A stretch of 64,000 bases of DNA from Octopus vulgaris (lineage: Eukaryota). The stretch spans positions 58,094,001 through 58,158,000 of the forward strand of contig OX597817.1 of the NCBI GenBank assembly GCA_951406725.2, in the 5' to 3' direction. The notes below the pieces were generated by a model. The model did not search any database. It had not been told where the DNA came from and worked only from the letters and a program-made list of their open reading frames with translations. A program made the position numbers and the translations under genes. Of the stretch, positions 1 through 64,000 are shown one piece after another; positions within the stretch are counted from its first letter, which is position 1, and each line of letters opens with the position of its first letter.

Positions 1-858
1 AAAAATAGGAAACAAAAAGAGAAAATTTAAAAAATAAATTCTATAGAAAAGATTAAGGTTTACGAAATTTATAGAAATAAGCAAAAGTAAGAAAAATAAA
101 AAAAAAACAAAAAGCAGAAAATGATAAACTGGTTATATTAAAACAATAAATATAATCAAATAAATGCGATTTAAAAACTAGGTAATATCAATTAGTGGTG
201 AAGGTGAAATACATAATATGTATTGATGTATATATCATAAGATAAAGCACTTGTAGAGCCAGTATAAGACAGCTGATGTATAAAAGTAGATTAAGATAAA
301 TGGAGTATCAAAACGGTATAAGTGATATTTTGGAACGGAATATGATGAAGATAATAAATAAAATATGATAATGAGATAGAATTTTAAAAAATTGAACAGG
401 ATTAAGCAGGAATAAGATAACAGAAAAAATAAATGAGATTTAAAAATGAAATAAGGTGATGCATACATAACAAAACAATAAAACAGAATAACAGATAAAA
501 ACAAGATAATTGCTATTTATAAATAAGATAAAAAAAGATAAAAAGAAGACAAAATAACACGCAAAAAATAAAAATAAGAGAAATAAAATTCAAAAACAGA
601 GTAAAATAAATGCGATAAAATAAACAGAAAAGAATTGGTGAAATATGAAAAAAAAAACCCAAAATAAGACGTTAGAATAAAAGATGAGAAAAAGGAGAAG
701 AAAGCGATGTAAATTAGAGATGAAAGCAGAATTCGATTTAAAAAAGATATATGCAAAACTGATTAAGGTAAACTGCATTGGTGTGTGTGTGTACGTGCTT
801 GTACCACTGCGTGAACACACACACACATACACACACACACAAACACACACACAAACAT

Positions 859-906
<48 letters not shown>

Positions 907-3290
907 CCACACACACGCACAATTACTTTCTCCGTGAGATAAATGAGAGGTATGACAGAATGAAAGGTAATATTAAAAACGAAATAAATAGAAGTGACAA
1001 AAAAAAAACCCCGGAAGGGAATACACGAAATACAAATGAATGAACTAAATGGAATAATATAACCATAGATTAAGGTAATATATATTGGAAAAGAGGAGAC
1101 TAATGAGATATGATACAGAATAACATGAAACATATATAAGATCCGAAAGAGAAATGCAAAACAGAATGAGAAGGATGTGATATGAAATGAGAATACGATA
1201 ATGAATAAACGGAAGCAGAAAAGCAAAAAGGATACAAGTAGAATAAGAGAAATGAGATGTATAAAAGCGGTTTAAATCTCTCTATATATAAACGGAAGTT
1301 TGTCTGTCTGTGTGTCTGTGTGGCTGTCAGGTTGTACCCTCACCCTGGCCACGGCTTTCAACCGATTCTGATGAAACTTGACACACACATAGCCCAATGT
1401 CATAATTCAAAACTAACGCAGCGGAAATTTTGAAAAGTTCCCCCAGTTCTGAAAAAAAACCCGATAAATTCGACATGGGGTCGAGAATATAAGCTTTTTA
1501 TATGCAACACATTTTCTGTTGTAGTTTTCGCAACTTGCAATCGGGTGACAGCTAGGAACATCGTATACATAGAAGTATTCGAGTGAAGAGAAGACATTGC
1601 AACCTACACATGCGCCTTCGTTCCCTAGAGGGAAAGAACTAGATTGGGATTAGTCGTTGCCTACTAGGGGCTCTTACATACCCGGGCAACGCCGGGCTAT
1701 GCTGCTAGTGTAAAATAAATAAAATTACATATATTAGACTAAGATAAGAAAAACAAGGCAGAATAAGATAAACAGAATTAAATCAAATGAAATTTTATGA
1801 AAGTCATTCATTTATTTTGTTTTATATATAAAAAAAAAAGAAGGAAATACATGAGGTGCATAAAGAAAAATACTTAGATGAACACAGAAAAACGTAAAAA
1901 CAGAATAAGGTAAAAGAGATGGAAAAATAGTTTTTAAGACAAATGTGACATGAAATATATGATACATGAAATATTAGCTGGGGAAACGATGTAAAAAAAA
2001 CAGAAAATTAAATGAGATATTAAGTAGAATAAGGTGAAGCACGTAAAGGTGTTATGGGATAGATGAAGTATAAATAGAACGAGATGAAGGGGGTAGGAAA
2101 TGAGAAAAAGGTAATAAAAACAAAAGATGAATGACATAAAAAATCAGAATATGATACGTAGAACATTTATGTATAAAAATGAGTAAGATATAGAAAATAA
2201 GATAAGATAAAGGAGAGAGAAAAAACATTACGATAAATAATATATATATATATAAAACAGTGAGAAACAGAATGAAATAATGATGTTTAAATATGAAATG
2301 AAATAAATAAAATCTAAAACGAAAAGAAAAGAAATGATGTATAAAAGATGATAAAAAATAGAATGATATAAATGTGATAAAAAAAAGTTAGAATTATGAA
2401 GGTGAGAGATAAAATGCGTTTGAGATAATTTATGTAAAAGATGAAATAGTATTAGATTAATTAGATAAGAGGTAAAACGATATGAATGAGAGAATATGTG
2501 GAGTCCCCTGGCGGACGGTTAGTATTAGGAAGATCATACTTTCTTCATAATATCTGGCGAAATTAGAAGATTGAATTTGAAAATAAGGAATTCTGAAGAA
2601 ACGGATGTATAGAATTCACATGATATTATTTTTTTTTAATTAACTTCGTTGTTAAAAGTTTTAGCCTTTGCTAATTATGCATAACACTATTTCATTCTTT
2701 TTAGAAACCATCAACGAGAAAAAGAAAACAAAAAATAATAATTGTAAAAATGTAAGAGAAATTTTTCTAAAAAAAAACAGATTAAGATAAAACATTACGC
2801 AAAATAAATAAGTGAGATAAAAAAGATATTCGGATTAATAAAATATAAAAAGAAACAGAATAAGCGGAAGGAAGTATAAAAACCGTAATAAGGATAAATA
2901 AAACACCGAAGAAGAATGATAATTGAGATGAAAACCAGATCAAGATAAACGATAAATGAAACGAAAATAGATTAAGTGAGAGATCAGATTTAAGACAAAA
3001 CAAAAATTAAAATAATATAATGAATTAGATAATAAAACAAATGTAGGAAAATAAGAGACAATAATGTAAGATGAGATGAACGAAATTTTAAAAAGCGAAT
3101 TATTAGAGAAATAATTATTAGAGAAATAACATTTAGAAAATATGAAACAGAAACGGTTAAACCACGTATAATAGAAGCTGAATGAAAAAAAAAAGGGGGA
3201 GACCGGATCTGTTGTAAATCAAAGATTAAAATATTAAACAAATGAAAAAGTGCATAATTACCAAAGCTTAGCAACTTTATATTAAATTTC
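1..3290. repeat. Strand-asymmetric A/G-rich low-complexity tract (degenerate ATAAGATAAA-like units) with an embedded (CA)n
   Basis: Plus strand dominated by A and G with recurring ataag/ataaa words; minus-strand F/L/I/S-rich ORFs are compositional artefacts. Confidence 0.75.
1277..1708 (+). mobile_element. Non-autonomous Helitron
   Basis: 5' TC start, 3' CTAG end preceded by GC hairpin cccgggcaacgccggg, inserted between A and T with no TSD. Confidence 0.8.
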
Positions 3291-5099
3291 AATTATATTT
3301 TTACAAATCATTTATTTAGTTTCTTTTTCCTCATGTAATGCTGATCATTTCTAAAAGGGATGAAATAGTGCTATATATGATTACTTTTCACTAGACATTT
3401 TAAGAGCTTCGTAATAAGCAAAAAGCAAAAAAATTAGATATGTATATTTTGTGCATCTTTTACCTTACTCCTTAATTTCAAATTCAAGCTGTTAATACAG
3501 TGACATATTAACGACGGATTGATTATCTCCCTTGTACTAATTGTCCACAAGGGGACTCTCCGTATTTGAAAATAATGTCGGAATATTACGAATCTTAAGT
3601 CATTATTATATAAACAATTGCAACAAATCGTTGCAAAAATATAACAACATCTAGAACTAGAATTCTGAGGTATTTCCGTTGCTCTGTTTGTGCTCCTCAT
3701 TCTGGTCAGACATTTACAACCGCTTTACTCTTACTTCCTCACATCTTCTGAGTCAGTCATTTCTAGAAATCAATCGTTATAGTAATTATGTAAGCAGTTC
3801 GATACTTTCCCCCTTTCGATCACATTTAATAATACTGAGAAAACACAATTCTGTAATTCTTTAATGGTTTTAAATATCAGAGATATATCTGTCCTGAAAT
3901 ACCACCTTCAACCATTGCTGTTCTATGTCGTTGTCGAAATCTTCGATCTGTGCTATGAATTTCACAGCCCTGCGAGAAAACCTTTGAATGAGCGCTTAGC
4001 AATAGTAGCTAAATCTCACTCGCCTTCATAAATGAGGAAATAACGCATTTGATAATGTAGGCCTACATATTTATATAAAAATGGTGGGATGGTCAGGGCT
4101 TCAATGTATTTGATCATTGGTCTGTTTGATCACAATTTACATAAGGTTAAACAAAATTAGTAGCAGCAGTAGCAGCAACAGCAGTGCTAGCTGTGAGGTC
4201 TATAAATTGTGATGTTCAGATTCTCTGAAACGGAATCTTCCTTAATGATGATGGCCTGAGGGGTGATAAAAAATTGACTTTCTTTTGTAAAGACTCTTTA
4301 AAAAACGAAAATTTGTTTAGAAAATGTAGGAAACTTTAAGAAACACTCACAAAAATACATACAAAAACACGTCATATACGCGAAAACACGTACTGCATAA
4401 TAATATATACATATACAAGAATACAGATATATTAGATCATTTGGATCCGTGTTCAAAATAAAGGTTACGGTCTTAAGTAACAAACATGCGCACCCATCCA
4501 TCCATACTATGTATGTACACACACACACATACGCATGCACGCACGCACACATATATATATACACATGCTTTAATTATGAACGACAAGGTAACGTGAGTTA
4601 ATTAAGCAGACTCATTAGCTTGCAGCCGTCTCTGCTATAAGAAACAGCGCACTGAGAGGTGGGTGCCTGTGCAGCATCTTATAGCTTCCTCAGAGCTATT
4701 AAAATGAAGTGTATGTTCATTTCGGAATGCACTGCTTCGTATAGCAATAGCAGAAACAGATGTAAGCAAATGAAGGTGATTACATGACTCCTGATCCCTT
4801 GTCCATTATTAATTAAAATCAGGCTTTGTACTCGGCCGACGCTTTACTCTGAATCATACGTCTACTGATTTCTAACAACAGGTTATTAGTGTCGCTACAT
4901 CTAAGCAAAATCATAAAATACATATATGTATGTAATGTATGTATGTATGTATGTATGTATGTATGTATGTATGTATGTATATGCGCTTATATGCGTCATT
5001 ATGAGTACACGCGTGGTTAGAATATATAAACCCTTCCATTCTGTTCTGTTCACAAAATAATTTTACAACACTTGCGTAAAGAATGTGGGGGTCCCTCAT

Positions 5100-5139
<40 letters not shown>

Positions 5140-5390
5140 TTTATACCATGAAGAACACAAAGAAGTGGTTAAAGAAAACAGAGTGAGAGAAAAAGGGGTC
5201 GTGTTTTTACCATCTTTACCTTTACTGAGAACAGCTACAGTCAAGATTTGATGAGGATTCTTTAGAATTCAACATTTCCTAGACACGTGTCGTAGAATCT
5301 TAGATTTAGTGCCGTAGCGACAGTTTTTCAAATTCCATCTCTGATATCCTGTATAATTATTTTGTTAATTTTTTAAAAAGTCATTATTTC

Positions 5391-5468
<78 letters not shown>

Positions 5469-5950
5469 GTTTGTGGGTTGGTAGAATCTTTGGAGCGTCG
5501 AACAAAATGTTTTACGGAATTTTGTTACAGTTATTCACGTTCTGAGTTAGAACCCCGGGCGATGTTAACTTTTGCTTTACATCCTTCGGGTGTCGATTAA
5601 AAAAAAGTACCAGTAAGATACTGGAAACGATTTTCTCTCGGCTTATTGACCCCACCGTCAACATTGTAGCTTTAAGCCTATCTAAAAAAAAAATCAATAT
5701 TTTGTGATATTGTAAAATGATCGATAATAAAGACTTAGGCAAGTTGTTGCTTTCTTATTCATTTTATATTCTTTATATTTTAAAATTTTTTTGCTTGTTT
5801 CTGTTAAGAGACTGCGGTCATGCTGGGGCACCGATTTCAAAGGAAGATGTTTCGCATGTTAGTGACGCGTTCATTTCAACCAGTGCTTACTTTATTTTAG
5901 TTCTTATTTTATTAAATGGCTAAGTTACAGAATCTCATAAGTATGTGTGT

Positions 5951-6000
<50 letters not shown>

Positions 6001-6529
6001 CAGAGTGTGTAAAATTGTGTTAGATCTATATTAATCAATCAAATTTCATCATAGTCTGATTTTCATATTTTGTTTCCAATTTTTGCATTTTAAAGAATGC
6101 TGACATTTTTTTATAGCAATCCTCGGGTAAATGTGTACGTAAGTGGCTTTGGCAAGCTAAACTAGATGGGGTTGCAGTATAGTAAAGGGGAGATAATAAT
6201 CTATAAATTACTTTCAATATTGCAAGAAGTTGTGAGTGAACATTATTATTGAAGGAACTTAAATTCAGATCAAATTAATATTATTGTCCCTTTTGAAGTT
6301 TTCGAACTTCTCAATAAATTTCTCCCCTTTTCGTCATCCTGTAAAGTAAATTTCATGTTTTATCCCAATATTCATGTAAGTAGTATCTTTCTTGGTTAGA
6401 GTTCCTGTATAGTTAAGTTGAGATAATCTGAAAATTATTGTCAATATTACTACAGTTTTATGATTATTTCTATTATTAAAAATTGTATGCGAATTCAATT
6501 CACCATTAATATTGTTATTCATATAATTG

Positions 6530-6850
6530 TTCATTCAGAACGGGTTTGAACTCCTCACTAAAATTAATTTTTCTTAGTCTTCTTGTATCTTCACTTGAGT
6601 CATAAAGTTTGCAAAATGGGAATATCAAAAACATTTTGTAACAACATATTTTTTAATGGTTATTTACTGGGGTCTGGCGGACATCAAGAGTCATAATTTG
6701 TTGCCGGTGTACTCGTATGCGTTCCGATAATGAATTTCCTGTTTGGCCAATATATATTTTTTTCACATTTCGGACATTTGATGTGGTAGATAAGATTTCT
6801 GCGTTTGCATTTCATATTTTCATTTAGATGTATTCTCACGGGTTTGTGCC
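6530..6850 (-). mobile_element. Penelope-like element, degenerate GIY-YIG endonuclease
   Basis: CKRRNLIYHIKCPKCEK, then frameshifted YIGQTGNSLSERIRVHRQQI, and downstream IFPFCK...FKPVLN. Confidence 0.75.
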
Positions 6851-6914
6851 GACATATTGACCAGTATGTATGAACTGCTGCATACCACAACGAACTAAAT
6901 TTAATAACTGATCG

Positions 6915-7150
6915 AACACTTGTTCAAAGTAAAAGGCAACTGAAAATCATGAAACAGTCGTTGAAGAGGCTAAGTATGATGCAAACAGCAATGATAAAAT
7001 GTTCATGGTATTCAAATACAATGACAATCTATGTAGCACATGTCAATTCATATATATCAGTCAGTCTATAAACACAAGAACTAGAAGAATATGTGATTTT
7101 GAAAGTAATTTATTATATAGCAATGCCATCTATATTGTTAATGCTACTAC
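6915..7150 (+). mobile_element. Penelope-like linker fragment in opposite orientation
   Basis: QSKRQ.K..KQ.LKR.K and NDNLCSTCQFI resemble the Cys-rich linker upstream of PLE GIY-YIG. Confidence 0.45.
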
Positions 7151-7399
7151 CTATACATTTACATGAAGATTGTTATAAAGCATGAAAGCACTTGTAGAAA
7201 TGTGAAATTACAAAAATAAGATGTGAAAATCTTGTAATTTCATTGACTATGATGTTGTATTGCATATATATATTTATTATATAATATACATGTGTACGTA
7301 GCTGTGTGTATTTTTAAGGTCTCTTTCACTCTCCCCCTCTCTCTCTCACTCACTCTCTCTCTCTCTCTCTCTATTTCTCTCTCTCAAAAAAACCTGCAC

Positions 7400-8630
7400 T
7401 TTTGCGACAACGCGCCTATCATCCGGCGCGGCGTGTTTTCAATAGTCTTCATATATGCGTGAGTTGGACCTCCAGTCTCCTAACAGCCACATCATGTCAC
7501 GTGCTAGAATCAACGCCTGTTTGTCGCAAGTGAAACAATAGATTTGGATGGGGAACGTATCTGTGCAATATTCTGTTTCATATTGTAGGAAAAACCTTCT
7601 GCAGAGATTATCTAACGTCGCAACATGTCTGTGGGGAGAATTGTTTGGGCTGAAGGCAACGTCACAAGTGATGCAGTGAAACCAGCTTTCGAAATTGGAA
7701 ATAAGATCCACTGAAGGCGATCTCAAAACTGAACGACCTTATATGACCGCGGCCCGACGAAAGGAGGTGCTGTGATTCTTGAAAATCATCACTTCACTCT
7801 TCGTGAAGGTTCCGAAGATATAAGCATCTGTAAAAATTTATCCCACATGATTAAGAAAAAACATGCATCATGAATTAAGCCATTACAATTTTGCTGGCAA
7901 AGGAACAATAAGGGAATCGAGAGTCACTGTCAGTGGGGAGTCATTTGATCATTAGAATTACGATGGAAAGTTTCTGGCGAGAGTCGTTACAGTCAAGGAA
8001 GCGTGGGACTACATCTGCGATATCAGAAGAGAGAGAAACTCATCACGGTGGGTTGGATCGTCGTCACCGCAAACTAAAGAAAAACGAGAAGTGAAGAAGG
8101 TGTCGATCGAGTTTTTTTTTTCTTAAATAAACATCATTCATCATGAACTTCGTCCACATAAACAAGTGCTCGATCAGTTATTGAATTTAGTTCGTTGTGG
8201 TATGCGTCAGTTCACACATACTGGTCATTATGTCGGCACAAACCCGGGAGAATACATCTAAATGAAAATATGAAATGCAAAAGTACAATAAAGTGTTCTG
8301 CTTGGATGAGTAATGCGAAGGAAGAGACCTGAAGCATGGACAAAACCAAACCTGGGAACTGCAACACGAAAAGTCACGTGATCGCACGCCACTCTCGCTT
8401 TATCCCTGACTTTTTGACAAAGCACGAAGCAACTTTAGTCTTTCCCTCCTCTCCAGGGTTGAAATCCATTCGGAAAGGCTGACGATTACAGGTGATAGAC
8501 AGAGGTGAAGTAAATTCACTACAAGAACTGTGCACTACCACTGAAAATGTATTCCAAGAAGGATTTCAAAACTGAACAAAAAAGGAAAAAAACATGAGAA
8601 CTGTCTTGAAGACGTCTGACTAAATTATTA
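7400..8630 (+). mobile_element. Degenerate mariner transposase remnant
   Basis: Frameshifted motifs QHVCGENCL, WVGSSSPQTKEKR, IHHELRP, LKSIRKG..., ENVFQEGFQN. Confidence 0.65.
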
Positions 8631-9039
8631 AAAAAAATATACATATAAGTTTTTTTGTGGGGTCACGTGTATGTAAAAAGATCTATAAATACATAACACA
8701 AAAGTACAGTTAAGAATTTCGCTTCGCAATCACGTCAGTCAAGTTTCGATCCCTTTGTCAACACCTTAGAGCACGTGTCTTATACCTCGGCTTGACCAAT
8801 GGCTTGCAAGTGGAATTGAGTAGACAGAAAACTAGACACACACACACACACATTTATATATATATATATACACATACATATATACACGCACATACAAAAT
8901 ATACATTTTATACAAGTACATATGTATTTAGAGTTCAGACTAAATTTGACAGTTTGAATAAAATAAAAAAGAAAATCACAATATATCATCCAAAAATAAA
9001 ATTATTTTTAATATTTTCAAAAAATCAAAAATAACTTGA

Positions 9040-9770
9040 CTATGGCCGGGAGATAACATTTTACTCAAAATAGCCACCCTCAGCTTCCACCACAACCTCA
9101 AGACGGCTCTAGAATCTGGCACATGCGTTCCTCACGAATCCTTGGCAAGATCTTCAAACACTTCCTTCTCTTTGTCCACCAGTTGGCCTTAGTGTTGCGT
9201 GTAGAGCAGTTGGTGTCTTTCTCAACCATGCCTTATACTTCGTAATCTATGGGGTTACGAGTGGGAGAATAAGGAGGCCAGAAATTCTGCTGCAGTCACT
9301 TCTGCTTGTTTCTGGAGGTATGGCAAGGAGCCAAATCCTGCTGCCACACATATGGCCTCCAAGCAGTAACACTCTCCAGCAGCTTCAATTGAGCTAAAGG
9401 CCCTGTTCAAAGATGTGGGCATGAATTGCGGCGTGCGGAAGCAGTCAGAACTCCCACCGTGTCCATTCGTGGTGGCCACGGCTTCGTAGTCTCCGTTGCA
9501 GCTGTCTATGTCACATCTTACAACCTTTGCAGTGTTCACAGAACATTGAAGAGCAGCAGTCATGTGTGTCAGCATCATGAGACAGGTAACTCTTTCCTAG
9601 TATCCAGATGGCTTCCGGTCCTTCATTTCAGCTAACTTTTACTCAACAACAACTTTGATCTTTATTATCTCCGACGCCGTTGACTCTTCACTATTGACTC
9701 TTCCTGAAAAAATAAAATAAATAAACAAGGAGACCATAAAGAGGTCGTCAAATTTATCCCGAACACCCTT
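9040..9770 (-). mobile_element. Degenerate Tc1/mariner (maT-like) transposon
   Basis: FWPPYSPTRNPIDY (cf. WPPxSPDLNPxDY) and C-terminal RLEVVVEAEGGYFE. Confidence 0.7.
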
Positions 9771-10239
9771 TATGCGTTTTACATGCTTTGTTCTGTTTAT
9801 ATACGCATACACATTAAGTATTTCTTATGGTGGCGGCGGCGGCGGGGTTGTTGATGATGATGATGATGATGATGTAATGCCGTCCGTATAGTTGTCTCTC
9901 CTCGGTGCTTTTAAGTTCTGTCTTCAATAAGTCCGAAGTAGGTCAAGTGGTCACTTCATTCTATACTGGTCAAAGTAGGTCCTTTTACAATCACCCAAAC
10001 TCCTGTCGTGTGACACCTCTCACAACCCCACTCCTCCAATAGCTCCCCTCCCACTCCTCTTTCATAGCCTTTCTACCCCCGTCTTCGCCTCCCCTTTAGT
10101 AACCCCCCTAATACACCTCTCTCGATTTTCCTTCTTTCCACCTCCCATTTCTTCTCTCCGCTACTACCGCTCCTCCTCCTCCTACTACTACTACTACTAC
10201 TACTACCTCTATTGAATAGCGCTTTCTACGTGAGAAGGG

Positions 10240-10580
10240 AGACTCCTTTGATTTCTATTCCACTCAACTGGGCCTCCATAGCCATTTGATGTATGTATAT
10301 TAAAAAATCTTACTGTGGTTTTATAATTAAATATTTGGAATTGTATAAAAGAATTTAGAATGTTTTGAGTGTTGTAAGAGTCTAAGCAATTTATTGCGCA
10401 AATTTTAACAACAAATTTTAACAAATTTTACAAATTTAACAAATTTTAACAAGTTTTAACAAATTTTAACAAATCTTAACAAATTTTAATAAATCTTAGC
10501 TAATTTTAACAACAAATTTTATCAACAAAATCTCATATGGGTCCCCATGGGCCATATGGATCATGCTTGAGAACCACTAC
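10240..10580 (-). mobile_element. hAT-type MITE (same family as 56699-56956) with an internal 10-bp AAATTTTAAC tandem expansion at ~10400-10525
   Basis: Terminal gagaaccact and internal similarity to the 56.7-kb copy in reverse orientation. Confidence 0.6.
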
Positions 10581-10713
10581 TGTAGTGTTCCCTTGGGGAT
10601 CTGTCGTCTGGTTTTGTCTCTCCAGTTATAGGCCGTTCAAAAAGATCCAAGCCTAGCCAGTATGGCATGACGGACAGTTTGTTGTCCATGCAGCTTGTTC
10701 TCCCAACTCTCTC

Positions 10714-10744
<31 letters not shown>

Positions 10745-11411
10745 CCCCCCCTCTCTCTCTCTCTCTCTCTCTCTTCACGTCACTGATGGATCCAAAGGAA
10801 CAACGCAACAGTTACAATTTGGTACCAGGAATTGCCAGAACAACAGTATAAGTGCCCTGTAAATGTTGTATCATAGAAAGTTTTGAATATTAATTCCTCT
10901 GAGACTCCGATTCTTGATTTTTTCGGGTTTTACTCCTGATACCTTTCCATGGATTGGTTGGTCGCAAAGCAGTAGAGATTTGAAATCCAGGTTTTCCATC
11001 CCCACTCCTACCCCGGGTAACGTGTTCCAACTGCCCGACTGATTTGCTAATTAGTCCATAGCTGGGACCTTGACAAGTGTGGAACCACTTTCTAGCCGCT
11101 ATTATCCCCAGAGAAGACCTGGGAACAATTGGGGCTAATAGGTGGTTCCACACTCTTCAAAACCTTGGAACTTCCGAAGCAGTTCCCCCACACTGGATAT
11201 TGTGTGAAGTCATACCAAGGACTAGAAAGATACGACACACACACACACACACGCACGCACACATACACACATACACACGTACACACATAAACACACACCA
11301 CACACAAACACACCACACCACACACACATGCACACACACGCACGTAAACACACACAGATTGATAGAGTGACAGAGAGGTAGAAAGACGGACTGACAGACT
11401 GACTGTATATA

Positions 11412-11444
<33 letters not shown>

Positions 11445-11445
11445 G

Positions 11446-11750
11446 TGGAGGCGCAATGGCCCAGTGGTTAGGGCAGCGGACTCGCGGTCGTAGGATCGCG
11501 GTTTCGATTCCTAGACCGGGCGTTGTGAGTGTTTATTGAGCGAAAACACCTAAAAGCTCCACGAGGCTCCGGCAGGGGGTGGTGATCCCTGCTGTACTCT
11601 TTCACCACACTTTCTCTCACTCTTTCTTCTGTTGGCCTGCTCGCTTAGCCAGCGGGGTGGCGTCATTCGAAGGCTAAAACAATGCGAACGCATTGTGACC
11701 AGCGATGTGTAACAACATCTGATGGTCTGGTCGGTCACGTGATCACGTGA
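11446..11750 (+). mobile_element. Young tRNA-derived SINE
   Basis: A box TGGCCCAGTGG, B-box-like GTTTCGATTCC, CpGs retained, cacgtgat tail; inserted in microsatellite. Confidence 0.8.
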
Positions 11751-12578
11751 ACACATACATATATATATATATATATACAGAGAGAAAGACAAAGCGATAG
11801 ATAGATAGAAAGAAGAGGCGACAGACTGAGTAAGGCACTGAATGAAAGTTTAAGGGTCGAAATAAATGAGTAGAATTTTGAGGAAGAGATTGAGTGACAT
11901 GGAGAATTTTGAACAGCAATTCCTGGAAGGTGTTAGCATTGCAGGAGTACTTCGAGTTCTGATCAGTTCTACAGCTAACTGACGTGTTGGTTACGGATGG
12001 CAGTCTCCGTTAGAAACGAAACATATGCGATAATGTTGAAAGACGTGTAAGATTAAACAAACAATGCGAAATGCTGTGAAGATCCCAGGGAAACACATTG
12101 GAGTCTGCTTGCGTATCTGGAACAGTACATCTGCTATACGCATACTTTCTAGATAATATAGAAGAGATTGAGGAGGGAGGGGAAGAGAAGGGGAGGAATG
12201 GAAGATGACGTAGGGAGAGAGGGAGGAAGTGGAGGAGGAGGATAGAAGGAGGGGAGGAGGATTGTAAATTCAATACCGGTGAGATCTGAAATCAGAACGT
12301 AAATGGCCGTAACTAAAAGTCACAAATTATTTTGTCCGATGCTCTACCGACTCTGACACTCCATCATCCCGTGACGTGGAAACATACTAAGACTAAAGCT
12401 TGTAAGTGGTACAGTAAAGACATTTAAGACTTTATGAAAGTCTCTAATGTTGCTGGTGTGGAGTTTGCTTCGTATCTTATTTATTGAGAGATTTTCCGTT
12501 GATAGAGAAGGAATTTAATTTACTAAAAGGAAAAAAATTACCACACACACACACACACACGCGCGCGCGGACACACAC

Positions 12579-12612
<34 letters not shown>

Positions 12613-13821
12613 ATACATGCAAAGATAAATGTGTTTATATATATATATATATATACATATATATACATATGTGTGTGTATATGTGTGTGTGTGTGTGTAT
12701 GCATGCATGTATATACGTATGTTTGTATGCATGAATATGTATATATAAATATATAAACACATATATGCATATCCATACAGACGCACACATGCATACATAC
12801 ATGCTTACATGCATACAAGCATAATGCATACATACATACATACATACATACATACATACATACATACATACATACACAAACACATGCAAGCATATATATA
12901 CAAACAGATATACAAGCGTGCATACATACATTTGTACATACATACGCACATGTATATGTACATATATACCTACCTACCTACCTACCCTACCTACCTACCT
13001 ACCTACCGACCTACCTAGATACATACATACACACATACATACATACATACATACATACATACATACATACATACATACATACATACACAGGCACACACGA
13101 ACGCACACACGCACGCACACATACACACATACGTATACATACATACACACATACGTATACATACATATATACATACATTACATACGTATACAGACATACA
13201 TAACTACATGCATACGAGTATAATTTTGAAGCCCTTCAGTTAAGATGTGTAATTAATGAGTTACTTAAGTGGTTAAGTAGATTTGAAAATAGAAAAAAAC
13301 AGTTGAATGCAATAAGGGTTTCTAATTTAGCCAGAATCAAAAACGTTTCTGGAGAAGTCAACAGTTGATTATGTTAACTTCACAACCTGCTTGGTAGAAC
13401 GAGGGGTCACCCAGTGATCACCAGGCATACTAGAAACAGCAACCAAATTTCTCTCAAATTACACCCCGCTATATTGAAATAGGAAGTCATGTTGATCTGT
13501 AATGTTGATCTAGATGTAAAATGTCAGACTAAATGATGGAATGGCCATATCTGGAATTGGATTATACGATCGAGGTCTCCGAACAACAATGGGTTTAATA
13601 ACGATAGGCTGACGTCGGTGAAATTCGAACGCAGAACCTAAAGAAGCGTAGCTTAATATCCATCCCGTTTAGTCAATTACCGTTATTATCACTTTCTCCA
13701 TCCTCAGTGAAATCTAACAAAAATCTCAAATTTATTTTTCTTTTCGGCGATCCTACGGAGATAGTATATCAAAACTGAAACTATTTGTTCGGCAACTTCC
13801 GTAGCAGAATTCCATTTCTTT

Positions 13822-14040
13822 AATACTCTTTTACTCTTTCACTTGTTTCAGTCATTTGACTGCGGCCATGCTGGAGCACCGCCTTTAATCGAGCAACTCG
13901 ACCCCGGGACTTATTCTTTTTGTAAGCCCAGTACTTATTCTATCGGTCTCGTTTGCCGAACCGCTAAGTAACGGGGACATAAACACACCAGCATCGGTTG
14001 TCAAGCAATGCTAGAGGGACAAACACAGACACACAAATAC
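13822..14040 (-). mobile_element. SINE family B, 3' half
   Basis: Reverse complement of the 3' part of 21625-21995. Confidence 0.8.
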
Positions 14041-14384
14041 ACACATACATATATATATATATATACATATATACGACATATATATATATATATATATATA
14101 TATTTTTGTCATGCGGATGGCTTATGTTTATGTGATTTTTTTGTCTGTGTATGTTTTAGTTTTGATATACCATCCCCGAAGGATAGCCTTCTTTTCCTTT
14201 GAAGGAACGTTCGATTGAGTGTTAATTATTTTCTCGATTCCGTAACGAAAAGGTTGACGTTACTGGAATTTTAACTCAAAATAAAAACTACTAAATACCG
14301 CAAAGTCATTCTCTTCGTTGCTCCACCAATTCTACCATTCTGTCACCATTTCGCCCATTGTACTAGTAGGATTGGTAGAACTTG

Positions 14385-14700
14385 AAATTTAAAGTTGCAA
14401 GGAATTGGAGTCTGAAATCTGTGGAGGTTGTTCCTATAATAATTGGCGCATTGGGAACTGTGAGTAGAGATATAGAGAAATGGTTGAAGGAGATTGGAAT
14501 AGAATGTCTTGTAGAGCTTCTACAGAAAGTTTGCCTCTTAGAGACAGGAAAGATTATCAGGAGCGTCTTAAGCACTTGAAAGACTATTGAAAGCTTGAGG
14601 GTACCTGAGGTTACAGATAATAACTTGCTACCCGAATGAATTCAGCCAGGAATAAGACCGAACCTCAGTCACATCACCAATAATAATTATATTAATAATA
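14385..14700 (+). mobile_element. 3' end of a restriction-like-endonuclease non-LTR retrotransposon (R4/Dong-like)
   Basis: VEVVPIIIGALGTV...LQKVCLLETGKIIRSVL* is typical of the R4/Dong C-terminus; followed by a TAA-rich tail. Confidence 0.7.
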
Positions 14701-14864
14701 ATCCCTTCTACAAGTAGGTACAAAGCCTGAAATTTTGGCGGAGGGGACAAGTTAATTACATCGATCCCCAGTGTTTCACTGCCTCTTAATTCATCCACCC
14801 CGAAAGAATGAAATGCAAATCGACCTCAGCGGAATTTGAACTCAGAACGTAAGGACGGACCAAA

Positions 14865-15023
14865 AGCTTCAGTTTTTGGCTGATAAGGATCAGAAGTGCT
14901 ATGAGCGCAGAATCATGAAGTTGCCATGAAAAACATATAATTGATTAAAGTTCATTATTTGTGTTTAAAAAAATGAGTTTTTATCACACTAAAAAATCGA
15001 AATCACTTCTTTGCCAACCCAAT
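14865..15023 (+). mobile_element. Mariner 3' remnant with TIR
   Basis: QFLADKDQKCYERRIMKLP followed by TIR-like ttgccaacccaat. Confidence 0.55.
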
Positions 15024-15194
15024 GAAAGAAGTTTGAAAACTACATTTTGATAAAAAAAAAATGCTAAAATTAGAATTTTAAAGAATTTTATAGACAGCGT
15101 AGGCTTTAATGTCTTCTTTTTTTAAAAAAAGCTACATATTCCAAACCAACTGTAAAACAGCTTCCTTCATTATGGTATAGCATATTTATTAACA

Positions 15195-15510
<316 letters not shown>

Positions 15511-15759
15511 TGTTGACACCATAGTGAAGATCGTAATTTTCCGAAACATATTCAGGACTTCTGTATTCTGTCTGCAAGTTTGTCTTCAAGACTCTCTTGT
15601 TCTAGACAGAATCAAAATATTTAAAGAATATGATCTTCAATGATTTACTACAAACCATTTATTTTTAGTCTACAAGAAACTTCCAATGCAGCGCTGATAA
15701 AGAACAAATTGTATCCGAATTTATTGTAATGGCTGATGCATATCAGATTTTATCCATAT

Positions 15760-16025
15760 CTGTGTGTATGTATGTGTGTATGTATGTATGTATGTATGTA
15801 TGTATGTATGTATGTATGTATGTATGTATGTATGTATGTACGTACGTATGTATGTATGCATACATGTATGTATGTATGTATGTATGTATGTATGTATGTA
15901 TGTATGTATGCATGTATGTATGTATGAATGTATGTATGAATGTATGTGTAAGTGTATATGTGTGTAGGTGTGTGTATGTATGTATAGATATATACATATA
16001 TATATATATATACACATATACATAC

Positions 16026-16094
<69 letters not shown>

Positions 16095-16505
16095 TATATA
16101 TATATATATATACATATATATACATATATATATATATAATAAAATATTAGGGAATAAATCCAAACTTACAGGGAAAAATCAGATTTAGGATTGAATCCAA
16201 TTTTATAGTAAAATATTATATTATATTAAATTAGAGATAAAACCACTATTAGGCAAATCATACAATGAAAAACTTAAGTCAATACATAAGATTAATTAAT
16301 TTATATTAATTAAATATATATCAAAATTATTAAAAAAGATAATATAACACTACGATCGTTTCATGGCTGAATATATATTTGTATATATGCATGTATGTAT
16401 ATATGTGTATATATATATGTATATGTATATATCTATACATACACACACAAATATATGCATATTTATTAAATATATACATATTGTTTTTAAATGTATATAT
16501 ACATG

Positions 16506-16602
<97 letters not shown>

Positions 16603-17056
16603 ATATATTCATGTATGTATATTCATGCCCGCATGTAGATACATTTGTATGCACATACACACATGTGTGCGTGTGTTATGCTAACTTTTTATCTTTCCAT
16701 GTTTACCTTTTGAAAAGTATTTCCCCCATTTCTCTCCCTCTTGCTCCCCCCTCTCTCAACTCTCTGTCTCTCTCACTGCCCCCCTCTCTTTCTCATCCCT
16801 TCCCCATTATCACCCCTTCCCCATTATCCCCCTTCCCTCCAGCCCCCACCCTTCGCTACACCAACGAGGATGACTCAAAGCTGAAGAAATGTCAGCATAA
16901 ACTTTAAAATGCCACACTTTGTTCGGTTGGGCAGAAGTTTTCACGAAGCAGACGCATAAACACACACACGCACACAGACACACACACACACACACATACT
17001 AGCTCTCTCAAATTCATACAGATACATACAAAATGCACTAATATGCATCACATATA

Positions 17057-17087
<31 letters not shown>

Positions 17088-17106
17088 GTATATATGTATA
17101 TATGTA

Positions 17107-17148
<42 letters not shown>

Positions 17149-17152
17149 TATT

Positions 17153-17208
<56 letters not shown>

Positions 17209-17261
17209 AGCATATATATATATACATATATATATGTATGTATGTATGTATGTATTTATGT

Positions 17262-17293
<32 letters not shown>

Positions 17294-17299
17294 TATACA

Positions 17300-17369
<70 letters not shown>

Positions 17370-17376
17370 GTATGTA

Positions 17377-17428
<52 letters not shown>

Positions 17429-17430
17429 GA
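15760..17430. repeat. Cluster of (TATG)n/(TA)n/(TG)n microsatellites
   Basis: Seen directly; source of the YI/CV-rich ORFs. Confidence 0.9.
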
Positions 17431-17799
17431 ATATATATATGTGGCAGAATGACGAAAGGCAATTATCAAGCAAATGAAATTGTGTGTTTATTGTTTTGTA
17501 TGAATGAAGTTGTATGCAAATGTATAAGATAATGTCCGCGCACGTGTGTTGTGGTGGTGGTGGTGGTGGTGGTGGTGTGTGTGTGCGTGTGTGCGTAAAT
17601 ATAACAAAGGACAATAAATGTCCCAGAGAGAATCATCTCCCAATGTCCCCTAGAAACCTCTGTTCCCCAGGAAACCCCGACAGCTCTCCGTTGCAGGCTC
17701 ATGGACCCTTTCTTTCCCGCTTCTTTCTTTCCTTCATTCCTCTTCGAACCTGTTGACAGAACAACAGTCTTCAGTCATTATTCACTGGTGTGGAGCTTG

Positions 17800-17839
<40 letters not shown>

Positions 17840-18314
17840 TCTCTCTCTCTCATCCTCCCCCCACCCTGCCATTCTCTTTCCACTTTAGGGAACAATCCAA
17901 CGAGGTCGTTTCTAATTGTAAGTCCAATCTGCTGGAAATAGCAGCCAAATTCCCTCTAAATCACACCCTACCATCTTAAAAGAGAGTACATCAGATCATA
18001 TGTGGTCCCTGGGCCTCCTAAATATAGGAAATAGATGGGATGGTCACGGTTGAAGAAGCTTTAGTCAGCAGAATTAAGCTGAAGTTCAATACCACCGTCA
18101 CAACAACATCATTATCATCAACAGCAGCAACAACAACCGTTCGAGATCTCCATTTCCAGCGGCTTCGAGGGCCACCTCCCAGTGGTGTCGGGCGTCAACG
18201 AAGAGCCCTCGACTACAACAAGACGACCGAAGTTTTTTTTTTCCCCAAGGTCTGGGGTCTCCCGCCCCTAAACTCTAGACCATCACCTAATCACCCTTAC
18301 CCGTCTTGTTGCTT

Positions 18315-18505
<191 letters not shown>

Positions 18506-20714
18506 CAGCAACAACAGCCGCAGCAAGTACATCTGAGGCAACAACAGCCACAACAACAAGAATAACAGCAATAACACAAACAACAGCAACCATATTAACA
18601 TGATCTCCACGATGACGACGACGACCACCACCACCGCCGCTGCCGCCGCCACCGCGCTGCCGCCGCCGCTGCCGCCGCCACCGCCACTGCCGCCAATAAT
18701 AAATTCAACAGCACCAATAACAATGCCACCATCACCACAACCAACAACAACAACAACAACTTCGAGCGATACTTAAGCTGATGAAACATTCGTCTGAGAA
18801 GACAAAGTCATTTTTTTCTTTCTTTTAAATCTTCCCTGTCATGTTAGCAGCCTGCCTGTAGTAATATTGATTGTAATAAACCTGACTCTCTTAATCCGGA
18901 TGGTTGAAATAATCTGAAGAACTAAACAAGTAAAGTTTGGAAATTTGGAGAAGATCACTCGGCTAGAAGATGACGAAAATACTTCTGACGTTCCAGATAA
19001 AATTCTTCGTTCTATTTAAAGGGAAATATAAAAATATTTCTCTTCTCTCCGCAACTTGCAAACATCACCAAAATATATTTTTTACCAACGATAATCACCA
19101 CGAGTCGGATTATACTTTATGATTTAGTATAGATCAATAAAAAGAGTACAGAAGAAATGGTTGTCGGAGTGGGAGATGCAACGTTTCGGACAAAGTCGTT
19201 CTTCAAGGAAGAAATTGTAAAAAAAGAGATCCGGTATGAGAGAAGAAGAAAGGAGGAGGAATAGCATGAGAAGGACAAGCAGACGAAGGCGAGAGTGGTA
19301 TGAAGGGAAGAGATGAGGTGAGAGGGGAGTTGAAGGATCAGAAAGGAGTTTATTGATCAAAATTGGTGGAGGAGCAGAAATGAAAACGCTCGTTGAAACT
19401 TGATTCCAAGTTTGAAAATATGAACGTTGTTCCTTTTGTTTGATTTGAGAATGTGAATCCATTGTGTGCGCAGATGCTGCATACTGATAAGTGAGAGATG
19501 AAACGACCCGGCATGTTGAAGCGGGTGGCTACAGCTTGGCTTGGTATTCGTAGTAATACGCTTCGAATGTAATCTCAAAAGTGTTCAGCAAAGCGTTGGT
19601 CTGTTTCCTGTCAAAAGCGCCGCCAAGATTTGCAGACGATGCAATATATAAAGTAAGACGATGCAGCCACGTAGGCAGTCGATTGCAACTGGGGGTGCTA
19701 TCTTGATAGCTGGGGGTGCTGAACAAGGGTACAGACAAAAGCCCCTACTTAAAGTGTGAAAGTGACCAAAAGCCCCATGCTTATATTTTTCGGTTATTTT
19801 TTTTCACATTTCTTCACATACTTTCAACAGCAACGACAATCACCAGCACAACCGCCGCCGTCGCCAAAACCACCACCACCACCACCACAACAACAACAAC
19901 AACAACAACAACTGACCCCAGCGTCAGCCACTCCTTAATTCAACACAGTGGATGACCGGGTCAGCAGCAGCCAATTCTGCCACAACAATTACAGCTACAA
20001 CAAACAGCTCCTCTAATTTACCCAGGTTTTCTTCATATCACTGTAACTACGAAATCAAAAGAAATTCAACTTATTGCGTCTTTAGCGACATCAGTTATTC
20101 CGACAATTTCATCCACTTTTGAAATTGTCGCAAGGACAGGATTGATTTAATCGACGCCAGTGCGTGCAGGGTCGATAAATTAAGTACCAGTTGCGTACTG
20201 AGGTCCATATAATCGACTTAATCCGTTTGTCTGTCCTTGTTTGTCCCCTCTGTGTTTAGCCCCTTGTGGATAGTAAAGAAATAGGTATTTCGTCTGCCGC
20301 TACATTCTGAGTTCAAATTCCGCCGAGGTCGACTTTGCTTTTCATTCTTTCGGAGTCGATAAATTAAGTACCAGTTGCGTACTGGTTCGATGTGATCGAC
20401 TTGATCCTTTCCCCAAAATGTCAGGATGATGATGATCCAGGGGAGGCCACTCTATTTTTCATTTTTTTTTTTTGTTACCCAAAACTAAAAATATTGTAAT
20501 CAGGTTAATAAAGAACAAGGTTGTTGTTGCTGTTCTTGTTTAATCCCGGCATTTCGTCCATCTTTATGGTCCTGAGTTCAAATTACGCTAAGTTCGACTT
20601 CGCCTCTCAACTTTTCGAAGTCGATAAAACAAATTACCAATTGAGCACAGGGCTCGAAGTGACCAGCTATCCCCCTCCCACAAAATTCCAGGCCTTTTGC
20701 CTATAGAGGAAAGG

Positions 20715-20751
<37 letters not shown>

Positions 20752-20948
20752 CCGTCATCGTCATCATCATCATCGTAGTTGTCATCATCATCATCATCAT
20801 CATCATCATCACCATCCTCACCATCCTCACCTCCTCATCATCATCGTCATCTTCATCATCATCATCACCATCATCATCATCATCGTCGTCATCATCATCA
20901 TCACCATTTTCCTCCCCCTCCTCCTCATCTTCATCACCATCATCAACG

Positions 20949-21028
<80 letters not shown>

Positions 21029-21130
21029 GTCATCGTCATCGTCATCGTCGTCGTCGTCATCATCATCCTCATCACCATCTTCCCCCTCCTCCTCCTCCTC
21101 CTCCTCCTCATCATCATCATCATCATCGTC
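20715..21130. repeat. (CAT)n-derived repeat
   Basis: Seen directly. Confidence 0.95.
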
Positions 21131-21624
21131 AACGCTGCGAACTGGTACAATCGTTCACATGCCGGGCCGCGGCATTTCTTACGGGTCTTTACGTTCTGAG
21201 TTCAAATTCCGCCGAGGTCGACTTTGCCTTTCATCCTTTCGGGATCGGTGAAATAAGCAGCAGTTGGACATTGGGGTCAATTTAATCGGCCACACCCTCT
21301 TTACAAAGTTTTGGGCTTTTGGCTTATTCAAGAAAGCTGAGTTCAAATTCTGCCGGTGTCGAATTTACCCCTTCATCACCCCCGAGATCGATGAAATAAG
21401 CACCAGTTGAGTGCTGGGGTTCGATATAATCGACCAGCCCCCTCCCTCAAAATTTCAGGTCTTGTGTCAAATAATAAAGGCGGCGAGCTGGCAGTATCGT
21501 TAGCTTGGCGGACAGAATGCTTAACAGCATTTCTTCCGGTTCTTTACGTTCTGAGTTCAGATCCTTCCGAGATCAACTTTCCTGTTCATCTTTTTGGGGT
21601 CAATGTCCCCTAAAAATTTCCAAC

Positions 21625-21779
21625 AGGCGTATGGGTGGCTGTGTGGTAAGTAACTTGCTTACGAACCACATGGTTCCAGGTTCAGTCCCACTGCGTGGCA
21701 CCTTGGGCAAGTGTCTTCTACTATAGCCTTGTGAGTGGATTTGGTAGACGGAAACTGAAAGAAGCTCGTTGTATATATG

Positions 21780-21810
<31 letters not shown>

Positions 21811-21995
21811 TTGTCCCCCCAACATCACTTGACAACCGATGCTGGTGTGTTTACGTCACTGTAACTTAATGGTTCGCAAAAGAGACCGATAGAATAAGTA
21901 CTAGGCTTACAAAGAATAAGTCCTGGGGTCGATTTGCTCGACTAAAGGCGGTGCTCCAGCATGGCCACAGTTAAATGACTGAAACAAGTAAAAGT
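21625..21995 (+). mobile_element. SINE family B (tRNA head, CCTTGGGCAAGT core, internal TA/TG microsatellite); other copies at ~23505-23845, 30160-30530(-), 37801-37950, 38600-38975, 59960-60360
   Basis: A/B-box-like head ggctgtgtggtaag...ggttcagtccc; many copies within the window. Confidence 0.85.
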
Positions 21996-23869
21996 GTAAC
22001 AAACAACTTTCAATATATTCCTTATATTTTGTCTTTTACAGATGTTTGCCAGAGTAAATGTAAAAAAACGAAGGGAGATCACTGATGTAGACGAAGGATG
22101 ACCCAGGGGAGGTCACTCTACTTTCTTTTTTTTTTTTAACCCTAAACTGAAAATATTTTTACGCGAAGTTAATAAAGAACGAAGTTGTTGTTGTTAAGCA
22201 ACAAGACGGGTGAGGGTGATTAGGTGATGGTCTAGGGCTTAGGGGCAGGAGACCCCAGACATTGGAAAAAAAAAACTTTGGTCGTCTTGTTGTAGTCGAG
22301 GGCTCTTCGTTGACGCCCTACACCACCCTCGAAGTCGCTGGAAATGGAGATCTCCAGGTCCAAATTCTTGAACGGCTGCTGTTGCTGTTGTTAAAATTGA
22401 AGATTAGCTCTGATTGACTTAATCAAAGACATTCCACCCACGATAATTCTAGATTACTTTAAAATAAACACATAATCCAAAACCTCCATGCTTTTCTAAC
22501 GGTAGGGTGGGATTTAGAAGAGGCTTTGCTACTAAGCACCCGTGTCACGGTTATGTATGTATGTATGTATTCATGCAGGCACGTAGCCACGGTGGGGCTA
22601 TGGGGTGCTCGGCACCCCCACTTAGAATCTCAGCCCATCCTTCCACCAGTATGAGAATTTGTTTTATCAACTTTTGAAATTGTCGCAATATCTTATTTCT
22701 TTACTACCCACAAGGGGCTTTAAACACAGAGGGGACAAACAAGGACAGAGAAAGGGATTAAGTCGATTACATCGACTCCAGTGCAAAACTGGTACTTATT
22801 TGATCGACCCCAAAAAGGATGAAAGGCAAAGTCGACCTCGGCGGAATTTGAACTCAGAACGAAGCGGCAAACGAAATACCTATTTCTTTACTACCCACAA
22901 GGGGCTAAACACAGAGGGGACAAACAAGGACAGACAAACGGATTAAGTCGATTATATGGACTCCAGTACGCAACTGGTATTTAATTTATCGACCCAGAAA
23001 GGATCGCACGCACCAGTGCGACTTTGTCCTTGCGACAATTTCAAAAGTGGTTGAAATTGTCGGAATACCTGATGTCGCTAAAGATGCAATAAATTGAATT
23101 TCTTTTGATTTCGTAGTTACAGTGATGTGAAGAAAACCTGGGTAAATTAGAGGAGCTGTTTGTTGTAGCTGTAATTATTGTGGCAGAATTGGCTGCTGCT
23201 GACCCGGTCATCAAGTGTTGAATTAAGGAGTGGCTGACGCTGGGGTCAGTTGTTGGTGTTGTTGTTGTGGTTGTGATGGTGGTGGTGGCGACGGCGGCGG
23301 TCGTGCTGGTGATTGTCCTTGTTGCTGTAGTTAGAGATTGATGGTAGTAACTGGCAGAATTGCTAGCAAGTCGGGCGAAATGCTTAGCGGTATTTCGGCT
23401 GCCGTTACGTTGTGAGTTCAAATTCTGCCAAGGTCGACTTTGCCTTTCATCCTTTTGGGGTCGATAAATTAAGTAGTCAATTTAATGTTATTGAGGAACG
23501 CATACTTCGAAAAGCTTGCGGGTCCCAACATGGTTCCGGGTTTAGCCCCACTGCGTGGCACCTTGGGCAAGTGTCTTCTACTATAGTCTCAGGCCAATGA
23601 AAGCCTTGTGAGTAGATTTAGTAGACAGAAACTGAAAGAAGCCCATCATATATATATGAATGTGTGTGTATATGTTTGTGTGTCTGTGTTTGTCCGCCAC
23701 AACATCGCGTGACAACCGATGCTGGTGTGTTTACGTCCCCCGTAACTTAGTGTTTCGACAAAAGGGGCAGAGGATTGATTTGCTCAACTAAATGCGGTGC
23801 ACCAGCATGGCCACAATCTAAAGCAAGTAAAAGAATAAAAGAAGAATGGAGAAAACTAAACCAAATGCG

Positions 23870-24580
23870 AGTCTGACCTGTAAGCCTATCAACCAACAGG
23901 ATCACCATTTTGTTTAATGAGGGAAAATTTGAAGTTATGTGCTTTGGAAAAGAGATTCTGTTTGCTCACATAGTAATTATTGACAAGAATCTCAGTTGAA
24001 GATGTGAGCATCGACAATAAAGTCAATATGGCTCACTGGATCAGCTCCTGAATCCTCAAAACTTTGCTGTCCAGAGAGTCAGATGTCATTGTTCCAACCT
24101 AAAATACAGCTGACCCCTCATATGGGGTCACCTCATACCAAACAAAACATTTTGAGAATTGAATGAAAATTAAAAGGCATGATTGATCTTGATTATTGGG
24201 ACCACCTTAAAATATTGGAACTTGATTCTCTCCAGCACTGCTGTGAGCGCTACACCATTTGTACAAACAACATGGAGAGTAATCCACCAGCATACACCTT
24301 AACATCAAATTCAGAATTCATCCAAGGCTGGGGGCCAAGTGCCCTATGACCCTTACAGAATTCAGGATCACAACACATAAATTCACTGCAACACAATTTC
24401 TTTTCCTCAACGGGCCCTGCTCTATTTAACGTTAATCCCAAAACAAATCAAAAACGAAAAGATCCCACTTCAGATGAAACCTGGACAAATTTCTTCAAGG
24501 GATCCCAGATAAGCCTCCTATATCTGGATACATCTCAATCAACAACTCCCTACATGAGTGGGACCTACCACAAAACACAA
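23870..24580 (+). mobile_element. CR1-clade LINE 3' remnant
   Basis: FNEGKFEVMCFGK, YWDHLKILELDSLQHCCERY (cf. Y.ERL..L.L.SL..RR.R), NLDKFLQGIPDKP. Confidence 0.75.
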
Positions 24581-24681
24581 CTTAAAAATGACTAAACGGA
24601 TTCTATTAGGGGCTGCTATTTTCTCCTATACTACAAAAAAATCTCTTTTAGCCCCCAAAATGCATATACTAAAACTTTTTT

Positions 24682-24773
24682 CCACGGGTATATGGTGTAG
24701 TGATTAAGAGCGCGGGCTACTAACCCCAAGATTCTGAGTTTGATTCCAGGCAGTGACCTGAATAATAATAATG

Positions 24774-24810
<37 letters not shown>

Positions 24811-25052
24811 TAAGAATAATAATGATAATAATAATGATAATAATAATAATAATAATAATAATAATAGTAATAATAATAATAATAATGATAATAATAATAA
24901 TAATAACAACAACAACGAAAAATACCTTAGGAATGAGAACCCAGAAATTTCCCCATGACACCTGATGAAGGCTGGAGGGTATATCAGCCGAAATGTTGTG
25001 TTGACAACAAACAAGATAAGGACAAATATCCGTCAAATGTAAATAATGTAAA
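24682..25052 (+). mobile_element. Short element: tRNA-like head + (AAT)n + hammerhead ribozyme; same sequence as the terminal repeat of the Penelope element at 32706-33488
   Basis: TGGTGTAGTG.TTAAG...GAGTTTGATTCC head; homologous to 32735-32965(-) and 33312-33488(+). Confidence 0.8.
24957..25002 (+). ncRNA. Minimal type I hammerhead ribozyme (Penelope-type)
   Basis: gacac-CTGATGA-a-GGCTG(10 nt)CAGCC-GAAA-tg-TT-gtgtt. Stem I gacac/gtgtt; stem III CG appears as TG here but as CG in the 33.4-kb copy. Confidence 0.7.
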
Positions 25053-25588
25053 ACCTTATTTTATAAAAAAGACCCAAAGCAACATGTGACTCTTTAATTT
25101 CCCTTCTTTTGCACTTTTATATAAATCATAAATGCCAAATGCATCTTCGGAATACGTACACCAACGTAATTTTAGTTATGATACAAAAATGCTTATTCAG
25201 TAAAAACATGTTGTTATATTTTTATTCTTTATACAAACACATCAAATATAATTATTCTCTACTAATGTTAAAACATTAAACTTGTTTTAATTACACAATA
25301 TGTGCATGCGTGTGCGTGTGTATGAATATATGTGTGTGTATATAAGAACATTTGGCTGCATTTTCAGTATTTTTCATATATATATATATATACATATATG
25401 CTTGTTAAATGCTCGAAATACGAGACTAGAAAAACAGTCAACAACTGATGAAGGGTCGTTCTTTGTGTTGTTTGTCTTGTTTTCCATTTGTGTCTTTTGT
25501 TGTTCAAAAGAATAGTTCATGTTCCATGTACTCGTGCTTCGTATTTTTTTATTGTACACATTTCGTGACGTCCTGTGCCCACATATGC

Positions 25589-25623
<35 letters not shown>

Positions 25624-25768
25624 TATATTATTATTATTATATGATTGAACACCACACATCTTTTTCCAAGTAAGTTTTATCTATATATATGTATACATAT
25701 ATCTACACACACACACATATATATATGTATATATATACATACATGTATATATATACACACACACATGC

Positions 25769-25800
<32 letters not shown>

Positions 25801-26721
25801 ATGTATAAGGCACAATAAATAATCATTTGCGAGCTGGACTGAAGGAAGCAAAAGTCTTTGTAGGGTCTTCCAGCAGAATAAGGCAGAGGGGGGGGGGATA
25901 ATGAAAGGAAAGAGAGAGTGTGGCTGGGAGTTGGGTATGTGCAAGGGACACAACAACCACTTTCAGTCTATTCCTCATCCTACCACTCCCGATGCTCCCC
26001 ATTCTTTAAACCCCCAAAAAGAAAGCTATTAACCCACCAACAGTCCAATCCTTCAACTGACCAACACTTTCCCCTCCCAAATCATTACCTTCACTCCCTC
26101 GCTATCTCTCTCTCTCTCTCTCTCACACACACTATATCTTCCATGAGATAAATATAGCATAAATTATAATGACAAATTATAATAACATAAATTATGATAA
26201 TAAACCATGATGACATAAATTATGATGGAAGATTTTAATTTATGTATGAACACTTTGAAATGAAAGGTTTCCTACCAAAACAAATGGTGGACTTAGGCAG
26301 ATTGGTGTCAAAATGATTAATAAAGTGCAGTACCAGGTTCAATTCTTCCCCTGGGTAAAGGGTAGCTAACATAACACCATGTTAATGTATTTTGCCTCAC
26401 AGATCCTAAAAACTGTAAGAATCACCAGGAAATGAAATTCTCATTGAAGTCTGCAGTAATAGGGTCTTAGATTTTAGCCCCAGGCAGCAATTGGGGAGAG
26501 GGTAGTCGATACCCTCAACCTCAGTAGTTCATTGGTACATTGTTGACCCTGAAAGGCTAAAGGGTAAAGTTGACCTTTAGTGACATTCAAACTCAACCAG
26601 AAGAATTACAGGTGGGCATTTTGTCCAGGTAACAATTCTGGCAGTGTATCACCTTGAAGACTTCAAGAGACAGACAGTACCACCACAACAACAATAAACC
26701 AGAAGGAACCCAGTAAATTCT

Positions 26722-27999
26722 TCATCCCAAAGAAGGCCAGAAAGCCGCAAAATACACAACTCCGTCTTCTACGTAAGACGAAACATAATCAACATGGAGA
26801 TTTTTTGCAGAAGCCTTCCTTACTTCATAAAGGAAACCATAACGAGATACGGAATGTCTTTGCCAATAATTCTTTTCCTGCTTGGAATTCCAGATGGCAC
26901 TAACAAAGGAATTGTCTCCATTGTTGAAGAATTTAACATAAATCAATGTCAGTTTGTTGTTGATCTGTTTCTTCAGCTCAAAGACGAAGTTGTCAAGAGT
27001 GATGCCTAACCAAGACACCGTTTTAATGCCAGGCTCTTCTGTTTTGGCATAAACGGAAGAGACCACAAGGCAATCATCAATTGATACCAAAGACTGAATG
27101 GTTAAATGCCATCCATTCTTCTTCAGTTCACTGATTCTAGCAAGATGTTCTTCTGGACTTTGGTGAGTATAAACCTTCTGACAAACAACATTTACATTTT
27201 CAAACACAATCAGAAAATTCAAGTGGCCCTCATGACAATAGGTCTCTAATAGTTTCACAGAGAAACCGAGGTCACATTGTTTACTTACAACAATATCCAC
27301 ATTATCAACCGAAACATCAAGACACACAAGCGACTGGTTAGCATTACTATGACTACTACTACTCCTATGCCATACTGTGTTAAAATAGGTTTTGCTGTCG
27401 AGTTGATGGCTGCTTAACCAGTGAAGGCTATAACTCAAAGACATCATCATATCAACATGTGCCTGCAGAAGATCATGAGGAATTATAATGGTAACGACTT
27501 GTTTACCATCTTCGGTCGATATATTTAATGAAGAATCACTGAGAGGCTTCCCTTCGTGCCATAATGGTAAGCTAGGAATCACACTGAGACCGTATCTCAT
27601 CAACCCATTGAGGTCCATGTCTTTAGACCAGGCATTAAACAACAAGACCCAAGTAAGTCCAGACTTATCATGCATCACAGTACATGATGTTCCCTCCATT
27701 GCTCCAGTATGGCCCCACGAACAGCCATTATCTTCCACCTCTAAGCCAAATCCATACCATTCATCACCATTCTCATATTCAGGACGGTTGAGCATCATTT
27801 GAACGGTTTCCCCTTCTAGCAGTTTGGACTGATTCTCAAACAAACAATTGAACAACTGGAGTACATCACTGGCATTGGCCACCCAGCCTCCATACGATTC
27901 CGCTCCATCCATTTGTACCAGACTCGAATTTGGAAGTGTCCATCCTTGGAAAGCTTGGGGTTTTCTCAGTTCCAGCCAAGATTTGTGGAAATAATTCAC
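26722..27999 (-). CDS. Terminal coding exon 6: C-terminal half of the hydrolase (HTG) plus five ~50-aa repeats
   Basis: 425-codon open frame; acceptor ctgtattccag|GTG, TGA stop at 26724-26722. Confidence 0.93.
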   Translation of the reverse strand: MNYFHKSWLELRKPQAFQGWTLPNSSLVQMDGAESYGGWVANASDVLQLFNCLFENQSKLLEGETVQMMLNRPEYENGDEWYGFGLEVEDNGCSWGHTGAMEGTSCTVMHDKSGLTWVLLFNAWSKDMDLNGLMRYGLSVIPSLPLWHEGKPLSDSSLNISTEDGKQVVTIIIPHDLLQAHVDMMMSLSYSLHWLSSHQLDSKTYFNTVWHRSSSSHSNANQSLVCLDVSVDNVDIVVSKQCDLGFSVKLLETYCHEGHLNFLIVFENVNVVCQKVYTHQSPEEHLARISELKKNGWHLTIQSLVSIDDCLVVSSVYAKTEEPGIKTVSWLGITLDNFVFELKKQINNKLTLIYVKFFNNGDNSFVSAIWNSKQEKNYWQRHSVSRYGFLYEVRKASAKNLHVDYVSSYVEDGVVYFAAFWPSLG

Positions 28000-30716
28000 C
28001 TGGAATACAGAAGAACAAAGACACAGGGTTATATATTTTGGTAAAGAATCACAAAGTTTAGAGGTTTAAGGCTGTCATCAAACCAACCCAGGAGGAAGGA
28101 GTGGACTGCGGTGGTTAGAGAGGAAGGAGAGAGATATAAGAGGAGGGGGATGAGAGAAAGAGAGGGGGAAGTGGAGCAAAAGATGGGCAGAGAGAGATGA
28201 GAAGATGAAGAGAGTAGTAATGGTGGTGGTGGTAATAATAGTAGCAGGAGGAGAAATAGTTTTAGTTGTTCATTTCCAAGTGAGTTCTGATCAAACAGAA
28301 ATATGATCAAAGATGTCCCAGCAATGACCATTTCATCTTTTTCATAATCAAATAAACACACCTGTAATTTCTTCTTTGAACATTAGTCTGAGAGCAGATG
28401 AAAGGCAAAGTCGACCTCGGTAGAATTTGAACTCAGAACACGAAGACAGACGAAATACCGTTAAGCATTTTGCCTGGCGTGCTAACGTTTCTTCTAGCTT
28501 GTCGCCTAGAAGAATCTTTTCTATTCCAGGCACAAAGCTCGAAATTTTTGGGGAGGAGGGGGATAGTCAATTAGATCGACCTCAGTATGCAACTGGTACT
28601 TAATTTATTGACCCCTGAAAGGATGAAAGACAAAGGTGACCTCTGCAGAATTTGAACTCTGAATGTAAAGACAGACGAAATACTGCTAAGAATTTCGTCT
28701 GGCATGCTAATGTTTCTGCCAGTTCTCGGCTTTTATATAAATGCTATAGAAATATTCAGCTTCACACAGTCGGAGCATATTCCTTCTTCATGTTTGAAAG
28801 ACCCCATGGAGGAATTACCATTCCAACTGAAGACAAGACTACATACCTCATCATTGCTAATAACACCACAAGTGTTATTATGTCCAGTTGTCATGTTGGT
28901 TATATTGACATTCTTCAGAATTTCTTTGAGGAATTCTGTGTATGGCTTCTGTTCCACTTTCTCAATAACTTTACCAAGAATCAAATAACCCAGGTTGGAA
29001 TAACTGTGCCGTTTACCTGTAAAGTAAGACTTGTACAATAATAAAATACAAACAGTCCACCTAGGTTTGTTCCCTCAACTATCAAATTCTTTGAACTTAT
29101 GATAGGTCCAGAAATTAAACAAATTAATCTTGGGCATTCCTTTGTTGTTGCTGCTGTTGATGATGATGATGAAAACTACCACTTGACAAGTTAATAAAGA
29201 TATAAATTAGTTACAGTTTGTGCATCAATTGTTTAACCCCATTTCTGGTTGAGTAGGATCAAAAACCATCCAGCCAGGACCATCACATTCCATTTTTTTA
29301 CTTTCTCCAAATATAATGTGTTTCAGAATAAGTTATTCCGTGAGACTTACTTTTTCTTAGCTGACAAAGCATTGTAATTTAAGGAAGGTTTAGCTATTAT
29401 TTCTACCCAATAAAGTAAACATGTAGAAGATTTTGGCCAGTGGCATGTAAAAAGCACAATCCGAACATGGTCGATGCCAGTCCCAACTGGGTCTTGTGCC
29501 AGTAGCACATAAAAAGCACCATCTGAACGTGGCTGATGCCAGTGCTGCCTGACTGGCTCCCATGCTGGTGGCATGTAAAAGCACCCACTACATTCTCTGA
29601 GTGGTTGGTGTTAGGAAGGGCATCCAGCTGTAGAAACCTTGCCAGATTAGATTGGAGCCTGGTGCAGCCTCCTGGCTTGCCAGTCTTCAGTCAAACTGTC
29701 CAACCTATGCCAGCTTGGAAAACGGACGTTAAACGATGATTATGATGATGATGAAGCATAAAATGAGAGTCTAGCAAAATAAAAAGAAACAAAACCATTC
29801 CAATCAATTTTTTGTTTGTTTCAAGAAATTTCCGGTGGGTAAATTGTAATTACCTGGGGGTAAATTGTAATTACCTGGAGTAAATTGTAATTGCCTGGGG
29901 GTAAATTGTAATTACCTGGAGTAAATTGTAATTTTTTGCTCATCATAAAACGTAAAAGTTTATCTTCTGAAGACATTTCCTTGTTCTTGAAGATATTATC
30001 TAAGTTCCAGAAGACAGCGTCGCCCACTTGGTCTCGATCCCATCCGGCGCTGTGCTGCAAAAGATGTTTCACTGTAATCTGGTTGAGACGATGATCTCCT
30101 TTAGAAGTGGATTTATAATTGTTCAAAATACCTGCAACAAAAAAAGGTATTAGAATATCTTTTAGCTTTTACTTGTTTCAGCCATTAGACTGTGGCCGTG
30201 CTGTAGCACCACCTTCAAGGATTTTTAGTTGACAGACTTGACCCTAGTACTTCTTTAATTTTAAGTCTGGTACTTATTCTATCGGTCTCTTTTGCTGAAC
30301 TGCTAAGTCATGGGAACAAAAACACACCAACACCAGTTGTCAAGCAGTGGTGAGGGACATACACACATAAAGGGCTTCTTTCAGTTTCCATCTACCAAAT
30401 CCACTCACAAGGCTTTGGTTGACCCGAAGCTATAGTAAAAAACGTTTGACCAAGGTGCCATGCAGTGGGACTGAACTTGGGACCATGTGGCTGGGAAGCA
30501 AACTTACCTCACAGTCTCACCTGTGCCTTTCAAAGGAAATCTATTTTAGAAACTTCAGAAGTGCAGGTGTGGCTGTGTGGTGAGAGGTTGGCTTTCCAGC
30601 CATGTGGTTACAGTTTCAATTTCACTGCATGCCACTTTGAGTAAGTGTCTTCTCCTATATAGCCTTGGGACAGTTAAAGCCTTGTAAGTGGATTTGGTAG
30701 ATGAGAACCGAAGGAA

Positions 30717-30760
<44 letters not shown>

Positions 30761-31626
30761 AGGGGAAGTCAAAAATTATCCGCACTTTTACCATAACATA
30801 TCTTTATTATTGTCACTCTGCCTTCAGCGCATGCATGCTTACAGTTGGTACTATTGAGGTCATGTGACTGAAGTTTGAGCCTGATCACGCTATTTTTCTT
30901 TCTGGAAACCATAACGTGTAAAGCCTGGCTGCTCCAATAGCAACATGCACCAAAGAAGAACAAAGAGAAGTGATCTGATTCCTCTGGTCGGAAGGTGTGT
31001 CAGGTGCTGAAATTCAAAGGAGGCTTTTAGTACAAATACAGGGACAGTACACTACCGTGTGGAAGTGTGTATGAGTGGAGTGAGAAGTTTAAAAGTGGCC
31101 GGACAAGCGTAATGTGCACGAAGAGGGAGCAGGACGCCCGTCCACCTCCACCACTGACGAGAAGATTCAGCAAGCTTGTGAGATGGTAAATGGTGAACCG
31201 TTTCACCATTACCTTCTCTCTCAGATCACTGCTCATTGTTCTTCTTTGCTGCACATTGCTAATGGAGCGGCCATGCTTACACTGTAAAGCCAGAAAGAAA
31301 GATAGAGCAATCAGGTTCAAACTTCAGTCACATGACTATAATAGTACCAACTGTAAGTATGCATGCGCTGAAGGCAGTGTAACAATAATAAAGATATATT
31401 ATGGTGGAAATGCGGATAATTTTTGACTTCTCATATATGTATGTGGCATGAAAAAAGCACTCACTACATTCTCGGAGTGGTTGGCGTTAGGAAGGGCATC
31501 CAGCTGTAGAAACTCTGCCAGATCAAGGTTGGAGCCTGGTGCAGCCATCTGGTTCACCAGTCCTCAGTCAAAATTGTCCAACCCATGCTAGCATGGAAAG
31601 CGGACGTTAGACGACGATGATGATGA

Positions 31627-31665
<39 letters not shown>

Positions 31666-34600
31666 TAGATACATATAAACATAAATACAAAGAGATATCA
31701 TCATCATTTAATGTCCCTTTTCCCATTCTGGCATGGGTTTGGCAGTTTGACAGGAACCAACAACCTACAGGGAGCTGTGCTGATTCCTGATGTCTGTTTA
31801 GCATGGTCTTTATGGCTGGATGATGTCCTTCCTAATGCCAACCACTTTGCAAAGTGGACTGGCAGCTTTTTTCATGTGAGGCACCGACTCTAGTCAGATA
31901 AGTATGATTTGTGTGTGTGTGTGTGTGTGTGTGTGATAAATACCAGGCTTAAAAAATAAGTACTGGAGTCAATTCATTTGACTAAATATTGAAGGCAGTG
32001 CCCCAGCATGGTCACAGTCCCATGACTGAAACAAGTAAAAGACAAAAGAAAAATATCGTTTTCTACTCTAGGCACAAGGCCTGAAATTTTGGGGAAGGTG
32101 GGGCAGTCCATTAGATTGACCCCAGTATGCAACTGGTATTTAATTTATCAACCCCGAAAAGATGAAATGCAAAGTCAACCTCGGTGGAATTTGAACTCAG
32201 AACGTAAAAACAGATGAAATACCGCTAAGTATTTCACCCGACATGCTAACGTTTCTGCCAGTTCCACCACCTTAACAAAAGAAAAATATTAAAAACAAAA
32301 CAATCAGTGAAAATTTCACAATTCTGACTTACCTTTTGGTCCAAAGACTTTGGCAGACAATTCCAGCTTCTTTTGCTGCCAAAGAACCAGAATGCCAATG
32401 GCTGTTAAAGTCTTACTAATACTTGCTATACGGAACACAGAATCTGGGTGGACCTTTCGGTCGAGGCTTGCCATTCCATAACCTGGAATATTACAAATAT
32501 TTTTAAAATTTCAAAAAACGTAACAAAATGGCCCTAATGATTCTTCTGTCCTCATAAAAGGGTTCGTTTTTAATTTTGCGGAATAACTATAGTTTAATTA
32601 TTAGCCAGCCCCCAAATCCTGCAACACCATATCTGATGGCATCAAAGACATACAGGTGTATTAGACGCACCTCAATTTCAGCAGAGCATATTCAAGAAAA
32701 AATTACAGTTCTATATTTAAGAGATGAGGAATTATGTACATTATTTACAATATTTACATTTGACGGATATTTGTCCTCATCTTGTTTGTCGTTAACACAA
32801 TGTTTCAGGTGATTTGGGGAAATTTCGAACCAGGGTTCTCATTCCTAAGGTATTTTTTGACATCATTATTAATATTATTATTATTCAGGTCACTGCTTGG
32901 AATCAAACTCGGAATCTTGGGGCTAGTAGCCCACGCTCTTAACCACTACACCATATGTCCGTGGGCAATTACAGAGTGAATTTTAGGGCATATAAACCCA
33001 ACATTTTTGTATCCTTCCTTAATACCGGTTCCCATATGCTACTCATATCTGCACTCGGTCTGCTTAGGTGGTTGTCGTGTCCTAGCATATGTGCTGCTTC
33101 TTTTAGTTTTCGTATTTTCCAGTGGTGTTCTCTGTCTATTATTTTAACTTCATCCCACAGAGGAAGGTGGTCTCTATTTTTCCATACATGATCAGCTATA
33201 CCCTATTTTTCAACATCTCATGTCACAGCTTTACGATGTTACTCTACCCTTATTTTGAGGGGACGGCATGTCTCGCCTTTGTATAACCTACCACAACTGC
33301 AGTCTTTGGTCTAATAATAATAACAATAATAATAATAATAATAACGTTGAAAAATACCCTAGGAATGAGAACCTAGGTTTGAAATTTCCCCAAGACACAT
33401 GATGAAGGCTGGAGAGTATATCAGCCGAAACGTGTTAACAAGAAACAAGATGAGGACAAATATCCATCAAATGTAAATAATGTAAATAATATACAAGAAA
33501 AAATTATTTGGTGCCTTAAAGCTTAAGGGAGGTCAAACTTCACATATAGGATCTGGTGTGATTTTCAGAGAGACTTTTGGAGAAAAAGTGGGTTGTATGA
33601 GAATATTAAGGGTCCTCAGGCATAACTGTTTACCAGGCCTTTTTGAATGTATGTTTTAGTAGAATTAACATGTAGAGTGTTAGCCCTTCAGAGTTCCGGG
33701 CCCTTGGGCAGTGCCTGATTGACCAACGGCTCAGTCCACCCTTGGTTGTATGCCATCGAACAGTAAGTTCTACTAGGTTACATGGTCCTAGTGGCAGGAG
33801 ACCACACCTGACCACACAACAACCTCTGCAGGCCTTGTGGCTATAACAACCAGAATAAAGACATTAGTCTCTAATAAAGACCAAAATAAAGATTGTTAGT
33901 CTTTATTTTTAGCACAAGGCCAGCAATTTTAGCCGGAGGGGGTTACTCAAGGGTTTTGCTCCACTACCCTACCAGTTCTCAATTGGTGCTTTATTTTATT
34001 GATCCCCCAAGGGATAAAATGCATAGCTAACATTGGCAGGAATTGAACCCAGAACATAAAGAGCCAAAACAAAGTCCATGAGGGACTTTCTACAATGCTT
34101 GACTGACTCTAATAATTCAGCCAATCGGCTGATCATAATGCTAATGTGTATGTATATGTATGTGTGTCTGACTTATATGTATGTGTGTAGGTTATATATG
34201 TGTATGTTTGTAAGTAACTTATGTGTGTGTGTGTTACTTGTAAAATGTTCTCATGATCTGACCTTGTCTGTAAATCTGCTCTCCCTTATAACTTAGGGCC
34301 ACAGCAGCCCCTGGGATTCCTTGTTCTTTCATAAAGTTTACAATAATATCATCAAACTGCTTCATATAAATCGGTGGTGCTTCAGTTGGTGAGACTGGCA
34401 GAGAATCTGAAAAGAGATGACGAAAGGGTTTTGCAGTTTTAAGACAATTTTCAGGTCAGCATTCGACAGGGGAGCTACTACAATGTAAGGGTAAGTTTGA
34501 GGGTGAGGTGAGGGTTATCTAACACTGAATATTCTTTGGGGAAGGGCAAGTTACCAAATAAACCCACCTCTTGCATAACGAGAAGATCTGTCAGGAAATT

Positions 34601-35217
34601 AATCATGGGTTATCTCATAGCTTTGAGATATCAATGATGTGTTTGTTTATCTGTAGAATGGTGTTGTAGGATAGGTGTGAGAGGCTGGATCTGGCTGGTT
34701 TGAACACAAAATGGAGGGAATATTTGGGTTGATATGGTTGGTTTGAACGTTAAAGGGTTAATGAATTAAACAGATTTTTTTTTCTTTGGAATGCATTATG
34801 TTGTGCTTGAAAAGACAACCCATCACGCCGAGCAAAATTGCAGTCGTGGCAGATACTGGTGTCGCACAAATGGCACCCGTGCCGGTGGCATGTAAAAACA
34901 CCCTGGTCTCATACAAATGGCATTTGTGTCGGTGGCATGTAGAAGTATGCATTACACTCTTGGAATGGTTGGTGTTAGGAAGGGCATCAACTTGTAGAAA
35001 AACCATGCTGAATCAGACTGGAGCCTGGTGTGGACTTCCAGCATGCCAGCCTGGTCAAACCGTCCAACCCATGCCAGCATGGACAATGGACGTTAAATGA
35101 TGATGATGATGATGATGATGATGATGGTGGTGGTGATGATGAATATTCACTGCTGAAATTGGGATGTACCTTATGTGGGTGTTCTTTCTTACCTTGACTT
35201 AAATTTTCAGATGCCAT
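26722..35217 (-). CDS. Six-exon gene, ~660 aa serine beta-lactamase/PBP-like (class C / LACTB-like) hydrolase with five C-terminal BTRD1/polyglycine-hydrolase-like repeats; join(35217..35193,34406..34263,32482..32333,30131..29916,29016..28847,27999..26722)
   Basis: Exons total 25+144+150+216+170+1278=1983 nt in one open frame. All introns are GT-AG, phases 1,1,1,1,0. Motifs in order: GIPGAAVAL, FRIASISKT (SxxK), ITVKHLLQHSAG, PGKRHSYSNLGY (YxN), WYGFG, WGHTGAMEG (HTG). Confidence 0.92.
28847..29016 (-). CDS. Coding exon 5 with YxN motif (KRHSYSNLGYLILGKVIEK...SNDE)
   Basis: Acceptor tttacag, donor GAG|GTATGT. Confidence 0.92.
29837..29933. repeat. 20-21 bp minisatellite (~4.7 copies) spanning the exon 4 donor
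   Basis: Minus-strand unit AATTACAATTTAC(T/CC)CCAGG(T/C). Confidence 0.9.
29916..30131 (-). CDS. Coding exon 4 (ILNNYK...ITVKHLLQHSAGWDRD...KLQFTPG)
   Basis: Acceptor ttttgttgcag, donor CCAG|GTAATT; LLxHxxG motif. Confidence 0.92.
30759..31433 (+). mobile_element. Mariner-derived MITE with ~230-bp inverted arms and a transposase N-terminal remnant
   Basis: Ends gaagtcaaaaattatccgca / tgcggataatttttgacttc in TA context; CTKEEQREVI*FLWSEGVSGAEIQRRL...KFKSGRTSV...GRPSTST. Confidence 0.85.
32333..32482 (-). CDS. Coding exon 3 with catalytic SxxK (GYGMASLDRKVHPDSVFRIASISKTLTAIGILVLWQQKKLELSAKVFGPKG)
   Basis: Acceptor tattccag, donor AG|GTAAGT, 150 nt; S-I-S-K at 32423-32412. Missing from the ORF track. 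Confidence 0.93.
32706..33488 (-). mobile_element. 5'-truncated Penelope-like element: GIY-YIG C-terminus, terminal repeat and inverted repeat copy
   Basis: CSCGRLYKGETCRPLKIRVE*H...IADHVW...WDEVKIIDREHHWKIRKLKEAAH...SSIWEPVL; direct repeat caagaaaaaatta at 32693-32705 and 33494-33506 (TSD). Confidence 0.85.
34263..34406 (-). CDS. Coding exon 2 (DSLPVSP...FDDIIVNFMKEQGIPGAAVALSYKGEQIYRQG)
   Basis: Acceptor tctcttttcag, donor AG|GTCAGA; typical beta-lactamase N-terminal GIPGxxVAL segment. Confidence 0.9.
35193..35217 (-). CDS. Coding exon 1 (MASENLSQ+G)
   Basis: ATG at 35217, followed by CAAG|GTAAGA donor in phase 1, which joins exon 2 (G|AT=Asp). The exon is short, so less certain. Confidence 0.65.
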
Positions 35218-36917
35218 TTAAAGATCTTCATTTAATTTCCTCAAAAATTTATTTCAGACTGGTGGAGTGGTGGACAAAAAAAAATGTTTTGTAATATTTA
35301 GTTATATCACTTTACATTCAGAGTTCAAATCCTGCTAAAGACCACATTGCCCTTTTAATCTTCCAGGTGGTGGAGGGGAGGGATTAATTGGCTAAACCCT
35401 CTCTTTCTCTTTCAAAACAGGTGCTCTTGTGCCACTGTTAAAAATAAACATGTCTACCTGTCTATCTGCTTGTGTGTGTGCATGTGTGTGTGTAACCAAG
35501 TCAGTTTATTAACTGACATGTGAAGAGTCTCAAGGATGAATTCCTGGTATTTCGTTTTCCTAGTCCTAACATCCTTGGGCAGCAGTGACCCCCTGGCCTT
35601 ACAAATTTGTCCCACTTCCTGAAGGTGTTGGCTTATACCAGAAATCCTAAACAAAAAACTGAAGCTTCAGGTATGTTTCCTTTGATCAAAGAGAGAAACG
35701 TGAGATTCATAATTGAAAATGGTAAGACAACATGTAAAAGGCACCCGAGCCAGTGGAACATGAAAGGCACCCAGCATACTCTGTGGAGTGGTTGGCATTG
35801 AGAAGGGTATCCAGTCATAGAAACCAAGTCAAAACTGACCGGAGCCTGGTGCGGATTTCTGGCTACCGGTTCCACTACGTCTTTCCCATGCCAGCATGGA
35901 AAACAGACGATATGTGATGAAGATGCACCATGGTCGAAATTGTTTCTAACTCTTTCTAATCTTGACACAATGCCAGCAATCTTCAGGGGAGGGCAAATCG
36001 ATTACATTGACCTCAGTACTTCATTGGTTTTTATTTTATCAATCTTAAAAGATTGAAAGGCAAAGTCGACCTTCGCGTAATTTGAACTCAGAACGTAAAG
36101 CGCTGGAAGAAATCTCGCTAAGCTTTTTGTCCCACTTAGCTTACGATTCTACCAGTTCGTCGCCTTACCATGGGTGAACAACAAAAGCTCTATAGAAATG
36201 TATACGACGGGGGAGAGGTATGGTTTAATGTTTAATGTGTAACAAATGAGTGTTTCATAGGTTTACAAGACTGGATCTCACGGATTAGAGGGGACAAGGC
36301 CCAACCCAGAAGAGGTTACATCGAACTTCAGAAGATAAAAACAAACAAACAAAAAACAAAACCCGAAGTTGGCTGAGGTGGGTCAGGTAATTCTCAAATC
36401 CATTTCAATAAGGTTATTTAGCAGTCATTCAGCTCAACACATGTTGTAGTTATTAACCCCGAATGGAAATGACCCCTTGATAAATGATATTCTAGCTATG
36501 GTTGCCTGGTCTTTTATTCGGACAAACTGCATTTTTAACTACAACCATTATGCAATGAGGTATTTTATTCGAACACGATAGAGTATAATTTAAGGGTAAT
36601 TTTGACTGCTATTTCTAACGGGTGGAGTGACTCTACCCCACGTACAGCTTCAGTTGGCCCTGCAGTTCCAAAGACTCGTAATACACGAGAAACGAATTAA
36701 TCAGGAAATGCATGTCAAATTATGGACAAGTCCACCGAAACTTTATCGCCCATCATTAATAGACAGGTCATATGCCGGTGAAGTTAAGCAGGCCGAAACT
36801 TCGAAGTCACTATCAACACTATTCTTGTTAAAGATAATAAATATTTACTCTACAAAAAGTATCGAGTAATCTTAGTTTAATGTAAAATTGTTTTTATTTT
36901 AATTTGACATAAAAACA

Positions 36918-36973
<56 letters not shown>

Positions 36974-38020
36974 GTGTGTGAGTGAGAGAGAGGTACTAAC
37001 CCCTAAAAAAAGGTCCAATTTAATCTTACCCCCTCCAAATTACGGGAACCTGCTTTGTGTTCACGAGATCGTAAAATTCCGCGCCTGTGGATATTACACG
37101 ATACAATAAAAAGGATTTAACATTGTTATATATATACATAGGTTTATATATACAAATATACATGTGTGAAAATAGGAACGAAGCTGCTTTGGCGAAAAGC
37201 GGTCGGAAAAAGTTAATTTGTGAAGAAATTTGTTTTTAAAGAGGAAACTCAAAATCTTTTGTTGATAAACAACAGCCTGATGATAGGGAAGGCAGAGTTA
37301 TGTCCCTTGTTACTTAAAGGTACGTGGCTCGGTAGATGGAATGTTCCATTCACGATTGTAACATTGTGTGTTCGATTCCCGGACCAGGCGGTGCGTGTTT
37401 TTTTTAATTTTTTTACAAAATGTGATAACTTTGACATCAGGTGTATGATATACATGTACAGGCAACGTCGATTTGATGGCGGGGAGTCAGCTAACGTTTG
37501 ATCACAATAAACAAATCATCTGCACAAGTTGTTCGGCAATAAATTGCAGAACGATCTTCTTCAAACTTGAGAGACTGCCATTAAATGGCTTTCACATCAT
37601 TGCTTTATAGCTTTATATATGCTTTGGCATAATTACAGAAGTATTCCTTCATCTCGACTTTGTTTCCTCATAACTTTCTGAAACAAAAAAATAACGGATA
37701 TTTTTTCACGCAATTTTCTACCTCTGTAGCCAGTGGTAGGATTCAACATGGTCAGATGATCCACTACACTCACCACAGTTCCAAACAAGTATAATTATTT
37801 GGCACGGACGTGGCTGCGTGGTAAGCAGTTTGTTTCCCAGCCACATGGTTCCGGGTTCAGTCCCAGTTCATGGCACCTTGGACATATAACTTCTATTGTT
37901 GCCCTCGGGCTAACTAAAGCCTTGTGAATGGACTTGGTAGACGGATACTATGTGGAAACACATCTTATATATATATATATATATATATATAGATAGATAG
38001 ATAGATAGATAGATAGGTAG

Positions 38021-38750
38021 AAAGAAAAAATTGGACAGAAGATGGGGGGGGGGTGAGTAACGGGTTGCTCACCTGAATGGCATGTTATTCCAATTTTTGT
38101 GGAGGAAGTTGGTAGTGGTGGGCCAGAGAACACCTGAGATCTCGACAGCGACTCGACTCAAGCTGATAGCGGCCGGTCAGATAGATAGATATTTCTGTGT
38201 GAGTTAGAGGCTGAGAAACCAACTAAGGAATAGTACCTGTATATATGTATGTATCATCATCATCATCATCATCATCGTTTAACGTCCGCTTTCCATGCTG
38301 TCATGGGTTGGTCGATTTGACTTAGGACTGGCAAGCCAGAAGGCAGCACCAGGCTTCAATCTTGATCTGGCAGAGTTTCTACAGCTGGATGCCCTTCCTA
38401 ATGCCAACCACTCCGAGAGTGTAGTGGGTGCTTTTACGTGCCAGTCAGGCGGTACTGGCAACGGCCTCGGAAAAGTCGTGTTTTTTTTTTTTTTACGTGT
38501 CACTTGCTCACCGGCACAAATGCCAGTAAGACGACGCTGGTAACAATCACGCTCGAATGGTGCTTTTTATGGGATTACTTTAGGTTTGTAGGCGCACTAC
38601 CCAACCACACTTCCCAACCACATGGTTCCAGGTTCAGTCCCCCTGTGTGACACATAGGGCAAGTGTCTTCTACTCTAACCTTTGGCCGACCAAAGCCTTG
38701 TGAGTGGATTTGATAGACAGAGAGTGAAAGAAGCCCGTCGTGTATATATC

Positions 38751-38799
<49 letters not shown>

Positions 38800-39711
38800 A
38801 CCGCTTGACAACCGATATTGGTGTGTTTATACCCCCGTAACCTAGCGATTCGGCAAAATAGACCGATAGAATAAGTACTGGGCTTACAAAGAATAAGTTC
38901 TGGGGTCGTTTTGTTCGACTAAAGGCAGTGCTCCAGCATGGCCGCAGTCAAATGACTGAAACAAACAAAAGATTAAAATTGGAAGATGAAAAACAGAAAC
39001 TAATAAAAGTGTATCTTTTATCTTTCATTTGTTTCATTCAGTGGAGTGTGGCCATGCTGGGGCACCAGCTTCAACGGTTTTCGTCGAACAAAACAACTCC
39101 AGCACTTAGTGCTTTGTCTTTTTTGTTTTAGACCTGGTAGTTTTTTTAGTTTTTTTTTTTATTACCTGATCCAAAATGCCATGCAATGGGATCGAACCCC
39201 AAACCACATTCCTGCAAAACGAGCTTCTTGATAAGACATAATATAGAAGACTAATTATATAATATACAGGAGGAGATGGTCATGGCTGGCATACATTTCG
39301 ATCGTAGGTCTGCTCGGTCATAGTAGACAAAAACGACGACACTAACTCAACTATTAAACAAAACATTGTATCGCCCCATTCGTTGCTCTTATCACACGAC
39401 TAGTTTTCTCTCCTGTCTTCAACAGCAGATACTTCCATAGTTATCTCCCTTTGGCCATTCTATATTTCTCAAATTCTTTCAATATTTATTGTAACTTTTT
39501 TCATCCGTTTTTTTTTTTATAGTCATGAACTAAATAAACAAATTTAGGGGCCTGACCGGCCGCTGTCAGCTTGAGTCGAGTCGCTGTCGAGATCTCAGGT
39601 GTTCTCTGGCCCACCACTACCAACTTCCTCCACAAAAATTGGAATAACATGCCATTCAGGTGTGCAAACCGTTACTCACCCCCCCCCCATCTTCTGTCCC
39701 ATTTTTTCTTT
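38021..39711. repeat. 160-bp near-identical inverted repeat (38021-38180 / 39552-39711)
   Basis: Arms are reverse complements with about 4 mismatches. Confidence 0.92.
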
Positions 39712-39757
39712 GTTTTATTTCAATTAAATTGAGATTCAATCATTATGTAAATAAAAC

Positions 39758-39925
39758 TACCGTAGTTTAACGTGTATAAAGAACCCCCTAAATTTTGAGG
39801 ATTAAAATTTGGAAAAAAATCCCCAGTTTTGTAAGGGATTATAATACCATCCATGCATAAGAAACTTCCATATTTTTTTAAACCTAATTTTTGACAAAAA
39901 TGGCTTCCTTATACACGTTAAAAAT
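39758..39925. mobile_element. pogo/Tc-like MITE remnant
   Basis: Ends taccgtagtttaacgtgtataa / ttatacacgttaaaa. Confidence 0.5.
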
Positions 39926-40398
39926 TCATGATTGCATCTTCGAATATAGTTAACACAGCCTTCACAAATCATTCATGTACACCTAATTTCTTTTGATTAC
40001 AAAACATGGTACTTTGTCAAAGGCCATCTCCATGACAACGAATACCAGCCGTAGTGGTTTACTTTGAGCCAATTATTTCTCCTCACAGAGAAGATTTGCA
40101 CATGTGGTACCTCTTCTCAACACAACGCTCATAGAGCTGAACTGCATTTCACCTAAACTAGGTTTCTTCCTGATTAGTTCAGATGTGACTCTCCCTGTGG
40201 CCTTTGTTGTCTGGTCCAGTAACTTACATAACTCTATAATTTCTCCCCTTTAGAGGATATTCTTTACCCTTGTAGCAATTTCTAATGACACTGCCACACT
40301 AGTCATTGCATATGGCACTCTTTTGTATCACTCGATCTGCTATTCCCATGGCTGTCATGTATCTTATCTCATCACATATTTTAAGCATCTCAACAACT

Positions 40399-40968
40399 AG
40401 AAAATTATTATTTTAAATCTCACAACAAGAGATATTCAGTAACAATACTTTGGAGTAAAGATTGTTTGCCAACATAACATGGCATCCTGGTTTAGGACAA
40501 ATGTTGCTGCAATTTAACCCCAGGAGACATCGTCTCCAGCTGGCTATATGACACAATCTGTGTCATATTTTCAAACAAGGGAACCTAGCACCCCCACTCA
40601 GCTCAAAACATCTGTGTATCACGATTTCCAGGTTATTTCTCTTTTCATGCTGTGAGATTTACAAATAATAATTTTCTAATTTATAGATCAGTGACTAGTT
40701 GTCACTTTGAAAGCTATATATTTTGAACACGAATTTGGCAGCGCCACCTCTAGCTGAATAATTATTCTGCGCTGATTAAGGGAAATAACCTGGAAATCGT
40801 GATAGACAAATGTTTTGAGCTGAGTGAGGGTGCTAGATTCCCTTGTTTGAAAATATAAGGACACAGATCATGTCGTATAGCAGCCGGAGATGATATCTCC
40901 TAGGGCTAAATTACAGCAACATTCGTCCTAAACCAGGAATGCCATGTTATGTTGGCAAACAATCTTTA
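40399..40968. mobile_element. Retrozyme-like element inserted as an inverted dimer
   Basis: Left part (40399-40645) and right part (40648-40968) are opposite-orientation copies of the 354-bp unit at 56985; 12-bp TSD atctcaacaact at 40387-40398 and 40969-40980; degenerate hammerhead at ~40766-40810. Confidence 0.8.
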
Positions 40969-41061
40969 ATCTCAACAACTGTCCTTCATCAATCAGTAGT
41001 TTTCCCTGTCTTCATTTCCTTAATTGCTCTATCTACCATTCTGTTGTCAACTAGAATTACT

Positions 41062-41295
41062 GGCAATAAGCTGGCAGAAACATTAGCATGCCGGGCAAAA
41101 TGCTCAGTGGTATTTCGTCTGCCATTATGTTCTGAGTTCAAATTCTGCCGAGGTTGACTTTGCCTTTCATCCTTTCGGGGGTCGATAAATTAAGTACCAG
41201 TTATGCACTGGAGACGATATAATCGACTTAATACCTTTTTCTGTCCTTGTTTGGCCCCTCTATGTTTATCCCCTTGTGGGCAATAAAGAAATAAG
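41062..41295 (+). mobile_element. SINE family C (gagctggcaga...gagttcaaattc...gtcgataaattaagtaccag); other copies at ~20170-20400, 22695-23000(-), 28395-28730(-), 32055-32275(-), 35960-36165(-), 47225-47452(-), 61524-61933, 63490-63733(-)
   Basis: tRNA-like A/B boxes; many similar copies in the window. Confidence 0.85.
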
Positions 41296-41574
41296 AATTA
41301 CTGGTATCTCTGTAGAGCCAGAATGAAGTAGCCCTGTTTTAATTCATGCATTCTCCACATTCATCAGCCTTCCATACTAGTTTCAAACTTTAGATTGCGA
41401 CCATGCTGGGCCAGCATCATAAAGAGATTTTAGTCAAACGAATTGACTCCAATATGTTTTTAAACCCTTAAAACTGTCACCCCACCTTCAAGCCCTTAGT
41501 AAGCAATGACAAATGTGCTTACACCATTTTAGATATACATCTTCCCATTAACATCTCTAACACATTGTATTTCA

Positions 41575-42105
41575 AAATGATTGCTGAAGGAGTTGGGGAT
41601 CAGAGCAAATATGCAACAGTGATGAAATGGCACTTGTCTGGAAGCTGACATCAACCAGAACATTTTATTTCTCAAGAAGAAAAATCATCACTAGGGTTTA
41701 AATCTTCTGAAAATCATCTGATGTTTCCACTAAGGAGGAAATGCCACTGGTGATATGAAATTAAAGTCCCTACTTGTGTTTTACACTGAAAATAGAAGGG
41801 TTTTCAAGGGTTCTGCAAAGTTTAATTTACCTTTGATTTAGTCTTCAAGGAAGAAAGCATGGATGACTAAGAACTTTTACAAAGAGTGGTTTCCAAACAG
41901 TTTTTGCTCTGGTGTAGAAAGAGGTGCAGTGCCAAACATAATATTTCCCACAAAACATCGCTCTTTGTAGGCTCCTTGGAGAAAATAGTAAGCCAAGCGA
42001 TCCAATGAACTTGAATAAATTTTCTGATAATGTGAGAAAAGAATACAACAACTTCATTGCTCTCCAGTCAATGGATCAAAGTGTGATGGCTAAGATCAAG
42101 GCATC
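41575..42105 (+). mobile_element. Tigger/pogo DDE transposase remnant
   Basis: ICNSDEMALVWK..RTF/ISQEEKSSLGFKSS...GNATGDMKLK.LLV...KKAWMT...QSMDQSV. Confidence 0.85.
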
Positions 42106-43187
42106 AGCAGAGGATTTTCAGTTTCAGTCTACCAAATCCACTCACAAGGCATTGGTTGACCCAAGGCTATAGTAGAAGACAAAAAGCACCATCCGAATGT
42201 AGCCGATGCCAGCACTGCCTTGACTGGATCCCATGCCAGTGGCACATAAAAGGCACCATCTGATCGTGGTCAATGGCAGTCCCCTCTGGCCCCTGTGCTG
42301 ATGTCACGTAGAAAGCATCCACTACATTCTCGGAGTGGTTGGCATTAGAAAGGGCCCCCAGCTGTAGAAACATTGCCAGGTCAGATTGGAGCCTGATGCA
42401 GCCTCCTGGCTTCCCAGATCCCAGTTGAACCATCCAACCCATGTCAGCATGGAAAACGGACGTTAAACGATGATAATGATGATGATGATGATTTCCCCAA
42501 AGTAACATGCAGTGGGACTGAACTCAGAGCCATGTGGTTGGGAAGCAATTTTTTTACCGCACAGCCACACCTGCACCTAACACAAATGGGTTGAGGTTCC
42601 CTAAAGCAGTTTCAGATTTGCCGTTTTTTAGAGAATATACTGATTACATCATCATCATCATCATTTAACGTCCGCTTTCCATGCTGGCATGGGTTGGACG
42701 ATTTGACTGAGGTCTGGCGAACCAGATGGCTGCACCAGACTCCAATCTGATCTGGCAGAGTTTCTACAGCTGGATGCTCTTCCTAACACCAACCACTCTG
42801 AGTGTGTAGTGAGTGCTTTTATGTGCCACCGACACAAGGGCCAGTCAGGCGGTACTGGCAATGACCACGTCTAAATGGTGCTTTTTACGTGCAACCTGCA
42901 CAGGAGCCAGTCCAGCGGCACTGGCGACGACCTTGCTCAAATGTTTCACATGCCACCAGCACAAATGCTAGTAAGGCGACGTGGTATAAAAAATGTTTTC
43001 TTCAGGTGAATTAAAAACTTTAAATTTTTAATTTTAAATTTTAATTTGGTTCAGAAAAAATTTCAAGATACGGAATGTGTGCTGATCTTTTCATTTCGGT
43101 AACAAGTATGAGAGTTTCTAACATGTCTCCCCCACCAGTCACCTCCTTTCTGCAGCTTCTCTTCTCCTCCCTATGCTACACTCTGTT

Positions 43188-43245
<58 letters not shown>

Positions 43246-43452
43246 TATATATATATACATATACATGCACACACATAGACACACACACACACACATATAT
43301 ATATGTGTGTGTATGTATGTGTGTATGTATATATATATATACTTATATAGATATATATATATATAGTTGAAATTTACAGCAAAAAGATGAAGACAGGTGT
43401 ATAAATAACAAGCAGGTGTATTAGTTTGATGCTATTATACATATATACATAC

Positions 43453-43487
<35 letters not shown>

Positions 43488-44192
43488 ATCTTAGCATGTA
43501 TGTATGTGTGTAGTTAAGCCCAAGGTTATAAACATTTGCCAAAGTGCAGTGCAGAGAGTTCAAACTCTGAGCAATGTGGTTGTGAATCCAAGTTGTTTAC
43601 AGCACCTGGCAGAGATGTCTGGATTGACTATAATCTATTGATTAGTTGTAAGCAGAGACAAGGTCAAGTATGTGAGGAGGGAAGTGAGGGAGGATTGAAC
43701 CAATGTACCCTGCCATTATGTCACTGCTACTTACTTGATTGGAAATAATAAAGAAAAACAGAGAAAAAAGGCAAAAAAAAGTAGTGCAAATAAATAGACA
43801 GACGGCCAACTAAAAAAATTTACACACACACACACATAATGTGTGTTTGTGAGGGGTGATGAGTGTATACCCATGCATACATACACATACACACACATGT
43901 ATGTAGAGACACAGACAGACAGACTAGTAAGTAGGTTTGTAGCTAGACAGGTGGGTAGGTATATGTATACATTAATATGTAGGTAGACAGGGGCAAATGA
44001 GAGTGTATTTATATATATATATATATATATATATACATACACACACACATACATACACACACACACATATACATACATATACTTACATATATGCATATAT
44101 ATGTGCATATATACACATATATATGAGTACCTTATTTTTTCTAATATATAATACCTGTGTATCACCTCCAAACCTTCTAATATATGTGTGTG

Positions 44193-44236
<44 letters not shown>

Positions 44237-44239
<3 letters not shown>

Positions 44240-46685
44240 GTTAATAAAATATATGCATATATATAAACATATATGTACGTACCTACCTCTACATGTACAT
44301 ATACACGCATATATGTGTACAGGACACCAAAAAGACGTCGAACACATAGAGAGACGAAAAACATAGACACAAACCAAGGAACAAGACAGGCAAAAAAAAA
44401 GAGAGATGCAGGACAATAAGCACAACGAAAAATCCCCTTCTTCAGTCGCTAAAGTTTCATCTACTAAACGTTTCGAAGGATAAAAGCGAGACGTATACTT
44501 CGAATGAAAAATTCCTTCCTGCGAAAAGCAAATCAATTAAAATTCTGAGATCTTTTCGCAGAGGGGTAAAAAAGCAAGACGGTAACGACAGTACAAACAT
44601 ATAAACAGTAAGAAATATATATATAAACAGTGGAAAAATAAATATATAACAGTGAGAGACAGGACAAGGAGAACAAGATAAGAAGGGCTGTTAACGCCAG
44701 ACGAAAAAAGTATTGCAAACGCTGGATTATAGTGGACGACGAGAGAGGAAGATGTCGACCAGTGGCCTTAGAAGGCGGGCGAGAAAGGACAGGATAGCAG
44801 TTACGACGGAAGTAACGTCGCAGATGGACGACGGGAATGGGGGAGGAGGAGCAAGAGGAAGAGAGAGAAGAAGGGGAATGGTGCGAGGAGACCATGAAGA
44901 ACAGTGAGGGGAGAGAGAAAGGAAGAGACAAGTTAAGTGAGGGAAAAAAGACGAAAAAGGGAATGGGAGAGAAAGAAAGAAAGAAAGATGCAGAGTCGCG
45001 TGAGAGTTAATATCAAGGCGAACTTGATAAACAGAACAATCTTACTTAATAGGGTGCGTGCGTTTAGTCGTATAATATGTTAATAAAATATATGCATATA
45101 TATAAACATATATGTACGTACCTACCTCTACATGTACATATACACGCATATATGTGTACAGGACACCAAAAAGACGTCGAACACATAGAGAGACGAAAAA
45201 CATAGACACAAACCAAGGAACAAGACAGGCAAAAAAAAGAGAGATGCAGGACAATAAGCACAACGAAAAATCCCCTTCTTCAGTCGCTAAAGTTTCATCT
45301 ACTAAACGTTTCGAAGGATAAAAGCGAGACGTATACTTCGAATGAAAAATTCCTTCCTGCGAAAAGCAAATCAATTAAAATTCTGAGATCTTTTCGCAGA
45401 GGGGTAAAAAAAGCAAGACGGTAACGACAGTACAAACATATAAACAGTAAGAAATATATATATAAACAGTGGAAAAATAAATATATAACAGTGAGAGACA
45501 GGACAAGGAGAACAAGATAAGAAGGGCTGTTAACGCCAGACGAAAAAAGTATTGCAAACGCTGGATTATAGTGGACGACGAGAGAGGAAGATGTCGACCA
45601 GTGGCCTTAGAAGGCGGGCGAGAAAGGACAGGATAGCAGTTACGACGGAAGTAACGTCGCAGATGGACGACGGGAATGGGGGAGGAGGAGCAAGAGGAAG
45701 AGAGAGAAGAAGGGGAATGGTGCGAGGAGACCATGAAGAACAGTGAGGGGGAGAGAGAAAGGAAGAGACAAGTTAAGTGAGGGAAAAAAGACGAAAAAGG
45801 GAATGGGAGAGAAAGAAAGAAAGAAAGATGCAGAGTCGCGTGAGAGTTAATATCAAGGCGAACTTGATAAACAGAACAATCTTACTTAATAGGGTGCGTG
45901 CGTTTAGTCGTATAATATGTTAATAAAATATATGCATATATATAAACATATATGTACGTACCTACCTCTACATGTACATATACACGCATATATGTGTACA
46001 GGACACCAAAAAGACGTCGAACACATAGAGAGACGAAAAACATAGACACAAACCAAGGAACAAGACAGGCAAAAAAAGAGAGATGCAGGACAATAAGCAC
46101 AACGAAAAATCCCCTTCTTCAGTCGCTAAAGTTTCATCTACTAAACGTTTCGAAGGATAAAAGCGAGACGTATACTTCGAATGAAAAATTCCTTCCTGCG
46201 AAAAGCAAATCAATTAAAATTCTGAGATCTTTTCGCAGAGGGGTAAAAAAAGCAAGACGGTAACGACAGTACAAACATATAAACAGTAAGAAATATATAT
46301 ATAAACAGTGGAAAAATAAATATATAACAGTGAGAGACAGGACAAGGAGAACAAGATAAGAAGGGCTGTTAACGCCAGACGAAAAAAGTATTGCAAACGC
46401 TGGATTATAGTGGACGACGAGAGAGGAAGATGTCGACCAGTGGCCTTAGAAGGCGGGCGAGAAAGGACAGGATAGCAGTTACGACGGAAGTAACGTCGCA
46501 GATGGACGACGGGAATGGGGGAGGAGGAGCAAGAGGAAGAGAGAGAAGAAGGGGAATGGTGCGAGGAGACCATGAAGAACAGTGAGGGGGAGAGAGAAAG
46601 GAAGAGACAAGTTAAGTGAGGGAAAAAAGACGAAAAAGGGAATGGGAGAGAAAGAAAGAAAGAAAGATGCAGAGTCGCGTGAGAG
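44237..46685. repeat. Tandem array, period 839-840 bp, structure A-B-A-B-A (A ~770 bp, B ~69 bp)
   Basis: ttaataaaat recurs at 44241, 45080 and 45920; copies differ essentially only in homopolymer length; flanked by (TA)n on both sides. Confidence 0.95.
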
Positions 46686-46778
46686 ATATATGTACACATA
46701 TATGTATATATATATATGTACACACATATGTATATATATATGTGTGCATGTGTACATATATACATATATATATATATG

Positions 46779-46821
<43 letters not shown>

Positions 46822-46832
46822 GTATATATATA

Positions 46833-46964
<132 letters not shown>

Positions 46965-46999
46965 CACATATGTATGTATGTATGTATGTATAGTCATAC

Positions 47000-47930
47000 C
47001 TGATGATTTCAGTCACACCCAATGACTGGCATGGCAGCATCTTCATAAAGTGCTTCAAATGCAAAGGAGATGGCTTTGAGAGTAGCAACTACAGAAGAAT
47101 CCAATATCTGGATTAAGTAGGGAAGGTCATGGAGGGAGCCAAAGCACAGTTCATTTATTGCAGAGTAGACCTAGATGAGATGCAGTTTGGTTTTGTGTTC
47201 ACAAAAAATTACCATGTATACAATCTATTTCTTTACTACCCAGAAAGGGCTAAACACAGAGAGGACAAACAAGGACAGACAAATGGATTAAGTCGATTAG
47301 ATCGACCCCAGTGCATAACTGGTACTTATTTAATCGAAAGGATGAAAGGCAAAGTCGACCTCAGTGGAATTTGAACTCAGAACATAGCGGCAGACGAAAT
47401 ACTGCTAAGCATTTCACCTGGCATGCTAACGTTTCTAGCAGCTTGCCGCCTTGGATACCATGGATGCAATCTTCCCTGTGAGACACCTGGAAGAAAATAC
47501 CTGGCTACAAATAAAATGCTATTCTTGGCTTCTCTTGATTTGGGGAAAATATATGACAGGGTACCATGCTCAGTAATTTGGTGGTCATTGAGGAAATCGG
47601 ACAAAGATGCAGTGAGTGAAGTGCAAGTTGACAAGGATTTCAGTGGCAAATTTAGGAATTCATCAAGGCTCAGTCCTGTCGTCTCCTATACCTGATGATC
47701 CAAAAGGCCATCACATAGGAGTTTAAGACAGAATGTTCTTGGGAACTGCTGTTTGCTGGTGATCCAGTTCTCATAGCTGAATCAATAGGAGGATTAGTGG
47801 GGAAATTCTGTACATGGAGACTAAATCCAGTATCAAGAGGTCTTAAGGTAAACTTTGCAAAGACAAAAAGTTTTAGTAAGTAGGAAGAAAGAGTGGACCC
47901 TGGTACCTTCAGAGAAATGGCCTCAAGGTA
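47000..47930 (+). mobile_element. Degenerate RTE-type LINE reverse transcriptase fragment interrupted by a SINE
   Basis: DLDEMQFGFV, DAIFPVR, DLGKIYDRVP..VIWWSLRK, HQGSVL, WELLFAGD; SINE flanked by taccatgtatacaatct / taccatggatgcaatct. Confidence 0.85.
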
Positions 47931-48705
47931 CCCAGGGTCCTGTCTTTTTCATTCCCTCCCCCACTGACCCACCAATTTATCTCCCCCCACACACACACAC
48001 TACACCTGATTCCATCTCCCAACGCCTGCAACCTCACCCAACTATTGTCCTATCTCTTTTGTCCTCTCCCTATAAGATGCTGCATCATCATTACATTACA
48101 TCGTTACTCTCCTGCCGCACTTCCCCTCCATTCTACCCCTCCTTACCTTTCCCAGTTCATGCATCATTGCTCACCTATCACTCCTTACATCCACCCTTCC
48201 ACCTTACCCAATTTTTATAGCTGTTGCCAACTTCCAATTCCTCCATCTCTTGTCAACCCCATCCATGTTCCTAGTTCCTCTCTCCCTACTCTCCCCTCTC
48301 ACCTTGAGAAGCCAGATGGACATGCAACTCCCTCTAACCTTTCTCACCCTCTCTTCTAAATATGAGTAGTCATGCAGCTCCTCTACAACAACAACTTGCT
48401 CACTAACCCACTTCTCTCATACTTGAAGCCCCTACAAGAACCTGCTCACTTCTCTCATACTTTAAGCCCCTCATTTCCTCACATGTTGCCATCTCTAGGT
48501 TTTGTCATGTTGTGAGCTACATGGCAACTCCACAGATGCTGGTACCACATAAAAAGCACCCAATACTCTCTGTAATGTGGTTGGCATCAAGAGAGACAGG
48601 ACATCCAGCCATAGAAACCATGCCAAAACCAACCCACGATTTCAGTACAGCCTTATGGCTTGCCTGAACCCATCAAATTGCCCAACCCATCATAACAGCT
48701 GTTGT

Positions 48706-48737
<32 letters not shown>

Positions 48738-50229
48738 GTCATCATGGAAGAGTTTGGAACTGATAGATTGAAAGAACTTCAAGATGCTGAAAGCCTTTTA
48801 CTCATGATTCAAATTTACAGTGGAATAGATTGTGGTATGAGTCAATCACAAGGTTTGGGTCAATTACAAAGCATGGAATTGAACCTGGAACCTTGGGATT
48901 GTGAAACAAATGTTTAACCATTTGGTCACATTGTATCGAATTCATTCATAAACACACTCATGTAGAGATACACACACACACAAACATCTGCATCTGTTGC
49001 CCAGCATTCAGTGTAGAGACTAGGAGAGATGTTTGGTCTTTCAACACTGACCGGTCCTCTTCTACCATTGGTCATTATCTGTGGAGAAGGTCAGTAAGCT
49101 TTGTTGAATCTGATATGGCACTGGGATAGATTCTTGTTGCACACACACACACACACACACACATGCACGTGCATGCATGCACACACACGCACACACACGT
49201 GCACACATACAAGCACACACACATGCACACACACACATACACATATATATATATGTATGTGTGTGTTTGTGTGTGTGTGTACATTTACGCACATGTGCTA
49301 TGAATGTATATATACACATATCCACACATAGAAACCATATTTGTTTTTTATTGGTTTTATGCGTAGAAAGAAGCTGTGCACATGGCCTTTACGGGTCTTC
49401 GGAGACCAACACTATTAACAAATGCCCACACATAACTCATCTACATAGACATACCCACAGGCATACACATAACCTTACACAGGCATATACATACAAGCAG
49501 AAACATATATATGCATACACATAGACACACAGTCTCTAACACACACAGATATACACACATACATACACATACCCAACACACACACAAATGCACACACACA
49601 TACATGCAAGTATACATACATAGATTTTTATATGCATCCATAAACATATACATATATATATACACAATACATCCACATATATATACACACATACAGATAC
49701 ACGCATAAACCCCCACACATAGAATGTATGCATATCCATACACACATACATATATGCACACAATCTGCCACTTCCTCACGTATATATATACACATACAGA
49801 AGCACAAATATACAACACACATGTATACACACACACATCGCACACACAAACACACACAAACACTCACACACACACACATGCACACATATACACACATGCA
49901 CACACACACATGCACACATATACACACATGCACACACACACATGCACACATACACACACAAAGCTATATTTCTAAATTAATACCATTAATTTAGAAATAT
50001 AAATGTTTATCTTAATTAAAATCTAAATACAACATTTAATGACCAATCCAAACTTCAGTTTATTTCACAGCTTTAAATCGCTTCTCCGCATCAAGCCACC
50101 ATACTGGAACATCCTTCCCTTCATCTTTTCCACCCACCATTTCTGAGAATGTCACAGGGTCAGAATCTTCAGGCATCTCCTCTCTGCCCCCGTGTGCTTC
50201 TACCAGAAGCAAACATCCCTAGGTTTCTC

Positions 50230-50430
50230 TGCTGGCTTTCTAAGTTTGATCAATTGAGACCATAGACATTAACCAAGTGTCTCATTCTTGGTTTGCCCCT
50301 AGGTCTCCTGCCAGTTGGTTCAGCTTAAAGAATCCGCCCTGTGATCCTTACCTGTGACATTCTAATTGCATGGCCATGGTACAGCAGCTGTGATCTCTCA
50401 ATGCAAAGAAATGGCAGCTCAACCTGGGTA
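50230..50430 (-). mobile_element. RTE LINE C-terminal remnant
   Basis: IERSQLLYHGHAIRM...EPTGRRPRGKPR. Confidence 0.7.
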
Positions 50431-50689
50431 GTTTCCTTGCTATTGTTGTTGGTGTTGTTGTAGAAATTGCATGATGAAAGCCCAATGACTGGAACAAGGC
50501 CATTTGCAGAGATTCCCAATGGCCCCAAGGTAGACGAGGCCTTTAGTGCTTTTGCTGTTTATCCAAAAGAAGATAATTCAAGACAAACCCTGCATACTGG
50601 TAACTATTAGGTTCATGACATTTGTGACCCTAGACCTATGCAAGTTTGAAGGATGAGAGAGTGAGACTGGCTCTGCACAAACCATGACC

Positions 50690-50753
<64 letters not shown>

Positions 50754-51950
50754 TTCATTGTGCCAGTGCCATTCCTGTGTTGGTGTCACATAAAGTATGC
50801 CTGTGATGGTGCCATGTAAAAAGACGGTGCTCCAGCATGGCTGCAGTCAAATGACTGAAACAAGTAAAAGAATAAAAGAATATATATATATACATCATCA
50901 TCATCATCATTGTTTAACATCTGCCTTCCGTGCTGGCATGGGTGGGGGCTTCTTTCAGTTTCCGTCTACCAAATCCACTAACAAGGGTTTGGTCAGCCCA
51001 AGGCTATAGTAGAAGACACTTGCCCAAGTTGGACTGAACCTGGAACCATGTGGGTGAGAAGCAAACTTCTTACCCAGTCAAACTGACCAACAGGCCACCA
51101 ACGCATATGGAATCTCCATAAAACCATTCTGACTTATAGAATATATCGGCTGATTTATTAGAAGATATTAAATATCACAAGCAGAAGATATAATGATATT
51201 GCAGATGACATATTTACAGGAATGGATGTTCCTCCTGGGACTTGTGGACAAATCTTTGACCTTCTCCATATTGTGGCCTATACTGATGCCAAGGGAGTTG
51301 GCCAGTCAAAAGTGAGTCGATTTTATGAAGACACACGGACAGACCCACACATTTAGATATATGCATGTGTTAGTATGTGTCACTGTGTATGCGACTGAAT
51401 CTGTGTGTGTACATGGATGTGCGTGTGTGTATGTGTATGTATATGTGTGTGTGTATGTGCATAAGTGTGTGTGTGTGCATATGTGTGTATATATATATAT
51501 AAGTGATACATATTATGTATATATATGTATATACATACATATATATATAGATAAAACTTACTTGGAAGTGGATGCATGGCATTCGATCATATAATAATAC
51601 AAATAATATATAAATATATGTATATATGCATACATATATGTACATACCGACATGTATATATGTATATATACATGCATCTATGGGTACAGAACATTAAAAA
51701 AATGAAGACAAAATGAGAAATGAGGACAAAAATAAAAACATGGAAAACAACCTTTTTTCGAACAATGAAAGAAAGAAACAGAGAAACAAGACAAACAACA
51801 TAAAGAACATTCCCTTCATCAGTTGTCCCCTGTTTTATCTACTCCGTGCTTTGAAGGTAGGAACAAGATGCGACTTTGTTAAAACAGTCCTTCCTGGCAT
51901 ATATATACATTATATAAATATTTGTATGTATGTATATGTACATATGTAAG

Positions 51951-52001
<51 letters not shown>

Positions 52002-53591
52002 ATATGATAATTATCTTCATCAGCACCACCACCATCATCATTGTCAATGTCAGTGTTATTTTATGCCCACTTTCCATGCTGTGAAGTACATGGCCTAGTG
52101 GTTAGGGCGTTTGCACTCAAAACTGCCAGATCATGAGTTCAATTCCTGGACTGGGCAGTGTGTTGTGTTCTTGAGAAAAACTCTTCATTTCACATCGTTG
52201 TAGTACTGTGTTTGGACTGGCAAGCCAAAGAATAGACTCAGCGTTCCCTTTGCATGTCATAAAAGGTGACTAAACGAGGTTGAAGGTAGGATTAGCACTC
52301 TAACCTCATAAAACCCTCACCAGTAATGACTGCCCAGACAGACCCATGGATTGGAGGGTTGTCACCTGAAAGGTGTCATCCATCAGGAGTGGGGAACCAC
52401 TAACAAGTGGTGGATGCAAAAACACACTGTTACAGCATATGCCCCCCTCATACTACTACTACTACTACTTTCCATACTGGCATGTTTTGGATGGCTGACC
52501 ATGATAGGGGTCAGCATGTATAAGAGGGGTCCTGCTCACCTAGATAGGTTGGGAGACCTCATCTCAATCAGATTTCGTTTTAGGTTTTACTTCCAACAGC
52601 TGGATGCTCTTCCTAGCACCATTCGCTTTACAGACTGCACTGGATACATTTTATGTGCCACCAGCACTTTAGAGATGACATGTTTTTAACAAGAGCAAAG
52701 AACGGTAGTGGATTCAAAACTGAATCACTAGATAACCATTTTGACATCACGGCCAAGCCACAACAGTTTCACATGGTCAGCCAATTAACTTTCTCATTGA
52801 TCCATATTGATCCATATATAAAGGTGTTTTGTTGGGGCTGTAACCCCAGAATGTTGAAACCACTGCTTCATGTCTTCATTCTCATTTCATTCACCAGCCA
52901 TTGGCTAAAAGAGGGCACAGATTTTGTTGCCACGAACATAGAGTGATTATTTTCCAATTATGATAAGCCAGCCATAATTGCTTATATATCAGTGAAATTG
53001 TCCTACATCCCAGTAGTCTGTCTCCCCCAATATGTAAATGTCACTGTTAGTTTTGGTCAAAAAGTAAACACAGAAAACATTATGCGGTTATGTGCAGTTA
53101 ATAAATCTTCTGTTAATTATTTGCGAGTGTTGTTAATTACTTCAACATGCAACCTTAGAAATACATTTTCATTCACCAGCAACTACAACAACAACAATTC
53201 CTACAACAGGACTTTCACAACTTCACATTTTAAACACAATACCATACTATAGTGGAGGCGTTTTTATTGTGGCTCTAACAATTCTTCAACATAACTAAAA
53301 GAACAGCTTAATGCCTTGTCTCTACTTCATCACCATCCTCTTTAAAGTGTGAGAAATGTGACTGAAAGAGGCATAAATGGTAGTGATGGGAAGGGTATGC
53401 GATGGAAGGGGAGAGAGATAGGGGTACTGAGTGTTCTGAGATATGTGTGAATATAAACAAGCTAAGCTGAGAGAGGTGGTAGGGGAAGTGGGAGATGTCT
53501 ATGAGACTCATGGGATAGAGTGTGATGACAAAGAAACATGCATATTTGTATTATGATATATATATATTTACACACACACACACAAATATCA

Positions 53592-53642
<51 letters not shown>

Positions 53643-53651
53643 CATACATAT

Positions 53652-53724
<73 letters not shown>

Positions 53725-53917
53725 CACTAGCCACTACACACTCTTTATTTTCTCTCCTTGTTTCTTTGTGTGTTCCTTTGCGTGGAAAAGCGTAGGCTCG
53801 AAACGTTAAAGACTTTTTCATTTCCTGAGTGTTATACTAATAGATCTGTTTATTGTCTACACCACCTGTCATCATCTTTTTTTTTGTAAATTCCAACTAT
53901 ATATATATATACATATA

Positions 53918-54230
53918 CGAGGGTGAGTAAAAAAGTAATGCCATTTTGTTTTGGACAGGTATAATTACCAACACAGGAACATGTATCATACATCAAAATA
54001 AAGCTGGTCCTCTATGGATCACATCCCTACTTCTCAACATAGTCACCATTTCTCTTAATAGCAATGTTCCACCTTCAAATGAGAGCATGTATCCCTGCCC
54101 CATAAAATTCTGTTGACTCTTCTTTGAGCCACTTCTTCACAACAGTTTTCACTCCCTCATCACTAGACTCATCTCTTTGGCCCCATGAAAGAGGAATTGA
54201 GAGCAAACATTATTTCAGCTGGTTCCGATA
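53918..54230 (-). mobile_element. Mariner 3' remnant with TIR
   Basis: VKTVVKKWLKEESTEFYGAGIHALI*RWNIAIKRNGDYVEK*; end tacgagggtgag. Confidence 0.8.
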
Positions 54231-55284
54231 ATTGATAACTGTTTGATATAAGTACGCATATTATGCATGTAAGTCCAATATTAAATTAATATTATAGGTA
54301 AATATTAAAGCAAAGGAAAAATATCATCATCATCATCGTCGTTTAACATCCACTTTCCATGCTAGCATGGGTTGGACGATTTGACTGAGGACTGGCAAAC
54401 CAGATGGCTGCACCAGGCTTCAATCTTGATCTGGCAGAGTCTCTACAGCTGGATGCCCTTCCTAACGCCAACCACTCCGAGAGTGTAGTGGGTGCTTTTA
54501 CATGTCACTAGCACAGGGCCAGTCAGACGGTACTGGCAATGACCTCGCTCGATTCTTTTACATATGCTAGCGGCACAGGTGCCAGTAAGGCGATGCTGGT
54601 AACGATCACACTCAAATGGTGTCTTTTACATGCCATCGGCACGGAGGCCAGATAGCCACTCTGGCAACGATCATGCTCGGATGGTGCTCTTAACACCCTA
54701 CTAGCACGGGGCTTGAGTGCCAGTAAAGTGACACTGGTAATTATCACACTCGAATGGTGCTTTTTATGTGCCACTGGCATAATCAATCAAAATCCATGCT
54801 GTATTAACAATTCATTCATTATCTGAAACAGCTGTAAAGAAAAAATGTCATTATGCACACACACTCACACACACATATTGTAAGTCTGTATTGGGTAAAA
54901 AGCTGGGGTATTCCTTATTCAGCACTCAAACAAAATTCTGGTTGTCTACACTTTAATACAGGTACTCCAAGTTAAACAAGTCCACTGGCACTGAGACTCC
55001 ATTGACAGATGTATAAGTTATTCTTAGAGTAACATATATGCCAAGGAAGAAGGTGCAGAGCCTGTCTAGCACAAGTTTTATACTTGTTACAATCGTTCAG
55101 TTTCAAAATATATCCCTTATAAATGATTAGATGTGATAAAATATTGAATATCCATATAAATTTACACCTGGATGAAGGTGAGTATGATAGAGTGACACTT
55201 TATCAGTCTAGTTTTATGTAGTCCCACCACGACATGGTGTGGCAGGGAGGGGAGCTGATTAGGGTTGTTTATATAATAATAATG

Positions 55285-55316
<32 letters not shown>

Positions 55317-55335
55317 GATGATGATGATGATGATG

Positions 55336-55373
<38 letters not shown>

Positions 55374-56368
55374 TATTATTCCTTTAGATTTTGTCACAAG
55401 GTCAGCAATTTTTAGGGGGCAGTGGCTAGTCAATTACATTGACCCCAGGATGGGTGTTTTCTAAAAAGATAAACAGATAAAAACCGTAACAAGTAGAGAT
55501 GAATACCTTGCTCAAGTATTTTCTGATTTCATTGATGAAATACAGGTTTTCTAAAGCAGTTTTTTAATAATACTACCATCACCACATGTTATTTCTAGTT
55601 ATGTTAGATTAGTTAATGCTTTGTGTTGTAGTAAATTGATTTAACACAGACTTGGCTATTGTTTTTTTCAGGCAGAGGATGACTCTGAATTAATTATTTA
55701 ACAATCTTATTTGCCCTCTTCCTTTATCCTTGTCATCATCATCATCATCATCATCACCACCCTCTTCCTGTTCTTTTATATCTGTTGTTCCTTGCTGGCA
55801 CGACTTTTCAAAGCAGTGTCTAACAGATGGATGCACTTTCTGAGGCCAACCTTTCACTCTGCAGGAATATGCTGTACATCATCATCATCATCATTATCAT
55901 CATCATCGTTTAAGGTCCGTTTTTTGATGCTGGCATGGGTTGGACGGTCCAACAAGAGCTGGTGAGCCAGAACACGGGTCCAAACACCCTGTTTTGGCAT
56001 GGTTTCTACAGTTGGATGCCCTTCCTAATGCCAATCACTTTGTAGAGTGTGGACTGGGTGCCTTTTAGGTGGGACCTGCACTAGTGATGTCGGGTGAGTA
56101 GTATTGAGGGAGGTGGCTTTATGCCAAGTGTTAAGAGGTTAAAGCATGATAGAGGGACAAAAAATAGATGTCTTATAGTTATGGAAAACACAGTTACCTT
56201 TGTGAAGTATATTTTCCACTTAAATGTGGCTAACCCTTAAGAGTTGATGCTACTGTAGCTTGTAGCCTCAGGAGGACATCTCCTCCAGCTGGCTGTTGAT
56301 ACACTATCTGTGCCCTATCAGTATTTTCAAAGGGAAGTCATCCTTCCCATCTCCAGCCTGACGTGATA

Positions 56369-56413
56369 CACACGGACCTGGGTTTCTGGATATTGACCCA
56401 TCGTCAGCATGTG
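56369..56413 (-). ncRNA. Type I hammerhead ribozyme, intact core, GUC cleavage triplet
   Basis: Minus strand: cacatg-CTGACGA-tggg(tcaata)tcca-GAAA-cccagg-TC-cgtgtg. Stem I 6 bp, stem II 4 bp, short near-palindromic stem III. Confidence 0.8.
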
Positions 56414-56698
56414 ACAACCACCGGTTGGCGATGTGAAGTGGTTCCATATGTGAAGTGGTTCCAATGTGAAGTGGTAAATATACTTCACAATGTCGTGCAG
56501 CTACTGTTTATACCTTGCTCAGAAATTTATTATTGACCTTTGACCTTTGACCTTTCTTGCAAAAGAGAGAAGTAGGTTGTGAAGATGGATCAAGGGTATA
56601 CCTCCAAGTTACAGGAATATGAATATAAGAGAAGTGAACCAGAGAATTGGACAGGGAAATGGGTCTGTTCTAAATATTATAACATACATGGTATAACT

Positions 56699-56956
56699 CA
56701 GTGGTTCTCAGCTGGGGTCAACATGATCATTGGGGGGCCCACAGACGGTCTTGTTGCTAAAATTTATGTGCAATAAACTGGTTATGCATCTATGATAAAT
56801 AAAATATTTAAACAATTTTTTTTATACGATTCCAAATAATATTTAATTATAAAAATATAATATGCTTATTTTAAAACATTGAATGGCTATGGGGTTCCAC
56901 CTGGGTAAAATAGGAATTAAAGGAGTTCCTAGGTAAAAAATGGTCGAGAACCACTG
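56699..56956. mobile_element. hAT-type MITE
   Basis: TIR cagtggttctc / gagaaccactg. Confidence 0.7.
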
Positions 56957-56984
56957 GTATTCACTGGAATATACAGAATACAAT

Positions 56985-57393
56985 AAAGATTGTTTGCCAA
57001 CATAACATGGCAGTCCTGGCTTAGGACGAATGTTGCTGTAATTTAGCTCCAGGAGACATCGTCTCCAGCTGGCTATACAACATGATCCGTGTCCTTATAT
57101 TTTCAAACAAGGGAATCTAGCACCCCCACTCAGCTCTAAACAATATCTGTGTATTGCGATTTCTGGGTTATTTCCCTTCATCAGCATAGAATAATTGTTT
57201 GGCTAGAGGTGGTGCTGATAATTTCCCCATTCAAAATATGTAGTTTTCAAAATGACAACTAGTCACTGATTTATAAATTAGAAAATTACTAGTTTTTAAA
57301 TCTACAACGAGAGATATACAGCAACAGTATTTTGTAGGAAAGATTGTTTGCTATACACAGAAATTTGCGACACACAGATATTGTTTTGAGCTG
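56985..57393 (-). mobile_element. 354-bp retrozyme-like unit with terminal redundancy and a short inverted fragment
   Basis: aaagattgtttgc at 56985 and again at 57339; 57358-57393 is an inverted copy of the hammerhead 3' half and its flank. Confidence 0.75.
57146..57190 (-). ncRNA. Type I hammerhead ribozyme in the 354-bp unit
   Basis: tctatg-CTGATGA-aggg(aaataa)ccca-GAAA-tcgcaa-TA-cacaga; comparison with the 40-kb copies suggests a palindromic stem III ATCGCGAT. Confidence 0.68.
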
Positions 57394-57686
57394 GTGATGG
57401 TGATGATGGTAGTGGTGGTGGTGATGGTGCTGGTAGTAGTGGTGGTGCTGATGGTGGTGGTGCTGATGGTGGTGGTGCTGGTGCTAGTGGTGGTGGTGAT
57501 GGTGGTAGTGGTGATGGTTGGTGGTGATGATGGTGATGGTGGAGGTGCTGGTGGTAGTGGTGGTGGTGATGGTGGTGGTGGTGGTGGTGGTGGTGGTGGT
57601 GGAGGTGGTGGTTGTGCTGGTGATGGTGGTGATGGTGGTGGTAGTGCTGGTGGTGGTGCTAGTGGTGATGGTGGTGATGGTGGTAG

Positions 57687-57717
<31 letters not shown>

Positions 57718-58410
57718 GGTGGTGGTTGTGCTGGTGATGGTGGTGATGGTGGTGGTAGTGCTGGTGGTGGTGCTAGTGGTGATGGTGGTGATGGTGGTAG
57801 TGGTGGTGGTGGTGGTGGTGGTGGTGGTGGTGATGGTGGTGATGGTGGTGGTGGTGATGGTGGTGGTGGTGGTGATGGTGGTGGTGCTGGCGCTGGTGGT
57901 GGTGCTGGTGGTAGTGGTGCTGGTGGTGGTGGTGGTAGTGGTGGTTGTGGTGGTGGTGATGGTGCTGGTGGTAGTGGTGGTGGTGGTGGTGGTGCTGATG
58001 GTGGTGCTGATGGTGGTGGTGGTGGTGGTGGTGGTGATGGTGGTGGTGATGGTGATGGTGGTGATGGTGGTGGTGGTGGTGGTGGTGGTGGTGGTGGTGG
58101 TGGTGGTGATGGTGCTGGCGCTGGTGCTGGTGCTGGTGGTGGTGGTGCTGATGGTGGTGGTGGTAGTGGTGGTTGTGGTGGTGGTGGTGGTGATGGTGCT
58201 GGTGGTAGTGGTGGTGGTGGTGGTGCTGATGGTGGTGGTGGTGCTGGTGGTGGTGGTGGTGGTGGTGGTGGTGGTGGTGGTGGTGGTGGTGATGGTGGTG
58301 CTGCTGGTGGTGGTGGTAGTGGTGGTGGTGCTGATGGTGATGGTGGTGATGCTGGTGGTGGTGCTGGTGGTGATGGTGGTGCTGGTGGTTGTGGTGGTGT
58401 GGTGGTTGTT
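57391..58410. repeat. ~1-kb (GGT)n-derived repeat with higher-order internal duplications
   Basis: Seen directly; gives poly-Gly/Pro/Val ORFs in several frames. Confidence 0.92.
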
Positions 58411-58628
58411 ATGTTGAGATGGTAACGATGCCTCACAGCAAACTTCAGTTTTAAATAGCCATTCTGAAATCGAAAGATTATCTGGAGATCATGAAAGGTT
58501 ACTAAAGTCCACCAGTACACATAAACACACACACACATATGGACATATCAATATCTAAGATATATTTGTGTGGGTGTGCGTAATAAAGATACATAATAAC
58601 TGAAACAAGTAAAAGATAAAATGTGTGT

Positions 58629-58672
<44 letters not shown>

Positions 58673-58674
58673 TC

Positions 58675-59530
58675 GACAGAGTATAAGTACTTTGAGAGAA
58701 AAGTTGGACCTAAGAAGCATCAGATGAGGTGTGCAAGAGAGACAACTGCGTTGGTATGGCCATGTGGTGAGAATGGATGTGGATAGCTGTGTGAAAAAGT
58801 GCCACACACTAGTGGTTGAGGGAACCTGTGGAAGAGGTAGACCCAGGAAAACCTGGGATGAGGTGGTGAAGCATGACCTTCAAACATAGGGCCTCACCGA
58901 AACAATGACTAGTAACCAGGACCTTTGGAGGTGTGCTGTGCTTGAGAGGACTCGGCAAGCTCAAGTGAGATCATAACCTTGTGGTCTATGCCAGGGGTGT
59001 AACCAGCCCACTTATATAATGTGTACCTTTCCTTTATTGGACACTAAATTCTGCTTGCAAAGACCTGTTGAGGCAAGTGAAATCGAAATCGAAACCAAAT
59101 TCGATGACTGGCATCCGTGCTAGTGTAGCACTAAGAGTACCATCTGAGTGTGATCATCGTTAGAGCAACAAACTGGCTTCCATGCCGGTGGCATGTAAAA
59201 AGCACAATTCGAGCATTATTGTTACCTGCGTCACCTTACTGGCACTTGTGCTGGAGGCACGTGAAAAACATTTGAGCGAGGTCATTGCCAGTACCACTAG
59301 ACTGGGTCCTGTGCAGGTGGCACATGAAAAATACCATTTGAGCATGTCATTGCCAATATCGCCTGACTGGCCCTCGTGCTGGTGGCATGTAAAAGCACTC
59401 ACTACACTCACGGAGTGGTTGGCGTTAGGAAGGGCATCCAGCTGTAGAAACTCTGCCAGATCAGATTAGAGCCTGGTTCGTCCAACCCATGCTAGCATGG
59501 AAAGCGGACATTAAATGCTGCTGCTGCTGC
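58675..59530 (+). mobile_element. RTE-type LINE 3' end: ORF C-terminus plus 3' UTR. The same 3' UTR, usually with a (GAT)n tail, recurs at ~29435, 31443, 34790, 35730, 38254(-), 42180, 42645(-), 48500, 54323(-), 55876(-)
   Basis: LREKLDLRSIR*GVQERQLRWYGHVVRM...GRGRPRKTWDEVVKHDL, then ...gttggcgttaggaagggcatccagctgtagaaac... Confidence 0.85.
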
Positions 59531-59586
59531 TGATATATATCTATATATATATATATATACACACACACATATATATATATATGTGT

Positions 59587-59634
<48 letters not shown>

Positions 59635-60854
59635 GTATGTACAAATATATGTATGTATGTATGTGTGTGTATGTGTATGTGCGTGTGTGTGTGTGTATCT
59701 TTTGCTGCTGCACGTACAGGTAAAGGATGTATTCCTTGGCAAGGAAGCCAAATGCTCTGAGACCAATGTAATTGCACCTAGTTACAAACACACTTTCTCA
59801 CAACCGTTGCTCTCATAAGTACAGTCATAAAACCACCACAAATTAGTGATCACACCCTCTCTCCCACCTACCCACCCCTTTTGGCAACTGACCTGTAACA
59901 AGCAACCTTGTCATTCACCAATTCCAATATAAGCCTAAAAAGAAATAAATAAATAGGTCCAGGTGTGGCTGTGTGGTAAGAAGTTTGCTTCCCAACCCTG
60001 TAGGCCTGGGTTCAACTCCAATGCACAGCACTTTTGAGCAAGTGTCTTCTACTATAGCTTTAGATTGATTAAAGGCTTGTGAGTGGCTTCAGTAGAGGGA
60101 AACTGAAAGAAGCCCATCATGTATATGTGTGTGTGTGTGTGTGTTTGAGTCTGTATTTGTCTCCTCCCATTGCTTGACAAATGGTGTTGGTGTAATAGCG
60201 ATTTAGCAAAAGAGATTGATAGAATTTGTACCAGGCCTTTTAAAAAGAAATAATAACAATAAGTCCAGGGGGCAACTCGTTTGAGTAGAGTTTTTCAAGG
60301 TGGTGCCCCAGCATGGCCACAGTCTAGTAACTGAGACAAGTAAAATATAAAAGATAAAACAAAACAAAAAAATGATTCCATTAGTTAATGCTAATGACCA
60401 AATCATGTTTTGACCATTGTAACACGGCTGCCTCATTGGTCACTACAGGTCAGCAAAGGAAGCTCTAAATATGTGACCATCACCACATAATGTTTCCCTC
60501 CAATCACTGACAGTTTCTTGATACTCTTTCAGAAACCACTGAACTGTGAGTCTGAAAGGTCAGAAAATAAGTTACCAAAAATAGCCTCATTAATATTTCA
60601 ATGGAGAATCAGGTTGACCGGTGGTAGTAGTGGTGGGGATTTTGTCCTTCTTTTTCTTTCTTTTTTATTTTGTTTTGTAGTTTTAGTTTTTTGTTTTTTA
60701 TATATGTATACATATATGTATATATATTTTATTTCTGGTTGTCTTTTTTAACAAACAATCTTTATTACATAATTATAGCGGATATTACGCATCTACACAA
60801 CAAAAGACACATTTATTTCTATGTAAGGGAATAAATGTGTATGTTTATGCTAAT

Positions 60855-61270
<416 letters not shown>

Positions 61271-62589
61271 ATACACACATCTATTTATCTTCATTTCCCT
61301 TTTCTTTCTGTTTCTTTCTCTCTCAGCTTTTTTCTCTTTTTCCACATGCAGATGTGTGTATGTGTGTGTGTGCATGTGTGTGTCCATTCGTCCATCTATC
61401 TACTTATCTATCTATCAATCTTACTGTCTGTCTAACTAACTATTGAGAAAGCGAGATTTGTGTGTGTGTGTGTGTGTGTATAGAAGCTGCATAGTTTAAT
61501 GACCAAGGTATTTAGCTTGTGATAAGGTGAGATGGCAGAATCATTAGCATGCCGGGCGAAATACTTAGCAGTATTTTGTCTGCCACTACGTTTTGAGTTC
61601 AAATTCCGCCGAGGTCAACTTTGCCTTTCATCCTTTTGGGGTCAATTAAATAAGTACCAGTTACGCTCTGGGGTCGATATAATCGACTTAATCCGTTTGT
61701 CTGTCCTTGTTTGTCCTCTCTGTGTTTAGCCCCTTGTGGGTAGTAAAGAAATAGGTATTTCGTCCGTCTTTATGATCTGAGTGCAAATTCCGCAGAGGTT
61801 GACTTTGCCTTTCATCCTTTCGGGATCAATTAAATAAGTACCAGTTTGGCATTAGGGTCAATGTAATCGACTTAACCCCTTTGTCCTTGTTTGTCCCCTC
61901 TATGTTTAGCCCCCTGTGGGCAATAAAGAAATAGAGGTACAAAGTCACCCTGCATTTATATAAGGGTGAGTGGGAGGAACTAGAAAGAAGACAAGAAGTG
62001 ATGGTGGTGGTGGTGGAATGGTGAAGCATCCCAAGATACAGAGGATTATGAAGGGTGGGTTGAGGTGAATGTAACGAGTGAGGGTGAGAGATATGAGTGG
62101 CTCAGGGGTGGGGGTGGGGTGGCTATGGTAAGTGGGATGTGATGGCAGGTGCAGGAAGGCGGAGGGCATTGAGAGTGATAGCATGTGAGAGGAAAGTGAA
62201 ATGTTAAGAATGGAGTCCAGCTGAGGAGAGCAATGGCTGAGGGCAGAGAAAAGAGATGATTGATGGGAGATAGTGTGGGCAGAGATGAGGATGAAACATG
62301 GAAGTGGTTCCGGGAAGGAAGCAATGTAATCTGTGCCAATTTCTGTTCTCAGATGATGACAGCAGCCAAGTAGAAATTTATGGTTTGTTTTTGAGGTAAG
62401 AACCCAACAGATTTTTTTAGTTTACTTTATTCTTAACTCCAAACGTTGTAACATAATTCAAATGGCTTTAAATTTGCAGTTTGATATTTTTTAATAAATA
62501 TAAAGCCATAGAAAAGGAAAGTAGTATAATAAAATTGGGAAGTGGTGGTTGTTGAGTTATGAAATGTGGGGGGAGATGCTTGACAGAGC

Positions 62590-63215
<626 letters not shown>

Positions 63216-64000
63216 AAAAGGCCTTGTTCTTTTAGTAGAAAGGATTATTTAACAAGGTCCTGAATTCCTTGTATGTTTGGTGAAAGATGGTGTAGTTGTG
63301 GCTGAAATTCCGTTTTTATTAAAGGGCCTGACTGGACGATAATAACCACAAAAAAAAAAAATGCCAGAAAAACAGTAATAACAACAACATCAACACCAAT
63401 AGAAGTATAAGAGTAAAATCATACAATAACAAAAAAGACTGTAAATTCAGCTTCTAATAAAAAAATGGAATCAATAAGGAGAAGATCTGTAGACGAAATA
63501 CCTATTTCTTTATTACCCACAAGGGGCTAAACACAGAGAGGACTAACAAGGACAGACAAACGGATTGTGTCGATTATATTGACCCCAGTGCGAACTGGTG
63601 CTTTATTTATCGACCCCGAAAGGATGAAAGGCAAAGTCGACCTCGGCGGAATTTGAACTCAGAACGTGGTGGCAGACGAAATACCTCTAAGTATTTCGCC
63701 CGGTGTGCTAACGTTTCTGCCAGCTCACCGCCTGAATGCTAGTCATACCACTATGTGCAGAGTAAAACAGATGAAAATAAAGATGACAAAGATGACAATG
63801 GTGGTGGTGGTGGTCTTGGTGATGATTGTAGTGGTAGCAATGAATGTTGAGACCAATCCATCTTGTTTTGATATAAGCTACATATAAAGACGTTCTTAGA
63901 AGATCCTCTTAACTGCTTTTTGATACCAACCAACTTAAAACCAATTCTGGTGGTGATTCTTTGATATAAAACCTATTGTTTTAAGGTATTTTTTATGTAA

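Follow-up and report, generated by a model that had tools for sequence, protein, structure and literature searches.

A type I hammerhead motif within a mutated member of a short, high-copy repeat, likely of the non-LTR retrozyme type

A stretch of 64,000 nucleotides (the window) of microsatellite-rich, AT-rich animal DNA, with repeats that seem to resemble those of octopods, was analyzed around a hammerhead motif located on the minus strand at 56413-56369. The motif lies in a lone, mutated member of a short, high-copy repeat. We consider it likely that this repeat is a non-autonomous element of the non-LTR retrozyme type spread by enzymes of Penelope-like elements (PLEs), and poor cleavage is predicted for the copy. 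Observed were the motif itself, the high copy number of the repeat in four organisms, a fixed core, a helix III that is self-complementary among the siblings, a 3′ end repeated in inverse orientation beside the motif, and a sister unit of approximately 356 nt without an ORF. The repeat carrying the motif is referred to as family B and its sister as family A; the features are listed in Table 1.

The motif and its sibling copies

A type I hammerhead descriptor applied to both strands of the 64-kb window matched only at 56413-56369, and a match was found in 1 of 400 shuffled windows (block-wise dinucleotide shuffles, 2-kb blocks). The minus-strand letters read CACAUG / CUGACGA / UGGGU CAAU AUCCA / GAA / ACCCAGGU / C / CGUGUG. 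As the earlier note had stated, all core letters (CUGACGA, GAAA and GUC) are present, in agreement with the type I core CUGANGA, GAAA and UH, stem I has 6 pairs, including one G.U that stems from the U at 56409, and the predicted cut falls between 56375 and 56374 by hammerhead numbering. The note proposed a 4-bp stem II; in this copy, stem II folds as 5 pairs, among them a G.U, around a loop of 4 nt. In the family majority, a C.A mismatch is followed by GGGU/ACCC around a 4-nt loop. The stem of this copy opens with U-A and not with the canonical G10.1-C11.1. The conserved pair next to the core is absent in each case (U-A here, C.A in the family majority, A.A in copy A1 of family A); natural exceptions to it are described in an excerpt of PMC3088659. 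No hammerhead family was matched in Rfam by the whole window at the gathering score or by 55900-57300 at E values up to 10. The description "intact canonical" is not supported: 6 of the 45 letters differ from the sibling majority, one of them at the center of the dimer helix, and G10.1-C11.1 is missing.

Sibling copies were sought in 24 sequencing runs from four organisms, none recorded as RNA, and 20 of the runs contained part of 56090-57390. Contigs of four DNA-type runs were aligned to 56100-56620 (521 nt) at 80% likeness, which gave 5,452, 4,774, 3,595 and 3,036 contigs in organisms A, B, C and D, respectively, part of these counts belonging to a neighboring repeat at 56100-56160. On the 128 nt around the hammerhead (56335-56462), run X2 had 769 contigs. 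Copy numbers derived from depth (flank ratios of hundreds for the 5′ half and thousands downstream) were set aside and contig counts used instead, because depth is no copy number. The high-copy dispersed repeat that adjoins family B extends over 55884-56160, has at least 10 relatives in the window and shows a depth peak at 56100-56160; presumably it resembles RTE-type SINE tails.

Within the motif, none of the 12 core positions and 13 of the 33 others changed in at least 7% of the X2 depth (Fisher p 0.008), a test softened by the lack of CpG in the core, by 6 of the 13 varied positions being this copy's own and by the choice of contigs at 80% likeness. At 56409, C was found in 56–65% of sibling depth (61% in X2), which restores the stem I pair, and N7 (56403) was U in 77–93% of sibling DNA depth (90% in X2). 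In run X2, T was replaced by C at 56400 (68%) and at 56390 (76%). Three changes, followed in the four DNA runs, fall in helix III: A to G at 56379 (83–87%; 87% in X2), C to T at 56381 (55–70%; 69% in X2) and G to A at 56378 (5–37%; 33% in X2). From the majority letters at these positions, helix III of the family is therefore ACTCGGGT, ACTCGAGT or ACCCGGGT and not ACCTAGGT, the palindrome proposed earlier, since other copies carry CG at the center. Each of the three forms self-pairs at 8 of 8 positions, and the window copy is without the central CpG.

The A at 56387 was unchanged in three of the four DNA runs by change counts, with one hidden row possible in X9, and was U in 18% of the X2 depth (7 contigs). 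A further subfamily, marked by a loose end at 56377 (12 contigs), has G at N7 and another loop on the same stem. A lack of other genomic copies with preserved stems had been named in the earlier note, together with a failure to cleave, as an outcome against the motif; the sibling copies keep the stems. An open stem I, a closed stem II and a helix III, with covariation, make up the layout of the motif family, and by its letters and pairing 56413-56369 genuinely belongs to the type I hammerheads, among those that act as dimers. The fixed 12 core positions together with the fully self-pairing helix III support dimer cleavage for family B as judged from these letters, and the C.A at 10.1/11.1 could make even source copies slow.

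Table 1. Coordinates of the hammerhead motif, its parts and the surrounding repeat copies in the window
Feature	Position	Strand	Basis or remark
Type I hammerhead motif, family B copy	56369..56413	-	sequence; sole descriptor match
Stem I 5′ strand	56408..56413	-	pairs with 56374-56369
Core C3-A9, CUGACGA	56401..56407	-	
Stem II and loop	56387..56400	-	14-nt region UGGGU-CAAU-AUCCA
Helix III, 8 nt, ACCCAGGU	56376..56383	-	central CG changed to CA here
Predicted cleavage site after GUC, C17 = 56375	56374..56375	-	established hammerhead numbering
Family B sense copy, ~245 nt, shortened at 5′ side	56202..56444	-	depth drop, loose ends, homology to family A
17-bp unit, 2.7 copies, sense/inverted junction	56431..56475	.	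Tandem Repeats Finder score 83
Inverted copy of family B 3′ end plus ~45 nt family tail	56461..56535	+	
Copy A1, one full ORF-less unit of ~356 nt	56985..57354	-	
Inverted family A fragment adjoining A1, edge of (TGG)n array	57355..57402	+	score 57
Copy A2, core altered to CUGAUUA, faces A3 head to head	40648..40971	+	87% over 320 nt to A1
Copy A3, starts inside hammerhead	40395..40643	-	

The insertion and the sister family

The sense copy of family B consists of the hammerhead and approximately 170 nt downstream. Depth drops at 56444 and 56202, and the loose ends at both points show the family continuing. Depth has its maximum over 56200-56350, declines across the hammerhead to almost nothing at 56442-56459 and rises to a second peak on the inverted piece (56478-56531). 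This gradient fits 5′ truncation from a downstream start and may partly be mapping bias. The loose end before 56202 matches 56491-56505, within the inverted piece, and the tail of this piece aligns with the continuation of family A (score 31). On the inverted partner, the extension is 45 nt in family B and approximately 60 nt in A3, as compared with the 30–40 bp of a typical one-sided PLE tail. Past a short gap, similarity to the tail resumes in the sense copies A1 and B for another 15–20 nt or so, possibly as a degenerate remnant, and the pattern of a tail on one end only is not clean here.

An inverted, 5′-truncated copy adjoins the insertion at B, at A1 and at A2/A3, and in the contigs of the four runs the inversion joints fall at many different places. 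PLE insertions are described as inverted truncated copies with an extension at one end (excerpt of PMC8557442). This extension is attributed in PMC11167929 to priming by the PLE reverse transcriptase at two internal sites. In sense orientation, A1, A2 and B all end within approximately 20 nt of one homologous point, which is not the cut site and lies approximately 170 nt downstream of the predicted cut; a shared end point away from the cut site fits internal priming (PMC11167929). Neither a long direct terminal repeat around the insertion nor a target-site duplication was seen.

The description of the element as a second, related short one was borne out by alignment with copy A1 (57354-56985). 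The region 56500-56190 aligned with 57360-56970 at a score of 82, as compared with at most 40 in 200 shuffles; the two cores are at the homologous place, and families A and B are approximately 65% alike. Copy A1 begins and ends in the same 13 nt, as a direct repeat. Its hammerhead-like motif (57190-57146) has A.A at the base of stem II, AUCGCAAU as helix III and A at position 17, with a mismatch in stem I and an imperfect helix III. Copy A3 is without the 5′ half of the motif and passes the end of A2 into the sequence that precedes the A1 hammerhead (score 102, A3 continuation against A1 upstream). From the ends of A1 and the continuation of A3, family A is therefore a closed unit of approximately 356 nt with no room for an ORF.

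For family B, the corresponding evidence comes from loose ends. Upstream of 56444 the family runs into a sequence that contains (TA)n (agreement 0.8 over 20 contigs). The loose-end consensus of run X1 behind 56535 (agreement 0.58 over 57 contigs) has as its last 12 letters those of the A1 linker at 57272-57261. A head-to-tail joint from 56417 to 56200 was seen in one contig each of X4 and X12 (2 of the 4 runs), with unknown letters between. On the basis of the linker letters, these joints and the homology to family A, family B probably closes into a unit in the same way as A. The window contained no tandem array of family B.

The piece could also be the truncated pseudo-LTR of an autonomous Penelope-like element, the hammerhead serving to process long tandem PLE transcripts; we regard this as unlikely. 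The inverted truncated copy, the extension at one end and the fixed internal 3′ end are PLE hallmarks and speak for it; the Poseidon element PAc, in which the ORF begins at stem II, has the same spacing of 26 nt from A9 to position 17; an ATG is present at 56401 in this copy; and the linker of family B is read from loose ends only. It is opposed by the closing of the sister family into a unit of approximately 356 nt without an ORF and by the 12 letters that the continuation of B shares with the A1 linker. The frame from 56401 is interrupted by 4 stops within 67 codons, and its ATG is lost in copies with the majority letter at 56400. No reverse transcriptase (RT) or GIY-YIG ORF was found in 111 selected window frames scanned against Pfam, and P0001, the family A frame downstream of the hammerhead, had no protein relative, which is weak evidence. 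A coding role for the region downstream of the hammerhead was considered and found unsupported, as its frames carry stops.

Other features of the window were recorded alongside. A third, unrelated hammerhead-like family occurs at 24940-25010 (+), 33312-33486 (+) and 32735-32885 (-). It is of the minimal PLE type, with CTGATGA, an unpaired A, a GGCTG/CAGCC stem II, GAAA and a 4-nt helix III; each copy directly follows an (AAT)n microsatellite, and all three are damaged. A spliced host gene of the beta-lactamase family spans 26722-34455 (-), with Pfam PF00144 pieces at 34237-34455, 32319-32510, 29824-30168 and 28736-29074; its long last exon ends in a BTRD1-like repeat, and no 5′ end was located. 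The inverted piece of A1 is abutted by a (TGG)n array of 1 kb (57392-58406). The window further contains a near-perfect tandem triplication at 44231-46688 (period approximately 840 bp, 99% identical) and inverted duplicate pairs with 89–98% identity lying 1.3–3 kb apart (19827-20410/22752-23328, 38021-38180/39552-39711 and 6804-6924/8161-8281).

Predicted folding, probable RNA runs and proposed mechanism

The minimum-energy fold predicted for the 45-mer is not the hammerhead (z -1.4), helix III being taken up instead in pairing with the 5′ strand of stem II. Within the whole insertion, the predicted pairing probability of the hammerhead stems is at most 0.05. Self-duplexes of helix III have 6 of 8 pairs and -4.8 kcal/mol in this copy, with two C.A mismatches at the center, and 8 of 8 pairs and -8.9 to -14.9 kcal/mol in the sibling letter sets. 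In rough sums that leave out tertiary contacts, Mg2+ and proteins, the double hammerhead is 10.2 kcal/mol worse than the misfold for this copy and differs from it by +0.3 to -3.9 kcal/mol for the sibling letter sets. No second family B hammerhead that might act as partner exists in the 64-kb window, and a hetero-dimer with the A1 hammerhead 777 nt upstream was rejected on a predicted helix III duplex of +0.3 kcal/mol. Among the loose ends listed, there was no pile of ends at 56374/56375, contigs being unreliable in showing ends.

Given the weak helix III, the misfold, the unformed stems and the lack of a partner in the window, the 56413-56369 copy is predicted to be decayed and to cleave little or not at all. 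The dimer type described in the earlier note is supported; in a self-dimer of this copy, helix III has 6 of 8 pairs. The choice of this copy as the best candidate for activity is sound in that its core is the least damaged among the window motifs examined; likely activity is not supported, in view of the predicted misfold. In Xenopus, 8 of 9 genomic retrozyme dimers did not cleave, according to part of a preprint (10.64898/2026.07.22.740005), and in PAc, cleavage by the hammerhead required protein, and insertion in vitro did not depend on the ribozyme (PMC11167929).

Three further runs, X15, X17 and X18, are RNA by guess only, and their contigs show neither ends, strand nor level. Family sequence was present in 28, 3 and 11 of their contigs, respectively. 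Record 11 of X17, a single contig reconstructed from depth bookkeeping, has ACTCGAGT as helix III, C at 56409 and an unchanged core; its stem II, UAGGU/ACCUA, carries a compensatory change from G-C to A-U on both sides (56399/56388). Two of its 9 differences are unlisted and presumably near the ends. Record 6 of X15, which has the greatest depth among the 8 pieces listed from X15 (116.6 as compared with at most 20.6), shares with record 11 of X17 the span (56364-56417), the difference count and a 97-nt loose end. Both records, from two organisms, stop 97 nt upstream of the aligned piece. The two records represent a fully paired sister subfamily different from the window copy, and its stem II letters also occur in the X2 DNA (10% and 18% of depth). 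What was observed for this subfamily is presence in probable RNA runs, and not transcription, cleavage or circles. No circle joint was seen within the 128-nt stretch 56335-56462 in the three probable RNA runs.

That this copy is itself an active ribozyme cutting a host transcript, either as a dimer in trans with sibling RNAs or aided by protein, appears quite improbable. In its favor, the core is complete, the base of stem II is better paired by U-A than by the C.A of the family, helix III retains 6 of 8 pairs, the three probable RNA runs contain sibling sequences, and the minus-strand beta-lactamase-family gene 22 kb downstream means that the site could be in a sense-strand intron. The central mismatches of the dimer helix, the predicted misfold by approximately 10 kcal/mol, the stems predicted not to form in context and the missing partner in the window argue against activity. 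Moreover, none of the 19 RNA-run pieces listed, of 42, matches the window copy exactly, each differing by at least 3 letters, and no exon of the neighboring gene was recognized above 34.5 kb.

An MITE-like DNA transposon with terminal inverted repeats that captured a hammerhead is very doubtful and already largely refuted. A 22-bp inverted match (56469-56490 / 56200-56221) does bracket the motif, but the inverted piece is 75 nt long and continues into internal family sequence, other copies enter the (TA)n-containing sequence at 56444 and not an inverted repeat, the inversion joints lie at many places, and no target-site duplication was seen. That an unrelated repeat happens to match the hammerhead consensus, for which the lack of an Rfam match and the modest z-score of the fold would speak, is scarcely credible and is refuted by the covariation of the stems among copies and by the core at the homologous position in the sister family, in addition to the rarity of descriptor matches in shuffled windows.

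For the retrozyme-type repeat favored here, the following course is proposed. Tandem source arrays would be transcribed, and two neighboring hammerheads would pair through their palindromic helix III strands of 8 nt. Cleavage after position 17 would release monomers, which a host ligase may circularize. The steps of dimer cleavage and monomer closing are inferred from published cases (excerpts of PMC4209133, PMC7229834 and PMC6765202). A PLE reverse transcriptase/GIY-YIG protein would start the cDNA internally, approximately 170–230 nt downstream of the cut site, and, as the insertion scars suggest, would insert truncated, often inverted pieces. The window copy would be one dead-end insertion that has decayed afterwards, mostly at CpG sites.

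A wider reading is advanced only tentatively. Families A and B might form an unreported, very abundant retrozyme group of an animal lineage, probably octopods, with a hammerhead subtype of its own and a fully paired, still transcribed, dimer-cutting subfamily that gives circles of approximately 350 nt; the inverted insertions with their fixed 3′ end would then be direct structural evidence that PLE proteins mobilize retrozymes by internal priming. The subtype proposed under this reading would combine a short GGG/CCC stem II, mismatched (N.A) at its base, with a perfect 8-nt palindromic helix III, would be missed by Rfam and would also occur in unrelated eukaryote-like contigs.

Decayed hammerheads like that at 56413-56369 number in the thousands per animal genome, and the single locus is of little importance by itself. 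The family would extend non-LTR retrozymes to a lineage for which no hammerhead report was found, and it offers a stem II variant (C.A or A.A at 10.1/11.1) missed by Rfam. The link between retrozymes and Penelope-like elements is so far an indirect one, to which the PLE-style scars of insertion are relevant. The well-paired sister subfamily in the probable RNA runs is a better experimental target than the 56413-56369 copy.

Similar motifs and comparison with known systems

A family-specific pattern had no match in metagenome contigs. With a looser pattern (core and GGG/CCC-A only), 122 loci were obtained (5 viral and 117 metagenome), which comprised 61 distinct motifs. Most are chance matches, 57 of the 61 being without a stem I of at least 5 pairs. 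Such a stem I was present in 4 and a helix III self-pairing at 8 of 8 positions in 8, and 3 had both (L027, L065 and L076; p 0.006). These three, at L065:577-620 (+), L027:1315-1359 (-) and L076:755-800 (+), share the N.A plus GGG/CCC base of stem II and the 8-nt self-pairing helix III. L065 has the C.A mismatch, GGGU/ACCC and ACTCGAGT, as in family B. In L027, a second core-like motif lies 325 nt upstream.

When three window copies and four of the loci were aligned in 7 rows, 84.7% of the cells were paired, a value reached in 0 of 500 shuffles, and changes on both sides affected every one of the six pairs of stem I and three of those in helix III; this covariation only describes the loci, because 4 of the 7 rows were picked for pairing. 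Rfam gave no hammerhead family for L001-L005, and L003/L022, a candidate phage hammerhead, was set aside as it lies inside a long ORF. An RT-like frame on the other strand, 200 nt from the L065 hammerhead, was kept as a lead only (atlas 0.88 to RVT_1 clusters; no Pfam match and no homolog). No PLE ORF tied to these loci was found.

No report of cephalopod hammerheads or retrozymes was found in the literature searched; Lunse et al. 2017 and bioRxiv supplements may list related motifs. The terms "hammerhead" and "ribozyme" are absent from two cephalopod repeat papers (PMC13282606 and PMC8967140).

The hammerheads of newt and axolotl satellite 2 and of Schistosoma Sm-alpha resemble the present one in stems I and II of 6 and 4 bp, GUC and dependence on dimers (excerpts of PMC7229834 and PMC4209133). 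It differs from those described there in the lack of the conserved G10.1-C11.1 next to the core and in being a dispersed fragment and not a satellite. From the minimal PLE type, which has a stem II of 7–8 pairs and a near-absent helix III, it is distinguished by a helix III of 8 nt and a stem II of 4 pairs; the two also differ in the extra unpaired A before G12, and no RT or GIY-YIG ORF was found here. As far as ORFs were scanned (111 window frames), the family does not qualify as an autonomous PLE.

Likeness was also seen to the hammerheads in pseudo-LTRs of endonuclease-bearing PLEs (Cervera and de la Pena 2014, PMC4209133, in part; PAc of Anolis, PMC11167929; Lunse et al. 2017, as cited in part of PMC6765202), which are of type I and whose palindromic helix III lends itself to dimer formation. 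Both show insertions that are truncated and inverted, with a fixed internal 3′ end downstream of the ribozyme, and the A9-to-17 spacing is the same as in PAc (PMC11167929).

Metazoan non-LTR retrozymes, as portrayed in excerpts of Cervera and de la Pena 2020 (PMC7229834) and Li, Clavereau and Pollet 2026 (10.64898/2026.07.22.740005), likewise have one type I hammerhead per short unit without an ORF. A non-coding unit with one type I hammerhead, within the 150–450 nt of such elements, was found directly for family A and is probable for family B from homology and loose ends. No long direct terminal repeat that would mark an LTR was seen around the insertion, and the thousands of contigs indicate high copy number. 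Among the non-LTR retrozymes in these excerpts, the 350–390-bp repeats of Mytilus are closest in size to the family A unit, and low GC, many solitary monomers, a 6-bp stem I and a weak helix III are common to them and to families A and B. The axolotl HHR_Amex2 is also mismatched at the base of helix II (part of PMC7229834), with U.U as compared with C.A or A.A here. The PLE-type inversion at insertions and the absence of a detected target duplication set the present families apart from non-LTR retrozymes. Taken by its motif and layout, the family is of the dimer-type hammerheads, like those of PLE pseudo-LTRs and non-LTR retrozymes, and thus represents a kind of element already known.

Follow-up and report, generated by a model that had tools for sequence, protein, structure and literature searches.

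The closest known kind of element to the repeats described here is the metazoan non-LTR retrozyme. In the mussel Mytilus galloprovincialis a retrozyme family of 350-390 bp is accompanied by abundant circles (Cervera and de la Pena 2020, PMC7229834), and 235 Rfam hammerheads have been counted in the giant squid genome (PMC6962438), so that a cephalopod family comes as no surprise. In axolotl, the ribozyme HHR_Amex2 shows weak cleavage on its own and good cleavage when dimeric (PMC7229834), and a rationale of dimers and palindromes has been set out, together with the occurrence of close motif pairs on opposite strands (PMC4209133). As to the enzyme that moves such elements, the accessible part of a 2020 review holds that animal retrozymes show no motif identifying their helper (PMC7761336), and a preprint of 2026 contends that retrozymes come from Penelope-like elements (PLEs) and that vertebrate non-LTR retrozymes lack autonomy (Li, Clavereau and Pollet, 10.64898/2026.07.22.740005). 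The case made for vertebrates combines co-occurrence with pLTR homology in Xenopus, and the classes named in the accessible text include no mollusc.

PLE insertions themselves have a recognizable form: they are 5'-truncated, often have at their 5' end a truncated copy in inverted orientation, and bear a tail of 30-40 bp at one end (PMC8557442). In the anole element Poseidon the tail represents the span between two internal start sites of the reverse transcriptase (RT), both downstream of the hammerhead, and insertion in vitro did not require hammerhead cleavage (PMC11167929). Since cleavage is dispensable for insertion under those conditions, a PLE footprint does not by itself imply a circle.

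Here we describe two families of hammerhead-bearing repeats, A and B, in a 64,000-nt stretch of Octopus vulgaris contig OX597817.1 (the window). Both are real and apparently undescribed: no description of an Octopus retrozyme was found in the literature searched, which excluded Repbase, Dfam, subscription papers and the 2020 and 2026 supplements, and the supplement of PMC7229834 may list more species. Judging from the sequence, we consider it probable that this non-coding, multi-copy repeat with a predicted hammerhead is a retrozyme-type element that is not autonomous and relies on a PLE enzyme for its copying; the evidence speaks more strongly for a retrozyme-like mode of action with a PLE as mover than for formal membership among retrozymes. 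Like the Mytilus family, as far as the accessible account goes, it has a mollusc host, a non-coding unit of ~350 nt with a GC content of 37%, a type I hammerhead with a short helix III, a self-paired predicted circle and a target duplication of more than 4 bp, whereas the Octopus copies are dispersed, mostly of sub-unit length, inverted and tailed, and form no tandem dimer in the window; the two are likened by features, not by sequence homology (PMC7229834). With vertebrate retrozymes the repeats share the same proposed relationship to PLEs and, as in many of the vertebrate families, a dispersed occurrence as monomers, and differ in that the anatomy of the insertion ends is read here, of which the accessible part of that account gives none (10.64898/2026.07.22.740005). 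This anatomy is in our view the useful part, as the ends carry a PLE signature and indicate a defined internal priming site, and the footprint makes the helper question testable by counting ends over thousands of copies.

The repeat units and their predicted hammerheads

Copy A lies on the minus strand at 56985..57351 and consists of a 354-nt unit with 13 nt of terminal redundancy (367 nt), its sense 3' end being at 56984/56985. The unit restarts, as the original prediction had it, with the same 13-mer at 56985-56997 and 57339-57351, spaced by 354 nt. This 13-mer also occurs inside other copies, at 40457-40469 and, reversed, at 40955-40967, and is therefore element sequence, giving a length of 354 + 13 nt; for the same reason the 13-bp repeat is ruled out as a target duplication of copy A. 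The element had been drawn as extending over 56985-57393, of which the repeat unit is real but stops at 57351; it is followed by a short inverted second arm on the plus strand (57357..57391), which comprises the 3' half of a hammerhead, is joined 5' to 5' to copy A, and is interrupted by a GGT-rich microsatellite of 1 kb (57392-58406). No clear target duplication was found for insertion A, the best matches being 6 nt. The predicted lack of an ORF also holds, with the longest stop-free stretches running to 33-50 codons in the six frames of the closed unit; with that maximum of 50 codons, a unit of 354 nt and 37% GC agrees with the retrozyme description (non-coding, 150-450 bp, GC below 50%, no LTR). 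As 354 is a multiple of 3, an ORF read by rolling around the circle was considered and rejected, every frame of copy A running into stops.

A type I hammerhead is predicted on the minus strand of copy A at 57146..57190, where the original prediction had placed one, on the basis of a descriptor match, covariation and majority letters. Its core lies at 57184-57178 and its GAAA at 57163-57160, with a predicted cut at AUA after 57152; helix I has 6 bp, helix II 3 bp with a 6-nt loop, and helix III 2 bp with a loop that is palindromic in its majority form. The genomic copy is decayed: helix I contains one mismatch, the palindrome of helix III is broken, and an A-A mismatch occupies the helix II base. 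An exact-core descriptor, composed after the motif had been seen, matched twice in the window and twice in 30 shuffled windows together (mean 0.07). Both families contain the CUGANGA and GAAA core with an NUH site and an open helix I, and a relaxed core scan of the window gave no further convincing hammerhead beyond those of A and B. Pattern scans for the motif returned 0 matches in viral contigs and 0 in metagenome contigs. The Rfam models, which had been proposed as a check, failed to recognize it (0 matches in the whole window at the gathering score, 0 at E<=10 for 56700-57420), a match of this kind being a library match that stands outside the biochemical definition of a type I hammerhead. 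By free energy, copy A's motif folds otherwise than in its active form (z -1.0). At 10.1-11.1, the base of helix II, the usual G-C pair is replaced by U-A in B and by A-A or A-G in A-family copies, and this unpaired position leaves a doubt about the hammerhead of family A. Axolotl HHR_Amex2 likewise combines a two-pair helix III and tetraloop with a mismatched helix II base, although the mismatch there is U-U and HHR_Amex2 occurs in tandem arrays (PMC7229834).

A sister element, absent from the original prediction, lies 740 bp from copy A (56196-56541) and is 63% identical to it over 167 nt. Arm 1 of this family B insertion (56201..56433, minus strand, with an approximate 5' limit) carries a type I hammerhead at 56369..56413, recognized by descriptor and covariation, with an intact core, a GUC site and a predicted cut after 56375. 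The ribozyme is better preserved than that of A, the layout is likewise two-armed and tailed, and compensatory changes distinguish A from B not only within the ribozyme but also in a helix bridging the head-to-tail junction.

Comparison of these copies favours a conserved ribozyme, as had been supposed. Among A, B and C2 (the plus-strand arm of insertion C, below), 5 of 12 helix pairs are altered on both sides, a number reached in 13 of 500 shuffles with three sequences only, and slid registers give at most 2 double-changed pairs against 5 in the true register. This covariation lends the three predicted helices modest but consistent support from three sequences; a consensus fold of four fragments recovered helix II alone, with double changes at 5 of 34 pairs. 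Further support comes from majority letters in contigs of two DNA runs (X2 and X11), taken from the best 40 of 199 difference rows, which repair two of copy A's three defects: the letter at 57187 restores helix I (98% of depth in X2, 88% in X11) and that at 57155 the helix III palindrome (69% and 93%). In family B they improve helices I and II, at 56409 (58% and 65%) and 56390 (77% and 87%). By eye, each of the three helix III variants in the window is one CpG transition away from the same palindrome.

The runs X2 and X11 belong to a survey of contig depth over 56150-57395 in 4 of 24 runs, which also includes two presumed RNA runs. The two DNA runs placed 14390 and 10874 contigs on this stretch of 1.2 kb, which holds A, B and an unrelated repeat, and their deepest bins fall on A and B, in agreement with the prediction of a multi-copy non-coding family (more than 10,000 contigs per DNA run). 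At A's 3' end the depth in X2 is ~19,000 times that of the unique flank, a hint rather than a count of a family A copy number of the order of 10^4.

Anatomy of the insertions

A further family A copy had been noted at 40399, running from the end of the unit into its start. It does so, for 57 nt, and the end-to-start order is thus correct, but this is not a separate permuted copy: it is arm C1 (40399..40648, minus strand) of a single two-armed inverted insertion, C (40399-40968), whose other arm, C2 (40651..40968, plus strand), is joined to it 5' to 5'. Arm C1 is 5'-truncated inside the hammerhead core and its tail runs 57 nt past the shared 3' point; C2 is 5'-truncated near unit position 32, has G8 changed to U in its hammerhead core, and ends at a 3' point identical to copy A's. 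A 12-bp direct repeat abuts both ends as the target-site duplication of insertion C (left copy 40387..40398, right copy 40969..40980), with 123 of 200000 random pairs as good.

Family B shows the same organization. The 3' end of arm 1 falls no more than a few nt from the homologous point in A, and the inverted arm 2 (56431..56535, plus strand) consists of a stutter, the 3' end of the unit and then a tail of ~45 nt that aligns gap-free to A's unit start. The end of arm 2 at 56535 is a point where contigs come loose in X2 too (57 contigs), and a candidate target duplication of 5-6 bp flanks the insertion at 56196-56201 and 56536-56541 (676 of 200000 random pairs). The stutter, 17 bp x 2.7 at 56431-56475, lies exactly at the joint of the two arms and is possibly due to repeated re-priming during insertion.

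Base by base, then, the three insertions (A, B and C) each contain, joined at the 5' end, a truncated copy in inverted orientation, and two of the three have a one-sided tail (57 and ~45 nt), A's second arm being cut off by the microsatellite. Their arms are 5'-truncated and end either at one shared point ~170 nt past the predicted cut (168 nt in A, 164 nt in C2, 175 nt in B) or 45-57 nt beyond that point. The agreement extends to the base in A and C2, which end on an identical one, and to a few nt in B, as measured from the homologous position. These ends do not bear out the 'circularly permuted' description, with its free entry into the circle: two internal start sites together with truncation account for the apparent permutation, and free entry is unneeded. 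Consistent with 5' truncation, summed depth in X2 decreases towards the hammerhead, from 1.31M at the 3' end to 0.29M in A and from 0.38-0.78M to 0.07M in B, although the gradient is partly a mapping artefact caused by local divergence of A upstream of the hammerhead, and summed contig depth is no copy number. In that region (57254-57213) C2 and A share the letter at only 31 of 41 positions.

The resemblance to PLE insertions is close. Like them the Octopus copies combine 5' truncation, an inverted arm joined at the 5' end and a one-sided tail (PMC8557442, PMC11167929), and their 3' ends lie downstream of the hammerhead cut, not at the cut (Craig et al. 2021; Frangieh et al. 2024). In the accessible accounts the 3' point of Poseidon is, by subtraction, about 85-92 nt after the cut, against 164-175 nt here (PMC11167929), and the published tails of 30-40 bp compare with 45-57 nt here (PMC8557442). 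The Octopus element further differs from PLEs in being without an ORF and in having a tail that enters the unit's own start (PMC8557442, PMC11167929). No ORF with RT and GIY-YIG, as expected of an autonomous PLE, adjoins the element, and no remnant of either was found in the 150 of 194 frames scanned (the 44 shortest left out). Truncation, inverted arms, tail and the 12-bp duplication favour the Penelope-type mobilization that had been suggested, and the PLE pattern of insertion, in an element that has no ORF, no RT or GIY-YIG remnant and a tail leading into its own start, is the reason why we regard these copies as retrozyme-type units probably moved by a PLE enzyme.

The template and competing explanations

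The genomic copies have a closed periodicity of 354 nt, in that A repeats 13 nt and C1 continues 57 nt into the unit start. A 10-bp helix is predicted across this head-to-tail junction on the minus strand, between the unit end (57031..57040) and the unit start (57317..57326). In A a helix of 10 bp was reached by 11 of 2000 shuffles; C1 preserves 8 of the 10 pairs by eye; and in B the helix has 8 bp in register with two double changes, although 8 bp by itself arises in 109 of 2000 shuffles and is weak. We take this to suggest a working RNA that extends across the junction, as is true of a circle and of an uncleaved multimer alike. No full tandem dimer occurs within the window, 55500-59000 having also been checked specifically. 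Among the best 15 of 176 joints in the contigs, the best 12 of 57 rows between joints and the best 24 of 2019 loose ends, one joint in X11 links 57295 to 56982, and in X2 and in X11 a single contig each joins B's 3' end to its tail. At 56984 the stretch is left by 155 and 162 DNA contigs, whose consensus is similar to the unit start, with an agreement of about 0.5.

None of 100 shuffles folds as well as the closed unit (z -3.4). We considered this fold as evidence for a circle and set it aside as weak, given that the antisense strand folds equally well and that 2 of 23 control windows have a lower z. From the two runs guessed to be RNA came 981 and 545 contigs, whose profile is like that of the DNA runs, the unrelated neighbouring repeat being similarly covered, and no pile-ups of starts or ends were seen in them; contigs cannot show ends, strand or level and are therefore silent on circles. 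One record of such a run (X18, record 19) is a 387-nt contig of depth 47 over 56203-56423 in family B. A circular or tandem contig is expected to have a 30-nt terminal overlap from the word size used in contig building, and the length would fit a unit of ~357 nt plus such an overlap, which is only a lead.

We hypothesize that master copies would be arranged head-to-tail and transcribed on the hammerhead strand, and that the hammerhead, probably most effective when dimeric through its palindromic helix III, would cut the multimer into unit-length pieces. A host ligase may then close the unit-length RNA, as has been demonstrated for mussel and axolotl retrozymes. A PLE RT-endonuclease would nick the target and start reverse transcribing from within the RNA, either ~165-175 nt downstream of the cut or at a second site one tail-length further, and priming from both target strands, or fold-back, could produce the inverted arms. 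Most copies would stop early and a few, like A, would pass an intact hammerhead and exceed one unit. Copy A is longer than the unit with an uncut hammerhead inside, and so needs a circular or an uncleaved multimeric template. Cleavage, circularization and the partner PLE enzyme are what we infer rather than observe, and the copies in the window are decaying and probably inactive. A more specific version is that the insertions record a retrozyme RNA circle read by a Penelope-type RT from fixed internal sites marked by the junction stem, and through the re-ligated hammerhead, to give more-than-unit copies; we put this forward tentatively and consider it less likely than not. If true, it would amount to footprint-level evidence for the enzyme that moves animal retrozymes and for its start point; the two octopus families concerned are abundant, apparently undescribed, and have ends that lend themselves to a genome-wide count.

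Three other explanations have to be weighed against a retrozyme-type element copied by a PLE enzyme. An autonomous Octopus PLE, or a simple deletion derivative of one, may have left the copies as 5'-truncated ends (solo pLTRs), with a hammerhead inherited from the pLTR and no circular RNA stage. Every insertion feature is after all a PLE feature (PMC8557442), PLE hammerheads in animal genomes are mostly dispersed single motifs with some close opposite-strand pairs (PMC4209133), Penelope has expanded in coleoids (PMC8967140), and the lack of a tandem dimer in the window agrees with it. We nevertheless think it unlikely: the element is without an ORF, its tail, at two loci and in contigs, leads back into the start of the unit itself, where the Poseidon tail lies inside the ORF start (PMC11167929), and its helices (I of 6 bp, III present) are closer to the canonical retrozyme than to the minimal PLE hammerhead (II of 7-8 bp, I of 4-5 bp; PMC4209133). 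A deletion derivative with tandem masters, for its part, would hardly differ from the PLE-copied retrozyme-type element that we prefer.

The version in the original prediction, a circular RNA reverse transcribed from free entry points into randomly permuted copies, is improbable. It would explain why C1 and A differ in start and end and why A is longer than the unit, and the fold of the closed unit might be counted in its favour were it not for the control windows and the antisense strand; it leaves no reason for A and C2 to end on the same base with B so close to the homologous point, or for a depth that is steeply 3'-weighted rather than flat. Least credible is a MITE or fold-back DNA element with a hammerhead-like motif arising by chance. 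Insertions B and C do have inverted outer ends, and the Rfam result is negative, but the inverted arms run from ~35 to 318 nt, differing at each insertion and unequal within one, where a MITE has fixed short terminal inverted repeats (TIRs); A's long arm has no terminal inverted repeat at all, the motif covaries between families, and a genuine short-TIR element at 56699-56957 looks very different.

Neighbouring features of the window

The 56699-56957 element (259 bp) lies between B and A, has imperfect inverted ends of ~11-13 bp, is multi-copy in the contigs, and has a second copy at 10242-10414; we take it to be of hAT-type MITE character. Insertions A, B and C are all at least 6 kb upstream of a coding region for a beta-lactamase-domain protein, which has five coding exons on the minus strand (26725-34422). 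Its 447-codon frame at 26725-28065 is 98% identical to the Octopus sinensis protein and 67% to that of Argonauta, confirming the cephalopod host that had been deduced. The protein carries PF00144, with PF17660 in the O. sinensis record, and is found across molluscs, at 31-53% identity outside octopods. An 840-bp tandem triplication at 44231-46688, with >99% identity, is either a recent duplication or an assembly artefact. A dispersed family of 350-400 bp with a central microsatellite (21635-21994, 30160-30733 as an inverted pair, 38610-38978, 59960-60356 and others) showed no hammerhead core and is presumably a tRNA-derived octopus SINE.
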